NCBI GenBank assembly: GCA_963727895.1
Contig: CAVSHT010000012.1
Coordinates: 96,001 to 160,000, forward strand
Origin: an uncultured Methanosarcinaceae archaeon
GTDB taxonomy: Archaea > Halobacteriota > Methanosarcinia > Methanosarcinales > Methanosarcinaceae
DNA length: 64,000 nt
Direction of reading: 5' to 3'
Both the position numbers and the translations under genes were made by a program. Numbering within the stretch: position 1 is the first letter of the stretch; every line of letters starts with the position of its first letter. Shown in pieces: positions 1 through 64,000 of this stretch. The notes under the pieces were generated by a model. It was given only the letters and a program-made list of their open reading frames with translations. It did no database searches and was not told the origin of the DNA.

Positions 1-84
1 TGAAATTAGTATATAAGCAAGTAATTTTTATTCATATTTGCAGTAGATCCAATGGAAGTACACCGTATTAATTCTTATGGTAAA

Positions 85-1351
85 GACCCGTTTGTTTCCA
101 CTGGAAATTATTTTTATATTAAAGACTCATTAAATAAACAATAACTAGAGAACCTAATTAATATACAATAAAAACTTTTTAATTCCATAATCCATTGAGG
201 TTAAATTTAAACTCCTTCCTTTCCAGTGGAAGAAACTATGTAATTTATTTATTAAATGTATTAACTTTTTTTACTTGAATTATAAGAATGAAAATTAAAA
301 TAAATAGGGTATTGTTAACTAAATATAGCTAGTTCTTTATTTCTGTATTTCATCAATAGAATAACCGAGTACTTTAGCATTTCAAGACTTTTTGTATAAC
401 ACTTTTATAAAATTGAGAGAGAGAAAACGAAAACGAAAAGAAATACATATAGTGAAGAAAAGTAAAAAAGTAAGAAAATGAAAACATAAAGAAAGACCCC
501 CTTATTTCGACTGGAAGGTTTATATAACCCCCGGACCCCATGGTTTCTACTGAAGGAAGGGTAAGGGTAAGCAACAAAATAAAAAGTATTATATTTTGTT
601 TAAAACTAAAAATAATGTTGTTTGGTTATGTGATTAATATTATATATAGGTTTCTATTACACCAGTAGTTTCGATTTGTTGTAGGTTCGAGTGACTACTC
701 ATATTAATTTTTAATTTTTATTTTATAGTTTTACAAGAAAAGCTTTCATTTCATCTATTTTGATTACATTTTTGATAATGTGTTCCAAAAATTTTCATAT
801 TAAAAAGCTCTAACATAAAATTTGTGCATAGTCTACACTAACCGATTTTATGATTTTTATTTGATTATATTTTAAAATATATATCTCTTAATCGAACGTG
901 AAGTGCTCGATTTCTGTCTTTATTAAATTTCGTTAAGCACTTCAGAAATAACTTTACTGAAATATTACATAACGAATCAATTCTGTTTATTACTGCTTTA
1001 ATAATGTCTTGATTGATTACTAATTTCATTTGATATGCTGTAATGTCAAGAACTGACTTTAAAACATTCAAAATATTATACATGATACATTGTATTACAA
1101 AAAATAGCGTCCTTGCAACAAGTGATTTAGAGCACGTTCATATCTTAAAATCATTTTTTACTCTATATACGGCTTCTATATCCCGTCTTTTCCTGTATTA
1201 TCAAGAAACAAATCAGTTTTAAAATTAGTGTCAAAAATACTTTGTTTAAAACTTATCATATACTAAAAATTTTATATATTGATTTGTTTTCTTGAAAGAT
1301 TTGTTCCTTATAGAATCTTAAAAAATCTTTCCAATAGAAATATAGGGGTCC
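85..1351. promoter_or_regulatory. Probable chromosomal replication origin (oriC) region with five ORB elements in AT-rich DNA
   Basis: ORB-like boxes TTCCAnTGGAAA-N-GGGG. Minus strand: 85-107 (tttccagtggaaacaaacgggtc), 211-232 (cttccactggaaaggaaggagt), 495-517 (cttccagtcgaaataagggggtc), 534-556 (ccttcagtagaaaccatggggtc). Plus strand: 1328-1351 (tttccaatagaaatataggggtcc). No credible CDS here; cdc6 is not inside the window. Confidence 0.85.
308..405 (-). mobile_element. IS1-family 3'-end fragment (terminal IR plus last transposase codons)
   Basis: Closely matches 23176-~23273 (ggt.ttgttaactaaa.atag...aataaccgagtactttagcatttcaagact), the end of the IS1 copy. Confidence 0.85.
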
Positions 1352-1670
1352 CTCTCTAAAGGCATCAAATTATGATATTATGATACCATCCACTCTTTTA
1401 AAATACTAATGCATTTATACATATATCTAGATTCTAAATATTCTTATTTTTATTATTTTGACATTTATTTATTTTATTTTATTTTATTTCTTTACTCTAT
1501 TTTTTCTTTTATTTATTTCATATATCCTAATTTTGATTTCCTATTGCTATTTCTATATTTTTCATTTCTATATAATTAATATTTTTTACCTTGCTATTAA
1601 AAGAGTTATTTAATAATTAGCAGTAATATTCCATAAGTCTTTTAAATTAAATTGGTTTTACCTTATCTAT

Positions 1671-2858
1671 ATGAATGATCAGGGGCTTTCTAAGAAGGAG
1701 ATATTTTCCTATCTGGAAAATGTAAAGTCAGAAGATACGGATTACTATAGGGTTTTAAGTTCAATGTGTACCCATCCACACAAAATTGCAGTTGAAGCTC
1801 ACAGGCTTTTTATTGAGGCTAACCTGGGTGACCTTGGACTCTTTGCAGGGGCAAGCAGGCTGGAAACTGAAGTAATCAGGATGCTAGGAAACCTTCTTCA
1901 TGCACAGTCTGTTGAATCATATTCTGGGAATTCCTATGAAAGTTCGGTTTGTGGTTATCTGACAACAGGTGGTACAGAATCCAATATTCAGGCTGTCAGG
2001 AGCATGAAAAACCTTGCTACTGCAGGCATGAGAAAATTAAGGGAAAATCCAAATATAGTCATTCCAGAATCAGCTCATTTTTCATTTGATAAAGTTGCCG
2101 ATATGATGGGCATTGAGATTAGAAGAGCCCGTTTGGATTCTGAATTCAGGGTGGATATGGAATCTGTGAAAAGTTTGATTGATGCAAATACCATAGGACT
2201 TGTAGGGATAGCAGGAAATACGGAATTCGGCCAGATAGATCCTATTGAGAAACTTGCAAAGATTGCTCTTGATAATGATATTTTTTTTCACGTCGATGCA
2301 GCTTTTGGAGGTTTTGTAATTCCATTCCTTGAGAATCCATATCCTTTTGATTTCAAAATTCCAGGTGTTACTTCCATTGCAATAGATCCTCATAAAATGG
2401 GTCTTTCTACCATTCCTTCAGGTGTCTTATTATTCAGATCTCCTTCTTTCCTTGATTCCCTCAAAGTAAGCACTCCCTACCTTACAACAAAGGCACAGTT
2501 TACTCTTACAGGTACTCGCAGTGGAGCTTCAGCTGCTGCCACATACGCTGTTATGAAATATTTAGGCTGCGAAGGATATAGAAAAAATGTACAATATTGT
2601 ATGCAGCTTACCAAAAAACTGGTTGAAGAAGCTCGAAAACTCGGTTTTGAACCTTTGATAGAACCCGTAATGAATGTAGTTGCCCTGAGAGTTCCAAGCC
2701 CCGATCTTGTTCGGAAACAACTCCTTGAAAATTTTGGATGGAATGTATCAATTACTCGTGATCCCAGATCTCTACGTTTGGTTTTAATGCCTCATAATAC
2801 TGATAAAGACATCGAAGAATTTTTAGAAGATTTGAAAAAAGTAACGGCAGAAATTTGA
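1671..2858 (+). CDS. mfnA: L-tyrosine/L-aspartate decarboxylase (PLP-dependent, group II)
   Basis: [14 protein letters not shown] and DPHKMG (PLP lysine) motifs; 395 aa. Confidence 0.92.
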
Positions 2859-3481
2859 AACTACTAAATTTAAAACTACTGATTTTTTGACCTGATTTTC
2901 TTCATCTTCTTGACTTCTCTACTTCCCTCGATTTCTTTATTTTTATTTTTATTTTTTAACTTTTTACATTTTGCTTATTTTTGCATTATATTATATTTCT
3001 TATATCTTTACATAATTATATCATCTTTATATATTTCTTACAGTTTTTGATGTGCCAGAACATGCAGCTATAACATGGAAGCAGTTATCTATAGTATTAT
3101 TACATATTATTGCCAAATAATATGTGGGAATATGTGGGTCAATTCCTTTTAGAGAAAAACTTTATACAGATATATTCAAAGGGAAAATTTGTAGAAAATT
3201 TAGGTATAAAATAGGCAGATTACTTTGAAGTTAGATTTTTTAATGAAAAGGTATAACTTAAAAGTTCATAATTTACTAAAAATATAATTATTTTAAAATC
3301 TCTTAAAAATTTAATAAGATATAATTATCTAAAATCTCTTGGAATTCATATTTAAAAACCCATATTTATAAATTCTACTTGGAAGTTCAAATTTAGAAGT
3401 TGGAATTAGTGTTTTATTCATCTTTATATATATAAATAAGTATAATAGCATTATAGAAATAAGAGTGGGAGTGCTTATTTC

Positions 3482-4576
3482 ATGAAATCTTCATTGAAAA
3501 TAGGAAGTGTAATGGGTATACCTATCAGGTTACATATAACTTTTCTTCTGATATTACCGATATTTGCTTATGTATTTGCGATTAACCCTCAGCCATTTGG
3601 TTTTGAGGGTGTCGAACCGCCTCTAACAAAATATGTGCTTTCTGTTCTGACTGCGATCCTGTTATTCGCTTCAATCATTGTACATGAACTAGCACATTCA
3701 TATATAGCAATGCGTTATGGAGTCAAAATTGAGAGTATCACTCTCTTTCTTTTTGGGGGAGTATCTTCCATGGAAGAGATGCCCAGGGAACCTGGGCAGG
3801 AAGCAAAAATGGCTTCTGCAGGGCCGTTAACGAGTCTTGTAATAGGCTTAGCCTGCCTTTTTATATATAGGAATTTTATCTCTCCTAGCTCTGAACTTTC
3901 TCAAAGCCCGGCATATCTTATTTTCTGGATTCTCGGCGCTATGAATTTGGTACTTGGGATTTTCAATCTACTGCCTGCTTTTCCAATGGACGGAGGTAGA
4001 GTACTCCGTGCTTTCTATGCAAGAAAAATGTCTTATGTGAAAGCTACTCAGAGTGCAGCAGCCGTTGGAAAGTTTTTTGCGATTCTCATGGCAATTTTCG
4101 GAATTATAGTAGGCAATCTCTGGTTTCCTCTAATTGCGCTTTTCATTTATGTCGGCGCATCAGAAGAAGAACGCTCTACGAGGGCTGAAGTAACTCTCGA
4201 AAATATTATTGTAAAGGATATCATGACAAAGAATGTAGTCTCTGTTAATTCTTCCATGAGCGTTGAAGATCTAATTCATTTTATGTTTGAGAAAAAACAT
4301 ATGGGTTATCCTGTAATGAAAGGAGACAGCTTGAAAGGAATTGTAACGTTTACCGATGTCCAGCGTGTTCCTTACCTTGAACGCTCCGCTGTCCTTATTT
4401 CAGATATCATGACTAGAAATGTTATATCTGTGCCTTCAGACGCACACGCAAGTGATGTCCTAAAATTGGTTTCGTCTAAGAACATTGGAAGAGTTATGGT
4501 TGTTGATAACGGATCAGTTGTAGGAATTCTTTCAAGGACTGATCTTGTACGGATTCTTAGATTAAGATCTGAATAA
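3482..4576 (+). CDS. M50 (site-2) family membrane zinc protease with C-terminal CBS pair
   Basis: HELAH and NLLPAFPMDGG motifs, hydrophobic segments, two CBS repeats. Confidence 0.92.
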   Translation: MKSSLKIGSVMGIPIRLHITFLLILPIFAYVFAINPQPFGFEGVEPPLTKYVLSVLTAILLFASIIVHELAHSYIAMRYGVKIESITLFLFGGVSSMEEMPREPGQEAKMASAGPLTSLVIGLACLFIYRNFISPSSELSQSPAYLIFWILGAMNLVLGIFNLLPAFPMDGGRVLRAFYARKMSYVKATQSAAAVGKFFAILMAIFGIIVGNLWFPLIALFIYVGASEEERSTRAEVTLENIIVKDIMTKNVVSVNSSMSVEDLIHFMFEKKHMGYPVMKGDSLKGIVTFTDVQRVPYLERSAVLISDIMTRNVISVPSDAHASDVLKLVSSKNIGRVMVVDNGSVVGILSRTDLVRILRLRSE

Positions 4577-4760
4577 TTCTAAAATACTTTATACTTTCAC
4601 TCTTATAATCTGGAATTAATCAACATTATTTATCAAAAAATGTTATTAAATAGAATTGTTGGGCTGAATTAAAATATTTAATCAAGACTTCTTTAAGAGA
4701 AAAGATAAATTATCAAAACAATTTTTATTAAAGAATTCATTAACAGAACACGGAAATATC

Positions 4761-4856
4761 AAAATAATTTCCATCTAAAATTTTCATCCAAAATTTCCAT
4801 CAAATAATTTTCATCAAATAATTTTCATCAAAAGATATTTTTATTAAAAGATATCA
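4761..4856. repeat. Degenerate 12-14 bp tandem repeat (AAATAATTTTCATC-like)
   Basis: About 5-6 imperfect copies visible. Confidence 0.6.
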
Positions 4857-5353
4857 ACTTCTTCAAATTATTTATTTATTTATTTCTCTCTACAACTATT
4901 GCAATGTAACTCCTAAGTGCAAGTTACTTATCGAAATTTAGCAATTTCAAATAATCAATTGAATTTATGATCACGGAAATAATTATAAAACTTTATAGAT
5001 TTGGGAATAAAATTGGTTTTAGGATCAAATCTAAAATGCTTAAACAAGCTTATGAAATATTATATATAATGAAGATTATAAACAGAAACGAAAATTTAGA
5101 AGCAGCAATATAATCTCTGGCAGATAATTACCACAAGTTAATCATCTGCTTATAGCTAAGTTCTTTCATATCGGTTATTTTATATGAAGTTTAATTATTC
5201 ATGCAGGTAAACACAGTTAGTGGTATTCTCATGCATAACTTAAATGCGTAGTAGTAGAGAGATTAACTATGAACAAACCTGAAAATTACAAATTCTCAGG
5301 ACAAGGATCCTTACTACATATTTCACAGTTCATCTAAGGAGTTAATATATTCT

Positions 5354-6808
5354 ATGGACAAACTTGTGACTGAATCCTCAGAAAATTCCATTTCTGGTGG
5401 AAAGTCTAAAATTTCTGGTTCTTCAACTAATATAACTAATATGTCACAGGAAGATACTTCTGTGCAATCACCCGAAACAGAGTCTAACAAACTTGAAACA
5501 AATCTTGATATAAGTTCTGAACTTATTCTAGATCCTATTTCTAATTCAGCTTCCGAAATTTCAATTTCTTCATCTTCCCAATTATCTGATGTAAACTCGG
5601 TTGAGTATCAGCCATCAAAAATTGTGCTTATAGGAACTGCTCACGTCTCGGAAAAGAGCGTTGATGAAGTCAAGGCTGCTATCAGAAACTTGAAACCGGA
5701 TATTGTAGCTGTTGAGCTTTGTAGAGGACGTTATAATTCCCTGAAAGGTAATGTGGTGCAGGAAGATCAGGTTCCTATCAAGGAAATTTTATCTCAAGGT
5801 AAGATCAATTATTATCTTATTCACTGGTTGCTCGCCTATGTGCAAAAAAAGATCGGTGACGATATGGGTGTAAAACCCGGGGCTGAGATGATTTCCGCAA
5901 TAGAAGAAGCCGAGTCTATAGGAGCCAATATTGCTTTAATTGATAGGGACATCCAGGTGACGCTTCAGCGTTTCTGGGGAAAAATGAAATTCCTGGAAAA
6001 AATTAAAATGCTCAGCTCTCTGCTAGGTGGTCTCATAGGAATTGGAAAAGGAACAGAGATTGATATTGATAATATAACAGATACTGATGTTGTGACTGCC
6101 CTTGTAAATGAGCTAAGAGGGTTTGCCCCGACTGCAGCTGAAGTCTTGATCGATGAAAGGGATGCTTATCTTGCCGGAAATCTCGTTAATGTAGCTGCAG
6201 GTGGAAACAAAACTGTTGTTGCTGTAATAGGAGCAGGACATAAGCCCGGAGTGACCAAATATCTAAAAAATCCAAAGACCATTCCTCCCCTTAATTCACT
6301 TATGGATATTCCAAAAAAACGTTTTAGCATTGGAAAAATTATTGGTTTTGGTCTTGTTGGGATTGTACTTATATTTTTCTTGTTACTGCTTCTTTCAGGT
6401 GTTTCACTTAAACTTCTTTTGATAGCGTTCGGGTGCTGGTTCATTATTACCGGGACTCTCAGCGCAATTGGAACCGTGCTTGCAGGTGGACATCCTTACT
6501 CAGTTCTGACTGCTTTTTCAGTTGCTTGGCTAACCACTCTTCACCCATTGCTAGCTGCAGGATGGTTTGCTGGCCTAGTAGAAGCAAAACAACGAAATCC
6601 TACTATTGCAGATATAAAAGCTCTTGCAGGAGTAGATACCTTCAAAGAGATGTTCAAAAACAAGTTTATGCGTGTTCTTCTGGTTGCAAGTTTTGCAAAC
6701 GTTGGAAGTGCAACAGGATTTTTCGTTGCTGCTTATGTTATGATGCGCGTTACCGGTCTTGGCCCGATGGATATTATTCATGTTGGCCTCAATACAATCG
6801 GTCTTTAA
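5354..6808 (+). CDS. TraB/PrgY-family (pheromone shutdown-related) membrane protein
   Basis: IGTAHVS, VAVELC, ERD and VIGAGH motifs; C-terminal TM region; Ser-rich N-terminus; true start may be at 5269 (see findings). Confidence 0.88.
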   Translation: MDKLVTESSENSISGGKSKISGSSTNITNMSQEDTSVQSPETESNKLETNLDISSELILDPISNSASEISISSSSQLSDVNSVEYQPSKIVLIGTAHVSEKSVDEVKAAIRNLKPDIVAVELCRGRYNSLKGNVVQEDQVPIKEILSQGKINYYLIHWLLAYVQKKIGDDMGVKPGAEMISAIEEAESIGANIALIDRDIQVTLQRFWGKMKFLEKIKMLSSLLGGLIGIGKGTEIDIDNITDTDVVTALVNELRGFAPTAAEVLIDERDAYLAGNLVNVAAGGNKTVVAVIGAGHKPGVTKYLKNPKTIPPLNSLMDIPKKRFSIGKIIGFGLVGIVLIFFLLLLLSGVSLKLLLIAFGCWFIITGTLSAIGTVLAGGHPYSVLTAFSVAWLTTLHPLLAAGWFAGLVEAKQRNPTIADIKALAGVDTFKEMFKNKFMRVLLVASFANVGSATGFFVAAYVMMRVTGLGPMDIIHVGLNTIGL

Positions 6809-7041
6809 AGAATTTGACATTTTTATATTCAAGGCGGAGTTAAACAGTCATATTATAAATTCTAATTTTTTTTCTATTATATACTCTTTAAAATTAGTCC
6901 TGGTATTCAATATTTTTATCCAATGTTTATTTTTTGTACAAACATTTGTTCTTTTTTACATTCACTGCCATAAAAGTGTATACAGATAATTAGTGAACTC
7001 GAAAAAAAGAAAAGAGAAAAATAAAAAATGAAGAAAAAAGT

Positions 7042-7941
7042 TTAAACTTGGAAGAGTTCGTGAAGTTTGAACTGATATTTTCCGAGTTTTCCACCGTAAT
7101 TTCCTGCGGAGATTTTCTTGATACCTGGTACAGTTACAGCGGCTTTGATTCCTGCTTTCATTGCAGCTTTTATGCTTTCTTCATCAAGTCCATTGATGAC
7201 GATTTCATAAACAGCATTGACATCTGCCGGAATTTCAGTGTTTTCAACCTTATCTTTTATGGAAGGACAGAATTTTTCATTAGCAGTAGCTTTCAGGAAT
7301 TTATATTTGTTTGCTCCGGATTTGGATCCACTGGCCACAATGCCGCCAGGGAAAGGAGTAATTGTGTTTTCAATTTCTCCAATTGCATCAACAGCAACTT
7401 CTGCTGCAGTCAGGGCACTCATTTGAGAATCTCCGAAGATGAAGAAATTTCCACCGGCAATTCCAGCTATAGCCCCTATATTTTCTTCGTTAAGGAAATC
7501 TCCTTCCATAATTGGGATTTTGTATACTTTGCGGCCTGCAATCTGGGTTTCTGATTCCATACCATCTGCAAAGAATTTGAGTTTAAAGCCTATATTGAAC
7601 TGTTTTTCAGCTTCAGGAAGTCCATTGAAAACTGCAGTTGTGGGAGCTGTAAGCACGCACTGTCCAATTCGTTCAAGTAGCTGGTTTTCCATGGCTTCAT
7701 ATTTAAAAGTGCAAATTTGTATATAAACTCCAGGCCTTCCATCAGGGGTTTCACAGGGGCTTGCAAATCTCTCAATCCCTGCTTCAGCAGGACACATTAT
7801 AACAGATGTAGCGAAACCAGTAGCTTCGGTAGCTGCTATAAGGGCCCAGTGCTTTGTAGCAGCTGTTATGAGTACCCTCGATATCTTGATCGGAAACGCT
7901 TCTGCATATGTATCATCAATTTCTACTCCATTAATTTCCAT
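7042..7941 (-). CDS. ftr: Formylmethanofuran:tetrahydromethanopterin formyltransferase
   Basis: MEINGVEIDDTYAEAF N-terminus; ETPDGRPG and SAGNYGGKLG motifs. Confidence 0.97.
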   Translation of the reverse strand: MEINGVEIDDTYAEAFPIKISRVLITAATKHWALIAATEATGFATSVIMCPAEAGIERFASPCETPDGRPGVYIQICTFKYEAMENQLLERIGQCVLTAPTTAVFNGLPEAEKQFNIGFKLKFFADGMESETQIAGRKVYKIPIMEGDFLNEENIGAIAGIAGGNFFIFGDSQMSALTAAEVAVDAIGEIENTITPFPGGIVASGSKSGANKYKFLKATANEKFCPSIKDKVENTEIPADVNAVYEIVINGLDEESIKAAMKAGIKAAVTVPGIKKISAGNYGGKLGKYQFKLHELFQV

Positions 7942-8688
7942 AAAAATCTCTCACTTTTTTGTTGTTGATATTTTGAAATTAATTCGGGAATATTCAGGGC
8001 TTTGTCCTTTATTTCCCAGTCTTCTATAAGTTTCCAGTCTTCAATAAACTTTTAAAACTTTCCAGATACTTACAGAATAACATAGTATAGTATTTACTTA
8101 GAGTGTTGAGTTTAATGTATATTTAATGCACTAAGGGTATTAGCTAAAATACTACACACTTAAAATCCTGTTTTACTTCAGACTTGTTTATAGGACTAAT
8201 TATGTCAATTATAATATTTATTTCAAATATATAATTTTTCAAAGAAAAGATTAAGAGGACAAAATAACTACTTGAAACATCATTTTCTTTTTTAAATATC
8301 TCTATCAAATTTTAAGTTACACTGTAAGTAACATAGAAATTATGTTATCTTTATTCTAATAGCTAAAGAGTTGACTGCCATATCCGATAACCCCTCGATT
8401 TCCACTGCAACTTACTTTATAACTAAAGCTGTAACTTCATTTTATTTTGTCTGTTTTTCACATGTCATCATTTCAATAACAAAAAAGTTATCATCTAACG
8501 TTGATGAGTGTTTTATCCTGGGCTCTGTTATCTCAGTTTTCACTTCCATTGCAAGTATTTATTCTACTGAATTTTTGAGACTTATTTTTTAAAGTTTATC
8601 CAGTAGGTTAATATTTCTATAGTACAATTCTTATCTCATACTTTGGTATACAGCAAACAATATATACCGGTTTTCTACACTTCTCTTT

Positions 8689-9138
8689 ATGAATGACCAA
8701 AATTATCCTGAATTTACAGGCCTTGAGCTCTCTCCAAGAAAGGTAGATTATCTCAAGTTTATTCTTGAAAAAGGGAACACTGTAAAAACCACTGAGATCT
8801 CTTCAGGCCTACAGGTGGACCCTTCAACCACAACCAAGACTTTAAACGAGCTTGCAAACACAGGCTACCTGAATCACATTCCTTACAGAGGTGTCGACCT
8901 GACAGAAATGGGTGAGGCGTTTGCACAATTTCTTGTTCGAAGGCATAGGATTCTGAGTCTTCTTTTAACTCATTATGGACTTTCGTCAGAGGAGGCATGT
9001 AGCGAAGTTTCGCGTTTTGAGGCTTTTGTTTCCAGGGATGCTGTAGACAAAATATGCAGTTCAATGGGACATCCGATGTTCGGAGTATGCGGAAAAATAA
9101 CTCATGGAGAATGCCTGTATGAAGGAAATCGCCATTGA
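8689..9138 (+). CDS. DtxR/MntR-family metal-dependent transcriptional regulator
   Basis: DYLK..HTH..PYRGVDLT..RRHRIL..GHP..CG pattern. Confidence 0.9.
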   Translation: MNDQNYPEFTGLELSPRKVDYLKFILEKGNTVKTTEISSGLQVDPSTTTKTLNELANTGYLNHIPYRGVDLTEMGEAFAQFLVRRHRILSLLLTHYGLSSEEACSEVSRFEAFVSRDAVDKICSSMGHPMFGVCGKITHGECLYEGNRH

Positions 9139-9410
9139 TCACCTGACAAAATGCTAAACAAAAAGTATTAAGGTGTCATTTTATATCATTAAACGTTACT
9201 TAAAATATTTCAAGTGTTAAAGGATGTTAATAGAACGTTATGTAATGATAACTGAAGCATTAATGTTGATAAAACCGCGAGTAAGCTTATGACAAATTTG
9301 GGTTTACACCAAAAATACTCGTTAATAGCTCAAAAATTTTGGTATATGTCAAATATGGCATATGACATAATTTGGATATATGTAGCTTTCTCCTCAATGA
9401 CGGTCTTATC

Positions 9411-10266
9411 GGTTCCGTTGCAAAAAATCTCAGAATAAGCATGTAAATCTATAGACAATGAACAGAAGTTAAAATATTCAAGAAGATGTATCAATATTAT
9501 AGAACTATTCCAAATAATTGATTAATATATTTAGCTTCATTAAGACCAGAGTAATTTAGATTCTTGACTTGTCCTTTTTTAATCATATTCATCGCTTCAA
9601 TTCCTTTTAAAGTTTTAATAGCTGTGTTAAAAGACTGAAATCCTAACATTGGATTAACTATTCGTTTAATGGATCTATGATCTTGTTCTATAATGTTATT
9701 CAAATACTTGATTTGTCGAATGCCTACGTTTATAGGTAGTATTTTATCATTTTTCAGTTTATTTATAGCAGGTGGATAAGCTGGATTTTTATCAACTGTT
9801 ATTACTCTTGGAATTTGATTATGATTAGAATTCAAAGCTTTTTTGAAGAATCTGTTCGCTGCTTTTTGGTCTCGTTTTGCACTTAACATAAAATCAATTG
9901 TATCTCCATTTGAGTCAACTGCTCGGTAAAAATATTTCCATTTACCTTTAATTCTGATATAAGTTTCATCAACTCTCCAAGAGTCGTTTGTTGGTCTTAA
10001 ATGCCTTCTGACCTTTTTTTCAATTTCAGGTGAATATTGATGTACCCATCTCATGATAGTACTGTGATCAACTTCTACTCCCCTTTCTGCCATCATTTCC
10101 TTTAAATTTCGATAACTTAATGGATATTTTAAGTACCATCTAACATTCAATAAAATAATTTCACCCACAAAATGCTTCCATTTAAAGGGATTAGATAGCA
10201 TGTCATTATCCTTTACTTCCCTTTTATTTGATTATATCCTTAACAGATATTTTTTGCAACGGAACC
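9411..10266 (-). mobile_element. IS6-family insertion sequence, 856 bp
   Basis: Perfect 18-bp terminal IRs ggttccgttgcaaaaaat (9411-9428 and 10249-10266); no flanking direct repeat. Confidence 0.95.
9497..10201 (-). CDS. IS6-family DDE transposase (intact)
   Basis: FKWKHF, WRVDETY, TVDKNPAY and NNIIEQDHR motifs. Confidence 0.96.
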   Translation of the reverse strand: MLSNPFKWKHFVGEIILLNVRWYLKYPLSYRNLKEMMAERGVEVDHSTIMRWVHQYSPEIEKKVRRHLRPTNDSWRVDETYIRIKGKWKYFYRAVDSNGDTIDFMLSAKRDQKAANRFFKKALNSNHNQIPRVITVDKNPAYPPAINKLKNDKILPINVGIRQIKYLNNIIEQDHRSIKRIVNPMLGFQSFNTAIKTLKGIEAMNMIKKGQVKNLNYSGLNEAKYINQLFGIVL

Positions 10267-10723
10267 TAGACTTGCAGCTATTGGGATGGAAATACTTGAA
10301 AATAGAAGAATTTCAGGGGTTTAAGAGACTCCTATCTCCATTTTTTATAAGCTTTTAAATTCATGTTTTCCTAATTATATTTATTCTGTTTTATTATGAC
10401 ATAATTTTATATATGGTGAGATGTAAGAGCGTAAACGTTTAATGGGTTTTATTTTATAGAATTCCAGGACTAAACCTCTCAGGCTGGATTCATAATGAAA
10501 AAAATAGAATCTGAAGCATTTAATCCATATGCGTATAATCGCTTCGAGTGGGGAAGTGACGGATACGTCGGCAAATCAAACACAATAGATTTATTTGGAG
10601 CCACCCTAAGCCAATCCAATAAATGTATCTGAAAGCCACCTCAAAGCAAGTGCCTGAACCCGTTATTTTAAACGGGAACTATCCGACTGTTTACTAAAAC
10701 AAGATGTCACGTCAGGTGATAAA

Positions 10724-11179
10724 ATGGACCATGATACAACCCGGGATCAAAATGTAAAAGAAAACGAAACTTTTGATGGAGAATACCTCGATCTCCCAGA
10801 TATCCCCCTTCCTGAAACTGATAATGTGCTGTACTCAATTTTGAATTCGTTAAATCAGAATATTGCAGATTTTCATACCTTTGTAAAATTTAATTCCTAT
10901 CTTTCTGAAGACCATCTAAACGTTGAACTACTTAAAAGAAGCATGGGTATTCACAGGGACTTTACAGCTCTGTTTCTGCACACCAAAGAAGAGATGTTAT
11001 TTACCTATCCCGAATTTATTGAGAAAACCGAAAAGGTGCTTTTCAAGGGAAGTGTAGGTACTGACTGTATAAAATATACTAGTAAATTGTGCAGAGTAAT
11101 AAGTGATTACAAAATAGCTCTTCACAGAGAAGGATATTTGCCTGATCTTCGAAGGCAGTTACCATTGGTTGATCTTTGA
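10724..11179 (+). CDS. Hypothetical protein, 151 aa
   Basis: RBS-like aggtga just upstream; normal composition; no recognised motif. Confidence 0.65.
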   Translation: MDHDTTRDQNVKENETFDGEYLDLPDIPLPETDNVLYSILNSLNQNIADFHTFVKFNSYLSEDHLNVELLKRSMGIHRDFTALFLHTKEEMLFTYPEFIEKTEKVLFKGSVGTDCIKYTSKLCRVISDYKIALHREGYLPDLRRQLPLVDL

Positions 11180-11475
11180 TCAGCTATAACTTATTTTTTC
11201 TATAAAGTTATTTTTTAAAATTTAATTCCAGGTTTCTGCTCTTATATTTCAGATATTCTGATTCTTTGACGTGTCTAAAAACTTATAAAAACCTTCAAAA
11301 CTAATAATTTTAAGAATCAAAGCTTCTTCCAAGTTTAAATTTAATCAAATACAAAAAGAAAATTTTCTCCTATTTAAATCTATACTTTTAGTGTATTTTT
11401 TAGTACTTCTATTAATTTATATTTATTTTTCAGTACATCAATAGTTTTATATAAAAAAAAGTTATCTGAGATGCA

Positions 11476-11645
11476 AGGCATCTGTGAAAAACGGTGTCCT
11501 TAAAAAACGGTACATAAAAAACGGCATGTGAAAAACGCAAGCTTTAAAAACGGTGTTCGAAAAACGATATTTTTTAGAGTGTCAATTAAAAAACGAATTA
11601 TTGAAAAACGGATTTTTTAAAAACGGCATTTAAAAACAGATGCCT
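11476..11645 (+). ncRNA. Candidate sRNA: ten AAAAAC(G) motifs inside a 10-bp closing stem
   Basis: TATA box tttatata at 11446-11453; IR aggcatctgt (11476-11485) and acagatgcct (11636-11645); lies between convergent genes. Confidence 0.5.
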
Positions 11646-11922
11646 AATAAACCTAATGAAAATCAGTTCTTAATCTCATTCTTTTTAATTTTTTATATGT
11701 TGCTTTTTTCGATAATTTATATAAAGTTTACTGTATAACATCCATAGTAAAGCTATGAGTTATTCAGAGATTTTTATATATAAAATATGTTAGCTCACAT
11801 AGCCCAGTTTCAAACCTTAATCTTGCTATTTTTCGCCTTAGTTTTCCGTTGAAATATAATTTCAAAAAGTTATATAAATCAAAATTAATTTTTTAAGTTT
11901 AAACAACTTCAAAAAAGAAAAG

Positions 11923-11944
11923 AGACTCAGGACATCCTGAGTCT
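11923..11944. terminator. Hairpin downstream of the surface-protein pseudogene
   Basis: agactcagga-ca-tcctgagtct stem, followed on the minus strand by a T-run. Confidence 0.55.
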
Positions 11945-11970
11945 ACTTTAACATTTTACCTAAGATCTCT

Positions 11971-14184
11971 TCACTTCTTGGATATTAGGTCAATACCGTC
12001 TTCGCTCGTCGAGATTACATTGCCGTTAAGAGATGTCTTGAAAGTGTACTTGACCGTTGGGTATGTCTGCGTTGTTAGCTTATAGCCCTGCAAACTGCTC
12101 AGGGAATACTTTATGCCCAGGTAGTAAGTACCTGCAGTCAGATTGTTCGCCGTGAGCGTAACCGTGGATCCGTCGAGTGAGACATTCGCCATCGTAGCAG
12201 AGACCTTTCTGCAATTGGAATCATACAGGATTACCTGTTTAGTGTCTTGGATTGCTATGAAAGGCCAATTATTGTTGTCTTTCGACTGAGTAACTGATAC
12301 AGTCGTCGTCGATGGTCCTCCTACAGGGATTGTGATAGTGCTGTAGTAGAACATCACACCCGGAGAGACGCTTTTTATGGACTTGGTCTTACTATCGACA
12401 AGGTAGTTCGCTTGTGTTAAATTTGTAGCAGTACCAGACATGTACTGATCGCAAGTAGTTCCGGTTGGGCTATCTGACCTGTTGGTCCCCCTTGTCCATA
12501 GTAGTGGCTTGGATCCTCGTCTGAGACCTGTATATCTTCATAGTTGGCTGTTACGTTTCCTATGTTAGCATACTGTCCTGCTGTTGCAGTTCCTGTTGCT
12601 TCGTATATCCACATTTCGGATGTTTCCAGAATACCATTTGAGTTCAGATCCCCTGAAACGTATTGAGGATTAACTCCGGTTATGTTATCCGTTACAGCTA
12701 CGTTACTTAACGGTACATTTCCTGTGTTTGTAACTTTATATGTCCAGGTTACAGTTTCTCCTACTGGAATGTATGGTCCAGTTGGATCGTCTGCATCTTC
12801 TCCGTTAGTGTACTTCTCGATATTGATTGCCGGATTTCCCAACACATTCGTCGGCTGGTAATAAATATTGTTACCAGGAGTGGGATATTCAGTGATTGCA
12901 GTCACTGAAACATAATTGAGTAGATCATACAATATAGTAGGTGGAGTTGCTGAGCCTGCCTCCGGGTTCTCAGACGTATCATTGTTAGTAGGCGCTGTAA
13001 GATTAACAGTAGTGTTTATAGTGAGCGTCACTGATTGAGTGGGGTTCAATGCGCCAACATCGAAGGTGACAGTATGTAAGCTAGCATCATAACTAGACGA
13101 GATGTTTGATGTAGCTGATGCTGAAACAAAGCTTGTATTGGCATCTAACGTATCCGTGACTACAATCTCGTTTGCAACGATCAAGGGGTCATTGTTTGTC
13201 ACCACGAGACTATAATTGAGATATTGCCCCAGGTTTACAGGATCAGGTTCATCGTACTTTATCACGGAGACATCAACTTTGTTGGTGAAGAACTCTTTTA
13301 CCTGCAAGAGGGGGACTGTCTGTTGACCGGTACTTATTGCATCGTTATTTGCAGTTTCCGCGCTGATTACTTCTGTCTGCACGTTACCGCCGACACTGGC
13401 AGGGATCTGATCTTTGAGGACAACCCATATCTCAACGATCACATTATCGCCGTTATCTAGGCCCGAAATATTGAATGTGCCCTGTATCTCTTCGTTTGAT
13501 GTACCTGGATTAGCGAGCGTGTAGGTAAAAGAATCCACTTTAGCATTCTGCCCTGGATCAATGGTACCGGGATCTGCTGTATCAACAAAGGTGCAGTAAA
13601 CCATATATGCCGGATCATAACCAAAGTCATCATCTGATGTTGTTTTTGTGAGGAAATCAGTTGTGATATTTATGGCCCCGTTCTCTGAAGCCGTATTACC
13701 TTTGACCTAAATCTCCATCTCGAACGGCACGACTTGGCCAAGAGCCATGTCTTTGGGTGCAAGAGATGTCACAGCGTCAAGGTTTTTGGAACTAAAAGGT
13801 GAAGCATATGCTACAGCGTTCTGGAGAGGATCTGCCTGCCTCCCTACGGTTCCGACGGCAAGGGAAGTATATCTCCACGGGTTGGTATCAGCTTCTCATA
13901 GGTCGGTAAATATGGACCTTTGTTCAATGCAGGATCAGTAGCATACCATTTAATTGTATATGCACCACCTGCAGCCTGTGCTTCGAAAGGCACCACACTC
14001 ATTAAAACGCTCCACTTAAGATTACTATCAGCATTGCTCAGATTATAGACCGGTGCTTAGGTCTACTGAATTGTAAATTGGTGTTAACCAACTTATTCTT
14101 TATATTTGTGGCACTACATATTCTTGGCAGCAAAGCCAGCAATAGCATAGCCACAGCTATAGGATCTATAATATACTTATTCAT
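11971..14184 (-). pseudogene. Secreted/cell-surface protein with DUF11-type Ig-like repeats, disrupted
   Basis: DVSVIK..PDPV..G..LNYSLVVTN and INIEKYTNGEDAD..G..VTWTYKVTNTGNVPL repeats; signal-peptide-like remnants; frameshifts near 14005, ~13880 and ~12469; in-frame TAG at 13707-13709; higher GC than its flanks. Confidence 0.8.
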
Positions 14185-14967
14185 TTATTCACTCCCAAGT
14201 TCTGTTCGCACGTTTTTTAATCTGTATAATCTATAGTGAAAGGTGAATTCCAAAAATCAGAATTTGTCCAAAGAATTCCCTAACCCAGACAAATACCAAT
14301 TTCTAATCCTTCCCCACTAAGGATTAAATTTTAAAGCAAATCTTTTTCACAATGAATTTAAAAACTCATCTTTTTATAATAAAGCCTGAGCTATATGAAA
14401 TTTAAATTTTAATCTGTCCCCCACTAATTCAAATTATAATCATCCAATATTCCATTTTATCGAAAATTAAATAAAAATATTTACTTCATTTTAAGATATA
14501 TGCCCAATCTTTCATAATTTATTTAAAGATCAAATTTTTACATTCAAGTCTTTCTTTTATTTTACAATAATTTGTATATTTTATCTTATTTTTTCATTTT
14601 TATATTCTCTTCTAATTTTATGGAATTTTATGCTTCTAATATTTAAGCTATCTATATTTATATATAATAACTCCAAAAATTTTATAAAAATCAAAATCAT
14701 AGACTGTTGCTTTGAACACATTTCAAAAAAGTTCCGGTTTGAAAAATTTCTGTTTGGGAAACTTTGAGGAGATATATTTTATAAGGAAGACAAACTTCTA
14801 TTAATTAAGTGACGATCTGCCTAAAACTAGAAATCTTATAAGGGTTTGTTACGTTAAGTTTATGTCAAGCATTAGGTCAAAATCAACCTCAACCAACTTA
14901 TTTTAAGTAGGCTGAATAGTTGTTTAAAAATCAAAAATAAAATTAAAAAAATTAAAACTTCAGTTTT

Positions 14968-15858
14968 TTACTGAAGTCCATAGTATTTTATGTTCCAGTC
15001 TGCAATAGCCTGGATTTTCTTTATTTCTTCGTCTCCACCTTCCTTGGTGAAGAGGTGTTTGAACCTTTTCTGAGTCCTCAGATATTCTTCGACTGGCTTT
15101 GGATCCTTAACCTTTCTGACCTGGGTAATTTCTCCATTTTCCATCTCATACATTGGCCAGAGGCAAGTTTCGACTGCAAGTTTAGCGATTTCTAGGGTCT
15201 TGGATGTATCAAAGCCCCAACCTGTTGTACAGGGAGCATGAGCATGGATATATGTCGGGCCCACGATTTCAGTAGCCTTCTTGACCTTTCGAATCATATC
15301 TCTTGGAAAACCTATGGAAGTTGTGGCCACATAAGGAGAGCCATGGGCTGCCATAATAGCAGGCATATTCTTTTTTGGGCGTTGATTTCCAAAGGAAACT
15401 TTTCCGGCTGGACTGGTTGTTGTACTTGCATCGAAAGGAGTAGCACTGCTGCGCTGGATTCCAGTGTTCATATAAGCTTCATTGTCCATACAGACATAGG
15501 TGAAATCATGTCCCCTTTCAAAAGCACCTGAAATGGAACCAATTCCTATATCCATAGTAGAACCGTCGCCTCCGATTGCTACAATCTTGGTGTCGTTCTT
15601 TTTGCCAAGAGCTTTTAATCCAGCTTCCACGCCTGAAGCCACTGCACCTGCATTTTCAAAGAGGGAGTGAATCCACGGCACCTGCCAGGAAGAATTTGGG
15701 AAAGGCGTGGACATAACCTCCAGGCAGCCTGTAGGATTAACTATAATTGTATTTGGGCCTGCACCCATAAGTGTGAATTTTGCAGCAAAAGCATCACAGC
15801 AGCCTGCACAGCCACTGTGTCCAGAGCTAATGTATGTCTTTAGGGTGGTTTTGCTCAC
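14968..15858 (-). CDS. porB: Pyruvate:ferredoxin oxidoreductase beta subunit
   Basis: CAGC motif; [20 protein letters not shown]-binding motif. Confidence 0.96.
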
Positions 15859-17063
15859 AGCAATTCCTCCTTAAGGTCCAGGAACTGACTTTCAATTTCA
15901 ATTCCAAACTTTGCAACTTTCTTGGTTTCTTCAATAATCTGCTCAATGTTTTCCATACGAATGTCGCGGCCTCCATGCCCAACTGTATAACCTACGACTG
16001 GTACACGGACCTTGCTGTTATAGAGGCAGGATTTTGTCTCAGTAAAGAGCGCTCCTTCATTTGTACCTATGGAGATGTTCTTATCGAGTACAACAACGGC
16101 ATTTGCATTCTTAATAGCTTCTTTAACCTGCTCTTTCGGGAAAGGTCTAAAGGACCTGACTTTTAAGACGCCGATCTTTTCTCCTCTTGCCCTGTACTCA
16201 TCAACAACATCCTTGACAGTCCCAAGAATAGATCCCATAGACATGATAATAATTTCTGCGTCATCAAGCATATAGCCGTCAATAAGTCCTCCGTGGTATC
16301 TGCCAAAGATTTCTTCAAACTCTTTTGCAACGGCTTCGATCTTTGGAAGAGCTTTCTGCATTGCCTGCTCATGGAGATATCTGAACTCTTCATAAGTATC
16401 TGGTGCTGCAAAGGCTCCGAAGGTCTTGGGATCTTCAGGATCAAGAATATCTGCTGGCTGGAAAGGCGGAAGGAAATCATCGGTCAGTTCCTGTTCAAGC
16501 AGGACAACAGGTTCGTAAACATGAGACAGGATAAAGCCGTCCATGCAGACCATACCAGGAACCATGATCTCATTGTCTTCTGCAATTTTGTAGAGCTGGG
16601 GCAGGGTGTCAGCTGCTTCCTGAACATCCTCTACATAGAGCTGTATCCAACCTGTATCTCTCTGCGCAATAGAATCTTGATGATCGTTCCAGATGTTGAT
16701 TGGAGCGCTAATTGCTCTATTTGCCACTGTCATTATAACCGGAAGCCTCATACCTGCAGTGTTAAAAAGTGCCTCATGCATGAGTAGAAGTCCCTGAGAG
16801 GTTGTGGCTGAATAGGTTCTTGCGCCTACTGCTGATGCCCCTATGAGGGCAGAAATTGCAGAGAATTCGGCTTCCACATTAATGTACTCACAGTTAGGGA
16901 TTTCCCCATCTGCTATGAACTGGGACAGGTCTTCAACAATATGTGTCTGGGGAGTAATTGGATAGGCTGAAATAATGTTTGGACGGCAGACCTTTGCAGA
17001 ATGGGCCACTGCATAAGAACCCTCCACAACTACCATTTTTTTCTTGTCAGCTGGATTAATCAT
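15855..17063 (-). CDS. porA: Pyruvate:ferredoxin oxidoreductase alpha subunit
   Basis: AYPITPQT and ATTSQGL motifs. Confidence 0.96.
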
Positions 17064-17347
17064 TATTTCTCCTCCAGAATCATTTCAATTGCACCTGCAG
17101 GACATTCATTTGCACAGACTCCACATCCTTTGCAGTAATCATAATCGTATTCAAAAAAGCCGTCTTCTCTGGGTTTGACAGACATGTCAGGGCAAACAAG
17201 TTCGCAGATGCCACACTTGGTGCATTTGTCGTAAATATAAACAGGACGGAAGTTTCTCCAGCCTCCGGTTTTGTTTATAAGGGTGGAACCAGGTTTACAG
17301 ACTCTGCAGTGTGAAATGTTTAAACATTCTTCAGATCCGTTACTCAC
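17063..17347 (-). CDS. porD: Pyruvate:ferredoxin oxidoreductase delta subunit (2x[4Fe-4S])
   Basis: KTGGWR motif; two CxxCxxCxxxCP motifs. Confidence 0.95.
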
Positions 17348-17892
17348 GCTTCTTCCCCCTTGATAAGCTTATAAGCCTTCTGGATTGCATTTGAATTCTT
17401 TTCTCCTACTTTTCCTGGAAAACGGGCTTTTATTGCATGCTGTATTGATTCAACATTGATTTCTCCAGTTGCGCCTGCAAAAGCACCAAGAAGGACAGTG
17501 TTTACAATGGGAACTCCTATAATGTCCATTGCAACCTTTGTCGCGTCCACGGTCATGACCTTGGCTTTTGTATTGAGATTCAGGCTTTCCGGCTTTTCGG
17601 TTGTATTAACAATAATGATCCCGTCATCTTTTATTCCGCTTGCAACATCAACAGTTTCAAGCAGGGTGGCATCTTGAACAATGACATAATCTGGAGTATA
17701 AATCTGGCTTCGAAGCCTGATCGGACTATTGTTGATTCTTGTAAATGCCTGCACTGGGGCACCTCTACGCTCAACCCCAAAAGCGGGGAAAGCCTGGCTA
17801 AACTTTCCATCTTCAAAAGCTGCAACAGAAAGCATTTCAGCCGCGGTAACAGAACCCTGACCTCCTCGACCGTGTATTCTGATTTCCTTCAT
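17344..17892 (-). CDS. porC: Pyruvate:ferredoxin oxidoreductase gamma subunit
   Basis: [11 protein letters not shown] and FGVERRGAP motifs. Confidence 0.96.
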
Positions 17893-18444
17893 CTGGATTC
17901 TCCTTTTTAATGCGGTTTTATCTATAGTTTTGTAGTGTTTTTCTGTATTTTTGCTATTCTAGGCAGTTTGTTTGGCAAGTTTCAATTAGTTGTCTGGCAC
18001 ACTGCTAATTACTCAAATATTATCGGATATCGAATTAACCTGATATTATTCAATTTATTAATTTGTCAGATATGATTATCATCTGATACCTTCAGGCACT
18101 ACCAAATATACTATTATAATATGTACATGTAGGTTCAGAAATCCAAATTCTGGAAGGCTATTTGTTAACCTGGATTTCTTTCATATCATTGAGTTATAGT
18201 CAATATTGAAATTACTTATTTTCAATTCTAAATTCACACTGTTTTGTGCCTGATAGTTCATGGATAATTGTGTAGAATATTATTAGTTTTTCGGTGAGAA
18301 ATCCAAGATTCTTCGTATATTTTTATAGTTTATTTTTATTTTTTAAATGTATTTTACATGTTATTTTTCGGTTAACCTGTCTCAGACGACTGATTTTTTG
18401 TGTTAGGGTTGTAAACGAATAGGTTTTTAAAAATCTTGATTAAT

Positions 18445-19443
18445 TTAATATTTTTCTTTTGAGAAATCCTTTATTAATTCGATCATGGTTTTTCTATCTT
18501 TCAGATCATTAATCTTCTCTCGAATCTGCCGCGAGCCGCGCAATCCTTTTGTAAACCAGTGGGCATGCATTTTTAGATTTATGGATTCGTAGAGATTATG
18601 TTCTTCAAGTAAGGCGATATATTTCTCAAACTCTTCTGATTTTTTATCTCGCTGGTCAATTTCTAGCCTTTCGTCCGTTTCTAGATAGTGCCTTATTTTT
18701 TTAAAAACAAAGGGATTTCCCATTGCTGCGCGTCCTATCATAAGCCCATCACATTCTGTAAATTCAAGGGCTTTTTCGGCAGACTCTTCATCTCTTATAT
18801 CTCCGTTTGCAATTACTGGAATTGAGAGTTCTTTTTTGACTGCCTTGATCGCTTTAAGATCCGAACTTCCTGAGTACATCTGATCTGCTCTCCTGCCATG
18901 AACAGTCAGGGCAGATGCTCCTGCATCTTCGATCAAGTGAGCAATATCAAGAGTTTTTTCTTCTGTCCTCAGAATACGGATCTTTGCAGTTACGGGAGTT
19001 TGCAGAACATCGGTCATTTCAGAAATTATTTCATATACAAGAGTTTTGGAATTGAGAAGAGCCGAGCCACATCCTGCACCTTTAATGCGCTGTACGGGAC
19101 AGCCCATGTTAACGTCTATAATTTCAGGCCTGTATTCTTCCTCAATAAAGATTGCAGCTTCTCTAAGCTTATCAGGAGAATTTCCTACAAGCTGAACTCC
19201 AAATGGTCGATCTTCAGGAGAATTGAGTCCTTTGAAAAATGATTTTCGATTTTTGTTGAGCAAAGCATCTGCACTGATCATTTCAGTGTAAGTGATGTCA
19301 GCTCCATTCTGCCTGCAGAGCAGCCTGAAAGCCAGGTTTGTCACATCCGCCATAGGAGCAAGAAGCAGATTTCCAGGAGTTTCAGTTTTACCAATTTTTA
19401 ATTTATTAAGTTTCATTTTCTGACGGTTGTTGAAGGCTTTCAT
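18445..19443 (-). CDS. tRNA-dihydrouridine synthase (Dus/NifR3 family)
   Basis: LAPMAD, DVNMGCP, TVHGR, IANGDI and GLMIGRAA motifs. Confidence 0.93.
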   Translation of the reverse strand: MKAFNNRQKMKLNKLKIGKTETPGNLLLAPMADVTNLAFRLLCRQNGADITYTEMISADALLNKNRKSFFKGLNSPEDRPFGVQLVGNSPDKLREAAIFIEEEYRPEIIDVNMGCPVQRIKGAGCGSALLNSKTLVYEIISEMTDVLQTPVTAKIRILRTEEKTLDIAHLIEDAGASALTVHGRRADQMYSGSSDLKAIKAVKKELSIPVIANGDIRDEESAEKALEFTECDGLMIGRAAMGNPFVFKKIRHYLETDERLEIDQRDKKSEEFEKYIALLEEHNLYESINLKMHAHWFTKGLRGSRQIREKINDLKDRKTMIELIKDFSKEKY

Positions 19444-19674
19444 GTTTTTATTTTTTCCTAATAATCGTTCTAACTTTTCTTATTCTATTCCTTTTCTTAT
19501 CCACTGAAACTCTATAAATTAACTAATTTTCTCATAAAAAATAAGCAGCTAATTATCACGAATCTTAAAATATATTACACAAGATTAAACTAAGCATCAA
19601 TAACCTAAAACTGAAAAGAGCTGACAAAATATGATAACATTAAGAGTAAGATACCTGAACCTATTAATTTCCTA

Positions 19675-19899
19675 ACACTTGTTAATAAAGAAAAGTGGTT
19701 CTGAGACTTAAAAAGAGACGTTAAAAGGTATATAAGCCTTAATTATTTAAAAAGAAACCTTATATAACCTATATCTGGAATCCTGCTGACACTTGTTAAT
19801 AAAGAAAAGTGGTTCTGAGACTTAAAAAGAGACGTTAAAAGGTATATAAGCCTTAATTATTTAAAAAGAAGCCTTATATAACCTATATATGGAATCCTG
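19675..19899. repeat. Tandem duplication of ~111 bp (period 114) covering the 3' end of the signal peptidase gene
   Basis: 19675-19785 versus 19789-19899, two substitutions. Confidence 0.93.
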
Positions 19900-20414
19900 T
19901 ACTGTGCAGTTCCTATAACCCATTCATCTTTTACAGGCATTTCATAGCTTATCTGCCCTTCTTGGTCATAATATTGGTTGGTTACAACATTATCTCCTTT
20001 AGTAATATAACCTGAATATGGAGCAATGGGACCGTCCTTCCACATAGGCTGTCCAGCTTCTACTCTGTACATAGCTCTATGGATTATAGGGGTTACTCCT
20101 TCTTCTCCATACGGACGGTAAAGAATCACATCTCCATAATTGTCAAAAGACTTATATCCTGTCTTTTTTCCTTCCTCATATGTGGTGACATTTACTTTAT
20201 CGATACCTTTAATGAAAATAATATCTCCTATCTGCATATGCGGTTCCATACTCCCTGACTCCACCGCAACCATAGGAGTCCAGAGTCCGAATATCATCTT
20301 GGAAATAACCATGAATACGATCAGGACAGCTACAACAGATAGCAAGTCCTTTCCAAGGGAAACCCAGGTGTTTTCCTGTTCCTGGACACTGTTTTCCTTT
20401 TTAATTTCTTTCAT
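19857..20414 (-). CDS. Signal peptidase I (archaeal Sec11/S26 type)
   Basis: N-terminal TM segment; VESGSMEP, PIIHR and ITKGDN motifs. Confidence 0.93.
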   Translation of the reverse strand: MKEIKKENSVQEQENTWVSLGKDLLSVVAVLIVFMVISKMIFGLWTPMVAVESGSMEPHMQIGDIIFIKGIDKVNVTTYEEGKKTGYKSFDNYGDVILYRPYGEEGVTPIIHRAMYRVEAGQPMWKDGPIAPYSGYITKGDNVVTNQYYDQEGQISYEMPVKDEWVIGTAQYRIPYIGYIRLLFK

Positions 20415-20657
20415 AATCAGCCTTTATTATTTTGATTTTATTCTTTAAGATGATGCATTATACTTCATTTTGTCTCTAGGCTCGAAACAGACTTTATTTG
20501 GGTGAACTTAACTGTAATCAGAAGTATAATCTTAGAATTATAATAAGATCCATAATAAGATCCTCAAAATATAATGCAATTTCTAGATTATTTACAGCTC
20601 TACATCTACTGTTCAGACTTATATAAAGTTAGTCCATTAATTTGTTGAGCCTTCAGT

Positions 20658-20760
20658 ATATTTACTGAGGATTTGTTTTTATTCTATCTTCACATATTTA
20701 CTGAGGATTTGTTTTTATTCTATCTTCAACATATTTACTGAGGATTTGTTTTTATTCTAT
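20658..20760. repeat. Direct tandem repeat, three copies of 36-37 bp
   Basis: atatttactgaggatttgtttttattctat(cttcac) starting at 20658, 20694 and 20731; no spacers. Confidence 0.92.
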
Positions 20761-21089
20761 TTAACTCATTTATTATTTAATGTTCATGGTCTTAAATATT
20801 ACAAGTCTTAAATATTACAATAAATTAAATATTACAATAAATTATAGTGTCTTTAATAGATAGAAATTAATAGCTATAAGTATTCTATCGAAACACAGAA
20901 GGTCTCGTAAGGTCCTTCTTTATAACAAATTAAATTTATCCTATTAGTCTCGTATCTTATTAATTTTTATATCTTAAGCAAGCTTTTGCTTTAGCTTTTC
21001 CAGGGTCAAAGTGAAATTTTTTTTGATGAAATAGAAACACAAAAAACCTGGAAGATCTGAGATCAATTCAAAAAGGACATGTTGGAATT

Positions 21090-23138
21090 ATGGAAAGAAA
21101 TGACATTATCAGGATTATTATGGAAACAGAGTACCAGATAAGTCCTGAAGCCGTAGAACTTATTTATTCCAGTAGTTCTCCTGAAGACCTGCTCAAATAT
21201 GTCCTTTCAACTGTAAATGAATCTGTTATCGTTATAGGAATTGAAAGTATAGATCTTGAAGGATTTGCTGCCTATATAAAGGATTCAAAGCTAATTCACA
21301 GAGGAAATGAAGAAAATTCCAGTTTTGAAACTTTAGCAAGAAAACTGACTTTAGATAAAGTTGATTTAGATAAAGTTGATTTAGATAAAGTTGAAAATCT
21401 CTCTCTGGAAGAAAAGGGATCTCTTTCCAGAGATCTCGCATTTCCTTCCACATCAAGTAAATACTGTCCTGATCTTGATTCTCCCATAGAGTCTGCTATT
21501 TTTTCAGAACCCGATGATGTTATTGTATCTTCGGACTCAATTGTGAAATCTTCTCAAGAAGTGGTTTCTGATTCTATTTCAGATATAGACATGGTTTCAG
21601 ACAGGTCTTATGAATCATCCCCAGATAGTCTGAAAACTCAATCAGATATTATTTATAAAGAAGGTTCGGCTCCAGATCTTATTTCTGCCTCTCCATCTTC
21701 AGTAAAGGCAGAGTCTCCGATTTTCTCATATCACTCTTCACAGGCTGTAAATAGGTCCGCTTCTTCTGTTTTTGGGCAGAATAACTCTCTATCTTCGTCT
21801 CCTTCAAATCGGATTTTCAGAACAGACGCGTCTTCCTTTGCTTCTGATAAAAGGTTATTTTCGAGTTCTAGGGATGAGTATAAGCATTATCCGGGAAAAA
21901 ATCCCGTGACTGTAATTTCAGATATAACAGGGCATTCCACCTGCGTCGGGGAATATATGCAGTTTGTGCAGTATTTCAGAGATAGATACAGCAGGCTTTC
22001 GGAAATCATCAGGGGAAGGATAAATGCACGTCCCATCGAAAGCTTGAAAAGAAGAAGTTTCCGCCGGGGAGGGGATGGAGGTTCTGAGGAAATCTCGATT
22101 ATAGGTATGGTTTCAGATATTGGCAGCACAACAAATGGTCATAAGATTCTTTCTCTCGAGGATACAACAGGTTCTTTTTCAGTCCTCGTTCGGAATTCCG
22201 ATAAAGAGCTCTTTGAACTTGCATCAAGAATTCTTCGAGACGAGGTCATAGGGGTAACTGGTTCGATAACAAATGATGGAAGCCTGATGTTAGCAACAAA
22301 GCTAATACAGCCCGACGTCCCGAATAGTATCCAGCGCAGAACCGGAAGCCACGGAAAAGCTGTACTGATTTCGGATGTGCACGTGGGCAGTTCCAAGTTT
22401 ATGGAAGACTCTTGGCTGAATTTTCTGGATTTTTTAAAAGGGGAATCAGATTCAGAGAGTATGCGGGAGCTTGCGGCAAGTATTCGTTATCTTGTTGTTG
22501 CAGGAGACATTGTTGATGGCATAGGAATCTATCCTGACCAGGAACTGGAACTGGACATTCTAGATGTTTACGATCAATATAGAAAGGCTGCCGAGTACTT
22601 CAAAGAAATTCCTGATCACATTCGCATAATAATAAGTCCGGGCAACCACGATGCTGTTCGCCAGGCGGAACCCCAGCCTGCCTTGCCGGAAAATATTCAG
22701 GCATATTTCCCTAATAATATTATTTTCGTTGGTAATCCTGCTCTTCTGGAACTTGACGGTATCCGCATTCTTATCTACCACGGCAGGTCGATTGATGATC
22801 TTGTAGCAAGTGTTCCAGGTGTTTCATATCATGAACCTGCTGGAGCAGTCCTTGAGATGTTGAAACGCAGACACCTTGCTCCAACTTATGGGAGTAGAGT
22901 TTCCATCTCACCTGAGAAAAAGGACTATTTTGTAATCGATCCAGTGCCTGATATTATTCATACAGGTCACGTCCACACACTGGGAGTACAGCGTTATAAA
23001 AATGTCCTTCTTGTCAATTCCGGAACATGGCAGGGACAGACAGAATTCCAGAAACGTGTAAATTTGATGCCTGTTCCTGCCAGAGTCCCGATCGTGGATC
23101 TCGAGGATTTTGACGTAAAAATTCTTGCTTTTGACTGA
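21090..23138 (+). CDS. polB: DNA polymerase D small (proofreading) subunit DP1
   Basis: OB fold followed by calcineurin-like motifs ISDVHVGS, GDIVDG, PGNHD, YHG and TGHVH; Ser-rich linker with LDKVD x3. Confidence 0.95.
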   Translation: MERNDIIRIIMETEYQISPEAVELIYSSSSPEDLLKYVLSTVNESVIVIGIESIDLEGFAAYIKDSKLIHRGNEENSSFETLARKLTLDKVDLDKVDLDKVENLSLEEKGSLSRDLAFPSTSSKYCPDLDSPIESAIFSEPDDVIVSSDSIVKSSQEVVSDSISDIDMVSDRSYESSPDSLKTQSDIIYKEGSAPDLISASPSSVKAESPIFSYHSSQAVNRSASSVFGQNNSLSSSPSNRIFRTDASSFASDKRLFSSSRDEYKHYPGKNPVTVISDITGHSTCVGEYMQFVQYFRDRYSRLSEIIRGRINARPIESLKRRSFRRGGDGGSEEISIIGMVSDIGSTTNGHKILSLEDTTGSFSVLVRNSDKELFELASRILRDEVIGVTGSITNDGSLMLATKLIQPDVPNSIQRRTGSHGKAVLISDVHVGSSKFMEDSWLNFLDFLKGESDSESMRELAASIRYLVVAGDIVDGIGIYPDQELELDILDVYDQYRKAAEYFKEIPDHIRIIISPGNHDAVRQAEPQPALPENIQAYFPNNIIFVGNPALLELDGIRILIYHGRSIDDLVASVPGVSYHEPAGAVLEMLKRRHLAPTYGSRVSISPEKKDYFVIDPVPDIIHTGHVHTLGVQRYKNVLLVNSGTWQGQTEFQKRVNLMPVPARVPIVDLEDFDVKILAFD

Positions 23139-23175
23139 ATTTTTATAACGTATATTAAAGTTTATTTAATTTTTA

Positions 23176-23915
23176 GGTGTTGTTAACTAAACATAGTTAA
23201 CTCTTTATTTCTGTATTTCATCAATAGAATAACCGAGTACTTTAGCATTTCAAGACTCTTCGTATAACACTTTGTCTTTCTTCTCAATCTTGCCAGGAAA
23301 TGCCTCAATATGCTGTTATATCCCTTAACTGTAAATGTTTCTGCTTTTGATTGAGTATGGATCTTTTCTGGAAGAAACTCTGCATATGCTCTCCAGTGAT
23401 CTGTCATCACTTCTCTAATCTCTTTTTTCTTCAATTTTTCCCAGAGTAGTTTTCCAGTTTCCGTTCCTCTGCTGCCAAAAGAGCAGTTGATGAACTTTTT
23501 CCCAACTCTATCAACAGCAATCCAGATCCAGCAATATTTTTTTTGTTACCGATGTACGTGTGCATTTCATCCATTTCAACAATAGATATCTCATTTTCAC
23601 TTTTTAGATTCTCTCACTCTTGACCAAATTTCTTTATCCATTTTTGGACAGAAACATGACTTACCCCTAAAACTCTTCCTATTGAACGAAAACCCAATCC
23701 TTCAAGGTAAAGTTGTAAAGCCTGTCTTTTTACAGAAGCGGAAAAAGCAGTTGATTTTAGCTCTACTGTATAGTTATATCCACAATCAGAGCATTTGTAC
23801 CGTTGACGCCCGCCAACTATACCATTATTTTTGTGACTGGAACTATTGCATTTTGGGCAGTTCATGAAGAAATATATGTTATAAGCATATATATCTATTT
23901 TTGATTACCAATACC
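23176..23915 (-). mobile_element. IS1-family element, 740 bp (InsA Zn-finger/HTH at 23614-23865; InsB part to 23183); in-frame TGA
   Basis: Ends ggtgttg...caatacc; CPKC..RQRYKCSDC; EMDEMHTY; A8 slippery tract before YCWIWIAVDR; possible 7-bp attttta duplication. Confidence 0.9.
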
Positions 23916-24032
23916 ATTTTTAATTTTTATTTCTCTAGTTACTATTTTTTATTTTTCAGTTTTTTCACCAAGATTATTTTCTTTCTTATATTTTTTTCTT
24001 TTGTATTTTTTTCCTTCAACTTTTTTTTCAAG

Positions 24033-24565
24033 TCATTCCTTTTCTTGAAATTCTTTTTCTTTCAAATATCTAGTCCAGTCTCCATGCTCTATTTTTTCTG
24101 ATTCAGGTTTCTCATCATAAACATAAAGAAAACCTCTGAATCTCTGATTTCCAATTTCTAGATCCACATATTCCCTATGATATCCTCCGAAAAGTTCCAT
24201 ATAATCAATTGATTTGGCAACTTCAATTTGCTGTTTTCCTGAAAATCTGCGCACTTCGGCTACTATGTAGGAATTTTCCAGAGGGTATATACCAGGATAG
24301 GGCCCCAGAGAGTAAAGAGCATATCCTTTTACCTTTGTTGTACCCGGAATTCTGATCTGTTTTGAAGATCGAAACGACGATTGTTGTAAAGACCATCTAT
24401 AAGGCTGCCGTACAGTGCCATAATAAGCTCTTCACCCTCCGGCCTTTGGTAAGAACGCTGCCAGCAGACATTTCGGTGAAAAACATTTCCATAGATAGTT
24501 CTATCTCTTACTTTACTCTCTCTGCTTTCACAGGTAGTTTCATTTTTTCCTGAGTTACTTTCCAT
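24033..24565 (-). pseudogene. Gamma-glutamylcyclotransferase (AIG2-like) family protein, split by a 1-bp frameshift near 24346
   Basis: ALYGSL motif in the 5' ORF; restoring one base gives GTTKVKGYALYSLGPYPGI..GDW continuity with the 3' ORF. Confidence 0.75.
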
Positions 24566-24602
24566 AATATTCCTTTAACTGAATTTTTAAAAACTTAAAA
24601 AC

Positions 24603-25673
24603 TTATTTCGAAAAACCAAAGCCTGCGAACCTCTGTGGAATATCAAGATTTGCCAGCAGGAAACGGTCTTCTTTGCTGTAGGCTACTTTTTTGTTTCCTG
24701 AAAGTTCCATTATACAGGTATTTCCAGGCTTCACTTCTTTTACTTCTTGTCCGTCAACTAGAATCTTCTCCACACGCACAGGTTCGGACTGCAGGCCTAC
24801 AAAGATATGAAGTACACTTGAAATTTCAACTGCTCGCGTGAATTTCGAGATCGTACATTCAAGAATATAATCAGTAGTTACGATTTCTTTATCAGAGATG
24901 ATAAATCCTCTTTCTATATCTTTGGCCTGAACGTTTTTAAGACGCATTCCTACTCTTGTTCCTGTGGGTGCGCTGTCAATATCCACATCATGGCTTTGGA
25001 TGGATCGGATTTCAATATCCCTGTCCAGCGGGAAGATTTTAGTCTTGTCTTTATCTTTTGAAATTCCCTGTTTGACAATTCCAAGCGCAACACATCCTTT
25101 TCCAGTGACGTTAAAGGCATGATCTATAAACACTCTTGCAGGCAGGTTGTTCAATTCAGCCTGTTCAGCTTCTATTTTTTCCGAAATCTCATTAATTTTA
25201 GCTTTAAGGTCTTCCACGCCTTCAAACGGATCTTTTGCACTTTTATTTGTATTCAGAGAAATACATTCCCAATCCTGGAGAGAAGTACCTGCAGTCATTA
25301 ATTTTATTTTCTTTTTCAGCTCGTCGACTTCATACATATGGGTACTATCGGATTTTGTCAGGGCAATTATTCCATGCTTGAACCCGAGCAGGTCGAGGGC
25401 AATAATACATTCTCCAGTATGAACGCTTGCAGGGTTATCCCTGTTAAGACCATCAGGAGGAACACAGAGAATTGCCATGTCAGAAATATTCAGTGCCGTA
25501 ACCAGGGACTTTAAGGCTTTTGGATAGCCGTGAGAATCCACAAAAACCATTTTCCGGCTCTCTTTATCATTATTATACATAGTTATGTCAGAAGATGTTC
25601 CTTTTTTCCCCAGGTTTGCGGCGAGGGATGTTCTTCCACTCTTTTCCGTCCCGATAATTGCAACGTTTGTCAT
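24603..25673 (-). CDS. SelB/EF-Tu-like translational GTPase (archaeal SelB-like)
   Basis: Degenerate P-loop GTEKSGRTS, TKSD, and EF-Tu domain II motif IDHAFNVTGKGCV..EIRSIQSHD; probable start MTNVAIIG. Confidence 0.85.
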   Translation of the reverse strand: MTNVAIIGTEKSGRTSLAANLGKKGTSSDITMYNNDKESRKMVFVDSHGYPKALKSLVTALNISDMAILCVPPDGLNRDNPASVHTGECIIALDLLGFKHGIIALTKSDSTHMYEVDELKKKIKLMTAGTSLQDWECISLNTNKSAKDPFEGVEDLKAKINEISEKIEAEQAELNNLPARVFIDHAFNVTGKGCVALGIVKQGISKDKDKTKIFPLDRDIEIRSIQSHDVDIDSAPTGTRVGMRLKNVQAKDIERGFIISDKEIVTTDYILECTISKFTRAVEISSVLHIFVGLQSEPVRVEKILVDGQEVKEVKPGNTCIMELSGNKKVAYSKEDRFLLANLDIPQRFAGFGFSK

Positions 25674-26068
25674 ATGGATCCCTTTTAATAACTTTTCTTT
25701 TAATAGCATTTAAAGCCGTTTTACGACATTTAACTATTATTTAAATTCAAATTTCTCTTGATGATTATTCTAAATAATTTTCTAGATAATTATTCTGGAT
25801 AATATAAATATAGCTTCATAATTCTTTTTGAACTATAGATAGTCTCTTGATTTTAAAAGCTATAAACGATGTTAATAACTCTAAAATCTACATGGTCTAC
25901 ATCTCTGAATATAATAAGCTCTGAATAGAAGAATAACTTTAAAATATGTATCATATAATTGCATCTGGTATTATTATACTGTAATATATTTCTTTTCGAA
26001 ATATCCTATTAAAAATTCTTATAAATTTAAATTCTTAACTCAATTTCTCAAGATTTTTCAGGGAAAGA

Positions 26069-27241
26069 TTACCATGTTTCGCCCTGCCAGATAGCCTGAG
26101 TTTTATCATTAGTACTTTTATTTATTTTTTTTATAATTATGTTATATTCTTCTCCGATCAACTGAGGATCTTCAAAAATTGCATCGATTCCCAGTCTTTT
26201 AAGGTAATCTTCAAACTCAGCTGCAGTTTCTAAATCCTTTACCCGGATTCTTGATTCCTCATATAGTCTTTGTCCATTTTTTACATTTTTTATGGATTCT
26301 CTTAGAGGATTCAATATACTTTTTCCTAGCTGTGTACAGCGTTTTTCAAACTCGGTTTTATCTTCGTTCCATTCAACTGTCTGAAAGCCTTCTCTAACAA
26401 TTCGAGAAAGCATATAATCTCTTCCGGTTTCATTATAAAACTTAAAAGCGTGATTAAGGTCTGAACAATTACTCTGGGAAGAAGTATATTTTAACGGGGA
26501 AAGAACCATTTCTGGATCTTTTATTACAACCCCTTCATGTATTTTTTCTCCAAGTTTTCGGATGATTTTTCCTATTTCTTCAGCAGCCGTTTCCAGTGGA
26601 ATTTCCTTGAAAAACCTTACCTGAAGAAAACCGTATTTTTTCAGGATTTCCTGCTTCTTTTTTATTGGTAGAGGCTTTCCACTATTCTTTTCTCTAATAT
26701 CGAAGATGTAAAACTCGACTGATTCAACACCATAGATCTCTTTTGGGACATAGGGGTTGTCAGGGCCTACCATTTCTCCATAAAGTACAAGTTCAGGGAA
26801 ATCTTCAAAAAATTTTAAATTTAGTTTTTCTTTTGCTTTTTGGGTTGTATAAGGACAGATATACCCACTCCGCGTAATTGCAAGTATTTCATCTTTTGCA
26901 ATTGCTATGCGGACATTGTATCCATTCATTTTTTCTTCCACGGCTACCTTTTCAATTCCATTGAAGTGCCTTTTAATTGTTGGGTCCAGCACCATAGCTC
27001 TTCGGATTTTCGGAAAACCCATAATGGTTTCAAAAGAACCGTCTTTCTCATAAAGTACAGTTCCTCTTTCGATCTGGGAGATTTCTTTGTCGAACCGGAG
27101 CAGATATTCATATTTTCCCCAGTTTTGGGCAAGGTAATTCTTTTCAAAAAGGTGTTGAACTCTTTCCCTATCAAACCCCAGCAAATTAGTAAGCCGGGAT
27201 ACAAATTCCGGATCTTTCTCCTCATTGCCCTCTATACTCAT
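26069..27241 (-). CDS. ATP-dependent RNA ligase (archaeal Pab1020/Rnl3 family)
   Basis: EEKMNGYNVR adenylation motif; GEMVGP, FDIR and EGVVIK motifs. Confidence 0.92.
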   Translation of the reverse strand: MSIEGNEEKDPEFVSRLTNLLGFDRERVQHLFEKNYLAQNWGKYEYLLRFDKEISQIERGTVLYEKDGSFETIMGFPKIRRAMVLDPTIKRHFNGIEKVAVEEKMNGYNVRIAIAKDEILAITRSGYICPYTTQKAKEKLNLKFFEDFPELVLYGEMVGPDNPYVPKEIYGVESVEFYIFDIREKNSGKPLPIKKKQEILKKYGFLQVRFFKEIPLETAAEEIGKIIRKLGEKIHEGVVIKDPEMVLSPLKYTSSQSNCSDLNHAFKFYNETGRDYMLSRIVREGFQTVEWNEDKTEFEKRCTQLGKSILNPLRESIKNVKNGQRLYEESRIRVKDLETAAEFEDYLKRLGIDAIFEDPQLIGEEYNIIIKKINKSTNDKTQAIWQGETW

Positions 27242-27453
27242 GTTTAATTATTTGTTTTCAGGCCTAAAATAAATTATTATTCGCAAATCTGCTCTCCTAT
27301 AAAATCAGAAATAACTTCATCATAATTCTTTTTTGAGAATGGTTGAGGAGTAGTTATGTGCACTAAAAAGTGATGACTTACACTAAAAATCTTTTTAAAT
27401 ATTTTGTTTCTAATTATTATATCTAAGCCAGCAAAAAAATTTGGAGATTCAAA

Positions 27454-28245
27454 ATGTCAGATGAAATCGACTACAATATTCTAGGCGACGATATGCAGAT
27501 CGTTGAAATTGAACTTGATCCTGAGGAAGCCGTTCAAGCAGAAGCTGGGGCTATGGCATACATGGGGCCAGGGATTGAGATGCAGACGGGTCTGGGTAAT
27601 GATGGTGGTGGACTTTTTGGAGGTCTCAAAAAAGGATTGAAAAGAGCCCTGACAGGTGAAAGCTTCTTCATTACAAGTTTTATTCACAAAGGTTCTGGAA
27701 AAGGGTATGTAGCTTTTGCGGCTCCATATCCTGGCAAGATTATTCCTATTGACCTCACCAAATTCGGAGGGAGCATCCTTTGCCAAAAAGACGCATTTCT
27801 ATGTGCTGCTCGTGGAATAGATGTGGAAGTAGCTTTTACCCGTAAGTTAGGAGCAGGATTCTTTGGTGGCGAAGGTTTTATTCTGCAGAGACTAAAGGGT
27901 GACGGCCTTGTTTTTCTACATATAGGTGGCACAGTCATAAGAAAGGACCTGAAAGCTGGCGAGACTTATCGTATTGATACAGGCTGTGTAGCAGCTTTCA
28001 CCGAAACCGTAACCTATGACATAACCTGGTCAAGGAACTTTAAAAATGCCCTATTTAGTGGTGAGGGAGTTGTTCTTGCAACTCTTACAGGTCCAGGAAC
28101 TGTGTATTTACAGAGCCTGCCTTTCTCCCGCCTTGCTGACAGAATCTTTGCAGCCTCTACCTTTAGCCGTAATAGAGAAGAACAAAATGGCATTGGCGGG
28201 ACTGGTATCCTTGGAGGTATCATCGGTGGAGATAAATCGTTCTAA
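27454..28245 (+). CDS. TIGR00266/AIM24-family protein
   Basis: AEAGAM, GESFF, QKDAFL, FFGGEGF and GPGTVYLQS motifs. Confidence 0.9.
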   Translation: MSDEIDYNILGDDMQIVEIELDPEEAVQAEAGAMAYMGPGIEMQTGLGNDGGGLFGGLKKGLKRALTGESFFITSFIHKGSGKGYVAFAAPYPGKIIPIDLTKFGGSILCQKDAFLCAARGIDVEVAFTRKLGAGFFGGEGFILQRLKGDGLVFLHIGGTVIRKDLKAGETYRIDTGCVAAFTETVTYDITWSRNFKNALFSGEGVVLATLTGPGTVYLQSLPFSRLADRIFAASTFSRNREEQNGIGGTGILGGIIGGDKSF

Positions 28246-28320
28246 GGACGAAAAACCATTTTAAAACAAAAAAGACTCTAAAAACGAGAAATCAATCGAG
28301 AAAAGTATTAGAAATTCAAA

Positions 28321-28346
28321 AAGGCCTGTCTTAAAAGGCAGACCTT
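28321..28346. terminator. Hairpin between convergent genes
   Basis: Imperfect stem aaggcctgtctt-aa-aaggcagacctt. Confidence 0.45.
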
Positions 28347-28409
28347 CTCTTAATTACTTGCTTTTAGGATTTCAATCGAACTTTTTCTGGCTTTATTTCT
28401 ATATTTAGT

Positions 28410-29186
28410 TTATTCCTTAAGTGTATTTATTATATTCCTGCGAGCCAGGAAACCAGCAAGTTCCTCATCCAAGGTAAGGACTGGAACACCTCCGACATCA
28501 TGTTCCAGCATTGTCTTAACAGCTTCTTCAAGAGGAGTATTGGTATAGACACTAATCACACTACGGGTCATAATATCCCCTACCAATAGGTTCTTGATCC
28601 TTGAATCCTGCTGATTATCAGCCACCAGATCTCTGAAAGAGCGCATGGCAAAGGCAATATCGTCTTCAGCAATAATGCCTACAAGTTTTCCGTTTTCAAT
28701 TACTGGCAGCCTTCCTACATCTTTGTCAAGCATAAGTCGTCTAGCGTGGCTAACTCTTTCAGATGAACTGATAACTATAGGACTTTTTTCCATTACTTCC
28801 TCGACAAAGCCTGTGAAGTGGTTTAGTTCCATGAATTCCTGTGGTGTCACCCATCCTAGGGCTTTTCCATTATCAGTGACAATAATTACACCACCGGTCT
28901 TTTTCATTAGGGTAAGGACATCCCTGGTATTGGTATCAGGCAGAACCTTTACAAAATTGTCGGATACGGCTGTTGCAACATGCAGGGAGGATGCAGGTTT
29001 GCTCAGTTTCTTGCGAGTTCCAAGCTGCTCTGTCAGACTTCTCATTGTAAGTACACCGAGTATCTGATCATCATGGACTACAAGCAGACGTTTTGTGTTT
29101 TTCTTTTCCATAAGATCCAGGGCGTGAGATAAGGTATCTGACTTATCAATCCTATATGGCTGTACCATTATGTCTTTAGCTTGCAT
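28410..29186 (-). CDS. CBS-domain protein (4 CBS)
   Basis: Repeated CBS motifs ([14 protein letters not shown]); probable start MQAKDIM. Confidence 0.88.
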
Positions 29187-29354
29187 GCAATTCACCTCAT
29201 GCGTATCCAAAATTTCCAATTATATTTTTCGTAATTCATTACGGTATTTTCTTCATCCGTTTTACTGAGCTTTAATTTAGCATTTTTCTCTTATTTTTGT
29301 ATGTTTTATCTATTGTTTACCTTTCGCAGTATATACCTCCTCACGGAGGTATTT

Positions 29355-30200
29355 TTAGAGAATAGCTTTCATGATATCGGTTCTGCTTAATATGCCCACT
29401 ATATCTTCTCCGTCACTGACAGGTAATGCAGTCACTTCGTCTTCCACCATTTTTTTGGCGGCTGAACTGACATCTTCATTTACTTCAATGGAATTTATTG
29501 GAGAAATCATGATGTCTTCTGCGGTCAAAGGTAGCTCTTTTACGTATCTATAAGTTTTCTGGCCTGCAGGAGATGATTTGCGGGTCATCTTGATATTTTT
29601 TGTGGAAAGTTCACCTTGGAAATCAGTTAAGAGGTTTAAAGCGAGGGTTCTGCTGGAAATAATCCCAACAGGCTTTCCTGCATCGTCTTTAACAACTACT
29701 CTTTCTATGTTGTTCCTGTTCATTTCGTCAATTACGTGATTGATAGTATGATGTCTGTGAACAGAAATAATATCTTCAGTCATTAATTTAGAGATTTTTG
29801 TTTTGATTTCCTCTTTATTTTCCGCAACATAGCGCACAAGATCTGTCCTGGTAACAATACCTACAATATCGTTCTTTACCACCGGAATGTTGTGTACTCC
29901 ATTTTCAAGCATTAAGGCAACTGCCTGGGAAATAGAGGCTTCAGGATAGATAGTAATAACCGACTCAGTCATTAATAACTTGATAGGGATCTGGTCAATT
30001 GGTCTTCTCCTCCAGAGAGGCTCTGCCTGAGCCAGACGGTTAGTAATGTCTGATTTTGTAACGATTCCCACCATCTTGCCCTCATTAAGGACAAGCAACG
30101 TACTGATTTTATGCCTTAACATCAGTTTTCTCGCACGTGACACGGGTTCGTCTGCGTTTACGACATACACAGGTGAACTCATGATGTCCGCTACATTCAT
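29355..30200 (-). CDS. CBS-domain protein (4 CBS)
   Basis: [16 protein letters not shown] and GILSRTD motifs. Confidence 0.9.
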
Positions 30201-30599
30201 GAAGTACCTCCTTCACTTTTACAATATCTAAGTATCAATTATTATAGTTTTTGAATCGGAAACTTGAACTGAATGACATAATCTTTTTCTACGCATTTAA
30301 TTTCAGCTTCTTGAAGTTTTTCTGGATCGTTTTTCTACAAAGCTATTTTTAACTATAGCCGTTAAACTTTTAGAGAAGTCACAAACACTTTTTGTTGAAA
30401 TAAAAATGACTTAAAAATTTTTTATTGTAAAGAGTTCTTATTTTAATATGCGCTACACTTCAACGTCTTGGATACTTATAATACCGGCTTACTGCTTGAT
30501 CTATTCATCTAGAGACTTTTCTTTAAACTTCTAAGGAAGCTAATTTTCTGAAAACTTAAACTCCTAAAAACCTAATCAATTGATTATCTATCTCTGGTT

Positions 30600-31595
30600 T
30601 TACTCTAGAGATCTTAAGAGATCCCTTTCAGTAATGATGCCACGGAGCAATCCATTATCCAGAACTGGAAGTGAACCTATCTTTCTCTCAAGCATTATTT
30701 CCATTGCTTTTCCCAGATCTGTACCAGGGACAGTCCATATCAGTTCTCTTGAGACAATAGAACCTACAGGCTGGTCAAGCACTTCATGAATATTTCCTGT
30801 TGTCAGCTTACTGAAAACGTCTCCTCTCCCAAGGAAATGAATAATATCTGAGGAAGTAATAATTCCTGCAAAGATGCCATCCTTAACTACAGGAAGCCTT
30901 CTAAGTCTGTTATCTACCATTAATTTTGCTGCCTGTCCGATGGGTGTATCAGTTGCTATCATTTTGACGTTTTCAGTCATATATTCCTCAACAGTCCGGT
31001 TTGTCACGAGTCCACCCATCAACTCAAGCGCATTTCTTTCGGTAAAGATTGCAACGACCTGTTTGTCATTGTTAACGATTGGTAGACCACCTGTTTTTTT
31101 TTCAATCATCATTGAAACCGCATCTTTAAAATCAGCTTGGTCATTAAGGTATGGAATATCAGTTTCCATGATTTGACGTACTTCTTCGTTGATTGCAGCC
31201 AGAAAGTTGCCTTTGAAGCGGTTTTCAACAAGCAGATTCTTTCTTCCACCCCCCAGAAAATCAATGATATCTACGGAAGTAACGACCCCTTCCAACCTCC
31301 TTGTTCCAGCATTTGTAATAGGAATGCGCCTGAATCCTTTTTCAGTCATAACCCTGATTGCTTCCATAATTGTTGCTGTTGGAGGAAGAGTTACCACATT
31401 CCTTGTTGCAAGGGCCAGGATTTTTCCTTCATGTTCTGAAATATGGGATTTAAACTCAGGACCTATTCGCATAGTACCCATGCTGCTAATCATATGCGGA
31501 TCTTTCTGTTGTGCTTTCTTAGATTTGCTTACACCTGGCTGAACCTTCATCTTATCGACGGATGAAAATGTCGTATTTTTGTTCAATAGGACCAC
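30600..31595 (-). CDS. CBS-domain protein (4 CBS; MJ1225-like)
   Basis: FRRIPI, RRLPVV and GIITERD motifs; start uncertain. Confidence 0.88.
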
Positions 31596-31936
31596 CGAAT
31601 TCGAGTTGAAATTAATTGCTTTTTTCGTATTCCATTTCTTTTTTCCTGCTTTCTTGCAGGAATTTTCCTGGAATCTGAAGTTCGTCCTTCAACAGACCCA
31701 GAGTTGCTCCCGGAAAAAATGAAACCTGAAAGCAATTTCTCTCGAATTTTTTCAATAAGTTTACATTATTTTAAATTTATAATTAATATTAATGATGATC
31801 TTTGATATTATAATCTTTTTGCGCAAAAATTTAATGCTTTTTTCATTGCATTAATTCTCTTTTTTTAACTCTCTATTTTTCAGTTAATTATTATTATTTA
31901 TCATCCTTCTCATATATTTTATTGCATAGTTTTCTT

Positions 31937-32752
31937 TCAAAGGCGATTTTCAGAGGGTTTTTCAGGCCATACATTGACAATAGACTCAAGAAGATCCTGT
32001 CTATCGATTATTCCAGATACTTTGTTCTTTTCATTTACTACAGTAACTCTTCCAATATCATAGTAAATAATCATCTTAATTGCACTTTGAATGGAATCTG
32101 TTTCAGGAAGTGTATAGGTAGGAGTTGACATTATTTTCTCAACCCTCGGACTATCTTCAAGCCTAACCCTCCTTTCATCTTCGACTTCCATTCGCACATT
32201 ACCTGATTTTATTATATCTCTTCTTGTTATCATTCCAATAGGCTCACCCTTCTTTGAAACTACAGGAATTCCCGTATAATCGGTCTCGAGCATATGTGCC
32301 CATACCATGCTAACTTTGTCTTCTGGTAAACAGGTTTTGACTTTTTTTGTCATTACATCCTGTAGTGATTTGGAAACATTTTTGGGAACTTTAATGTTCC
32401 TGAGAATATCCACATTGCTCAAGACTCCAACCACCTTATGATCTGTGGTTGATTTGACAACAGGGACTCTATTCTGCCTTGATTGCACCATCAGTTTTGC
32501 AGCCTTCATAACATCCATATCAGGAGTTACAGTAGGGGATTGGCTTGCATATCCTCCTACTGTGACATTTGAACGTGTAGAGGTAACTCTCAGGATGTCC
32601 TGGTCACTTAACATTCCCACAAGTCTGTTTTCTTCATCAACTACAACAAGGCTTCGAAGGAGGTAATCGCGCATAAGCTGACGGGCGCGAGTCACAAAAT
32701 CTCCCTCTTTGATGCTCACAGGCTCATTTGTCATAATCTCGCTAACGTTCAT
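31937..32752 (-). CDS. CBS-domain protein (4 CBS)
   Basis: NRVPVV and GMITRRD motifs. Confidence 0.9.
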
Positions 32753-32811
32753 TGTGTACCTTCCTAACTTTCCATAAAAATATTTAAAAATAAATATCTA
32801 CACGTATTAGG

Positions 32812-33465
32812 TTATTCGTAATCTTCGCCTTCTTCTTGTCGACATTTTTCGCACAGGTACCTTCCGTCCACAAATTTAAGATCATATGTAAAAATGTTAC
32901 AGGATTCGCATACTCCTGTTTGGAAATCTTCTTTCTCTGAAACCTCTTCAATTGAGGGGGCGGAAAGTAGAGTCTCCCTGTTCATATCAATAAGCTCTTT
33001 GAGAATAGTATTAAGTCCGGGAGTTACCATCAGGATATCAGTGTTAGAAATAACTCCTATTAATCTACCATTTTCTAGGACTGGCAGCCTCTTAATATTT
33101 GCTTTTAACATAATCTCAGAAGCTTCTACTATACTTGTTTTAGGCTCTACGGTTATTAAAGGGGTTGAGAGAATTTCACTTGCCTTTACCTCGCTTGGCT
33201 TTTTGTCCTCTGTAACGATACCCTTTACAAAGTCCCTTTCAGTTATAATCCCCAGAGCTTTGTCGTTCTCGGTAATAATAACACTTCCTGCGTTACGACT
33301 GATCATTTCTTTTGCAATAGCAGGAATACTTGAGTTTATATCCATTACAATTACTGCTTTATTCATTACTTCAGCAACCGAAACCTCTCTTTCAATCTCT
33401 CTGCTGTGAATACCAACACCTATCTCTCTTTCAGCATTTGTGTCCCTCCCAGATTTATCCACCAT
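32812..33465 (-). CDS. CBS-pair protein with C-terminal zinc finger
   Basis: GIITERD and KRLPV motifs; terminal CESC..LCEKC. Confidence 0.9.
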   Translation of the reverse strand: MVDKSGRDTNAEREIGVGIHSREIEREVSVAEVMNKAVIVMDINSSIPAIAKEMISRNAGSVIITENDKALGIITERDFVKGIVTEDKKPSEVKASEILSTPLITVEPKTSIVEASEIMLKANIKRLPVLENGRLIGVISNTDILMVTPGLNTILKELIDMNRETLLSAPSIEEVSEKEDFQTGVCESCNIFTYDLKFVDGRYLCEKCRQEEGEDYE

Positions 33466-33727
33466 TTGCTGCTGTTCCCCCTCTTGTTCTGTATTTCGGC
33501 GATTAATAATACAAGGTCTATAGTATTATACTAATTTCATAACATCTACAATATAAAATACGCAATATAACATATGCAATATAAACTCATGATTAAAATT
33601 TTTTAAGTTTCTCGGAAAAACGTTTTCCATTGTTTTAATTTCTGTTTAATTCAGCTTTTTGGGTTCTTGTTTTTTAAGGGAAATTTTTTTGTGAGGCCTA
33701 TGATTTCTATATTTATTACTATGGGAG

Positions 33728-33970
33728 TGCAGAGGGTCACGAATACCCCATTCTTTAGATTGGGGATGAAGTGAACCCTTGCATCTTATTGGTTTCGATT
33801 AAATCTCTGTACCGTTGCTTCTTTGTGATGTTTCTTAGTATCGCGGTTGTAGAAGTTGGTAATGCAACTCTGCATTAAGAAAGTCTTGTAAATATATCCT
33901 TAACTATTTTCCATAAATCGGGCAAGCGGCCCGAAGCATACCCCATCCTTTAGAGTGGGGTGGCTGCACG
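33728..33970. mobile_element. Non-autonomous IS200/IS605-type miniature element (PATE-like)
   Basis: Two related subterminal hairpins, ataccccattctttagattggggat (~33743-33767) and ataccccatcctttagagtggggt (~33938-33961); no ORF. Confidence 0.6.
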
Positions 33971-34370
33971 TAATTTGATTTGTTGTCTATTCTCTCCTAA
34001 GACGTTTTCCCCATATCTTTTTTGGACGGTTTTATAACATTTATATATATGAGTCAATGGTACATAATGATAACGGAATTTTGCTTTTTTGTAAAGAACA
34101 GAAGTTTTCCTGAAGTCAGGAATGTGTTTTTTTATTTTTAGCTTATTTCGTCATACTAATAATATTTATTTAATTATTACAGAAATTTTTCCAGTACTTT
34201 ATTGTTTTCACTGGAGGTTTTTGTTGAGAGTGTAAAATGTTCAGTCCTCTAGAAAAAGTATTAGGAAGAGGTGCAGAAGAAGAGTATTTTTTAAAAGCAG
34301 AATTATACAATTTCAAAAAATTGTATCACATTTGCAATGCTTTTTATCTATCTCACAGGAAATCTTTTTT

Positions 34371-34392
34371 ACCCCTTTATTTCCACTGGAAT
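34371..34392 (-). promoter_or_regulatory. Isolated consensus ORB element
   Basis: Minus strand reads attccagtggaaataaaggggt, matching the origin boxes. Confidence 0.65.
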
Positions 34393-34510
34393 TTACTTCA
34401 TAATATTTTCTCTAAAATTCCGTGAGGTTAAAATTAAACCAGAGAGTGTAGAAATCGGATAGAAAAAGGAGAGTAATTAAAGAGAGTAATTAAAACATAA
34501 AGGGAAATAA

Positions 34511-35965
34511 TTAAAGCATAATCACTCGGCTTCGATTTCCTATACTCAACTCGATTTCTTCATTTAAACCATATTTTGCATACCCATTAATTATCTGGAT
34601 TTCAGAATCAACATCTATATCCTCAATCACATACGCTTGTTCTCCCCAGAGAGTTACTCTAATGCTACCTGTTTTATCTTTAAGTACTAGGTTTGAAACT
34701 ATGTTTTCGGTACCATCTTCTCTTTCAAACTCTCTAAGTTCTCCTATCTCGGAAACTTTACCCTGAACTGAATAGGTTTCTCCAGGGATAATATCAGCAA
34801 TATCCGTAAACTTTTCTTTATATTCAATCTCCTTCTCACTTTTTTGGATTATCCCTCTATTTCCAAGATTCAATTCCACCTGCTGGTTGAAGGCATTTTC
34901 CCGAGAATAAGCATGGAGTACTTCTATAGTTTCATCAAAATCGACTTCATCCAAAAAGTTAGTTTTTTCATCCCAGAGGGTCAACCTTATTTTGCCTGTG
35001 GTATCGCCAAGTAGAAGATTTCCTACTCTTCCAGTTGAGCCGTCTTTTTTCTCAAATGTACGGATTTCGCCAATGTCGAGTATTTTTCCGGAAGTATTAA
35101 TATCGTTCATATCAGTCCTGATATCTTCAATTGGAGTGAATTCCTCTTCATACTCAACTTTTTTCTCACTCTTTTTGATTATACTTCGGTTTCCCACCTG
35201 CATCTCAACTTTCTGAGTAAAAGCATTCTCCCTTGCATAAGCATTGATAAGTTCAACAGTATCTCCATACTCTATCTGGTTCAAGAACTCGGTCTTGTCA
35301 TCCCACAAAGTTACCCTGACTGTACCTGTATTGTCTCCAAGAAGCAGGTTTCCTACCTTTCCAGGGTTTCCGTCTTTTCTCTGGAATGTCCTAATTTCTG
35401 AAATTTCCAGGATTTTTCCTGTCAAATTCAGGTCTCCCATACCATCTTTTATATCTTTTATTTTCTGGTTGTTAGCAGCCACATCAACTTCTTCTTCACT
35501 TTCAGATAGGACTCCATTGTTTCCTATGTTGATTTCTACTCCTGAGTATCCCTGCTTTGCATAGCCACCAATCTGGAGGGTTTGCCCGATTTCAATTTTT
35601 CCAGTTTTTATGAGGTCTGCCATATTGTCCCAAAGAGTTACCCTAATTTTCCCGGTCTCATCTCCAACGATTATATTTCCTACTCTTCCTATTGTCCCAT
35701 CGTTTCTGGTAAACTCTTTGGTATCAAAAACCGAAACTATTTTTGCAATAAAATTAACTGGCCCGCTCTCAGCTGTGATATTTTCAATTTTCACACTGTC
35801 TCGGCCTACATCTGAAAATCCAAGTTCATTGGCTACTAGCATAGCAGCCATAGAGTCGTCACAAAGTCCTCCCATGCTTTCGACTTTTTCCTGTACGCGC
35901 TGCAGGAAGTCTTCTTTACTGATAACATGGCTGAGTTTTTTATAGATTGATTCAATATCTGTCAT
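34511..35965 (-). CDS. rpa: Replication protein A (ssDNA-binding, four OB folds)
   Basis: Four repeats of F.R.DG..G.V.N..LGD.TG.IR.TLW. Confidence 0.93.
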   Translation of the reverse strand: MTDIESIYKKLSHVISKEDFLQRVQEKVESMGGLCDDSMAAMLVANELGFSDVGRDSVKIENITAESGPVNFIAKIVSVFDTKEFTRNDGTIGRVGNIIVGDETGKIRVTLWDNMADLIKTGKIEIGQTLQIGGYAKQGYSGVEINIGNNGVLSESEEEVDVAANNQKIKDIKDGMGDLNLTGKILEISEIRTFQRKDGNPGKVGNLLLGDNTGTVRVTLWDDKTEFLNQIEYGDTVELINAYARENAFTQKVEMQVGNRSIIKKSEKKVEYEEEFTPIEDIRTDMNDINTSGKILDIGEIRTFEKKDGSTGRVGNLLLGDTTGKIRLTLWDEKTNFLDEVDFDETIEVLHAYSRENAFNQQVELNLGNRGIIQKSEKEIEYKEKFTDIADIIPGETYSVQGKVSEIGELREFEREDGTENIVSNLVLKDKTGSIRVTLWGEQAYVIEDIDVDSEIQIINGYAKYGLNEEIELSIGNRSRVIML

Positions 35966-37429
35966 ATTATCCCCTTAATGTACGGATAGTATCATCAATA
36001 TTTGTTATTTGTTTATTTCTGCAACAATATATGTTGTAATGATTGCTGCTATGAATTTATTTCTGGTATTATTGTGTAAAATCCAAAATTGTTTTATGAG
36101 AGCAATATATTGTAAATCTGAGCACTTTATGAAAAACATACTTCTCAGTTGAGCTTCAGGTGAGAGTTCATATTATCATATATTCAAACTATTAGTACAC
36201 TTCAAATTACATTAAGCTATTAGTACACTTTAAATTTATACTCTTTAATAGATGAGCGAACCATTCTTATTCCAGATTCTATTCATTTTTTGTGTTAACT
36301 GCAAAGCATTCTGAATGCAGGTCAACAATTCTGTCACTATAAAACTTAAGGATTATGACTTCATAGTAATTTTGGAACTAAATTTCAGAGCATTTTGGAA
36401 GATACTATTTTACTGAACTTTGACCAGGATTTAACTGATTGAATAGACTTTTCATGAAATCCTGCTAAGGTGCTTAAATATGACGGCCGTAAAAATACCT
36501 GAATTGTGCTACAGTATACAAGCATTCCTACTAAAGATTACCCTATCTCAATGAAAGTATTTCTCAACAAAAATAAAAATATAATAACTTTTATGTTTTT
36601 GTGCTTATAACTTCAGTAAGGATAAAAATAATATCAAATATTTCAAAACTCAGAGCTTTTGACTTTTTTTACCCATCTCCGAATTAGTTTCGTTCCTGTC
36701 TATGTGGATATTTCAGCATGTTCTTCAATAATTCTTCTGTTTTGGTCCTCTCTATAAGATCAGGCTGGGCAATTAATAGCCCTATATCTGTAAATTATGG
36801 TTGTATTATTAAAGTTTTTGATGCTGATTTTTAATGTAACGAGGAAGTCTATATATTCATAAATAAATATGTAAAGAGACGATAGGGCAAAATGTTTAAA
36901 ATCTTAGTTTTTGAAAAATCCAACATTCTAAAGTACAGTATTTTTTGTGCAGATTATTGCTTTTTTTTCTAGAAATATTTAGTTTCTGATCTCTTAGCGG
37001 AATACAAGACTTTAATATCTTATGTCTACAAGAAAAAACTTCAAAGCTATGATTGTATTTGATATTAAGAACAATTGGAAGCCATAAAATGGCTCTTCAG
37101 TCTTAAGCATCTTAAATTCAGTTTTAAACGGATATGTGATGATAGTAAAAAGATTCTTAGTTTTGTAACCTGTTTATTTTGTATGTGAAGTGTTATAAAG
37201 CTTTAAACTCGATTTTTGATTTTTATTTAACATTACAAAAATAAGTATATTTATATTCGAATATTTCCCTATTTGTTTCGATTCTAAGTCCTAATTAATT
37301 AAATCTAAACTACTGGGATAAAGAAGTTAATTAAATGTGAATCTAAAAAATAACTTCTCCTATTAAATTTTTAAGAATGAATACCTTAGAACTTACTTTG
37401 ACATAAACGAAATAAGGAGGAAAAAAATA

Positions 37430-37864
37430 ATGCAAAAAACTATGTTTAAAACAATATGTGTTTTCACTTTAGTCTTCGTTGTCATGTCAATGACAGGAGC
37501 AGCTAGTACTTGTACAACCAAAACAGATGCAATAAACGATTCATATAGTATTAGCCTTAGAACATGTCCACATACTTCTTATTGCTTTAATTATGCCACT
37601 GTACTGAAGAATGATAAAGGATGCAACCTTCAGGTTACAACTACAGGAACTATCAAAACCAAACTTGGTGGTACCGTGACTATGAAGAGTAACGGTGCAT
37701 TCTGCTATAAAGCACCAGCAAAATGTTGTTCCTCATGCGGTACTTGTACTGACAGTTTCACTTACTGTGTAAAAGGTACAAATGGATCCGATTGTGCAAC
37801 CGTTACAATGAATCTCAAATGTCCCTGCTCCAGCTCCAGCTGCTCAACCTGCTCAACCTGCTGA
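37430..37864 (+). CDS. Secreted Cys-rich small protein with one Ig/cadherin-like domain
   Basis: RBS aggagg; signal peptide; A.NDSY..VL.ND..GTVT...GAF.Y..DSFTY pattern; 17 Cys. Confidence 0.8.
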   Translation: MQKTMFKTICVFTLVFVVMSMTGAASTCTTKTDAINDSYSISLRTCPHTSYCFNYATVLKNDKGCNLQVTTTGTIKTKLGGTVTMKSNGAFCYKAPAKCCSSCGTCTDSFTYCVKGTNGSDCATVTMNLKCPCSSSSCSTCSTC

Positions 37865-38234
37865 AAGTATTTTTCAGTAGGAATATTTTGACAAACACAT
37901 TAAAGGGAAAAGGAAGTATTGATCTTCCGGGATTTAATCCCAAAATCCCTTATGCTTTTACTGAATATCCTAGTTTTAAAAGCAGTTCAGAGATATTTTA
38001 GAATATTTCTAGCTATATACAAGTCTTTTTTAACCTTTATGTTTTTACTACTCAGGACTGTATTTTACCTTAATTGATTTTTAGATGGACCCTATCATAA
38101 TAATGTTTTAAAATTTATTTTTGTAGTATAACAAAGTTAATTTTTCAGAGAATCATTAATTCGGATTTTTGACTTTTTCATAGCTATACCATAAAAATTT
38201 GTGGAATCTATCTATGTAATACTTTATCTTTTTA

Positions 38235-38448
38235 TATTCCCATGACTTGGATTAAAGTGTTTATATTTCTTACCATGATGGTTATCAAACCATTTGTTTC
38301 AATGATGATTGTCAAACCATTATTGCCATAATGGTTATCAAACTCTTGTTACCATCGTACTTACACCCATAAGTAGCCGCATTTACTGTTGCAGACGTCA
38401 CTGATAGTAAAAACAAACTTCCAGCAAAATGCCAATTATTTTCTTCAT
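38235..38448 (-). pseudogene. Decayed small secreted His-rich repeat protein
   Basis: Across frameshifts it reads MKKIIGILLEVC/FLLSVTSATVNA, then three ~27-bp repeats (FDNHYG, FDNHH*, FDNHHG) at 38272-38345. Confidence 0.55.
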
Positions 38449-38963
38449 TTTCAACATTAGACTCACGTATAAAGCCACAATGGTTCAGTCTATGCTTTGT
38501 GGTTATTTATGTATATATTTAAATCAAAAAAGCAGGCAATGATATCAAGATACGGCTTCGAAGATCATATTTGGATTTTATATTTCAACTTCAATATGTT
38601 CCAGCACCACAAACGATGGCACAACGGCAGGGCTCCAAAAGTAGTCAGTAAATACTGACAAAAAGTTCAATCAAGTCAATACTTGCTGTTGATATCAATG
38701 TGGAATTCTATAACCACTTCAATATCAATATGGGAACAACAAAACTTAATTAAAATTCTTTATAGTGATGTTGTTTGTGCTCATTTGTATCATTGATGTT
38801 TGTTCAGGGGGTAAGTTTAATTTCAACTCAATGTTATTTCCCAAAATACATCCTTTTTTATTTCAGCTCAAAAAGCTCCTGGCTTTATAAATAAATCAAG
38901 ATGTCTAACGTCTTAATTTACAAAACCTTATTTATGGTAAAGTTTCATTATGTACGTGATACC

Positions 38964-39587
38964 ATGATTCGAAAATGCACTGAGCACGGCTATTTTAGAG
39001 GGAGCAGCTGTCTGCAGTGTAAACGTCCTGGAAGATACCTGCTAGACGACAGCAAGGAAGAAAAGCTTGGTAGGTTTGTATCTGGCACTCTTCGACATTT
39101 TCCAGCATCTGTAGAAGTTGAAATGGATAGATTTGGTTGGGTGAATCTCAATGCTTTCTGTGATGTCATGAGAAAGCGATACAACTGGATGAGGAAAGAA
39201 TACCTTTATGCCCTTGTAGAATCCGATGAGAAAGGAAGGTATGAAATCTGTAATTCTACAATCAGAGCACGCTACGGGCATTCTGTCAATATTGATCTCG
39301 ATTACGAGGAAAGTAATTTCCAATATTTATATTACGGAGTAAGTCCTGAAGAAGTAGATGTTCTGTTGGAGAATGGAATTTTTCCGATAAAACAAAGATA
39401 TGTCCACCTCAGCACTTCATATGAAAAAGCAGTAGAAGTGGCTCTTATTCATACTGAAAGCCCTATCATCCTTCAGATAGATGCTCTTAAAGCGCAGGAA
39501 GATGGAATCTCTCTAAAACTAGCAACCAGTTATATCGTACTTGCGGAAAATATGCCACCTGATTACCTTTTTGTCGTTGAGGACTGA
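38964..39587 (+). CDS. kptA: RNA 2'-phosphotransferase (Tpt1/KptA)
   Basis: LRH, IRARYGHS and YVHLS motifs; N-terminal Zn ribbon; probable start MIRKC. Confidence 0.92.
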   Translation: MIRKCTEHGYFRGSSCLQCKRPGRYLLDDSKEEKLGRFVSGTLRHFPASVEVEMDRFGWVNLNAFCDVMRKRYNWMRKEYLYALVESDEKGRYEICNSTIRARYGHSVNIDLDYEESNFQYLYYGVSPEEVDVLLENGIFPIKQRYVHLSTSYEKAVEVALIHTESPIILQIDALKAQEDGISLKLATSYIVLAENMPPDYLFVVED

Positions 39588-39598
39588 TTTTACATATT

Positions 39599-40594
39599 TC
39601 AACTTACTGATACTTTAAAAAAACCTTCTTTTTTTTCTATTCTGAATTTAACATCAAGAAATTGTTCAGTAATCCAGATGTTTGTCTCAGTATGAAGAGA
39701 AAGTTCACGGACAGTGTAAGAACTATTCCCTGCAAGAGCCATATATGGTATCAGCTGGTCTGCCAGATGCATGTCTACAGAGGTTCCTGCTCTAAGTTCA
39801 GGGATAATTGAATCTGCGGCAGTATTACCTACTTTTTCCGCAGGAAGCCCTTTTTCACCAAGAGCACTACTACCGATATAGCCTGTCCAAAGAGTTATCC
39901 CGCTTCCTGTGGAAAAAGCTTCAAAGGATTGAGTTTCTATCTGTGATGGATAACTATTTTCCATTAATTTCTTACTGGCAGCTTCAGCCTGGCGTAATGG
40001 TACATGAATTGGAAGATTTGAAGCATGAGAAATCCCCTGGATTTTTTCTTCTTCTTTCAAAAAATGAAATCCTTTCAGCCTGCATGGTTTAAAAAAAGTT
40101 GAAACTCTTCCTCCACCTTTTGGGTAGTAGCCATGTTCCTTCAAGATTATGTTGCCTGAATATCCAAATTGCTTCAGAGCCCTGAAGGTCACATACTGCA
40201 GGTAATCAATCGTTGGAGACCATGCCACATCGGTTCCTCCTCTTACTGTGAGTTCTACATCTTCTTTTGCAAATGGCAGAGCAGGCATAATACACTGGAG
40301 AAGCAGGGATATACTTCCTGCAGTTTCGATATCAATATCATACTTACCCCCCTTTATTTCCACTGGAGTAAACAAAATTTCAGTAGAACCTGGAAAAAGT
40401 CCTGAAACCTTAGCATCACATATCGTGGTTGCAGTTTCTAAAGCCTTCAAATGCTGTTGTTTCAGCCCTGGATTTGGCCTGTTTTTTCTTATATTCTTAA
40501 TCCTGATCTCTTTTCCAGTAACTGCGGAAAGAGCGACAGCTGTTCTGACCAACTGTCCTCCCCCCTCCCCGTAAGAACCATCGATTTCTAACAC
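39599..40594 (-). CDS. rtcA: RNA 3'-terminal phosphate cyclase
   Basis: DGSYGEGGGQ, RPNPGL..QH, GYYPKGGG and LSLHTETN motifs. Confidence 0.95.
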   Translation of the reverse strand: MLEIDGSYGEGGGQLVRTAVALSAVTGKEIRIKNIRKNRPNPGLKQQHLKALETATTICDAKVSGLFPGSTEILFTPVEIKGGKYDIDIETAGSISLLLQCIMPALPFAKEDVELTVRGGTDVAWSPTIDYLQYVTFRALKQFGYSGNIILKEHGYYPKGGGRVSTFFKPCRLKGFHFLKEEEKIQGISHASNLPIHVPLRQAEAASKKLMENSYPSQIETQSFEAFSTGSGITLWTGYIGSSALGEKGLPAEKVGNTAADSIIPELRAGTSVDMHLADQLIPYMALAGNSSYTVRELSLHTETNIWITEQFLDVKFRIEKKEGFFKVSVS

Positions 40595-40623
40595 TTCTCT
40601 CCTCCATATTTCCTGTTTTCATC

Positions 40624-42111
40624 TTACTTTATCCTGCTATTCTCTTTCTCCTTTCCTACATTTTCTTTTATATTTCGGATTGCATCTTTTACAGCCAACC
40701 TTAGAGGGTCTACAAGCATAGAGACAGGAGGTGCATAGCAGGTTTCCATATCGAGGAGGTCTCCAATTGTGGTTTTTTTTCGGATGGCAAGAGAAAGGGC
40801 ATCAACTCTTTCCTTTATTCCCTCTCCTCCAGCAAGTTGTGCTCCCACCAGAATCTCCTCTTTGAAGAGAAGTTTGATGTATAAGTTTTTCCGACCAGGA
40901 TAATAGGAAGCTCTTGTATACCCTCTGGAAAATCCTGTAATTATCTTTATTCCATTGCTTTCAGCCCCTTTTGAGGTAATACCAACTCCACCAAATTGTA
41001 AATCTCCTGCCACAGATACCCAGGGGTTGGCAAGTGTCCCGAAAGTGGTATGTTTTCCTGTGATGTTGTTGCCGATTATATCAGCCATTTGTCGGGATGT
41101 TGTGCCCAGTTGACTTAACCTGGCTTTTTTTGTTATAAAATCCGTTACTTCCACACATTCTCCGCCTGCATACACATAGGAAAGAAATTCTTCTCCTGCC
41201 TTAACCTGGAGCATTTCATTTACAACTATTCCTCCAGCTTTTCCTATTTCTATTCCGGATTGAAGGGCAAGTGAAATTTCAGGTCTAACTCCAGTTGCAA
41301 GAAGCACTAGATCTGCAAGAAATTGTCTATCTCCCACGTATAGCTTTTTTTCTTTGCAGAAACTTTTAGGAATAAATACAGGTTCTCCAAAGATTACTTC
41401 AATTCTGAGATCTTTTAGATGTTTTTCAATGATTTCAGAAATATCAGGATCTAGTTGCTTGGTAAGCAGGTTTTTATTTCTGCTTATGAGGTAAACTTTA
41501 ATTCCTTTTTTAGAAAGCCCAGCTGCACACTCTATTCCTATTGTTCCTGCTCCTATTATGCAGACTTTTTTAGCAGTTTTCAGGGCTTTTTCAAGGAACA
41601 CTCCATCATCAAGATTTCTCAGAGTAAAAACTCCATAAGGGAGAATATTTGTTTTATCTGTTAGAGGTACAAAGGGTAAGCTACCTGTAGCAATCACGAG
41701 TTTGTCAAAAGGATAAAGTCCTTCCCCTGTCCGAACAATTTTTAAATCCAAGTCTATTGAACTGGCACACTCATTTAGCCTGACATCTATCCGGTTTTTT
41801 CTGAAAAATTCCTGAGGTTTTACTATTAATTTCTTAAAACTTTCAATTTCTTGGCTTAAAACAAAGGGGATTCCACAGTGGCTATAAGCAGTATGTGAGT
41901 CTCTTGAAAGTACGGTAATATCAAAATCACTTTGTCTTCTTATTTTGGTAGCAACCGCCATTCCACAGGCTCCTCCTCCTATTACAACTACTCTTATAGG
42001 TTCTCTGTTTTCAGAGCTCTGTGACGAAATTGTTTTCTGAAGTTCCTTAATTCCAGCTATTTTCTGGATTTCTTTGTCTGTACTGCTTTGTGTGCCAAAC
42101 TCTCTTCCCAT
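40624..42111 (-). CDS. FAD-dependent pyridine nucleotide-disulfide oxidoreductase (NADH oxidase/CoA-disulfide reductase family)
   Basis: GGGACG, YSHCGIP (single Cys), IATGS, GAGTIG and CYAPP motifs. Confidence 0.88.
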   Translation of the reverse strand: MGREFGTQSSTDKEIQKIAGIKELQKTISSQSSENREPIRVVVIGGGACGMAVATKIRRQSDFDITVLSRDSHTAYSHCGIPFVLSQEIESFKKLIVKPQEFFRKNRIDVRLNECASSIDLDLKIVRTGEGLYPFDKLVIATGSLPFVPLTDKTNILPYGVFTLRNLDDGVFLEKALKTAKKVCIIGAGTIGIECAAGLSKKGIKVYLISRNKNLLTKQLDPDISEIIEKHLKDLRIEVIFGEPVFIPKSFCKEKKLYVGDRQFLADLVLLATGVRPEISLALQSGIEIGKAGGIVVNEMLQVKAGEEFLSYVYAGGECVEVTDFITKKARLSQLGTTSRQMADIIGNNITGKHTTFGTLANPWVSVAGDLQFGGVGITSKGAESNGIKIITGFSRGYTRASYYPGRKNLYIKLLFKEEILVGAQLAGGEGIKERVDALSLAIRKKTTIGDLLDMETCYAPPVSMLVDPLRLAVKDAIRNIKENVGKEKENSRIK

Positions 42112-42299
42112 ACTCTCAATAGTTGTATCTTACGCCTATTATAATTTTTTAAGCGGCTGAAAATATTTCAAGTTAATTAGAGAGGAATTTAGTAAAGTTA
42201 TCTAGTCAGTTTTTTTGAAAAATAAGGTACTTGAAAATCAACTTCTAAATTTTTTCTATGTCAAAGAAGTCTTTGGTAAAAGGTCTTTGTCTTATTTAC

Positions 42300-42397
42300 A
42301 AAAACAAAAAGAGTACTTATCATACTAAGAGTCTGAACGAGCGAGTTTGGGAGTGGGGGGTTAGTACATAAAAAAGTTTCTATGTCTCGCCCGTTCA
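42300..42397 (-). ncRNA. Candidate ~100-nt sRNA or leader with C-rich loop
   Basis: Minus-strand BRE/TATA at 42417-42434; 11-bp stem 42386-42396 / 42335-42345; CCCCCCACUCCC loop; U-tract at 42300-42310. Confidence 0.5.
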
Positions 42398-43611
42398 AAT
42401 TTTTACAAGTCTTTCGTTTTATATATACTTTTCTAAATTTTTCTATCTTATTGTTTTTTACCATTTTAAAATTTCTTTTTGAGTTACTCTGCAATGTCTC
42501 TTCAGAGGTTGTTTCGAATGTAATATATTTTCAAAACCCCTAACACGAATATTTTCCAGATGTGATTTAATTTTTTTAAATAACCACAAAGTTCTTAAAG
42601 TCTGCAGACATTAATTAAATGAGTTTAATACATGTGACACACAGAGTCCATCATTTGCCAAAATTTATTAAAAGCAGATGAGAATTGTTCTGTCATATCA
42701 TTGATTAACAACTTCATCTATTCACCATTGCTAAATTCGTAAAGATAATTTGATACATATAATACACATGCAAATATAATAAAATTTCAGATTTACTATA
42801 TATCTATCACTCAGGGCTAAAATAACCACTTAAATATATATTCCACGTTATCATCCATTGAAGTAAAAGTCAAAAAGTGCTTTCAATAAAAACCTGATAT
42901 GCACTTAACTTGCCAATTATCACTATGGATCCCCTAATTTACGGGATAGGCATTTAGCATATGTTGGTTACTTATGCTTGGATTAACCGGTAGTCTGGGG
43001 TATACTTAAAAACTTGAATTGTCAGGCTAATTGAAAAGTAAACACGTTTTTGGCTTCGACTTTGAGTTTTATCTATCTCAGGGTCATAGTAAAAACTTAT
43101 GTTAGGTAAGGGCTTTCGGGTAGATTTGGAAAGCTTCAGAAACAATAACTATTTATTGTTATTGTTGTCTGCCCAATTTGAACGTCAGAAGCGTTTCTAT
43201 CTCAGAGAGCCGTAAGCTAGGTAAATAGGTATAGGCTTGGAACTTTACCAGATTCTCATAAGGTAAAAAATTAATTTCTGGCATTGTGCTGGATAATGTT
43301 TTACTGCATAAGGATATTCAAATTCCAGGCAGATAAAAATCTATTTCAAATGACAGTTACAGTTAATTCTTAAATCTACTTATTCAAGACTGTTTTATCC
43401 CTGATTCGGTACGAAATCTGATTTTTTACTATTTTGCATTCTCCAAGCTTTACGAGTTTTCATAGTATAGAGAATAATTTGTATTGTCAGGAAACTCGAT
43501 CGATTGTAATTTCAAAAATCAGTCAATCACAATTGTGAGATGTAATTTTCTGTGGAATATAATGTCATAAATTATCACGATAAATAATTCACAATACTAA
43601 GGAGAATTCAC

Positions 43612-45156
43612 ATGCAAAATACAGATACTACAAAGTACATTATTCATTCAAAAATTAATGCTGATGGGGTAATTGAACGTCCCGATATCGTAGGTGCAAT
43701 TTTCGGGCAAACTGAAGGACTACTCGGGGCGGATCTTGACCTTCGTGACCTGCAAAAAACTGGTAGAATTGGCAGAATTGAGGTAATGGTTACAGCTAAA
43801 GGAGGAAAGACTAAAGGAAATATCTTTGTTCCTTCAAGCCTTGATAAAGTTGAAACTTCAATTCTTGCCGCGTCACTTGAGACTATTGACAGAGTAGGAC
43901 CCTGTAGCGCCAAGATTGAAGTTTTTCAAATAGAAGACGTAAGGGCTGTAAAGCGGAAGAAAATTATTGAAAGGGCAAAGCTCATTTTTACTAAAATGTT
44001 TGATGAGACTGTTCCTGAGTCTCAGGAGTTGGCCGATGAGGTACGGCAGTCTGTAAGGATTGATGAACTTACTTACTATGGAAAGTCTAGAATCCCCTGT
44101 GGGCCAAATGTGCTTAACTCAGATGCTATCATCATTCTTGAGGGAAGAGCTGACATTCTGAATCTGCTCCGCTATGGTATAAAGAACACTATCTGTGTAG
44201 GTGGAACGAACATTCCTCCTGAAGTTGCAGAACTTACTAAAAAGAAAACAGTAACAGCTTTTACGGATGGGGATCGTGGAGGAGAACTCATAATACGTGA
44301 GCTTTTACAGGTAGCAGATCTCGATTATGTTGCCCGTGCCCCTGATGGGAAATGTGTAGAGGATCTTGTCCAAAAGGAAGTTATAAGAGCTCTACGCCGA
44401 AAAGTTCCTGTAGAACAGATTATCGAAAAATATGGACTTCAAGAGCAGAGAGGGGGAGAAGATGCCTGTAGAGTGGAGAGGAGCTCCAAAAGAAAGATAA
44501 GAGCGCCTGAAATAGCTCCCAGGATTGCTGAGAAAAAATTACATAAGCGTGTTAAAGTTCATCGAGTTTCTTCAAAGGCAGATCTTTATGAAGAGGAACC
44601 TCAGGGAGAATATACAAAAAAAGCAGAGTCTGGTATCTTTTTTGAAAAGGTCCCAGAAAAAGTCTCAACTCTAGCTCCTGTAATATTAGATAAAGTTAAA
44701 GCAAGGCCTGTCACTGCAAAACCCCCAATTTTACCAAGAGCAGTTCCCGTTGCTTCCAGAGTTCTCAGGGAAAAGCCCACTGAGAAAATTTCAGCAGCCG
44801 TCAAAGTTCCCAGAGGTGAAGCGGTCAGGGTTTCTCCTGCCCCAGCAAAGACAGTTCCCACTTCTCCTGAAGCTGTTAGGTTCAGGCCTCATGTGGAAGC
44901 TCTAAAAGGAACCTTAACAGCCAGAATTCTCGACTCTCAGGATAAGGTAATAGAGGAGATCGCAGTTCGGGATCTTGCAAGCAGGCTAAAAACATACAAA
45001 GATAATGTCCAGAGTATAGTTTTTGATGGTGTAATTACCCAGAGGCTAGTTGATATTGCTTCAAGCAATGCAATTAAAAATCTCGTAGGTGTAAAAATAG
45101 GCAATATTGCCAAGGTTCCTGCTGATATGGAAGTTTTGACTGCAAGTATGTTTTGA
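43612..45156 (+). CDS. dnaG: Archaeal DnaG (TOPRIM; exosome-associated)
   Basis: [14 protein letters not shown] and DGDRGG motifs. Confidence 0.95.
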
Positions 45157-45552
45157 GAGATTTTTTTCTCTCACTTTCTGTTTTTTTCTTGATTATAATG
45201 ATTGTATCTATTCAAAATCCATATTTTTTCCGGAAAACTTCAACTTCTTATTATTTTTTTTAAAAATTGAAATTTTAATCTTTTTTATTGTTCTACAGAG
45301 CTGATTATATCCAAATCTTCATCTTATGTGTAAGATTTATGTATAAAGCGTATGTACTTACCATTATTTGATGTTATTTCACATCATAGTGCTAAACTTC
45401 ACACTTTCTTCCATAATCTTTCATTATTTTTCATATACATTATATGGAAAAGTTTTTTATCTAAAACTAGGAAAATCATTTCCTCGGATAATTCTTTTAT
45501 TTGATTCAATGTAATATTAAATTGATCTTGTAAAATTGTAGGTCTGTTCGCT

Positions 45553-45837
45553 ATGCACAAGGAAGAACTAATACAACTGCACACATATATGGCTCAAATG
45601 AAAAGGTACTTTGAAAGGCACGGTGTAACTCACGAATTCGATGAGTACAAGGCTTTGTCCATAAGCCCTGTCCACATTCACCGGAGTAAGGCAGATCACA
45701 AGCGCGCAATTTTCATTTTAGGAGGCGAGCTTGCGACTCTTATGTCACGGGATGACCCTATCTTTGAGGAAACATCAACTCCAGCTCATATGAGGGAATC
45801 ATTGAATTCCGCCATCAAGCTCATGGGTAATAACTGA
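45553..45837 (+). CDS. UPF0058-family protein
   Basis: MHKEELIQLH..SPVHIHRSKADH. Confidence 0.88.
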   Translation: MHKEELIQLHTYMAQMKRYFERHGVTHEFDEYKALSISPVHIHRSKADHKRAIFILGGELATLMSRDDPIFEETSTPAHMRESLNSAIKLMGNN

Positions 45838-46351
45838 TAGGGTTCTTGAAAGTGAAAACGAATTCGTTGTCCGAAAGTATAGATTCCATATATTTTTGTT
45901 TTGAAATCAGGAGACGGTAAGGATGAAGATGCATTTTCATCACCATCCCATCCTCTCCATCTGAGTAATATTTTTTCTCAGTCCAGCAGGGTACAAATCC
46001 TATTGACTTATATAATTTTTGTGCCCCTGTGTTGCTATTTCTTACTTCGAGTCTTGCATATCGAAGTCCATTCGCAACAAAAATATCACAGATAGCATGA
46101 ATCAGTTCTGTTCCTATCCCTTTTCCTCGATATTCTTGTTTGACGCCAATAGAAAAAATGTGTCCTTCGTTTTCTGTAGAACGGTAGCCAACAATGTAGC
46201 CGATGATTTTTTCGTCCTGCTCGGCGACAAGAAAGCCATCCCCCACGTTTTCGTAAAAGCTCATATACAAGAGGGAGTTGTGCTCTGAAAAGGCCTCAGT
46301 TTCAATTTTAAGTACTTCTTGGAAGTCCTCAGGTTCAAAACGCCTTATCAT
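45821..46351 (-). CDS. rimI: RimI/Ard1-like N-acetyltransferase
   Basis: YRGKGIG, LEVRNSN.GA..LY and YYSDGEDG motifs; probable start MIRRFEP. Confidence 0.88.
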   Translation of the reverse strand: MIRRFEPEDFQEVLKIETEAFSEHNSLLYMSFYENVGDGFLVAEQDEKIIGYIVGYRSTENEGHIFSIGVKQEYRGKGIGTELIHAICDIFVANGLRYARLEVRNSNTGAQKLYKSIGFVPCWTEKKYYSDGEDGMVMKMHLHPYRLLISKQKYMESILSDNEFVFTFKNPISYYP

Positions 46352-46476
46352 AATATCTAATATATTTCTATCATGTTTTATTATTTCTTGTGATGGGAAA
46401 ATCTTTTCTAAAGTCCTTAGCTCAGATTTCCTCAAATTATTTTTTGTAGGACTTATTCAGAGATTCACCGTTAAGT

Positions 46477-48396
46477 TCAGAACTTCTTAATATGTCTGAC
46501 ATCTACCGCAACTCCTCTACTGGATTTTACCATTTCCTCTCCGCTCATCATAGCCCTTCCTACACAGAGCGCTTTTTTCCCAAGTACAACTACTTCATCA
46601 TTAGGTCGTATTTTCGGATCTGCGTGAGTAACTCCTGGGGCAAGAATTGAACCTCTTGGAAGAAAATCATCAATTGTAACCAGATATTTTTCACTTTTTA
46701 ACATCAATTCAGCACCTTCTAGCGAAAGAGCAAGCATTCCATATTGTGGAACGAGGGTTGCGAGTTGTTTTTTTCCGACAAAAAGCTGGTACTTAGGGAA
46801 TCGGCCTTTAACTGCAATTTTTCCCGCTTCTTCAGAGAAAAGAAGCTCAGCATCTTCTCCAAACTGATATTCTGCAATGGCTCTAAAGAAATTCACTTTT
46901 TCTGCATTAAGGTTTTTCTTACTAAAGCTTTCAGATGTACAGACAGATTCTACGGTATTTTTAAGATTTGAAAGAGCCTCCATAGACACAAGATTCCCTA
47001 TGCCAGTATAGATTATTTCAATATTGAGACGGTTTGCCACTCGTTCACAAATTTCCCTGTAAGCTCCTTCTACATGGGCAATAATGGCCTTATACTTGTA
47101 TCTTGAGAGATAAGCCTCAAGGCAACCAGATACCCAGGCTTTTTCTTCTTCGTCCCAGTGTCCTGTAACCGCAGTGTCATAATGAGACGCAGGGTATGTC
47201 AATTCTAGTTCTCTGGGAACTATTCCAAGTGGAGAAGTTAAAATCAACTCATGGACAAATTTCCTGTATTTTCCAAGCGACAGAATAAACTTCTGATGGG
47301 ATTGGGATATTGAATAAGGTTTTTTAGCAGCACATGGGAAAATTACTAGAATATCAAGATCTGGAGGTGTATATCTCTCCTGTATACGCCGCGCAAATCT
47401 TACCACTTCAACTCGGGATAAGGCTTCCGAGGTATCTGCAAGAAGCTGGTTTTGCCTAAAAGCAGGAACTTTTTCTTCAAGGTAGGAATATTCGAAATCT
47501 CCAAGTCTTAACAAAGCTGTGAGCCAGGGCCTAACTCTGCATTGGCCCTCAATATGTTCTCTCAATGTTCCGGCTCTAATTCTTTCTCGCACGAGAGAAA
47601 GTTCGGCTTCAAGGGCGTTTCTATTGTGAGCTGAAAGGAACTTTGCTCTCTCAATTTTTGGAAGCTTTCTGAGCTCTGCAGGCGTACTTTCAGCACATAC
47701 TCTGCACCTGCATGGAAACTCTGTAAGGGAGTCAAGATGGAAACTGCCTGCTGCTGTCAGGTAGATGTCAGAATAAGCCTTAATCTCTGCCCTTGTATCG
47801 TCCAGAACATCAATTCCGAGATAAGCCAGCATAGCTATATTTTCAGGAAGTGCGAGGTTTGGAGCATAAAGAGCTGTGTCAGGAGGAATCTGGTTTTTAA
47901 GCTCTATTACGGTCTCAAGGAATTTGCGGGCATTGTTTTCCAGGGTACCTGCCCCTTCCATTACATACAGGTCGGTTTTGTCAGGTTTTCCTCCTACTCT
48001 AAGGAGAGATCCTGTAGGACCTGTATCTTCAATGTTTTCGCCATTAAGGACAGTAAATTTTTCGACTTTTCCGAGGGATTCGGCTGGAATAGCAGGTGGA
48101 TAAGCTTGATGCGGCAGGATTACGAGAGTCCCGTTTCCTGCTTTTTCTCGGATTTGCTTTATATGTGCTTCAAGTTCTGCATCGGATTTCCCACTCCAGA
48201 AACTTCCTGCATCAACAATCGGTCCTGGATTTTCAAGCTTTCCGAGTTCGTCCGTACTCAAAATGCAGGGCGTATGAATCTCGGGAGACAGAAGAAGTTT
48301 CCCTGTCCTTGCTGCTCCGTCTCTTTGTTCTATCTCAAAGTACCGTGTCATGTTTGTCCTCTTATGTTTACCAGAATGTAAAGGTTTGTCCTGCAT
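46477..48396 (-). CDS. arcS: Archaeosine synthase (TGT-like, with PUA domain)
   Basis: RDGAARTG, CRCRVC, PCAAKKPYS and ELTYP motifs; C-terminal PUA; start possibly 48351. Confidence 0.9.
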   Translation of the reverse strand: MQDKPLHSGKHKRTNMTRYFEIEQRDGAARTGKLLLSPEIHTPCILSTDELGKLENPGPIVDAGSFWSGKSDAELEAHIKQIREKAGNGTLVILPHQAYPPAIPAESLGKVEKFTVLNGENIEDTGPTGSLLRVGGKPDKTDLYVMEGAGTLENNARKFLETVIELKNQIPPDTALYAPNLALPENIAMLAYLGIDVLDDTRAEIKAYSDIYLTAAGSFHLDSLTEFPCRCRVCAESTPAELRKLPKIERAKFLSAHNRNALEAELSLVRERIRAGTLREHIEGQCRVRPWLTALLRLGDFEYSYLEEKVPAFRQNQLLADTSEALSRVEVVRFARRIQERYTPPDLDILVIFPCAAKKPYSISQSHQKFILSLGKYRKFVHELILTSPLGIVPRELELTYPASHYDTAVTGHWDEEEKAWVSGCLEAYLSRYKYKAIIAHVEGAYREICERVANRLNIEIIYTGIGNLVSMEALSNLKNTVESVCTSESFSKKNLNAEKVNFFRAIAEYQFGEDAELLFSEEAGKIAVKGRFPKYQLFVGKKQLATLVPQYGMLALSLEGAELMLKSEKYLVTIDDFLPRGSILAPGVTHADPKIRPNDEVVVLGKKALCVGRAMMSGEEMVKSSRGVAVDVRHIKKF

Positions 48397-48615
48397 TTTT
48401 TCTAATAATTTCCTCTACTCGTTATTTTTCTGAAGCTGAAAGATGCTATGCTTTACTTTTTATTTCATGGTTAACTCTTCAGAAGAAAGGAAGACGGTAT
48501 ATTCTTATATATTATTAATCTTGATTATTTCCTGCAACTCATCTTTGCAACTCATCTTTCATTCATCTGTTGCCAGCCGTGACAGAAATCCTATTTTTTA
48601 CATCTGAATTTTAAT

Positions 48616-49998
48616 TTGAGGTCTAAAATGGATATAACTACAGAACTTCGAAAAATCGTTGGTGAGAGAGTCTCGGTTTCACCTTCGGAACTTTATTGTT
48701 ATTCTTCTGACGCATCTCAGGTCAAGGGAATGCCTGATTATGTGGTGCGCCCGAAAAACACAGAAGAAGTAAGCCGGATTGTTAGGCTTGCCTATGAGAA
48801 TGATATTCCTGTAACTGCAAGGGGAGCAGGCACTGGACTTGCAGGTGGTGCAGTTCCTGTTGGTGGGGGAATTGTGCTGGATATGTCGGGTATGAATAAG
48901 ATTCTTGAAATCGATATTGATAATATTCAGGTTGTGGTAGAGCCTGGAGCTATTCAGGATGCTTTAAATGATGCACTAAAGCCTTATGGTTTTTTCTTTC
49001 CTCCCAATCCTGGCAGTTCAGCCATGTGCACTATCGGGGGTATGATAGGTTACAATGCAAGTGGAATGCGCTGTGTTAAGTATGGTACTACCAGAAACTA
49101 TGTGCGCGACCTGGAAGTAGTTCTTGCAGATGGAACAGTTATCCATACTGGTTCAAAAATGCTGAAATCCGCTGCAGGATACGATTTGACCCAGCTTATT
49201 GTAGGTTCGGAAGGCACACTAGGCATTGTTACGAAAGCCGGCTTGAAAATTGCTCCTCTCCCTAAAACTCGAAAATTGGTAATCACTTCCTTTGAAAATG
49301 CAGAGATTGCAGGACAGGCAGTTGTAAAAACCTTTTCAAATGGGGTAATTCCTTCAGCATGTGAAATTCTGGATAGAGTTTCCCTGCAGGTTCTCAGACG
49401 CTACGACCCGAAACTTGTACTTCCTTCGGAAGGAGATGTAATTCTTTTCGAGGTCGACGGCACTGAAAACTCGTCACGTGAAGCTGCGGAACAGGTTATG
49501 AAAGTCTGTAGACCTCTGGCAATTTCCATAAGGCTTGCAGAAAGCGAACAGGAAATGGCAGACATCTGGGCAGCCAGAAAACTCGTAGGAGCTGCAGTTT
49601 CTCGTCTGGACCCAACAAAGAGCCGTATCTATGTCGGAGAAGATGTGGGAGTTCCCATAAAAAAGATCCCAGAACTGTTAAAACGAGCACAGGAAATCGC
49701 TGAGAAATTCAATTTGCCTGCTATGAAGTATGGGCACATAGGAGATGGAAACCTTCACCTTGCCCTATTTATTGATGTCTTAAATAAAGATGAGTGGGAT
49801 CGCTTGAAAAAAGCTGCGGATATGGTCCACAGAACAGCAATTGAGCTTGGAGGCACGGTCAGCTCTGAGCATGGGGTAGGAGCAGCCAGAGCTGAATACA
49901 TGAAAGCTCAATGGGGTCCTGCTCTTGAGGTAATGCGTGCAATTAAAAAAGTTCTTGACCCGAAGGGAATATTGAATCCGGGCAAACTGGGGTTGTGA
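48616..49998 (+). CDS. GlcD-like FAD-linked 2-hydroxyacid dehydrogenase subunit
   Basis: RGAGTGLAGG, GSEGTLG, GHIGDGNLH, EHGVG and LNPGK motifs. Confidence 0.92.
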   Translation: MRSKMDITTELRKIVGERVSVSPSELYCYSSDASQVKGMPDYVVRPKNTEEVSRIVRLAYENDIPVTARGAGTGLAGGAVPVGGGIVLDMSGMNKILEIDIDNIQVVVEPGAIQDALNDALKPYGFFFPPNPGSSAMCTIGGMIGYNASGMRCVKYGTTRNYVRDLEVVLADGTVIHTGSKMLKSAAGYDLTQLIVGSEGTLGIVTKAGLKIAPLPKTRKLVITSFENAEIAGQAVVKTFSNGVIPSACEILDRVSLQVLRRYDPKLVLPSEGDVILFEVDGTENSSREAAEQVMKVCRPLAISIRLAESEQEMADIWAARKLVGAAVSRLDPTKSRIYVGEDVGVPIKKIPELLKRAQEIAEKFNLPAMKYGHIGDGNLHLALFIDVLNKDEWDRLKKAADMVHRTAIELGGTVSSEHGVGAARAEYMKAQWGPALEVMRAIKKVLDPKGILNPGKLGL

Positions 49999-51152
49999 AA
50001 ACCATGCAAAACGAAAGAAAAAAGGAAACTGAGACGGGAAAAGAGCTAGATGAGAAAATCAGCCCGAAAAAGGATGAAAAACAGCCCTCTGAAATTGACC
50101 GCAGATCGGTTTATAGATGTGTGCAGTGTGGAACCTGTCGCTCAGTTTGTCCTGTATTTGATGTGGTAGGCTGGGAATCTGCTAATACGCGCGGCAGAAT
50201 GCTGATAATTAAAAGCTTGCTTGAAGGCATGCCACCTTCCAAAGATATGCTCCCAAGCCTTGCTTCCTGCACAACCTGTGGAATCTGCGCTTCTAAATGT
50301 CCTGCAGGAGCAAATCCACCTGAGGTTGTGGAAGCTGCTCGTGCCCAGCTTGTGAAATGCGGCATTACAACAGAAGCCCAGGACAAATTAAAGTCCGCAG
50401 TCATGACATATGGAAACTCTTTTGGGGATACAAAAGACCGTAAAAACTGGCTTTCCGAAGAAGAACGTTTAAATCTCCCTGAAAAGTCAGATTATGTTTA
50501 TTTTGTGGGTTGTTTTGATTCCTATCGCTATCCAGAGTCTGCTAAAAAAACATTTGGAATTTTAAAGCGTTTTGGAGTAACTCTTTTGCCTGATGAACAG
50601 TGCTGTACTTCCCCTCTCCTTCGTACCGGATTTAGGGAGGAAGCAGAAGAGGTCATGAAACATAACCTTGAGCAGATTCGAAAGGTAGGAGCACATACAG
50701 TTATCACGAGCTGTGCTGGTTGTTATACAGCTCTCAAGAACAACTATCCTGAAGAACTCAATGTTGTCAGCCTTCCTGAGTTTCTTGCCGAACACCTGGA
50801 AGAACTTAATTTGAAGAAACTTGACCTTACAGTTACTTACCACGACCCCTGCCACCTTGGAAGGCATAATAAAGTCTATGACGCTCCAAGGAAAGTTATC
50901 CAGGCAATCTGTACTCTCAAGGAGATGAAAAACATTAAAGAAAACGCGTGCTGTTGTGGAGGCGGCGGCGGAGTAAGAAGAGGGTATCCTGATATTTCCC
51001 TTGAGCTTGCAAGAAACAGGCTTAAAGACGTGCCAGAAGGCGTTGATTTTATTGTCACTTCCTGCCCTCTATGCGTGAGAAATCTCAGCGATGCAGGTGG
51101 AGATGTTGAAGTTATTGATATTGTCGAACTCGTGGCAATGGCGCTTGAGTAA
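49995..51152 (+). CDS. GlcF/HdrD-like Fe-S protein with CCG domains
   Basis: Two CxxCxxCxxxCP motifs; YHDPCHL, CCGGGGG and TSCPLC motifs; overlaps the upstream stop. Confidence 0.92.
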   Translation: MKTMQNERKKETETGKELDEKISPKKDEKQPSEIDRRSVYRCVQCGTCRSVCPVFDVVGWESANTRGRMLIIKSLLEGMPPSKDMLPSLASCTTCGICASKCPAGANPPEVVEAARAQLVKCGITTEAQDKLKSAVMTYGNSFGDTKDRKNWLSEEERLNLPEKSDYVYFVGCFDSYRYPESAKKTFGILKRFGVTLLPDEQCCTSPLLRTGFREEAEEVMKHNLEQIRKVGAHTVITSCAGCYTALKNNYPEELNVVSLPEFLAEHLEELNLKKLDLTVTYHDPCHLGRHNKVYDAPRKVIQAICTLKEMKNIKENACCCGGGGGVRRGYPDISLELARNRLKDVPEGVDFIVTSCPLCVRNLSDAGGDVEVIDIVELVAMALE

Positions 51153-51319
51153 TCTGGCTGCTTTTAAGTTAGCCATTTCAAGTTTAACTGAAGCTTCTAA
51201 GTTGAGTTTTTTAAGAACCGTATTTTTTGGCTCATCCCTTTCTTTTTAATGCATATGACACCATATTTTTATTTTCGGAAAACAATATTAGTTTCAGAAT
51301 AGATTAGGAGGACAGGGTT

Positions 51320-51577
51320 ATGAGTTGTAAACCGATAACATTTCTTGAAGTTAAGCCTGATACCTTTAACTGTCTGAAAAAAAGGCTTCAGGGTTATGGT
51401 ATCCAGGTTCCGGCAGGAAACAGGGGAGAACTGTCTGGCAAAGGGGTTATTGCGAATTTCGAATGGGACGGACAGTCCACTCTCACTATTACAATCACGG
51501 AAAAACCGTTTATTGTCAGCTGTGATGTCGTAGCCCAGCAAATAAAAAGTTTTGTAAGAACTTGTCACGGCTCGTAA
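51320..51577 (+). CDS. Small hypothetical protein with four Cys
   Basis: RBS aggagg; paralogous to the next ORF. Confidence 0.8.
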   Translation: MSCKPITFLEVKPDTFNCLKKRLQGYGIQVPAGNRGELSGKGVIANFEWDGQSTLTITITEKPFIVSCDVVAQQIKSFVRTCHGS

Positions 51578-51679
51578 ATATTCTCTCTGATTCGTGGGGA
51601 AATTTAGAATTAGCTTCGAAAATTAGCTTCGAACTACAATAAGAATTAATTTCACAGAAATTAATTTTTGATTCAGATT

Positions 51680-51961
51680 ATGAGTGAAAGGAAACTGGAT
51701 ACTGAAGGCTGTCAGGGGATTAAATTCACAAATGTGACTCCTGATATCTTTTCTTGCATGAAGAAACAACTTCAAGTCTATGGAATCGAGTTTTCATCAG
51801 GAAATTCCAGAGTGCTTGAAGGAAACGGAATAGTTGCCCATTTCAACTGGGATGGTGAGACAAACCTGTCAATTGAGATCAAGGAAAGATCTCTGGACAC
51901 TTACTGCGGGCAGGTAAGTGGAATGTTCAGGTTTTTCTGGCGTGAGTGTCAGGGTTTATAA
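51680..51961 (+). CDS. Small hypothetical protein, paralog of 51320-51577
   Basis: Shared C..I.F..V.PD.F.C.KK.LQ.YGI, G.G..A.F.WDG and terminal C.G. Confidence 0.78.
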   Translation: MSERKLDTEGCQGIKFTNVTPDIFSCMKKQLQVYGIEFSSGNSRVLEGNGIVAHFNWDGETNLSIEIKERSLDTYCGQVSGMFRFFWRECQGL

Positions 51962-52261
51962 AGTGAAACCAATCCATGCTTACATCAGGATTACGTGTGT
52001 TTTTACCTTAAAATCGTGTATTTATTTGGATAAAACGGTTCAGGTATATTTTAAAGTAAAAGCGAGAAGTACTTTAAGTTCTTTGTTGAGAATACTTAAT
52101 ATGTATTTTTCACACCTTCTTCACACATCTTCTTCACTTTGTTTTTTGTTTGTTATTTGAGTGTCTACTTTTCGTAATTATTTTGTTTCAATCCTTTATA
52201 TCTAAAGATACCAGTATTTATATAACTTTAAAACACATGAGTACCATGGAGATGTAAAAAT

Positions 52262-52687
52262 ATGTCTGAATCTCCTAACCGATTTCATTGCCTTGATGCC
52301 GATGTTTGGATTGAGGTTCCAGATAGGGTAATAGGCGTTACTGGTAATTGCTACGTTGGACGGGATTATATCCCTAAAAACGGTAAAACACGATACGATG
52401 TGAGGATCTTCGTTAAGGAAATCAAAATGGAACAAGAGGACCATGATACATTGATTAACGATAATGCTCTAAAATTATCTCGACGTAAGTCAGATGACAT
52501 TGATGCTTTGATTGAGAAAGGCGTGAATCTGAAAAATTTCGGAAAGTACTATGAAGCTCTGCAAGCATTTGAGAAAGCACTAGAACTCGAACCTGAGAAA
52601 AATCGTAGGGATTCTAGTGATCTTCGTCTTCGTGGCGCTCGTAATAAGACCTCTGAAAGGGATCGAAGCAACAATGTAGAACAGTAA
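52262..52687 (+). CDS. Hypothetical protein containing one TPR motif (possibly a fused or truncated remnant)
   Basis: ALIEKGVNL..GKYYEALQAFEKALELEP TPR motif; unrelated-looking N-terminus; charged tail. Confidence 0.55.
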   Translation: MSESPNRFHCLDADVWIEVPDRVIGVTGNCYVGRDYIPKNGKTRYDVRIFVKEIKMEQEDHDTLINDNALKLSRRKSDDIDALIEKGVNLKNFGKYYEALQAFEKALELEPEKNRRDSSDLRLRGARNKTSERDRSNNVEQ

Positions 52688-52784
52688 ATTAAATGAACGC
52701 AAAATTTGACTTCGAATTTTCAGCAAATTCGTGAAACTACTGAAATGCTACTAAATTTTAACAATTTACAAACTTGCACTTTAA

Positions 52785-53045
52785 TTAATAAGCATCTTTA
52801 TGATGAGCCAATTTTACTAACGTCACAGTTTGTTCTTTTTCATTAACAGAAAAACATAGTACAAAGTTAGAATCAACATGCACTCGCTTGTACTTATTCA
52901 AAGGATAGTTGAGATTTTTGTAGTGCTGAGGATTAATGCAAATTTCATCAGCTTTCTTGAATACTGCCTCAAACAGTACATGATTCTTTTTGTTTAACTT
53001 TCTCAGCTCTTTTGAAAGTTTTCCTTTGATTAATAATTTGTACAA
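52785..53045 (-). CDS. RelE/ParE/YafQ-family type II toxin
   Basis: Basic 86-aa protein; P.HYKNL..L...KRVHV..FVL.F; terminal HHKDAY. Confidence 0.88.
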   Translation of the reverse strand: MYKLLIKGKLSKELRKLNKKNHVLFEAVFKKADEICINPQHYKNLNYPLNKYKRVHVDSNFVLCFSVNEKEQTVTLVKLAHHKDAY

Positions 53046-53047
53046 GC

Positions 53048-53314
53048 TTACTCATCCTCATCAGGCAAGCTTTCGATGTATGCTTTTAGTTCACTGGCAT
53101 TTTCAAATGGCCCAATTACTTCATCATTTTCCGAATCAAGCATTTCTTTTATGAACTCAGGCTTGTATTGAGATTCAAGTATTTTTTCTTCATACTGAGC
53201 TACAACTAAGTCAAGAGCTGCACTCTTATCCTTTAGATTATATTTGGCTTTAACAATATTCAGAACCTGATTTGTTCTGTCTGATAGTTTAACTCTAGCT
53301 TGTATCATATGCAT
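53048..53314 (-). CDS. Antitoxin (DUF2683-like, RHH-type)
   Basis: N.VLNIVKAKYNLKDKSAAL motif, acidic tail, 2 bp upstream of the toxin; atgcaca direct repeats at ~53320-53338. Confidence 0.85.
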   Translation of the reverse strand: MHMIQARVKLSDRTNQVLNIVKAKYNLKDKSAALDLVVAQYEEKILESQYKPEFIKEMLDSENDEVIGPFENASELKAYIESLPDEDE

Positions 53315-53420
53315 CCCTTATGCACATAATATGCACACGTTATCTATAAAACTATCTTTCTGTGAAGTCGAAAAATACTGGTTTTTATGAGAAAACATCT
53401 GTATACTGCAGATTTTTCTA

Positions 53421-54301
53421 TTATTCCTGAGGATTTTCTCTCTCAATTGGATTTATTATCCAATTGCTACAAGATTTTAATTTTTTAACAATTGATGGTG
53501 GTAGTGGATTGTTTGCTAAATGATTATTGCAGAAACAAACACGTCTTTCATAGTTTTCAGCTTTTTCGTAATAGTAAATTATAACGGCAGAAATTTTATC
53601 ATTCTTTTTTCTTTCTCCAGGCTCCAAAATCCCATCAAGCCTTATGTGATCAAATCCAAAACCACGTATTATGTTAGTAATTTCATGGTAAGATGTGTTT
53701 TTTATTTTTAATGCAATAATACCTGGGTGAGCAACAGACAATTGCTCCCTTTCTGTCTAAGTTTTCCTGCAAACTTTATAGGCTTGCGTTTTGTAATATA
53801 GCCATAATCTACAGAACTATTTTCAATTTTTTCCCATTCGGCATCTTTTTCATTCCAATGAATCTTTGATCCATCACACCAGATTATTCCAAAATCACCA
53901 AAAAATGTAGAAACTTCAATAAATATCTGGGGGTCAACATTTGTAACCTTGATATCATTATTTTTACTGTTTTCTAGAGGTGGAGGCTCAAATTCAATAT
54001 CAAAACCTATTTCTTTACATAATAATCCTATTTCCAATTCTGCTAGTGCACCCTGATAGTTCTCTTTATTTCCAAGCTTATTTTGAAAATGATCCTCTGC
54101 TTTTTTGATTTCGTCTTTTAAAGTTAATAAGCAATTCTCAACATGTTCAAGATAAGCAGCAGAAAATTCATCATTTTTTATTATCTCTTCTACTATAGGG
54201 TGTTCCGTTTCTTCTTTTGTAAGTTCTGTTTCAATCCATTCCTGCGTAAAAAAATCAGCAATATGAGGGTATTTCCTATTTATTTCTAAAAAAGATGTCA
54301 T
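53421..54301 (-). pseudogene. Low-GC hypothetical with PD-(D/E)xK-like motif, split by a 1-bp frameshift near 53746
   Basis: AELEIG..GFDIEFEP..NDIKV..IFIEVS motif; one added base joins KLRQKG to QLSVAHPGIIAL. Confidence 0.6.
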
Positions 54302-54393
54302 AATAAAAAAATGTATTATGAATTATATTATTATTCCTATCATATCATGATAATTTATAAAGTATACAGAACTTTCAGTGTAATACTATTTAT

Positions 54394-55087
54394 GGTATTG
54401 ATACTTAAACATAGTTATATACTATTAGAAAGTATATTTCTTCATGAACTGCCCCAAATGCAATAGTTCCAGTCACAAAAAGAACGGTATAGTTGGCGGG
54501 CGTCAACGGTACAAATGCTCTGATTGTGGCTATAACTATACAGTAGAGCTAAAATCAACTGCTTTTTCCGCTTCTGTAAAAAGACAGGCTTTACAACTTT
54601 ACCTTGAAGGATTGGGCTTTCGTTCAATAGGAAGAGTTTTAGGGGTGAGTCATGTTTCTGTCCAAAAATGGATAAAGAAATTTGGTCAAGAGTGAGAGGA
54701 CCTAAAAAGTGAAAATGAGATATCTATTGTTGAAATGGATGAGATGCATACTTACATCTGTAACAAAAAAATATTAATGGATCCTTTTGGTAACAGAGGA
54801 ACAGAAACTGGAAAACTACTTTGGGAAAAAGTGAAGAAAAAAAATTGGAGAAGTGATGACAGATCACTGGAGAGCATATGCAGAGTTTCTTCCTGAAACG
54901 ATTCATACTCAATCCAAAGCAGAAACGTATACTGTTGAAGGATATAACAGCATATTGAGGCACTTTCTAGCAAGATTGAGAAGAAAGACAAAGTGTTATA
55001 CGAAGAGTCTTGAAATGCTAAAGTACTCGGTTATTCTATTGATGAAATACAGAAATAAAGAGTTAACTATGTTTAGTTAGCAATACC
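54394..55087 (+). mobile_element. IS1-family element, 694 bp, defective (in-frame TGA plus internal deletion)
   Basis: Ends ggtattg...caatacc; near-identical to 23176-23915 but lacks the CWIWIAVDR.. segment; no target duplication. Confidence 0.9.
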
Positions 55088-55214
55088 AAATATAAAACTA
55101 GATATATTTAAGTAACAATGCCCTATTTATTTACTCTATATAACTTACGCACTTGAAACAAAAACAGTAGCATTAAACCCATATCTTACTAAAATTAAAA
55201 TTTAACTATGACTT

Positions 55215-57332
55215 TTACTTTTGCCTTTTTTCTTTTCTTCTTATCAAACACTTATGGGCATTTCCTACAAGGTCAAGTCTTCCTGCCTTCTCTAGAGCTT
55301 CATATACAAGTTCGTAATTTGCAGGGTTCCTGTAGTGCATGAGGGCTCTCTGCATGGCTTTTTCTTTCTTACCTTTTGCAACGTATACTTTTTTGCCTGT
55401 GAACGGGTCCAGTCCCGTATAATACATGCATGTCGATACGGTCATAGGAGTTGGAGTAAAGTCCTGTACCTGTTCGGTATAGCCTCCATGGTCCCGCACA
55501 TACTCTGCCATTTCTATCATATCTTCAAGAGTACAGCTCGGGTGACCTGACATCAGGTAGTTTACGATGTACTGTTCTTTGTCGCACTTCCGGTTGAGAG
55601 CTGTAAATTTCTGGGTAAATTTCTCGTAGACTTCCCTGCCTGGCTTGCACATTGCATTTGTGACCTGCCTTGAAAAATGCTCAGGCGCGATTCTTAATTG
55701 CCCGCTGATATGGTGAGCGCAAAGTTCTTCGAGGTATTCTTCATCTTTAAGAGCCAGGTCATAACGTACCCCGTAACCTGTAAAGACCTGCTTAACTCCC
55801 GGAAGTTCGCGCAGCCGGCGTAAGAGTTCAAGCAATTTTTTGTGGCTGGTATCCAGGGCAGGGCAAACGCGAGGATAAAGGCAAGATTTGTCCAGACAAG
55901 CTCCTTTTTTCTCCCAGGTTTTACACTCCATGCCGTACATGTTTGCACTTGGACCGCCAACTCCGTTTATAATGCCCTTGAAATCCGGTTTTTCCGTTAG
56001 CTTTTTTGCTTCATGCAAGACAGATTCAATGCTGCGGCTTGCAATCATGCGTCCCTGGTGTTCTGTAATTGCACAGAAAGCACAGCCTCCAAAACATCCT
56101 CTGTGCGTTGTAAGAGAGAATTTTACCATTTCCAGGGCAGGAATGGGTTCAGTATAAGAAGGATGTGTTTCACCAGTAAACGGCAGTTCATATACATGAT
56201 CCATTTCAGCTTCTTTAAGGAGGCGCATTGGTCTGTTCTGCACAATTACGGTTTTCGGGTGAGGTTGAATAACCTCTTTTCCAGAAACAGGGTTCTGTTC
56301 TGTGAAATACATACGAAAAGCCTTTGCAAAAGCTGCTTTATCCTGAGAAACTTCTGAAAAGGAAGGAATTTCCACATATTCTTTTAAAAATTCGGCTGGA
56401 TCATCAGCTTCGGTTGGATTCTCAGCTATTTTTTCGTTTGTTTGTTCATATTTTTCCTGATATTGTTTTTCAGATTCCTTTTTTTCCGGTTTCTTATTAT
56501 TCGGGCTGTTATCTGACTTTTCGACTCTTTCTTTGTCGAATTTTTCTTTGCCTATTTTTTCTTTGAGTTCTTTCCAGGCTTTAACTTCCATCTTCCAGAC
56601 TGTGCCCGGAATATCTCTGATATTTTTGATATCTTCCCCGGTTTTCAGTCTTTTTGCAATTTCCACAATTTGAAGTTCTCCCATACCGTAGACTATCAGG
56701 TCAGCAGGCGCGTCAGCCAGAATTGATTGTCTAACCTTATCTGAAAGATAGTCATAATGAGCAAAACGACGTAAAGAAGCCTCAATCCCCCCTAACACTA
56801 TAGGCACTTCAGGGAATGCCTCTTTAATCCTGTTTGAGTAAATTATCACGGCGCGATTCGGGCGAAGTCCTGCTTTTCCTCCGGGGGAATAAGCATCCTT
56901 ATTTCGCGGCTTCAGTCCTGGGGTCAGGTTGCTGACCATAGAATCAGTATTTCCTGCACTTACTGAAAAAAAGAGTCTTGGTTTTCCAAATTTTTTGAAA
57001 TCTTCAGGGCTGTCCCAGCGCGGTTGGGCAATAACTCCTACTCTAAAGCCAGCATCTTCTAGGACTCTTCCTATTATTGCCGTACCAAAACTGGAGTGGT
57101 CTACATAGGCATCTCCAGTAACAAGAATAATGTCAAGCTCCTTCCAGCCGCGAGCTTTCACTTCTTCATGACTCCTTGGAAGGAATTTCGATAAAGGTAT
57201 GCGAGGAGAGATGAACTTTCCTTTCCTTTTCTTCTTTCCTTGTTTGGTTCCAGATCTCTTCTCTGATTTCTTTACCTCTTTGATCTGGGATTTTACTTCT
57301 GAGAACTTTGAAACTGCTGGATTTTTCGCCAT
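55215..57332 (-). CDS. YgiQ/UPF0313-family radical SAM protein
   Basis: GDAYVDH, RGCFGGCAFC, GGPSANMY and QDFTPTP motifs. Confidence 0.95.
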   Translation of the reverse strand: MAKNPAVSKFSEVKSQIKEVKKSEKRSGTKQGKKKRKGKFISPRIPLSKFLPRSHEEVKARGWKELDIILVTGDAYVDHSSFGTAIIGRVLEDAGFRVGVIAQPRWDSPEDFKKFGKPRLFFSVSAGNTDSMVSNLTPGLKPRNKDAYSPGGKAGLRPNRAVIIYSNRIKEAFPEVPIVLGGIEASLRRFAHYDYLSDKVRQSILADAPADLIVYGMGELQIVEIAKRLKTGEDIKNIRDIPGTVWKMEVKAWKELKEKIGKEKFDKERVEKSDNSPNNKKPEKKESEKQYQEKYEQTNEKIAENPTEADDPAEFLKEYVEIPSFSEVSQDKAAFAKAFRMYFTEQNPVSGKEVIQPHPKTVIVQNRPMRLLKEAEMDHVYELPFTGETHPSYTEPIPALEMVKFSLTTHRGCFGGCAFCAITEHQGRMIASRSIESVLHEAKKLTEKPDFKGIINGVGGPSANMYGMECKTWEKKGACLDKSCLYPRVCPALDTSHKKLLELLRRLRELPGVKQVFTGYGVRYDLALKDEEYLEELCAHHISGQLRIAPEHFSRQVTNAMCKPGREVYEKFTQKFTALNRKCDKEQYIVNYLMSGHPSCTLEDMIEMAEYVRDHGGYTEQVQDFTPTPMTVSTCMYYTGLDPFTGKKVYVAKGKKEKAMQRALMHYRNPANYELVYEALEKAGRLDLVGNAHKCLIRRKEKRQK

Positions 57333-57495
57333 GGTTTGCTTTTAAGCTCCTCGTTTTTAACTTCTGATTTACAGATATTAATTACCGATTTAACAGCTAT
57401 TTTGACTTTTTGTTGACTTTTTGTAGCTTTTTTGTAGCTTTTTTGTAGATTTCTCTTACTGAGCTCTATTCCTTAACATTAGTGGTGAGTTGGCT

Positions 57496-58137
57496 TTATT
57501 CTCCAGTCATCATTTTTAACATTCTGTATGAAGCCATAATCTGGTTGTTCCCATCTCTGTCTGTAGGAGCTCCATGTCCAGGGTACAGGTTTTTAACATC
57601 CAGTTTTGTGAGCTTTTCTATTGAACTAGCCATTTTTTCAGGTTCTGAACTTTCAAAATCGGTTCTTCCAAAACCTCCGCCTGAAAACACAGTATCTCCG
57701 GAAAAAAGACTTTTTGAGACTGGTTCATAGAGGCAGATACTTCCTTTTGAATGACCTGGGGTATGAATAACTTCCAGATATTCCCCATTTCCTATGTCTA
57801 TTTTATCTCCATCTTCATATGTAATAGTAGGCTTGACTACAGGAGCCCGTTCTCCAAAAATCATGGACATGCTAAGATAGTCGTTATTTACGCTTTCAAG
57901 ATCAGCTTTGTGTATTCCTACTTCTGCACTGCTTTTCTCTACAATAGCTGCTGCTGCCGCGGCATGATCGTAATGGCAGTGGGTCAATACTATCAGTTTC
58001 AAGTCTGTGAGCTTGATGTACTTTTCCAGTTGCTTAATAATAAGGTTGCTACTCATTCCCGCGTCGATCAGGACTCTCCCATTTACCAGATAAACGCTGG
58101 AGTCGTAAGCTGTAGGGCATATGTACTGGACTTCCAT
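57496..58137 (-). CDS. MBL-fold metallo-hydrolase
   Basis: THCHYDH, HTPGHS, SGD and PGHG motifs. Confidence 0.93.
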   Translation of the reverse strand: MEVQYICPTAYDSSVYLVNGRVLIDAGMSSNLIIKQLEKYIKLTDLKLIVLTHCHYDHAAAAAAIVEKSSAEVGIHKADLESVNNDYLSMSMIFGERAPVVKPTITYEDGDKIDIGNGEYLEVIHTPGHSKGSICLYEPVSKSLFSGDTVFSGGGFGRTDFESSEPEKMASSIEKLTKLDVKNLYPGHGAPTDRDGNNQIMASYRMLKMMTGE

Positions 58138-58240
58138 AGTTTTTCCTCTTTACCTTTCTTCCTTATTATTTTCTTTTAATTTATAGCATTATTTCTCAGT
58201 CCACTATTTTCTTTTAAAATATGTCTGAGAATTCTGAGAT

Positions 58241-59014
58241 TTAGATATTAAACACTCTGCGCGCATTTTCGGTTGTTGATTTTGCAATTTCTGCTGGATC
58301 CATATCTTTAAGTCGCGCTACTACAGGGATGGAATCTGCTATAAAAGCAGGTTCGTTTCTTCCTTTGCGCGGAGAAAGGAAGGGGCTGTCAGTTTCCAAA
58401 AGCAAGTTTTCAAGTGGTACCGCTTCTACAAGATCCTGATGATACTTGGAAAAACAGACAAGGGTTGCCATGGAAATGTAGTACCCCATATCCACGATTT
58501 TCTTCATGGTCTCAATAGAACCGCTATAACAGTGATAAATAACTGTGTCTACGTTTCTGACAAGCTTCAGTACTTCTTCTTCAGCCATTCTTGCGTGCAC
58601 TACAAGAGGTTTGTCCAGATTTTTTGCAAGCTCAATTACTTTTTTGAATGCAACAGTCTGTCTTTCACGTTCTTCAGTTGTTTTACAGTCCTGAAAATCT
58701 AGACCTGCTTCTCCTATTCCTACTGCTTTTTCAGCATTTGTTTCAATCTGAGCAAGAATAGCGTTTATCTCTGTATCTTCTCCTTCTCTGCCAATATCAG
58801 GACTTAAGCCAAGAGCGGCATGAATATCTTCGTGTGTTTCCGCAAGTTCAAGGCTAATGCAGTTGCCTTTTAGGGAAATTCCGGAATTGATCATTCCAAC
58901 AATTCCTGCCTCCCTGGCTCGGAGGATAGACTCTCCTCTATCGCGGTCGAATTTAGGAAAATCAAGATGACAGTGAGAATCAATAATTGGATAAGGCATG
59001 GGTCTGTATTCCAC
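58241..59014 (-). CDS. tatD: TatD-family DNase
   Basis: DSHCHL, IGEAGLD, HCYSG and ETDSP motifs. Confidence 0.93.
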   Translation of the reverse strand: MEYRPMPYPIIDSHCHLDFPKFDRDRGESILRAREAGIVGMINSGISLKGNCISLELAETHEDIHAALGLSPDIGREGEDTEINAILAQIETNAEKAVGIGEAGLDFQDCKTTEERERQTVAFKKVIELAKNLDKPLVVHARMAEEEVLKLVRNVDTVIYHCYSGSIETMKKIVDMGYYISMATLVCFSKYHQDLVEAVPLENLLLETDSPFLSPRKGRNEPAFIADSIPVVARLKDMDPAEIAKSTTENARRVFNI

Positions 59015-59157
59015 CTCATTTTATTTTACTTTTTATACATGGGTTTTGGAATATAGACTCAAAAAATGAGTAGGGGAGCCAGTTCTTATCCTATTTTTTG
59101 TTTTTGACGTTTTAATTATTCAGGCTCTTTAATCCGTTTTATCTGGCTCCAATCAAT

Positions 59158-60666
59158 TCAGTTTTTTGCCTCTTTTTTATACAACAGGTTCATAGCATTT
59201 ACAAGGGCTTCTACAGAAGCCATAACTATATCTGGGTTTGCAGATCTTGCAGTTACAACTTTCCCCTTTTCATTTTCGAGACCTATGTATACATCTGCAA
59301 GGGCATCTGCTCCTCCTGTAATTGCTTCGATCCTGAATTCCTGGAGCCTAAAGTGGTTACTTTCTCCCAGGATGTCTCTTACAGCTTTCAGGGCGGCATC
59401 TACAGGGCCAACTCCGGTTCTTGCTGCAATGGTTTCTTTACCTTTGATATCTGCTTTGACTACTGCAGTCGGTGTGAGGATATTTCCTGTCATTACAGAA
59501 ACTTCTTTGAGTTTGATAAGTTCTTCTTCAGAACTTGCTTTCCCTAGCACTGCCGAAGCAACCGCATAAAGATCAGCATCTGTAATCTGCTTCCCTTTAT
59601 TTGCAATCTCTTTTATTCTGGATACTATTTCATCAAGCTGTTTGTCGTTGCTGATTATACCTGCAGATTCTAGAGATTGCTTGACTGCATGTTTACCTGT
59701 GTGCTTACCAAGTACAATACGTCGTCTGTGTCCTACCATTTCCGGAGTCATTATTCCAGGTTCGAAAGTATCGGATTTTTCGAGTACTCCCTGACTGTGA
59801 ATTCCTGACTCATGGGAGAAGGCATTTTGGCCTACGACAGGAGTATTTGGAGGCAGTCTGATTCCAGTATAATTTTCAATCATTTTCGAGGTTTCTACAA
59901 GATATTCGGTTCGAATATTCGTTTTTGCCCCGTAGATTGAGGTCAGACTCATGACTGTCTGGGAAAGATCGGCATTTCCTGCCCTTTCACCAATGCCGTT
60001 TATTGTAACCTGAACCTGAGATGCGCCTGCCTCAACTGCCATAAGGCTGTTTGCTACAGCAAGTCCAAAATCGTTATGGCAATGTACATCAATGGGAATC
60101 GTTATTTCTTTCGCGATATCCTTTATCTGTTTATACATTGCAGATGGGATCATAATGCCAACGGTATCTGGCACGTTAATTATATCGCATCCTGCTTCCT
60201 GCACTGCTTTGAAAACCTCAATGAGATATTCAGGTTCGGTTCTCGTAGCATCCATTGCAGAAAACATGCATCTTCTCCCGTTCTCTTTAATGTATTGGAC
60301 AGATTCCACAGCCATTTGAATGACTTCTTCCTGGCTCTTTTTTATGGTATATGTCCTCTGTACTTCAGAAGTAGGGACGAAAGTATGCACAAGTCCAACA
60401 TCACTTTCAAAACAAGCATCAATGTCTTTTTTCAATACACGGGCAAGGCCACATACTTCAAGATCCAACCCGGCATTAGATATTGATTTTACGGATTCTT
60501 TATCTCCTTGTGATGAGATCGGAAATCCAGCTTCTATAATGTCTACCCCTAGTTTATCAAGTTGATGGGCAATTTCTAGTTTCTGGGCAGAAGTTAGAGA
60601 TACCCCTGGGGTTTGTTCTCCGTCACGCAGTGTTGTGTCAAAAACAGTTACCTTTTTATTCTTCAT
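59158..60666 (-). CDS. leuA: 2-isopropylmalate synthase (LeuA/CimA family)
   Basis: DTTLRDGEQ, HCHNDFG, GIGERAGN and HESGIH motifs plus regulatory domain; LeuA versus CimA cannot be settled by eye. Confidence 0.8.
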   Translation of the reverse strand: MKNKKVTVFDTTLRDGEQTPGVSLTSAQKLEIAHQLDKLGVDIIEAGFPISSQGDKESVKSISNAGLDLEVCGLARVLKKDIDACFESDVGLVHTFVPTSEVQRTYTIKKSQEEVIQMAVESVQYIKENGRRCMFSAMDATRTEPEYLIEVFKAVQEAGCDIINVPDTVGIMIPSAMYKQIKDIAKEITIPIDVHCHNDFGLAVANSLMAVEAGASQVQVTINGIGERAGNADLSQTVMSLTSIYGAKTNIRTEYLVETSKMIENYTGIRLPPNTPVVGQNAFSHESGIHSQGVLEKSDTFEPGIMTPEMVGHRRRIVLGKHTGKHAVKQSLESAGIISNDKQLDEIVSRIKEIANKGKQITDADLYAVASAVLGKASSEEELIKLKEVSVMTGNILTPTAVVKADIKGKETIAARTGVGPVDAALKAVRDILGESNHFRLQEFRIEAITGGADALADVYIGLENEKGKVVTARSANPDIVMASVEALVNAMNLLYKKEAKN

Positions 60667-60862
60667 AGGTTCGATATAAAAATCGATCCCTTCTTTCAGT
60701 TTTTATATCCATAATAATCATCTATTTTAATGCAGATTTCTTCTATATAAATCTCACGAGAGTTTTTTAATATTTTTCTATATGTTTTATTTTTAAGTTT
60801 TTGATATAACCTCCAATAGAAAACTATTTATACTAAATCCTCTATTCTAAGGTTGCTTCTCA

Positions 60863-61004
60863 AGGTGTCACACGACATCTACGAGAGTGAAAAACGGGAA
60901 TTGAAAAACGAAGCTTATTAACAAAGCTTAAAGGTACCAAAAAACGGTATATCAAAAACGGATATAAAAGGGTGCCTAAAGCCGTTGTTTTTGGAACAAT
61001 GGCT
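60863..61004 (+). ncRNA. Second AAAAACG-motif unit with closing stem and 3' hairpin (sRNA or rRNA-operon upstream leader)
   Basis: BRE/TATA agaaaac-tatttata at ~60818-60832; AAAAACG x4; stem aggtgtc / ggtgcct; hairpin 60980-61004. Confidence 0.4.
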
Positions 61005-61084
61005 CTTAAAAATGGACAAGTTAAGGATTCAAAAGCACAATTCTTTTGAAATCTTTCAACTATTCTCTTTTCCCTCTTCAGGAA

Positions 61085-61170
61085 TAAGTATATATATCAT
61101 TAACTCCTTGTGGATATCCCTCTCACAATGCGATTGTGTTGAGGTGAATAACACAAAGCTTTATATATAA
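61085..61170 (+). promoter_or_regulatory. Tandem rRNA-operon promoters (TATA boxes)
   Basis: aagtatatatat at ~61086-61097 and gctttatatataa at ~61158-61170, upstream of the leader. Confidence 0.55.
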
Positions 61171-61271
61171 GAAATCCCTTGTATGTATTCCTGCGCAAGT
61201 TGATTGCGTAGGTGAAAAATTATAAATTTCTTTCATCTTTTAATGGAGACAAGAGTTTTTTCTTGTCTGAC

Positions 61272-61306
61272 GAGGATTTTTGTCGGTTCGGTTAATTCTG
61301 GGCGGT
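61272..61306 (+). other. 5' strand of the pre-16S processing stem (bulge-helix-bulge)
   Basis: gaggattttt..tcggtt..cggt..tctgggcggt pairs with actgcccaga..ccg..aaccga..aaaatcctc at ~62909-62944. Confidence 0.75.
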
Positions 61307-61419
61307 GAGAGTTTTTTCATACAACAATCATCGCGAAACGAATAATAACTGAATTGATAGTTGTTAGTGCAAGTTTCTGCGACCAAGACCTTTAATTTGA
61401 AGTGTGCGATACATTAACA

Positions 61420-62894
<1,475 letters not shown>

Positions 62895-63122
62895 AAGCAA
62901 AAAAACCGACTGCCCAGATGCCGATAAACCGATACAAAATCCTCAACCCATTAAACAATTGATCATCACAAATGATCAATTCATCATACTCATCAAATGC
63001 ACCCGGAAAGTAAATTTTCGGGGAAGGGCTGATTGCCTGTGTTGACACTCAGGTACATGAAGTCATGTATAAGTGCTGTATATTGGACGCTTACTGGACC
63101 TGGTTAGGATACACAGGAATTA

Positions 63123-64000
63123 TACTATCAGGTGGATGGCTCGGCTCAAGAGCTTATGAAGGACGTGCCAAGCTGCGATAAGCCCGGGGTAGGCGCAAGG
63201 AGCCTATGAACCCGGGATCTCCGAATGGGACCTCTCCATAGTGATCAGTAATGATCGGGAACGCTCCGAATTGAAACATCTTAGTAGGAGCAGGAAAAGA
63301 AATCAACCGAGATGCCGTAAGTAACGGCGAGTGAACACGGCACAGTTCAAACCGAATCCCTTCACAGGGAAATGTGGTGTTGAAGGGCTGTTCAAACGTC
63401 TGGCGGCTAAACAGAACTTGCCTGAAACGGCAGACCGTAGAGTGTGACAGTCACGTATGTATAAACCAATAGACTGGAACATGTCCCTGAGTACCGTGCG
63501 TTGGATATCGTGCGGAAATCTGGGGGGCACCAACCTCCAAAACTAAATACTCCTTGAGACCGATAGTGAAATAGTAGGGTGACCGAACGCTGAAAAGTAC
63601 CCCGAGAAGGGAGGTGCAAAGTGCCTGAAACCTGATAGTGATAGAACGATACGGCATGAAAGGATCTTTGACATGAAGGAAACATTCGCGAGAATGCTGT
63701 ACGAATGCCACTGCCAATGTTGTATCTTACGTTTTGAAGAACGGGCCAGGGAGTTTATCTCAGTGGCAATGGCTAACCTTTTATCTGGGCAGCCGAAGCG
63801 AAAGCAACATGTGCGCAACTCTCACGGGTGAGGCACGGCGTATTCAAGTGCGTGGAGTCACTGGGGTAAGACCCGAAGCCGGGTGATCTAGGCGTGGGCA
63901 GGTTGAAGCGTGGCGAAAGCTACGTGGAGGACCGCAAGCGGTATTGATCTGCAAATCATTCGTGTGACCTGCGTCTCGTAGTGAAATGCTAATCTAACCC
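63123..64000 (+). rRNA. 23S rRNA, 5' part (truncated by the window end)
   Basis: ggtggatggctcggctc, gaattgaaacatcttagta and gaccgatagtgaa.tagta; 5' end approximate. Confidence 0.97.

Follow-up and report, generated by a model that had tools for sequence, protein, structure and literature searches.

What is a regularly spaced row of short A-rich boxes, enclosed by an inverted repeat, doing between two convergent genes of an archaeal chromosome, and does it work as RNA or as DNA? The row lies in a 64,000-nt stretch of DNA from an uncultured Methanosarcinaceae archaeon (hereafter the window). The window's genome is represented by 3.67 Mb in 19 contigs and is 84% complete; it is assigned to Methanosarcina, since homologues of a protein encoded next to the row bear Methanosarcina names only and tRNA-Pyl is present. 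A preliminary description, made from the letters of the window, had read the locus as a candidate small RNA that titrates a protein through repeated motifs. Our analysis makes it very probable that this element, called family A below, is a functional RNA gene, and tentatively assigns a role to its boxes.

Layout of the box array

Ten boxes occupy the locus (Table 1). Nine of them read AAAAACG and the tenth, which overlaps the 3' stem arm, reads AAAAACA. The C of AAAAAC falls at positions 11492, 11508, 11522, 11536, 11551, 11565, 11594, 11609, 11624 and 11637 of the window, with spacings of 16, 14, 14, 15, 14, 29, 15, 15 and 13 nt; these are the same coordinates and the same single 29-nt gap as read before, and the gap is explained by a box-free spacer. 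The boxes are enclosed by a perfect 10-bp inverted repeat, and the two flanking ORFs, plus-strand 10724-11179 and minus-strand 11971-12441, converge on the locus, both in agreement with the preliminary description. Upstream of the array, Tandem Repeats Finder detects a promoter-like module with a period of 30 in 2.5 copies. The last copy includes a TATA box (tttatata, 11446-11453) that ends 23 nt before the 5' stem arm. The module, searched as CAGTAC[AT]TC-N5-9-T[TA]TATA, has one occurrence in the whole genome. On the other side of the array, the first T run begins 37 nt after the 3' arm.

Table 1. Coordinates, within the window, of the two box-bearing elements and associated features
Feature	Position	Strand	Remarks
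P0001, 151-aa lineage-specific protein	10724..11179	+	upstream, same strand; context only
Promoter region	11378..11453	+	promoter-like module of 30 nt (AGTAC-TC...TTATAT), repeated 2.5 times
Predicted transcription start	11476..11477	+	base of the 5' stem arm; placed from the TATA spacing
5' arm of the closing stem, aggcatctgt (AGGCATCTGT)	11477..11486	+	direct sequence
Box array	11487..11637	+	10 boxes: 9 AAAAACG and 1 AAAAACA
Box starts	11487, 11503, 11517, 11531, 11546, 11560, 11589, 11604, 11619, 11632	+	
Box-free spacer (GATATTTTTTAGAGTGTCAATTA)	11566..11588	+	explains the 29-nt double gap
3' arm of the closing stem, acagatgcct (ACAGATGCCT)	11636..11645	+	direct sequence
T5 and T6 runs	11682..11694	+	likely oligo-T termination signal
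Family B	60856..61076	+	directly upstream of the rRNA operon
Family B TATA box	about 60826-60835	+	
Family B boxes AAAAACG	60890, 60904, 60940, 60954	+	14-nt pitch
Family B terminator-like hairpin, U-rich tail	about 61025-61058	+	

The box pattern is far above chance. The window contains 24 AAAAACG, compared with 13.06 +/- 3.72 in shuffled sequences (none of 100 shuffles reaches 24), and nine of these 24 fall inside 139 nt at the family A locus. Likewise, the window holds 12 AAAAAC-N6-12-AAAAAC pairs, where 0.65 are expected and the shuffle maximum is 3; eight of the 12 belong to this locus. Within the array, Tandem Repeats Finder sees just 2.8 copies of a 15-nt unit (11589-11631), and the array is thus no plain VNTR in the window's genome. 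The linkers differ from one another, as had been pointed out before, and boxes are constrained relative to linkers (see below), and we therefore rejected a simple VNTR without function. In some species, recently expanded identical units are present. A MITE or other mobile repeat was rejected as well, because the element is single-copy in each genome and syntenic beside the same gene, with a promoter module that is unique in the genome.

Other clusters of the motif exist. A third AAAAAC cluster in the window's genome (C9:176975-177081) has spacings of 7, 13, 20 and 38 nt and was set aside as probably due to chance because of this irregularity. Of the 16 genera of the family, 8 contain tandem arrays of AAAAACG with periods of 8, 11, 13 and 16-17 nt at loci unrelated to this one, so that a general DNA-level or mutational cause fits as well as an RNA cause. 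One of them, an 11-nt-period AAAAACGGAAT array in the 5' UTR of a cupin gene, occurs in two genomes; seven others lack it in this UTR, and it is hence regarded as a local VNTR.

Conservation of the element in Methanosarcinaceae

When the 5' flank of the array (11390-11500) was used as BLAST query, 31 of the genus's 34 other genomes each gave a single strong match, as did five of six genomes of a sister genus; elsewhere, the matches were short and weak. The three-box pattern is present in 29/36 other genomes of the genus, in 8 of the 16 genera of the family Methanosarcinaceae, and in none of 24 genomes from other families of the order. Statistics on the architecture were computed on 30 fetched loci. 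Both stem arms and the GGCATCTG core are kept in all 30, and the TATA-to-stem distance is identical in 29, which extends the earlier observation of a TATA box at start distance well beyond the window. Given this fixed distance, the expected archaeal start is the first base or two of the stem. The block ttttcagtacatccgtagttttatata is conserved upstream of the stem in the orthologs. At least four consecutive T occur downstream of the 3' arm, 18-23 nt away in 21/30 loci and within 75 nt in 29/30. The architecture of the gene is thereby conserved: genus and sister genus carry motif, stem and promoter spacing alike, as expected of the element first described.

The stem itself is nearly invariant. 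All ten pairs are Watson-Crick in 27 of the 30 loci; a U.G pair, which pairs only in plus-strand RNA, is found in two loci, and a terminal mismatch in one. In the sister genus, the stem is longer by one G-C pair. This near-invariance leaves family A without compensatory covariation, and the stem thus constitutes weak structural evidence.

The number of boxes varies from 4 to 37 per locus, with a total of 415 in the 30 loci. G follows AAAAAC in 385/415 boxes, and 359 of 385 intervals measure 13-16 nt, most of the others being double gaps of about 29-30 nt. Across species, the unit consensus reads AAAAACGGTATCTT[AGT]. When the window array was compared pairwise with those of four related species, 0-1 of 67 box positions had changed, versus 14-29 of 83 linker positions, a contrast that is somewhat inflated since boxes help anchor the alignments. 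Read at the level of sequence, these comparisons show boxes under selection while the linkers drift. A spacer resembling GATATTTTTTAGAGTGTCAATTA, GGTATTTTT(T)AAAGTGGCAGTTA, stands at the same place in four loci (L015, L029, L025 and L017).

Among the neighbours, the right-hand, convergent gene is not conserved between species. The sole conserved neighbour is P0001, encoded on the same strand in 25/30 loci with 81-93% identity. Its distribution follows the two element-carrying genera, where it occurs in 33/34 and 6/6 genomes, and it was found in none of 110 genomes from 14 other genera.

Transcription, predicted folding and a second box-bearing element

The RNA evidence comes from one relative, whose complete 5.75-Mb genome carries the ortholog L039, with the array at positions 1577-1886 of this locus. 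Fourteen RNA-seq runs from eight studies contain at least 89% of the words sampled from the L039 intergenic stretch. Contigs were placed on L039:1200-2250 and their depth was summed. In run X14, the array bins reach 2.8e3-2.0e4, compared with 208-340 in the flanks. In run X1, the bins reach 1.2-3.4e5 versus 319-515. These sums include contigs that can be placed at several positions of the L039 repeat (274 of 482 in X1), so that the ratio is inflated by a small factor, and not by two orders of magnitude. Two raw-read runs provided 12 and 20 reads, too few for mapping transcript ends. In both, every raw read over the array bins 1596-1847 is plus-strand, and the 250 nt upstream of the array have zero reads; in one of them, minus-strand depth is also present at the 3' end of the array (bin 1848-1883). 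The same runs contain sense reads beside a plus-strand transposase gene and over a minus-strand gene, which calibrates the strand and indicates that the L039 RNA is plus-strand. The family A ortholog thus yields abundant plus-strand RNA, in line with the transcript foreseen in the preliminary description, and the window's own organism probably expresses its copy as well.

The window RNA is predicted to fold into a terminal stem with a mostly open interior (-35.7 kcal/mol, z -3.1). The opposite strand folds comparably (z -3.4), and folding energy therefore cannot decide the strand. Averaged over the 30 orthologs, boxes have a predicted unpaired probability of 0.64, linkers of 0.44 and the stem of 0.04; the prediction for family A is accordingly one of largely single-stranded boxes. 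Neither the minimum-energy fold nor the centroid fold contains the small A-loop hairpins proposed earlier, and these are not conserved. From the CsrB/RsmZ-like layout first suggested, the conserved box array thus stands, while the presentation of the motif in hairpin loops is not supported.

A second element with the same boxes, called family B, lies in the same window (Table 1). It also carries a 5' hairpin, and about 345 nt separate its end from the 16S rRNA gene (start 61420); another TATA box is located about 30-40 nt beyond the element. A single copy of family B was found in each of 30 genomes of the genus, out of 34 others searched. Its fold has a z-score of -6.1, and compensatory changes affect 12 of the 36 pairs in its consensus structure. 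Two boxes lie in a loop closed by one of the covarying helices, GGURCC/GGYGCC, indicating that a selected RNA structure presents the boxes, at least in family B. In many genomes, some 50-100 kb lie between families A and B. Both were searched in the same 34 genomes, and the three that lack a family A match lack one for family B too; kinship alone could explain this joint absence.

What, then, would such an RNA do? The best explanation, to which we give a probability of about one half, is that family A encodes a stable non-coding RNA with a many-site decoy or scaffold role. This RNA would measure about 170 nt from stem to stem and about 205-220 nt to the first T runs. The conserved TATA promoter would start transcription at the base of the 10-bp terminal stem, and oligo-T just past the 3' arm would end it. 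The terminal stem would clamp the 5' and 3' ends together and present a long, mostly unpaired loop in which a [U]NAAAAACG[G] box recurs every 14-15 nt, ten times in all. Each box would be a functional unit that binds one common trans-acting factor, most likely a single-stranded-RNA-binding protein. If every box is a site for the same factor, one RNA binds many copies of it and would serve as a decoy or scaffold. That the factor is indeed a protein, bound multivalently by the family A RNA, seems to us just short of an even chance. The smaller family B RNA, with the same boxes and pitch, may compete for the factor, as in bacterial paired decoy RNAs.

A more ambitious version, which we hold only tentatively and consider rather doubtful as a whole, is a Csr/Crc-like titration circuit in Methanosarcina, the first in archaea, in which a global regulator that binds single-stranded RNA would be sequestered by two abundant decoys. 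The regulator would read UNAAAAACGG at a 14-15 nt pitch, on the 4-37 boxes that family A holds in a closed loop and on the 4-7 boxes of family B at the head of the rRNA operon. The capacity of the circuit would be set by box number, and the rRNA-linked copy would couple it to growth rate. In the window's 84%-complete genome, profile searches found neither CsrA (PF02599), for which control genomes gave matches, nor Hfq (PF17209), and found two matches to the LSM domain (PF01423). With a crude call of 2565 ORFs in this genome, AAAAACG is not enriched upstream of ORFs (0.189 per kb, versus 0.171 downstream and 0.183 in coding sequence), and there is thus no sign of an mRNA regulon sharing the box.

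Other readings of the array

The main rival is that the array acts as DNA. Every 14-15 bp, it would offer a high-affinity site to the abundant chromatin protein MC1 or to some other DNA-binding protein, assembled into a compact or bent nucleoprotein structure, with transcription being incidental or regulatory. According to a SELEX study (PMC3928310), Methanosarcina MC1 prefers a 15-bp site, AAAAACACAC(A/C)CCC(C/A), with a KD of about 2 nM, and touches the DNA at the A-tract and again at a distance of about 10 bp. The first six bases, AAAAAC, and the 15-bp length agree with the array unit. The agreement with the consensus given there is limited to positions 1-6: the array has G at position 7 (385/415) and G/A at position 8, where the SELEX site has A and C, and the 3' half of the unit is T-rich where that of the SELEX site is C-rich. 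In the family, 150 of 151 genomes encode MC1, the window's genome with five matches, and the occurrence of AAAAACG arrays at many unrelated loci in 8/16 genera would fit such a general factor. However, MC1 occurs in all 16 genera, including the eight without the three-box pattern, so that the phyletic test is uninformative and lends this reading no support. What speaks for RNA is that the ortholog locus yields a very abundant transcript, that the boxes of family B sit in loops closed by covarying RNA helices, and that the U.G pairs at two family A loci keep pairing only in RNA. We therefore regard the DNA reading as unlikely.

The boxes might also act as RNA on other RNAs, base-pairing with transcripts that carry CGUUUUU or CCGUUUUU, such as oligo-U 3' ends. 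Archaeal transcripts end in U runs and the boxes are predicted to be accessible, both in favour of such a sponge. The complementary sites expected of its partners were sought in the window's genome with little success: the regions after ORFs show no enrichment of CGTTTTT (0.137 per kb, versus 0.344 for the control TTTTTGC), this motif occurs in only 1 of 53 tRNA trailers, it is absent from the 16S gene of the window (no minus-strand AAAAACG at 61420-62894), and the genome contains no clustered complementary sites except the array's own opposite strand. RNA-RNA pairing is accordingly quite unlikely in our view. Read on the minus strand, the array is a series of ten CGTTTTT signals, and T5 runs are archaeal termination signals; it could hence be a polar terminator or insulator that stops convergent read-through, the plus-strand RNA being functionless. 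The convergent orientation of the neighbouring genes fits this reading, as do the minus-strand reads from the convergent gene of L039, which fade near the 3' end of the array. Nevertheless, in the window, the convergent gene has its own hairpin and T-run right after its stop (about 11913-11950), and between species the array is conserved while the right-hand gene is not. A terminator would moreover leave the fixed-distance promoter, the terminal stem, the conserved G and the high level of plus-strand RNA unexplained, and we judge it improbable, more so than RNA-RNA pairing.

Finally, the transcript might be a precursor cut into unit-length pieces that act together with P0001, in the manner of the repeat-RNA antitoxins of type III toxin-antitoxin systems. 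This reading draws on P0001 being the sole conserved neighbour, limited to the same two genera as the array, a distribution that shared descent may also explain. The protein belongs to no Pfam or NCBIfam family, and its 178 homologous matches are all Methanosarcina hypothetical proteins. Its sequence is rich in acidic residues, AlphaFold models it (pLDDT 76.7) as four bundled helices preceded by a disordered N-terminus, and a Foldseek search of this model against the PDB gave nothing at E<=0.001 and no nuclease-like structural match, all of which argue against this reading. Between the gene and the array lie 1.6-2.6 kb in the 5.75-Mb genome and in the sister genus. A family A-type array is absent from all 13 P0001 paralog loci; at two of them, the 5' UTR of a cupin gene contains a short AAAAAC array with a period of 11 nt. 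With neither a family, nor a structural match, nor arrays at paralogs, P0001 offers no handle on function. Furthermore, the locus is chromosomal and syntenic, not mobile, and known type III antitoxin repeats are far longer than units of 14-15 nt. Taken together, these points make the type III-like reading very improbable, the least probable of those considered here.

Comparison with known systems

Having weighed these readings, we compared the preferred one, a non-coding RNA with a many-site decoy or scaffold role, with described RNAs. At Rfam gathering thresholds, the whole window gave the rRNA genes only, and at permissive thresholds nothing but rRNA genes was found at family A or family B. 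A cmscan of 10500-12500 at E<=10 returned seven weak matches, of which none overlaps 11446-11645 and none is a Csr/Rsm RNA. No Rfam family thus matches the family A locus. Membership in Csr/Rsm was rejected on this ground and because the motif is AAAAACG and not GGA, the predicted fold has no conserved box hairpins and no CsrA was found in the window's 84%-complete genome; membership in the Crc family was rejected because no Hfq was found in it. The SmAP2 motif of Sulfolobus was also considered, and is unrelated to the box. In Methanosarcina papers, AAAAACG was encountered only within a casposon inverted repeat and within a guide-RNA target, and full-text searches of the literature outside the primary M. 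mazei catalogue and its supplement retrieved no description of a repeat-box RNA. The M. mazei catalogue reportedly comprises 199 intergenic sRNAs, and the transcript may be listed in it without analysis.

Like sRNA154, sRNA162 and sRNA41 of M. mazei, the family A RNA would be an intergenic small RNA of the same genus with an archaeal promoter. It differs from sRNA154 and sRNA162 in that these characterised Methanosarcina sRNAs base-pair with mRNAs (for sRNA154, according to a 2018 review, PMC5867862; for sRNA162, according to the abstract on it). The same review (PMC5867862) puts at 21% the share of intergenic sRNAs that three Methanosarcina species have in common, so that the family A locus may already be listed as an unnamed candidate. 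The words sponge, titrate and protein-binding are absent from the available text of this review of archaeal regulatory RNAs (PMC5867862), and the literature that we searched describes no archaeal protein-titrating regulatory RNA.

Taken as DNA, the array resembles the MC1 SELEX site (PMC3928310) by its 15-bp unit starting with AAAAAC, and MC1 is encoded in the window's genome; the two differ at positions 7-15, which are CGGTATCTT-type in the array and ACACACCCC-type in SELEX. If it were true that MC1 reads the boxes as DNA, the array would be the first natural high-affinity site array for this chromatin protein.

Taken as RNA, the closest likenesses are bacterial. In CrcZ and CrcY of Pseudomonas, decoys for Hfq/Crc, the boxes are A-rich and unpaired, and family A similarly offers several A-rich motifs predicted to be unpaired, ten A5C boxes in the window, with a mean predicted unpaired probability of 0.64 for boxes over the 30 orthologs. 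By contrast, the boxes described here have an invariant CG, a much higher copy number and a regular pitch, and LSM-domain proteins are the only ones of this kind found. CsrB/CsrC and RsmX/Y/Z are abundant small RNAs with many copies of one motif, often paralogous and variable in motif number; here too, there are two box-bearing elements, families A and B, and between 4 and 37 boxes. Unlike CsrB and RsmZ, which present GGA in hairpin loops, family A carries AAAAACG, predicted to be single-stranded, at a 14-15 nt pitch within one closed loop, and its host is an archaeon. Protein-titrating RNAs (Csr/Rsm, Crc, 6S) are central to bacterial physiology. Family A is a concrete, genus-wide candidate for an archaeal decoy RNA, abundantly expressed in a relative, and with the genetics of Methanosarcina, a defined motif and an rRNA-adjacent sister element, both the question of archaeal decoy RNAs and the protein that would read the boxes become directly testable.

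Genes and transposases flanking the array

On the right-hand side of the AAAAACG-box array, the hairpin followed by a T run looks like the own terminator of the convergent 156-aa gene. In the 5.75-Mb relative genome, which carries the array ortholog at locus L039, the first gene on this side of the array (2241-3074, minus strand) is, judged by eye, of low complexity, repeat-rich and comparable to the second gene on this side in the window; a protein comparison of these two minus-strand genes gave no match.

To the left, the upstream neighbour P0001 is restricted to Methanosarcina and one sister genus. Modelling predicts that it folds as a four-helix bundle preceded by a disordered acidic N-terminus. 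A second, more divergent paralog is usually present in each genome. Farther left, an IS240-type DDE transposase gene lies approximately 1.2 kb from the array. The 5.75-Mb relative has another transposase (L039, 3-1118), which separates the 151-aa gene from the array.

Features of the array's surroundings and other box-bearing elements (window coordinates unless a locus of another genome is named)
Feature	Position	Strand	Remarks
IS240-type DDE transposase	9497-10201	-	PF13610, E 5e-47
P0001, 151 aa	10724-11179	+	no family assigned
Hairpin, then T run	11913-11950	-	immediately past the convergent gene's stop codon
Second gene right of array	12417-13604	-	DUF11/DUF7507 surface-protein repeats
Family B element	60826-61076	+	conserved, structured; four AAAAACG boxes, 14-nt pitch
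AAAAACG tandem arrays of other periods	L012 (1485-1651), L087 (558-629), L013, L016, L095-L101

Box-free spacer and AAAAACG arrays elsewhere in the family

Within the array, a spacer devoid of boxes (11566-11588), which includes a U6 run, is conserved in several related species and may constitute a functional piece in its own right. Eight of the 16 genera of the family have tandem arrays of other periods (8, 11, 13, 15 and 16-17 nt) that include AAAAACG, spread over many unrelated loci, with dozens of matches in some genomes. A cupin gene carries one such array in its 5' UTR, in two genomes only.

A second box-bearing element near the rRNA operon

The second box-bearing element of the window, family B, carries its own TATA box and a terminator-like hairpin. 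The rRNA operon promoters lie directly downstream of it, the 16S gene starting at 61420. Although Methanosarcina possesses several rRNA operons, family B is present as one copy per genome.
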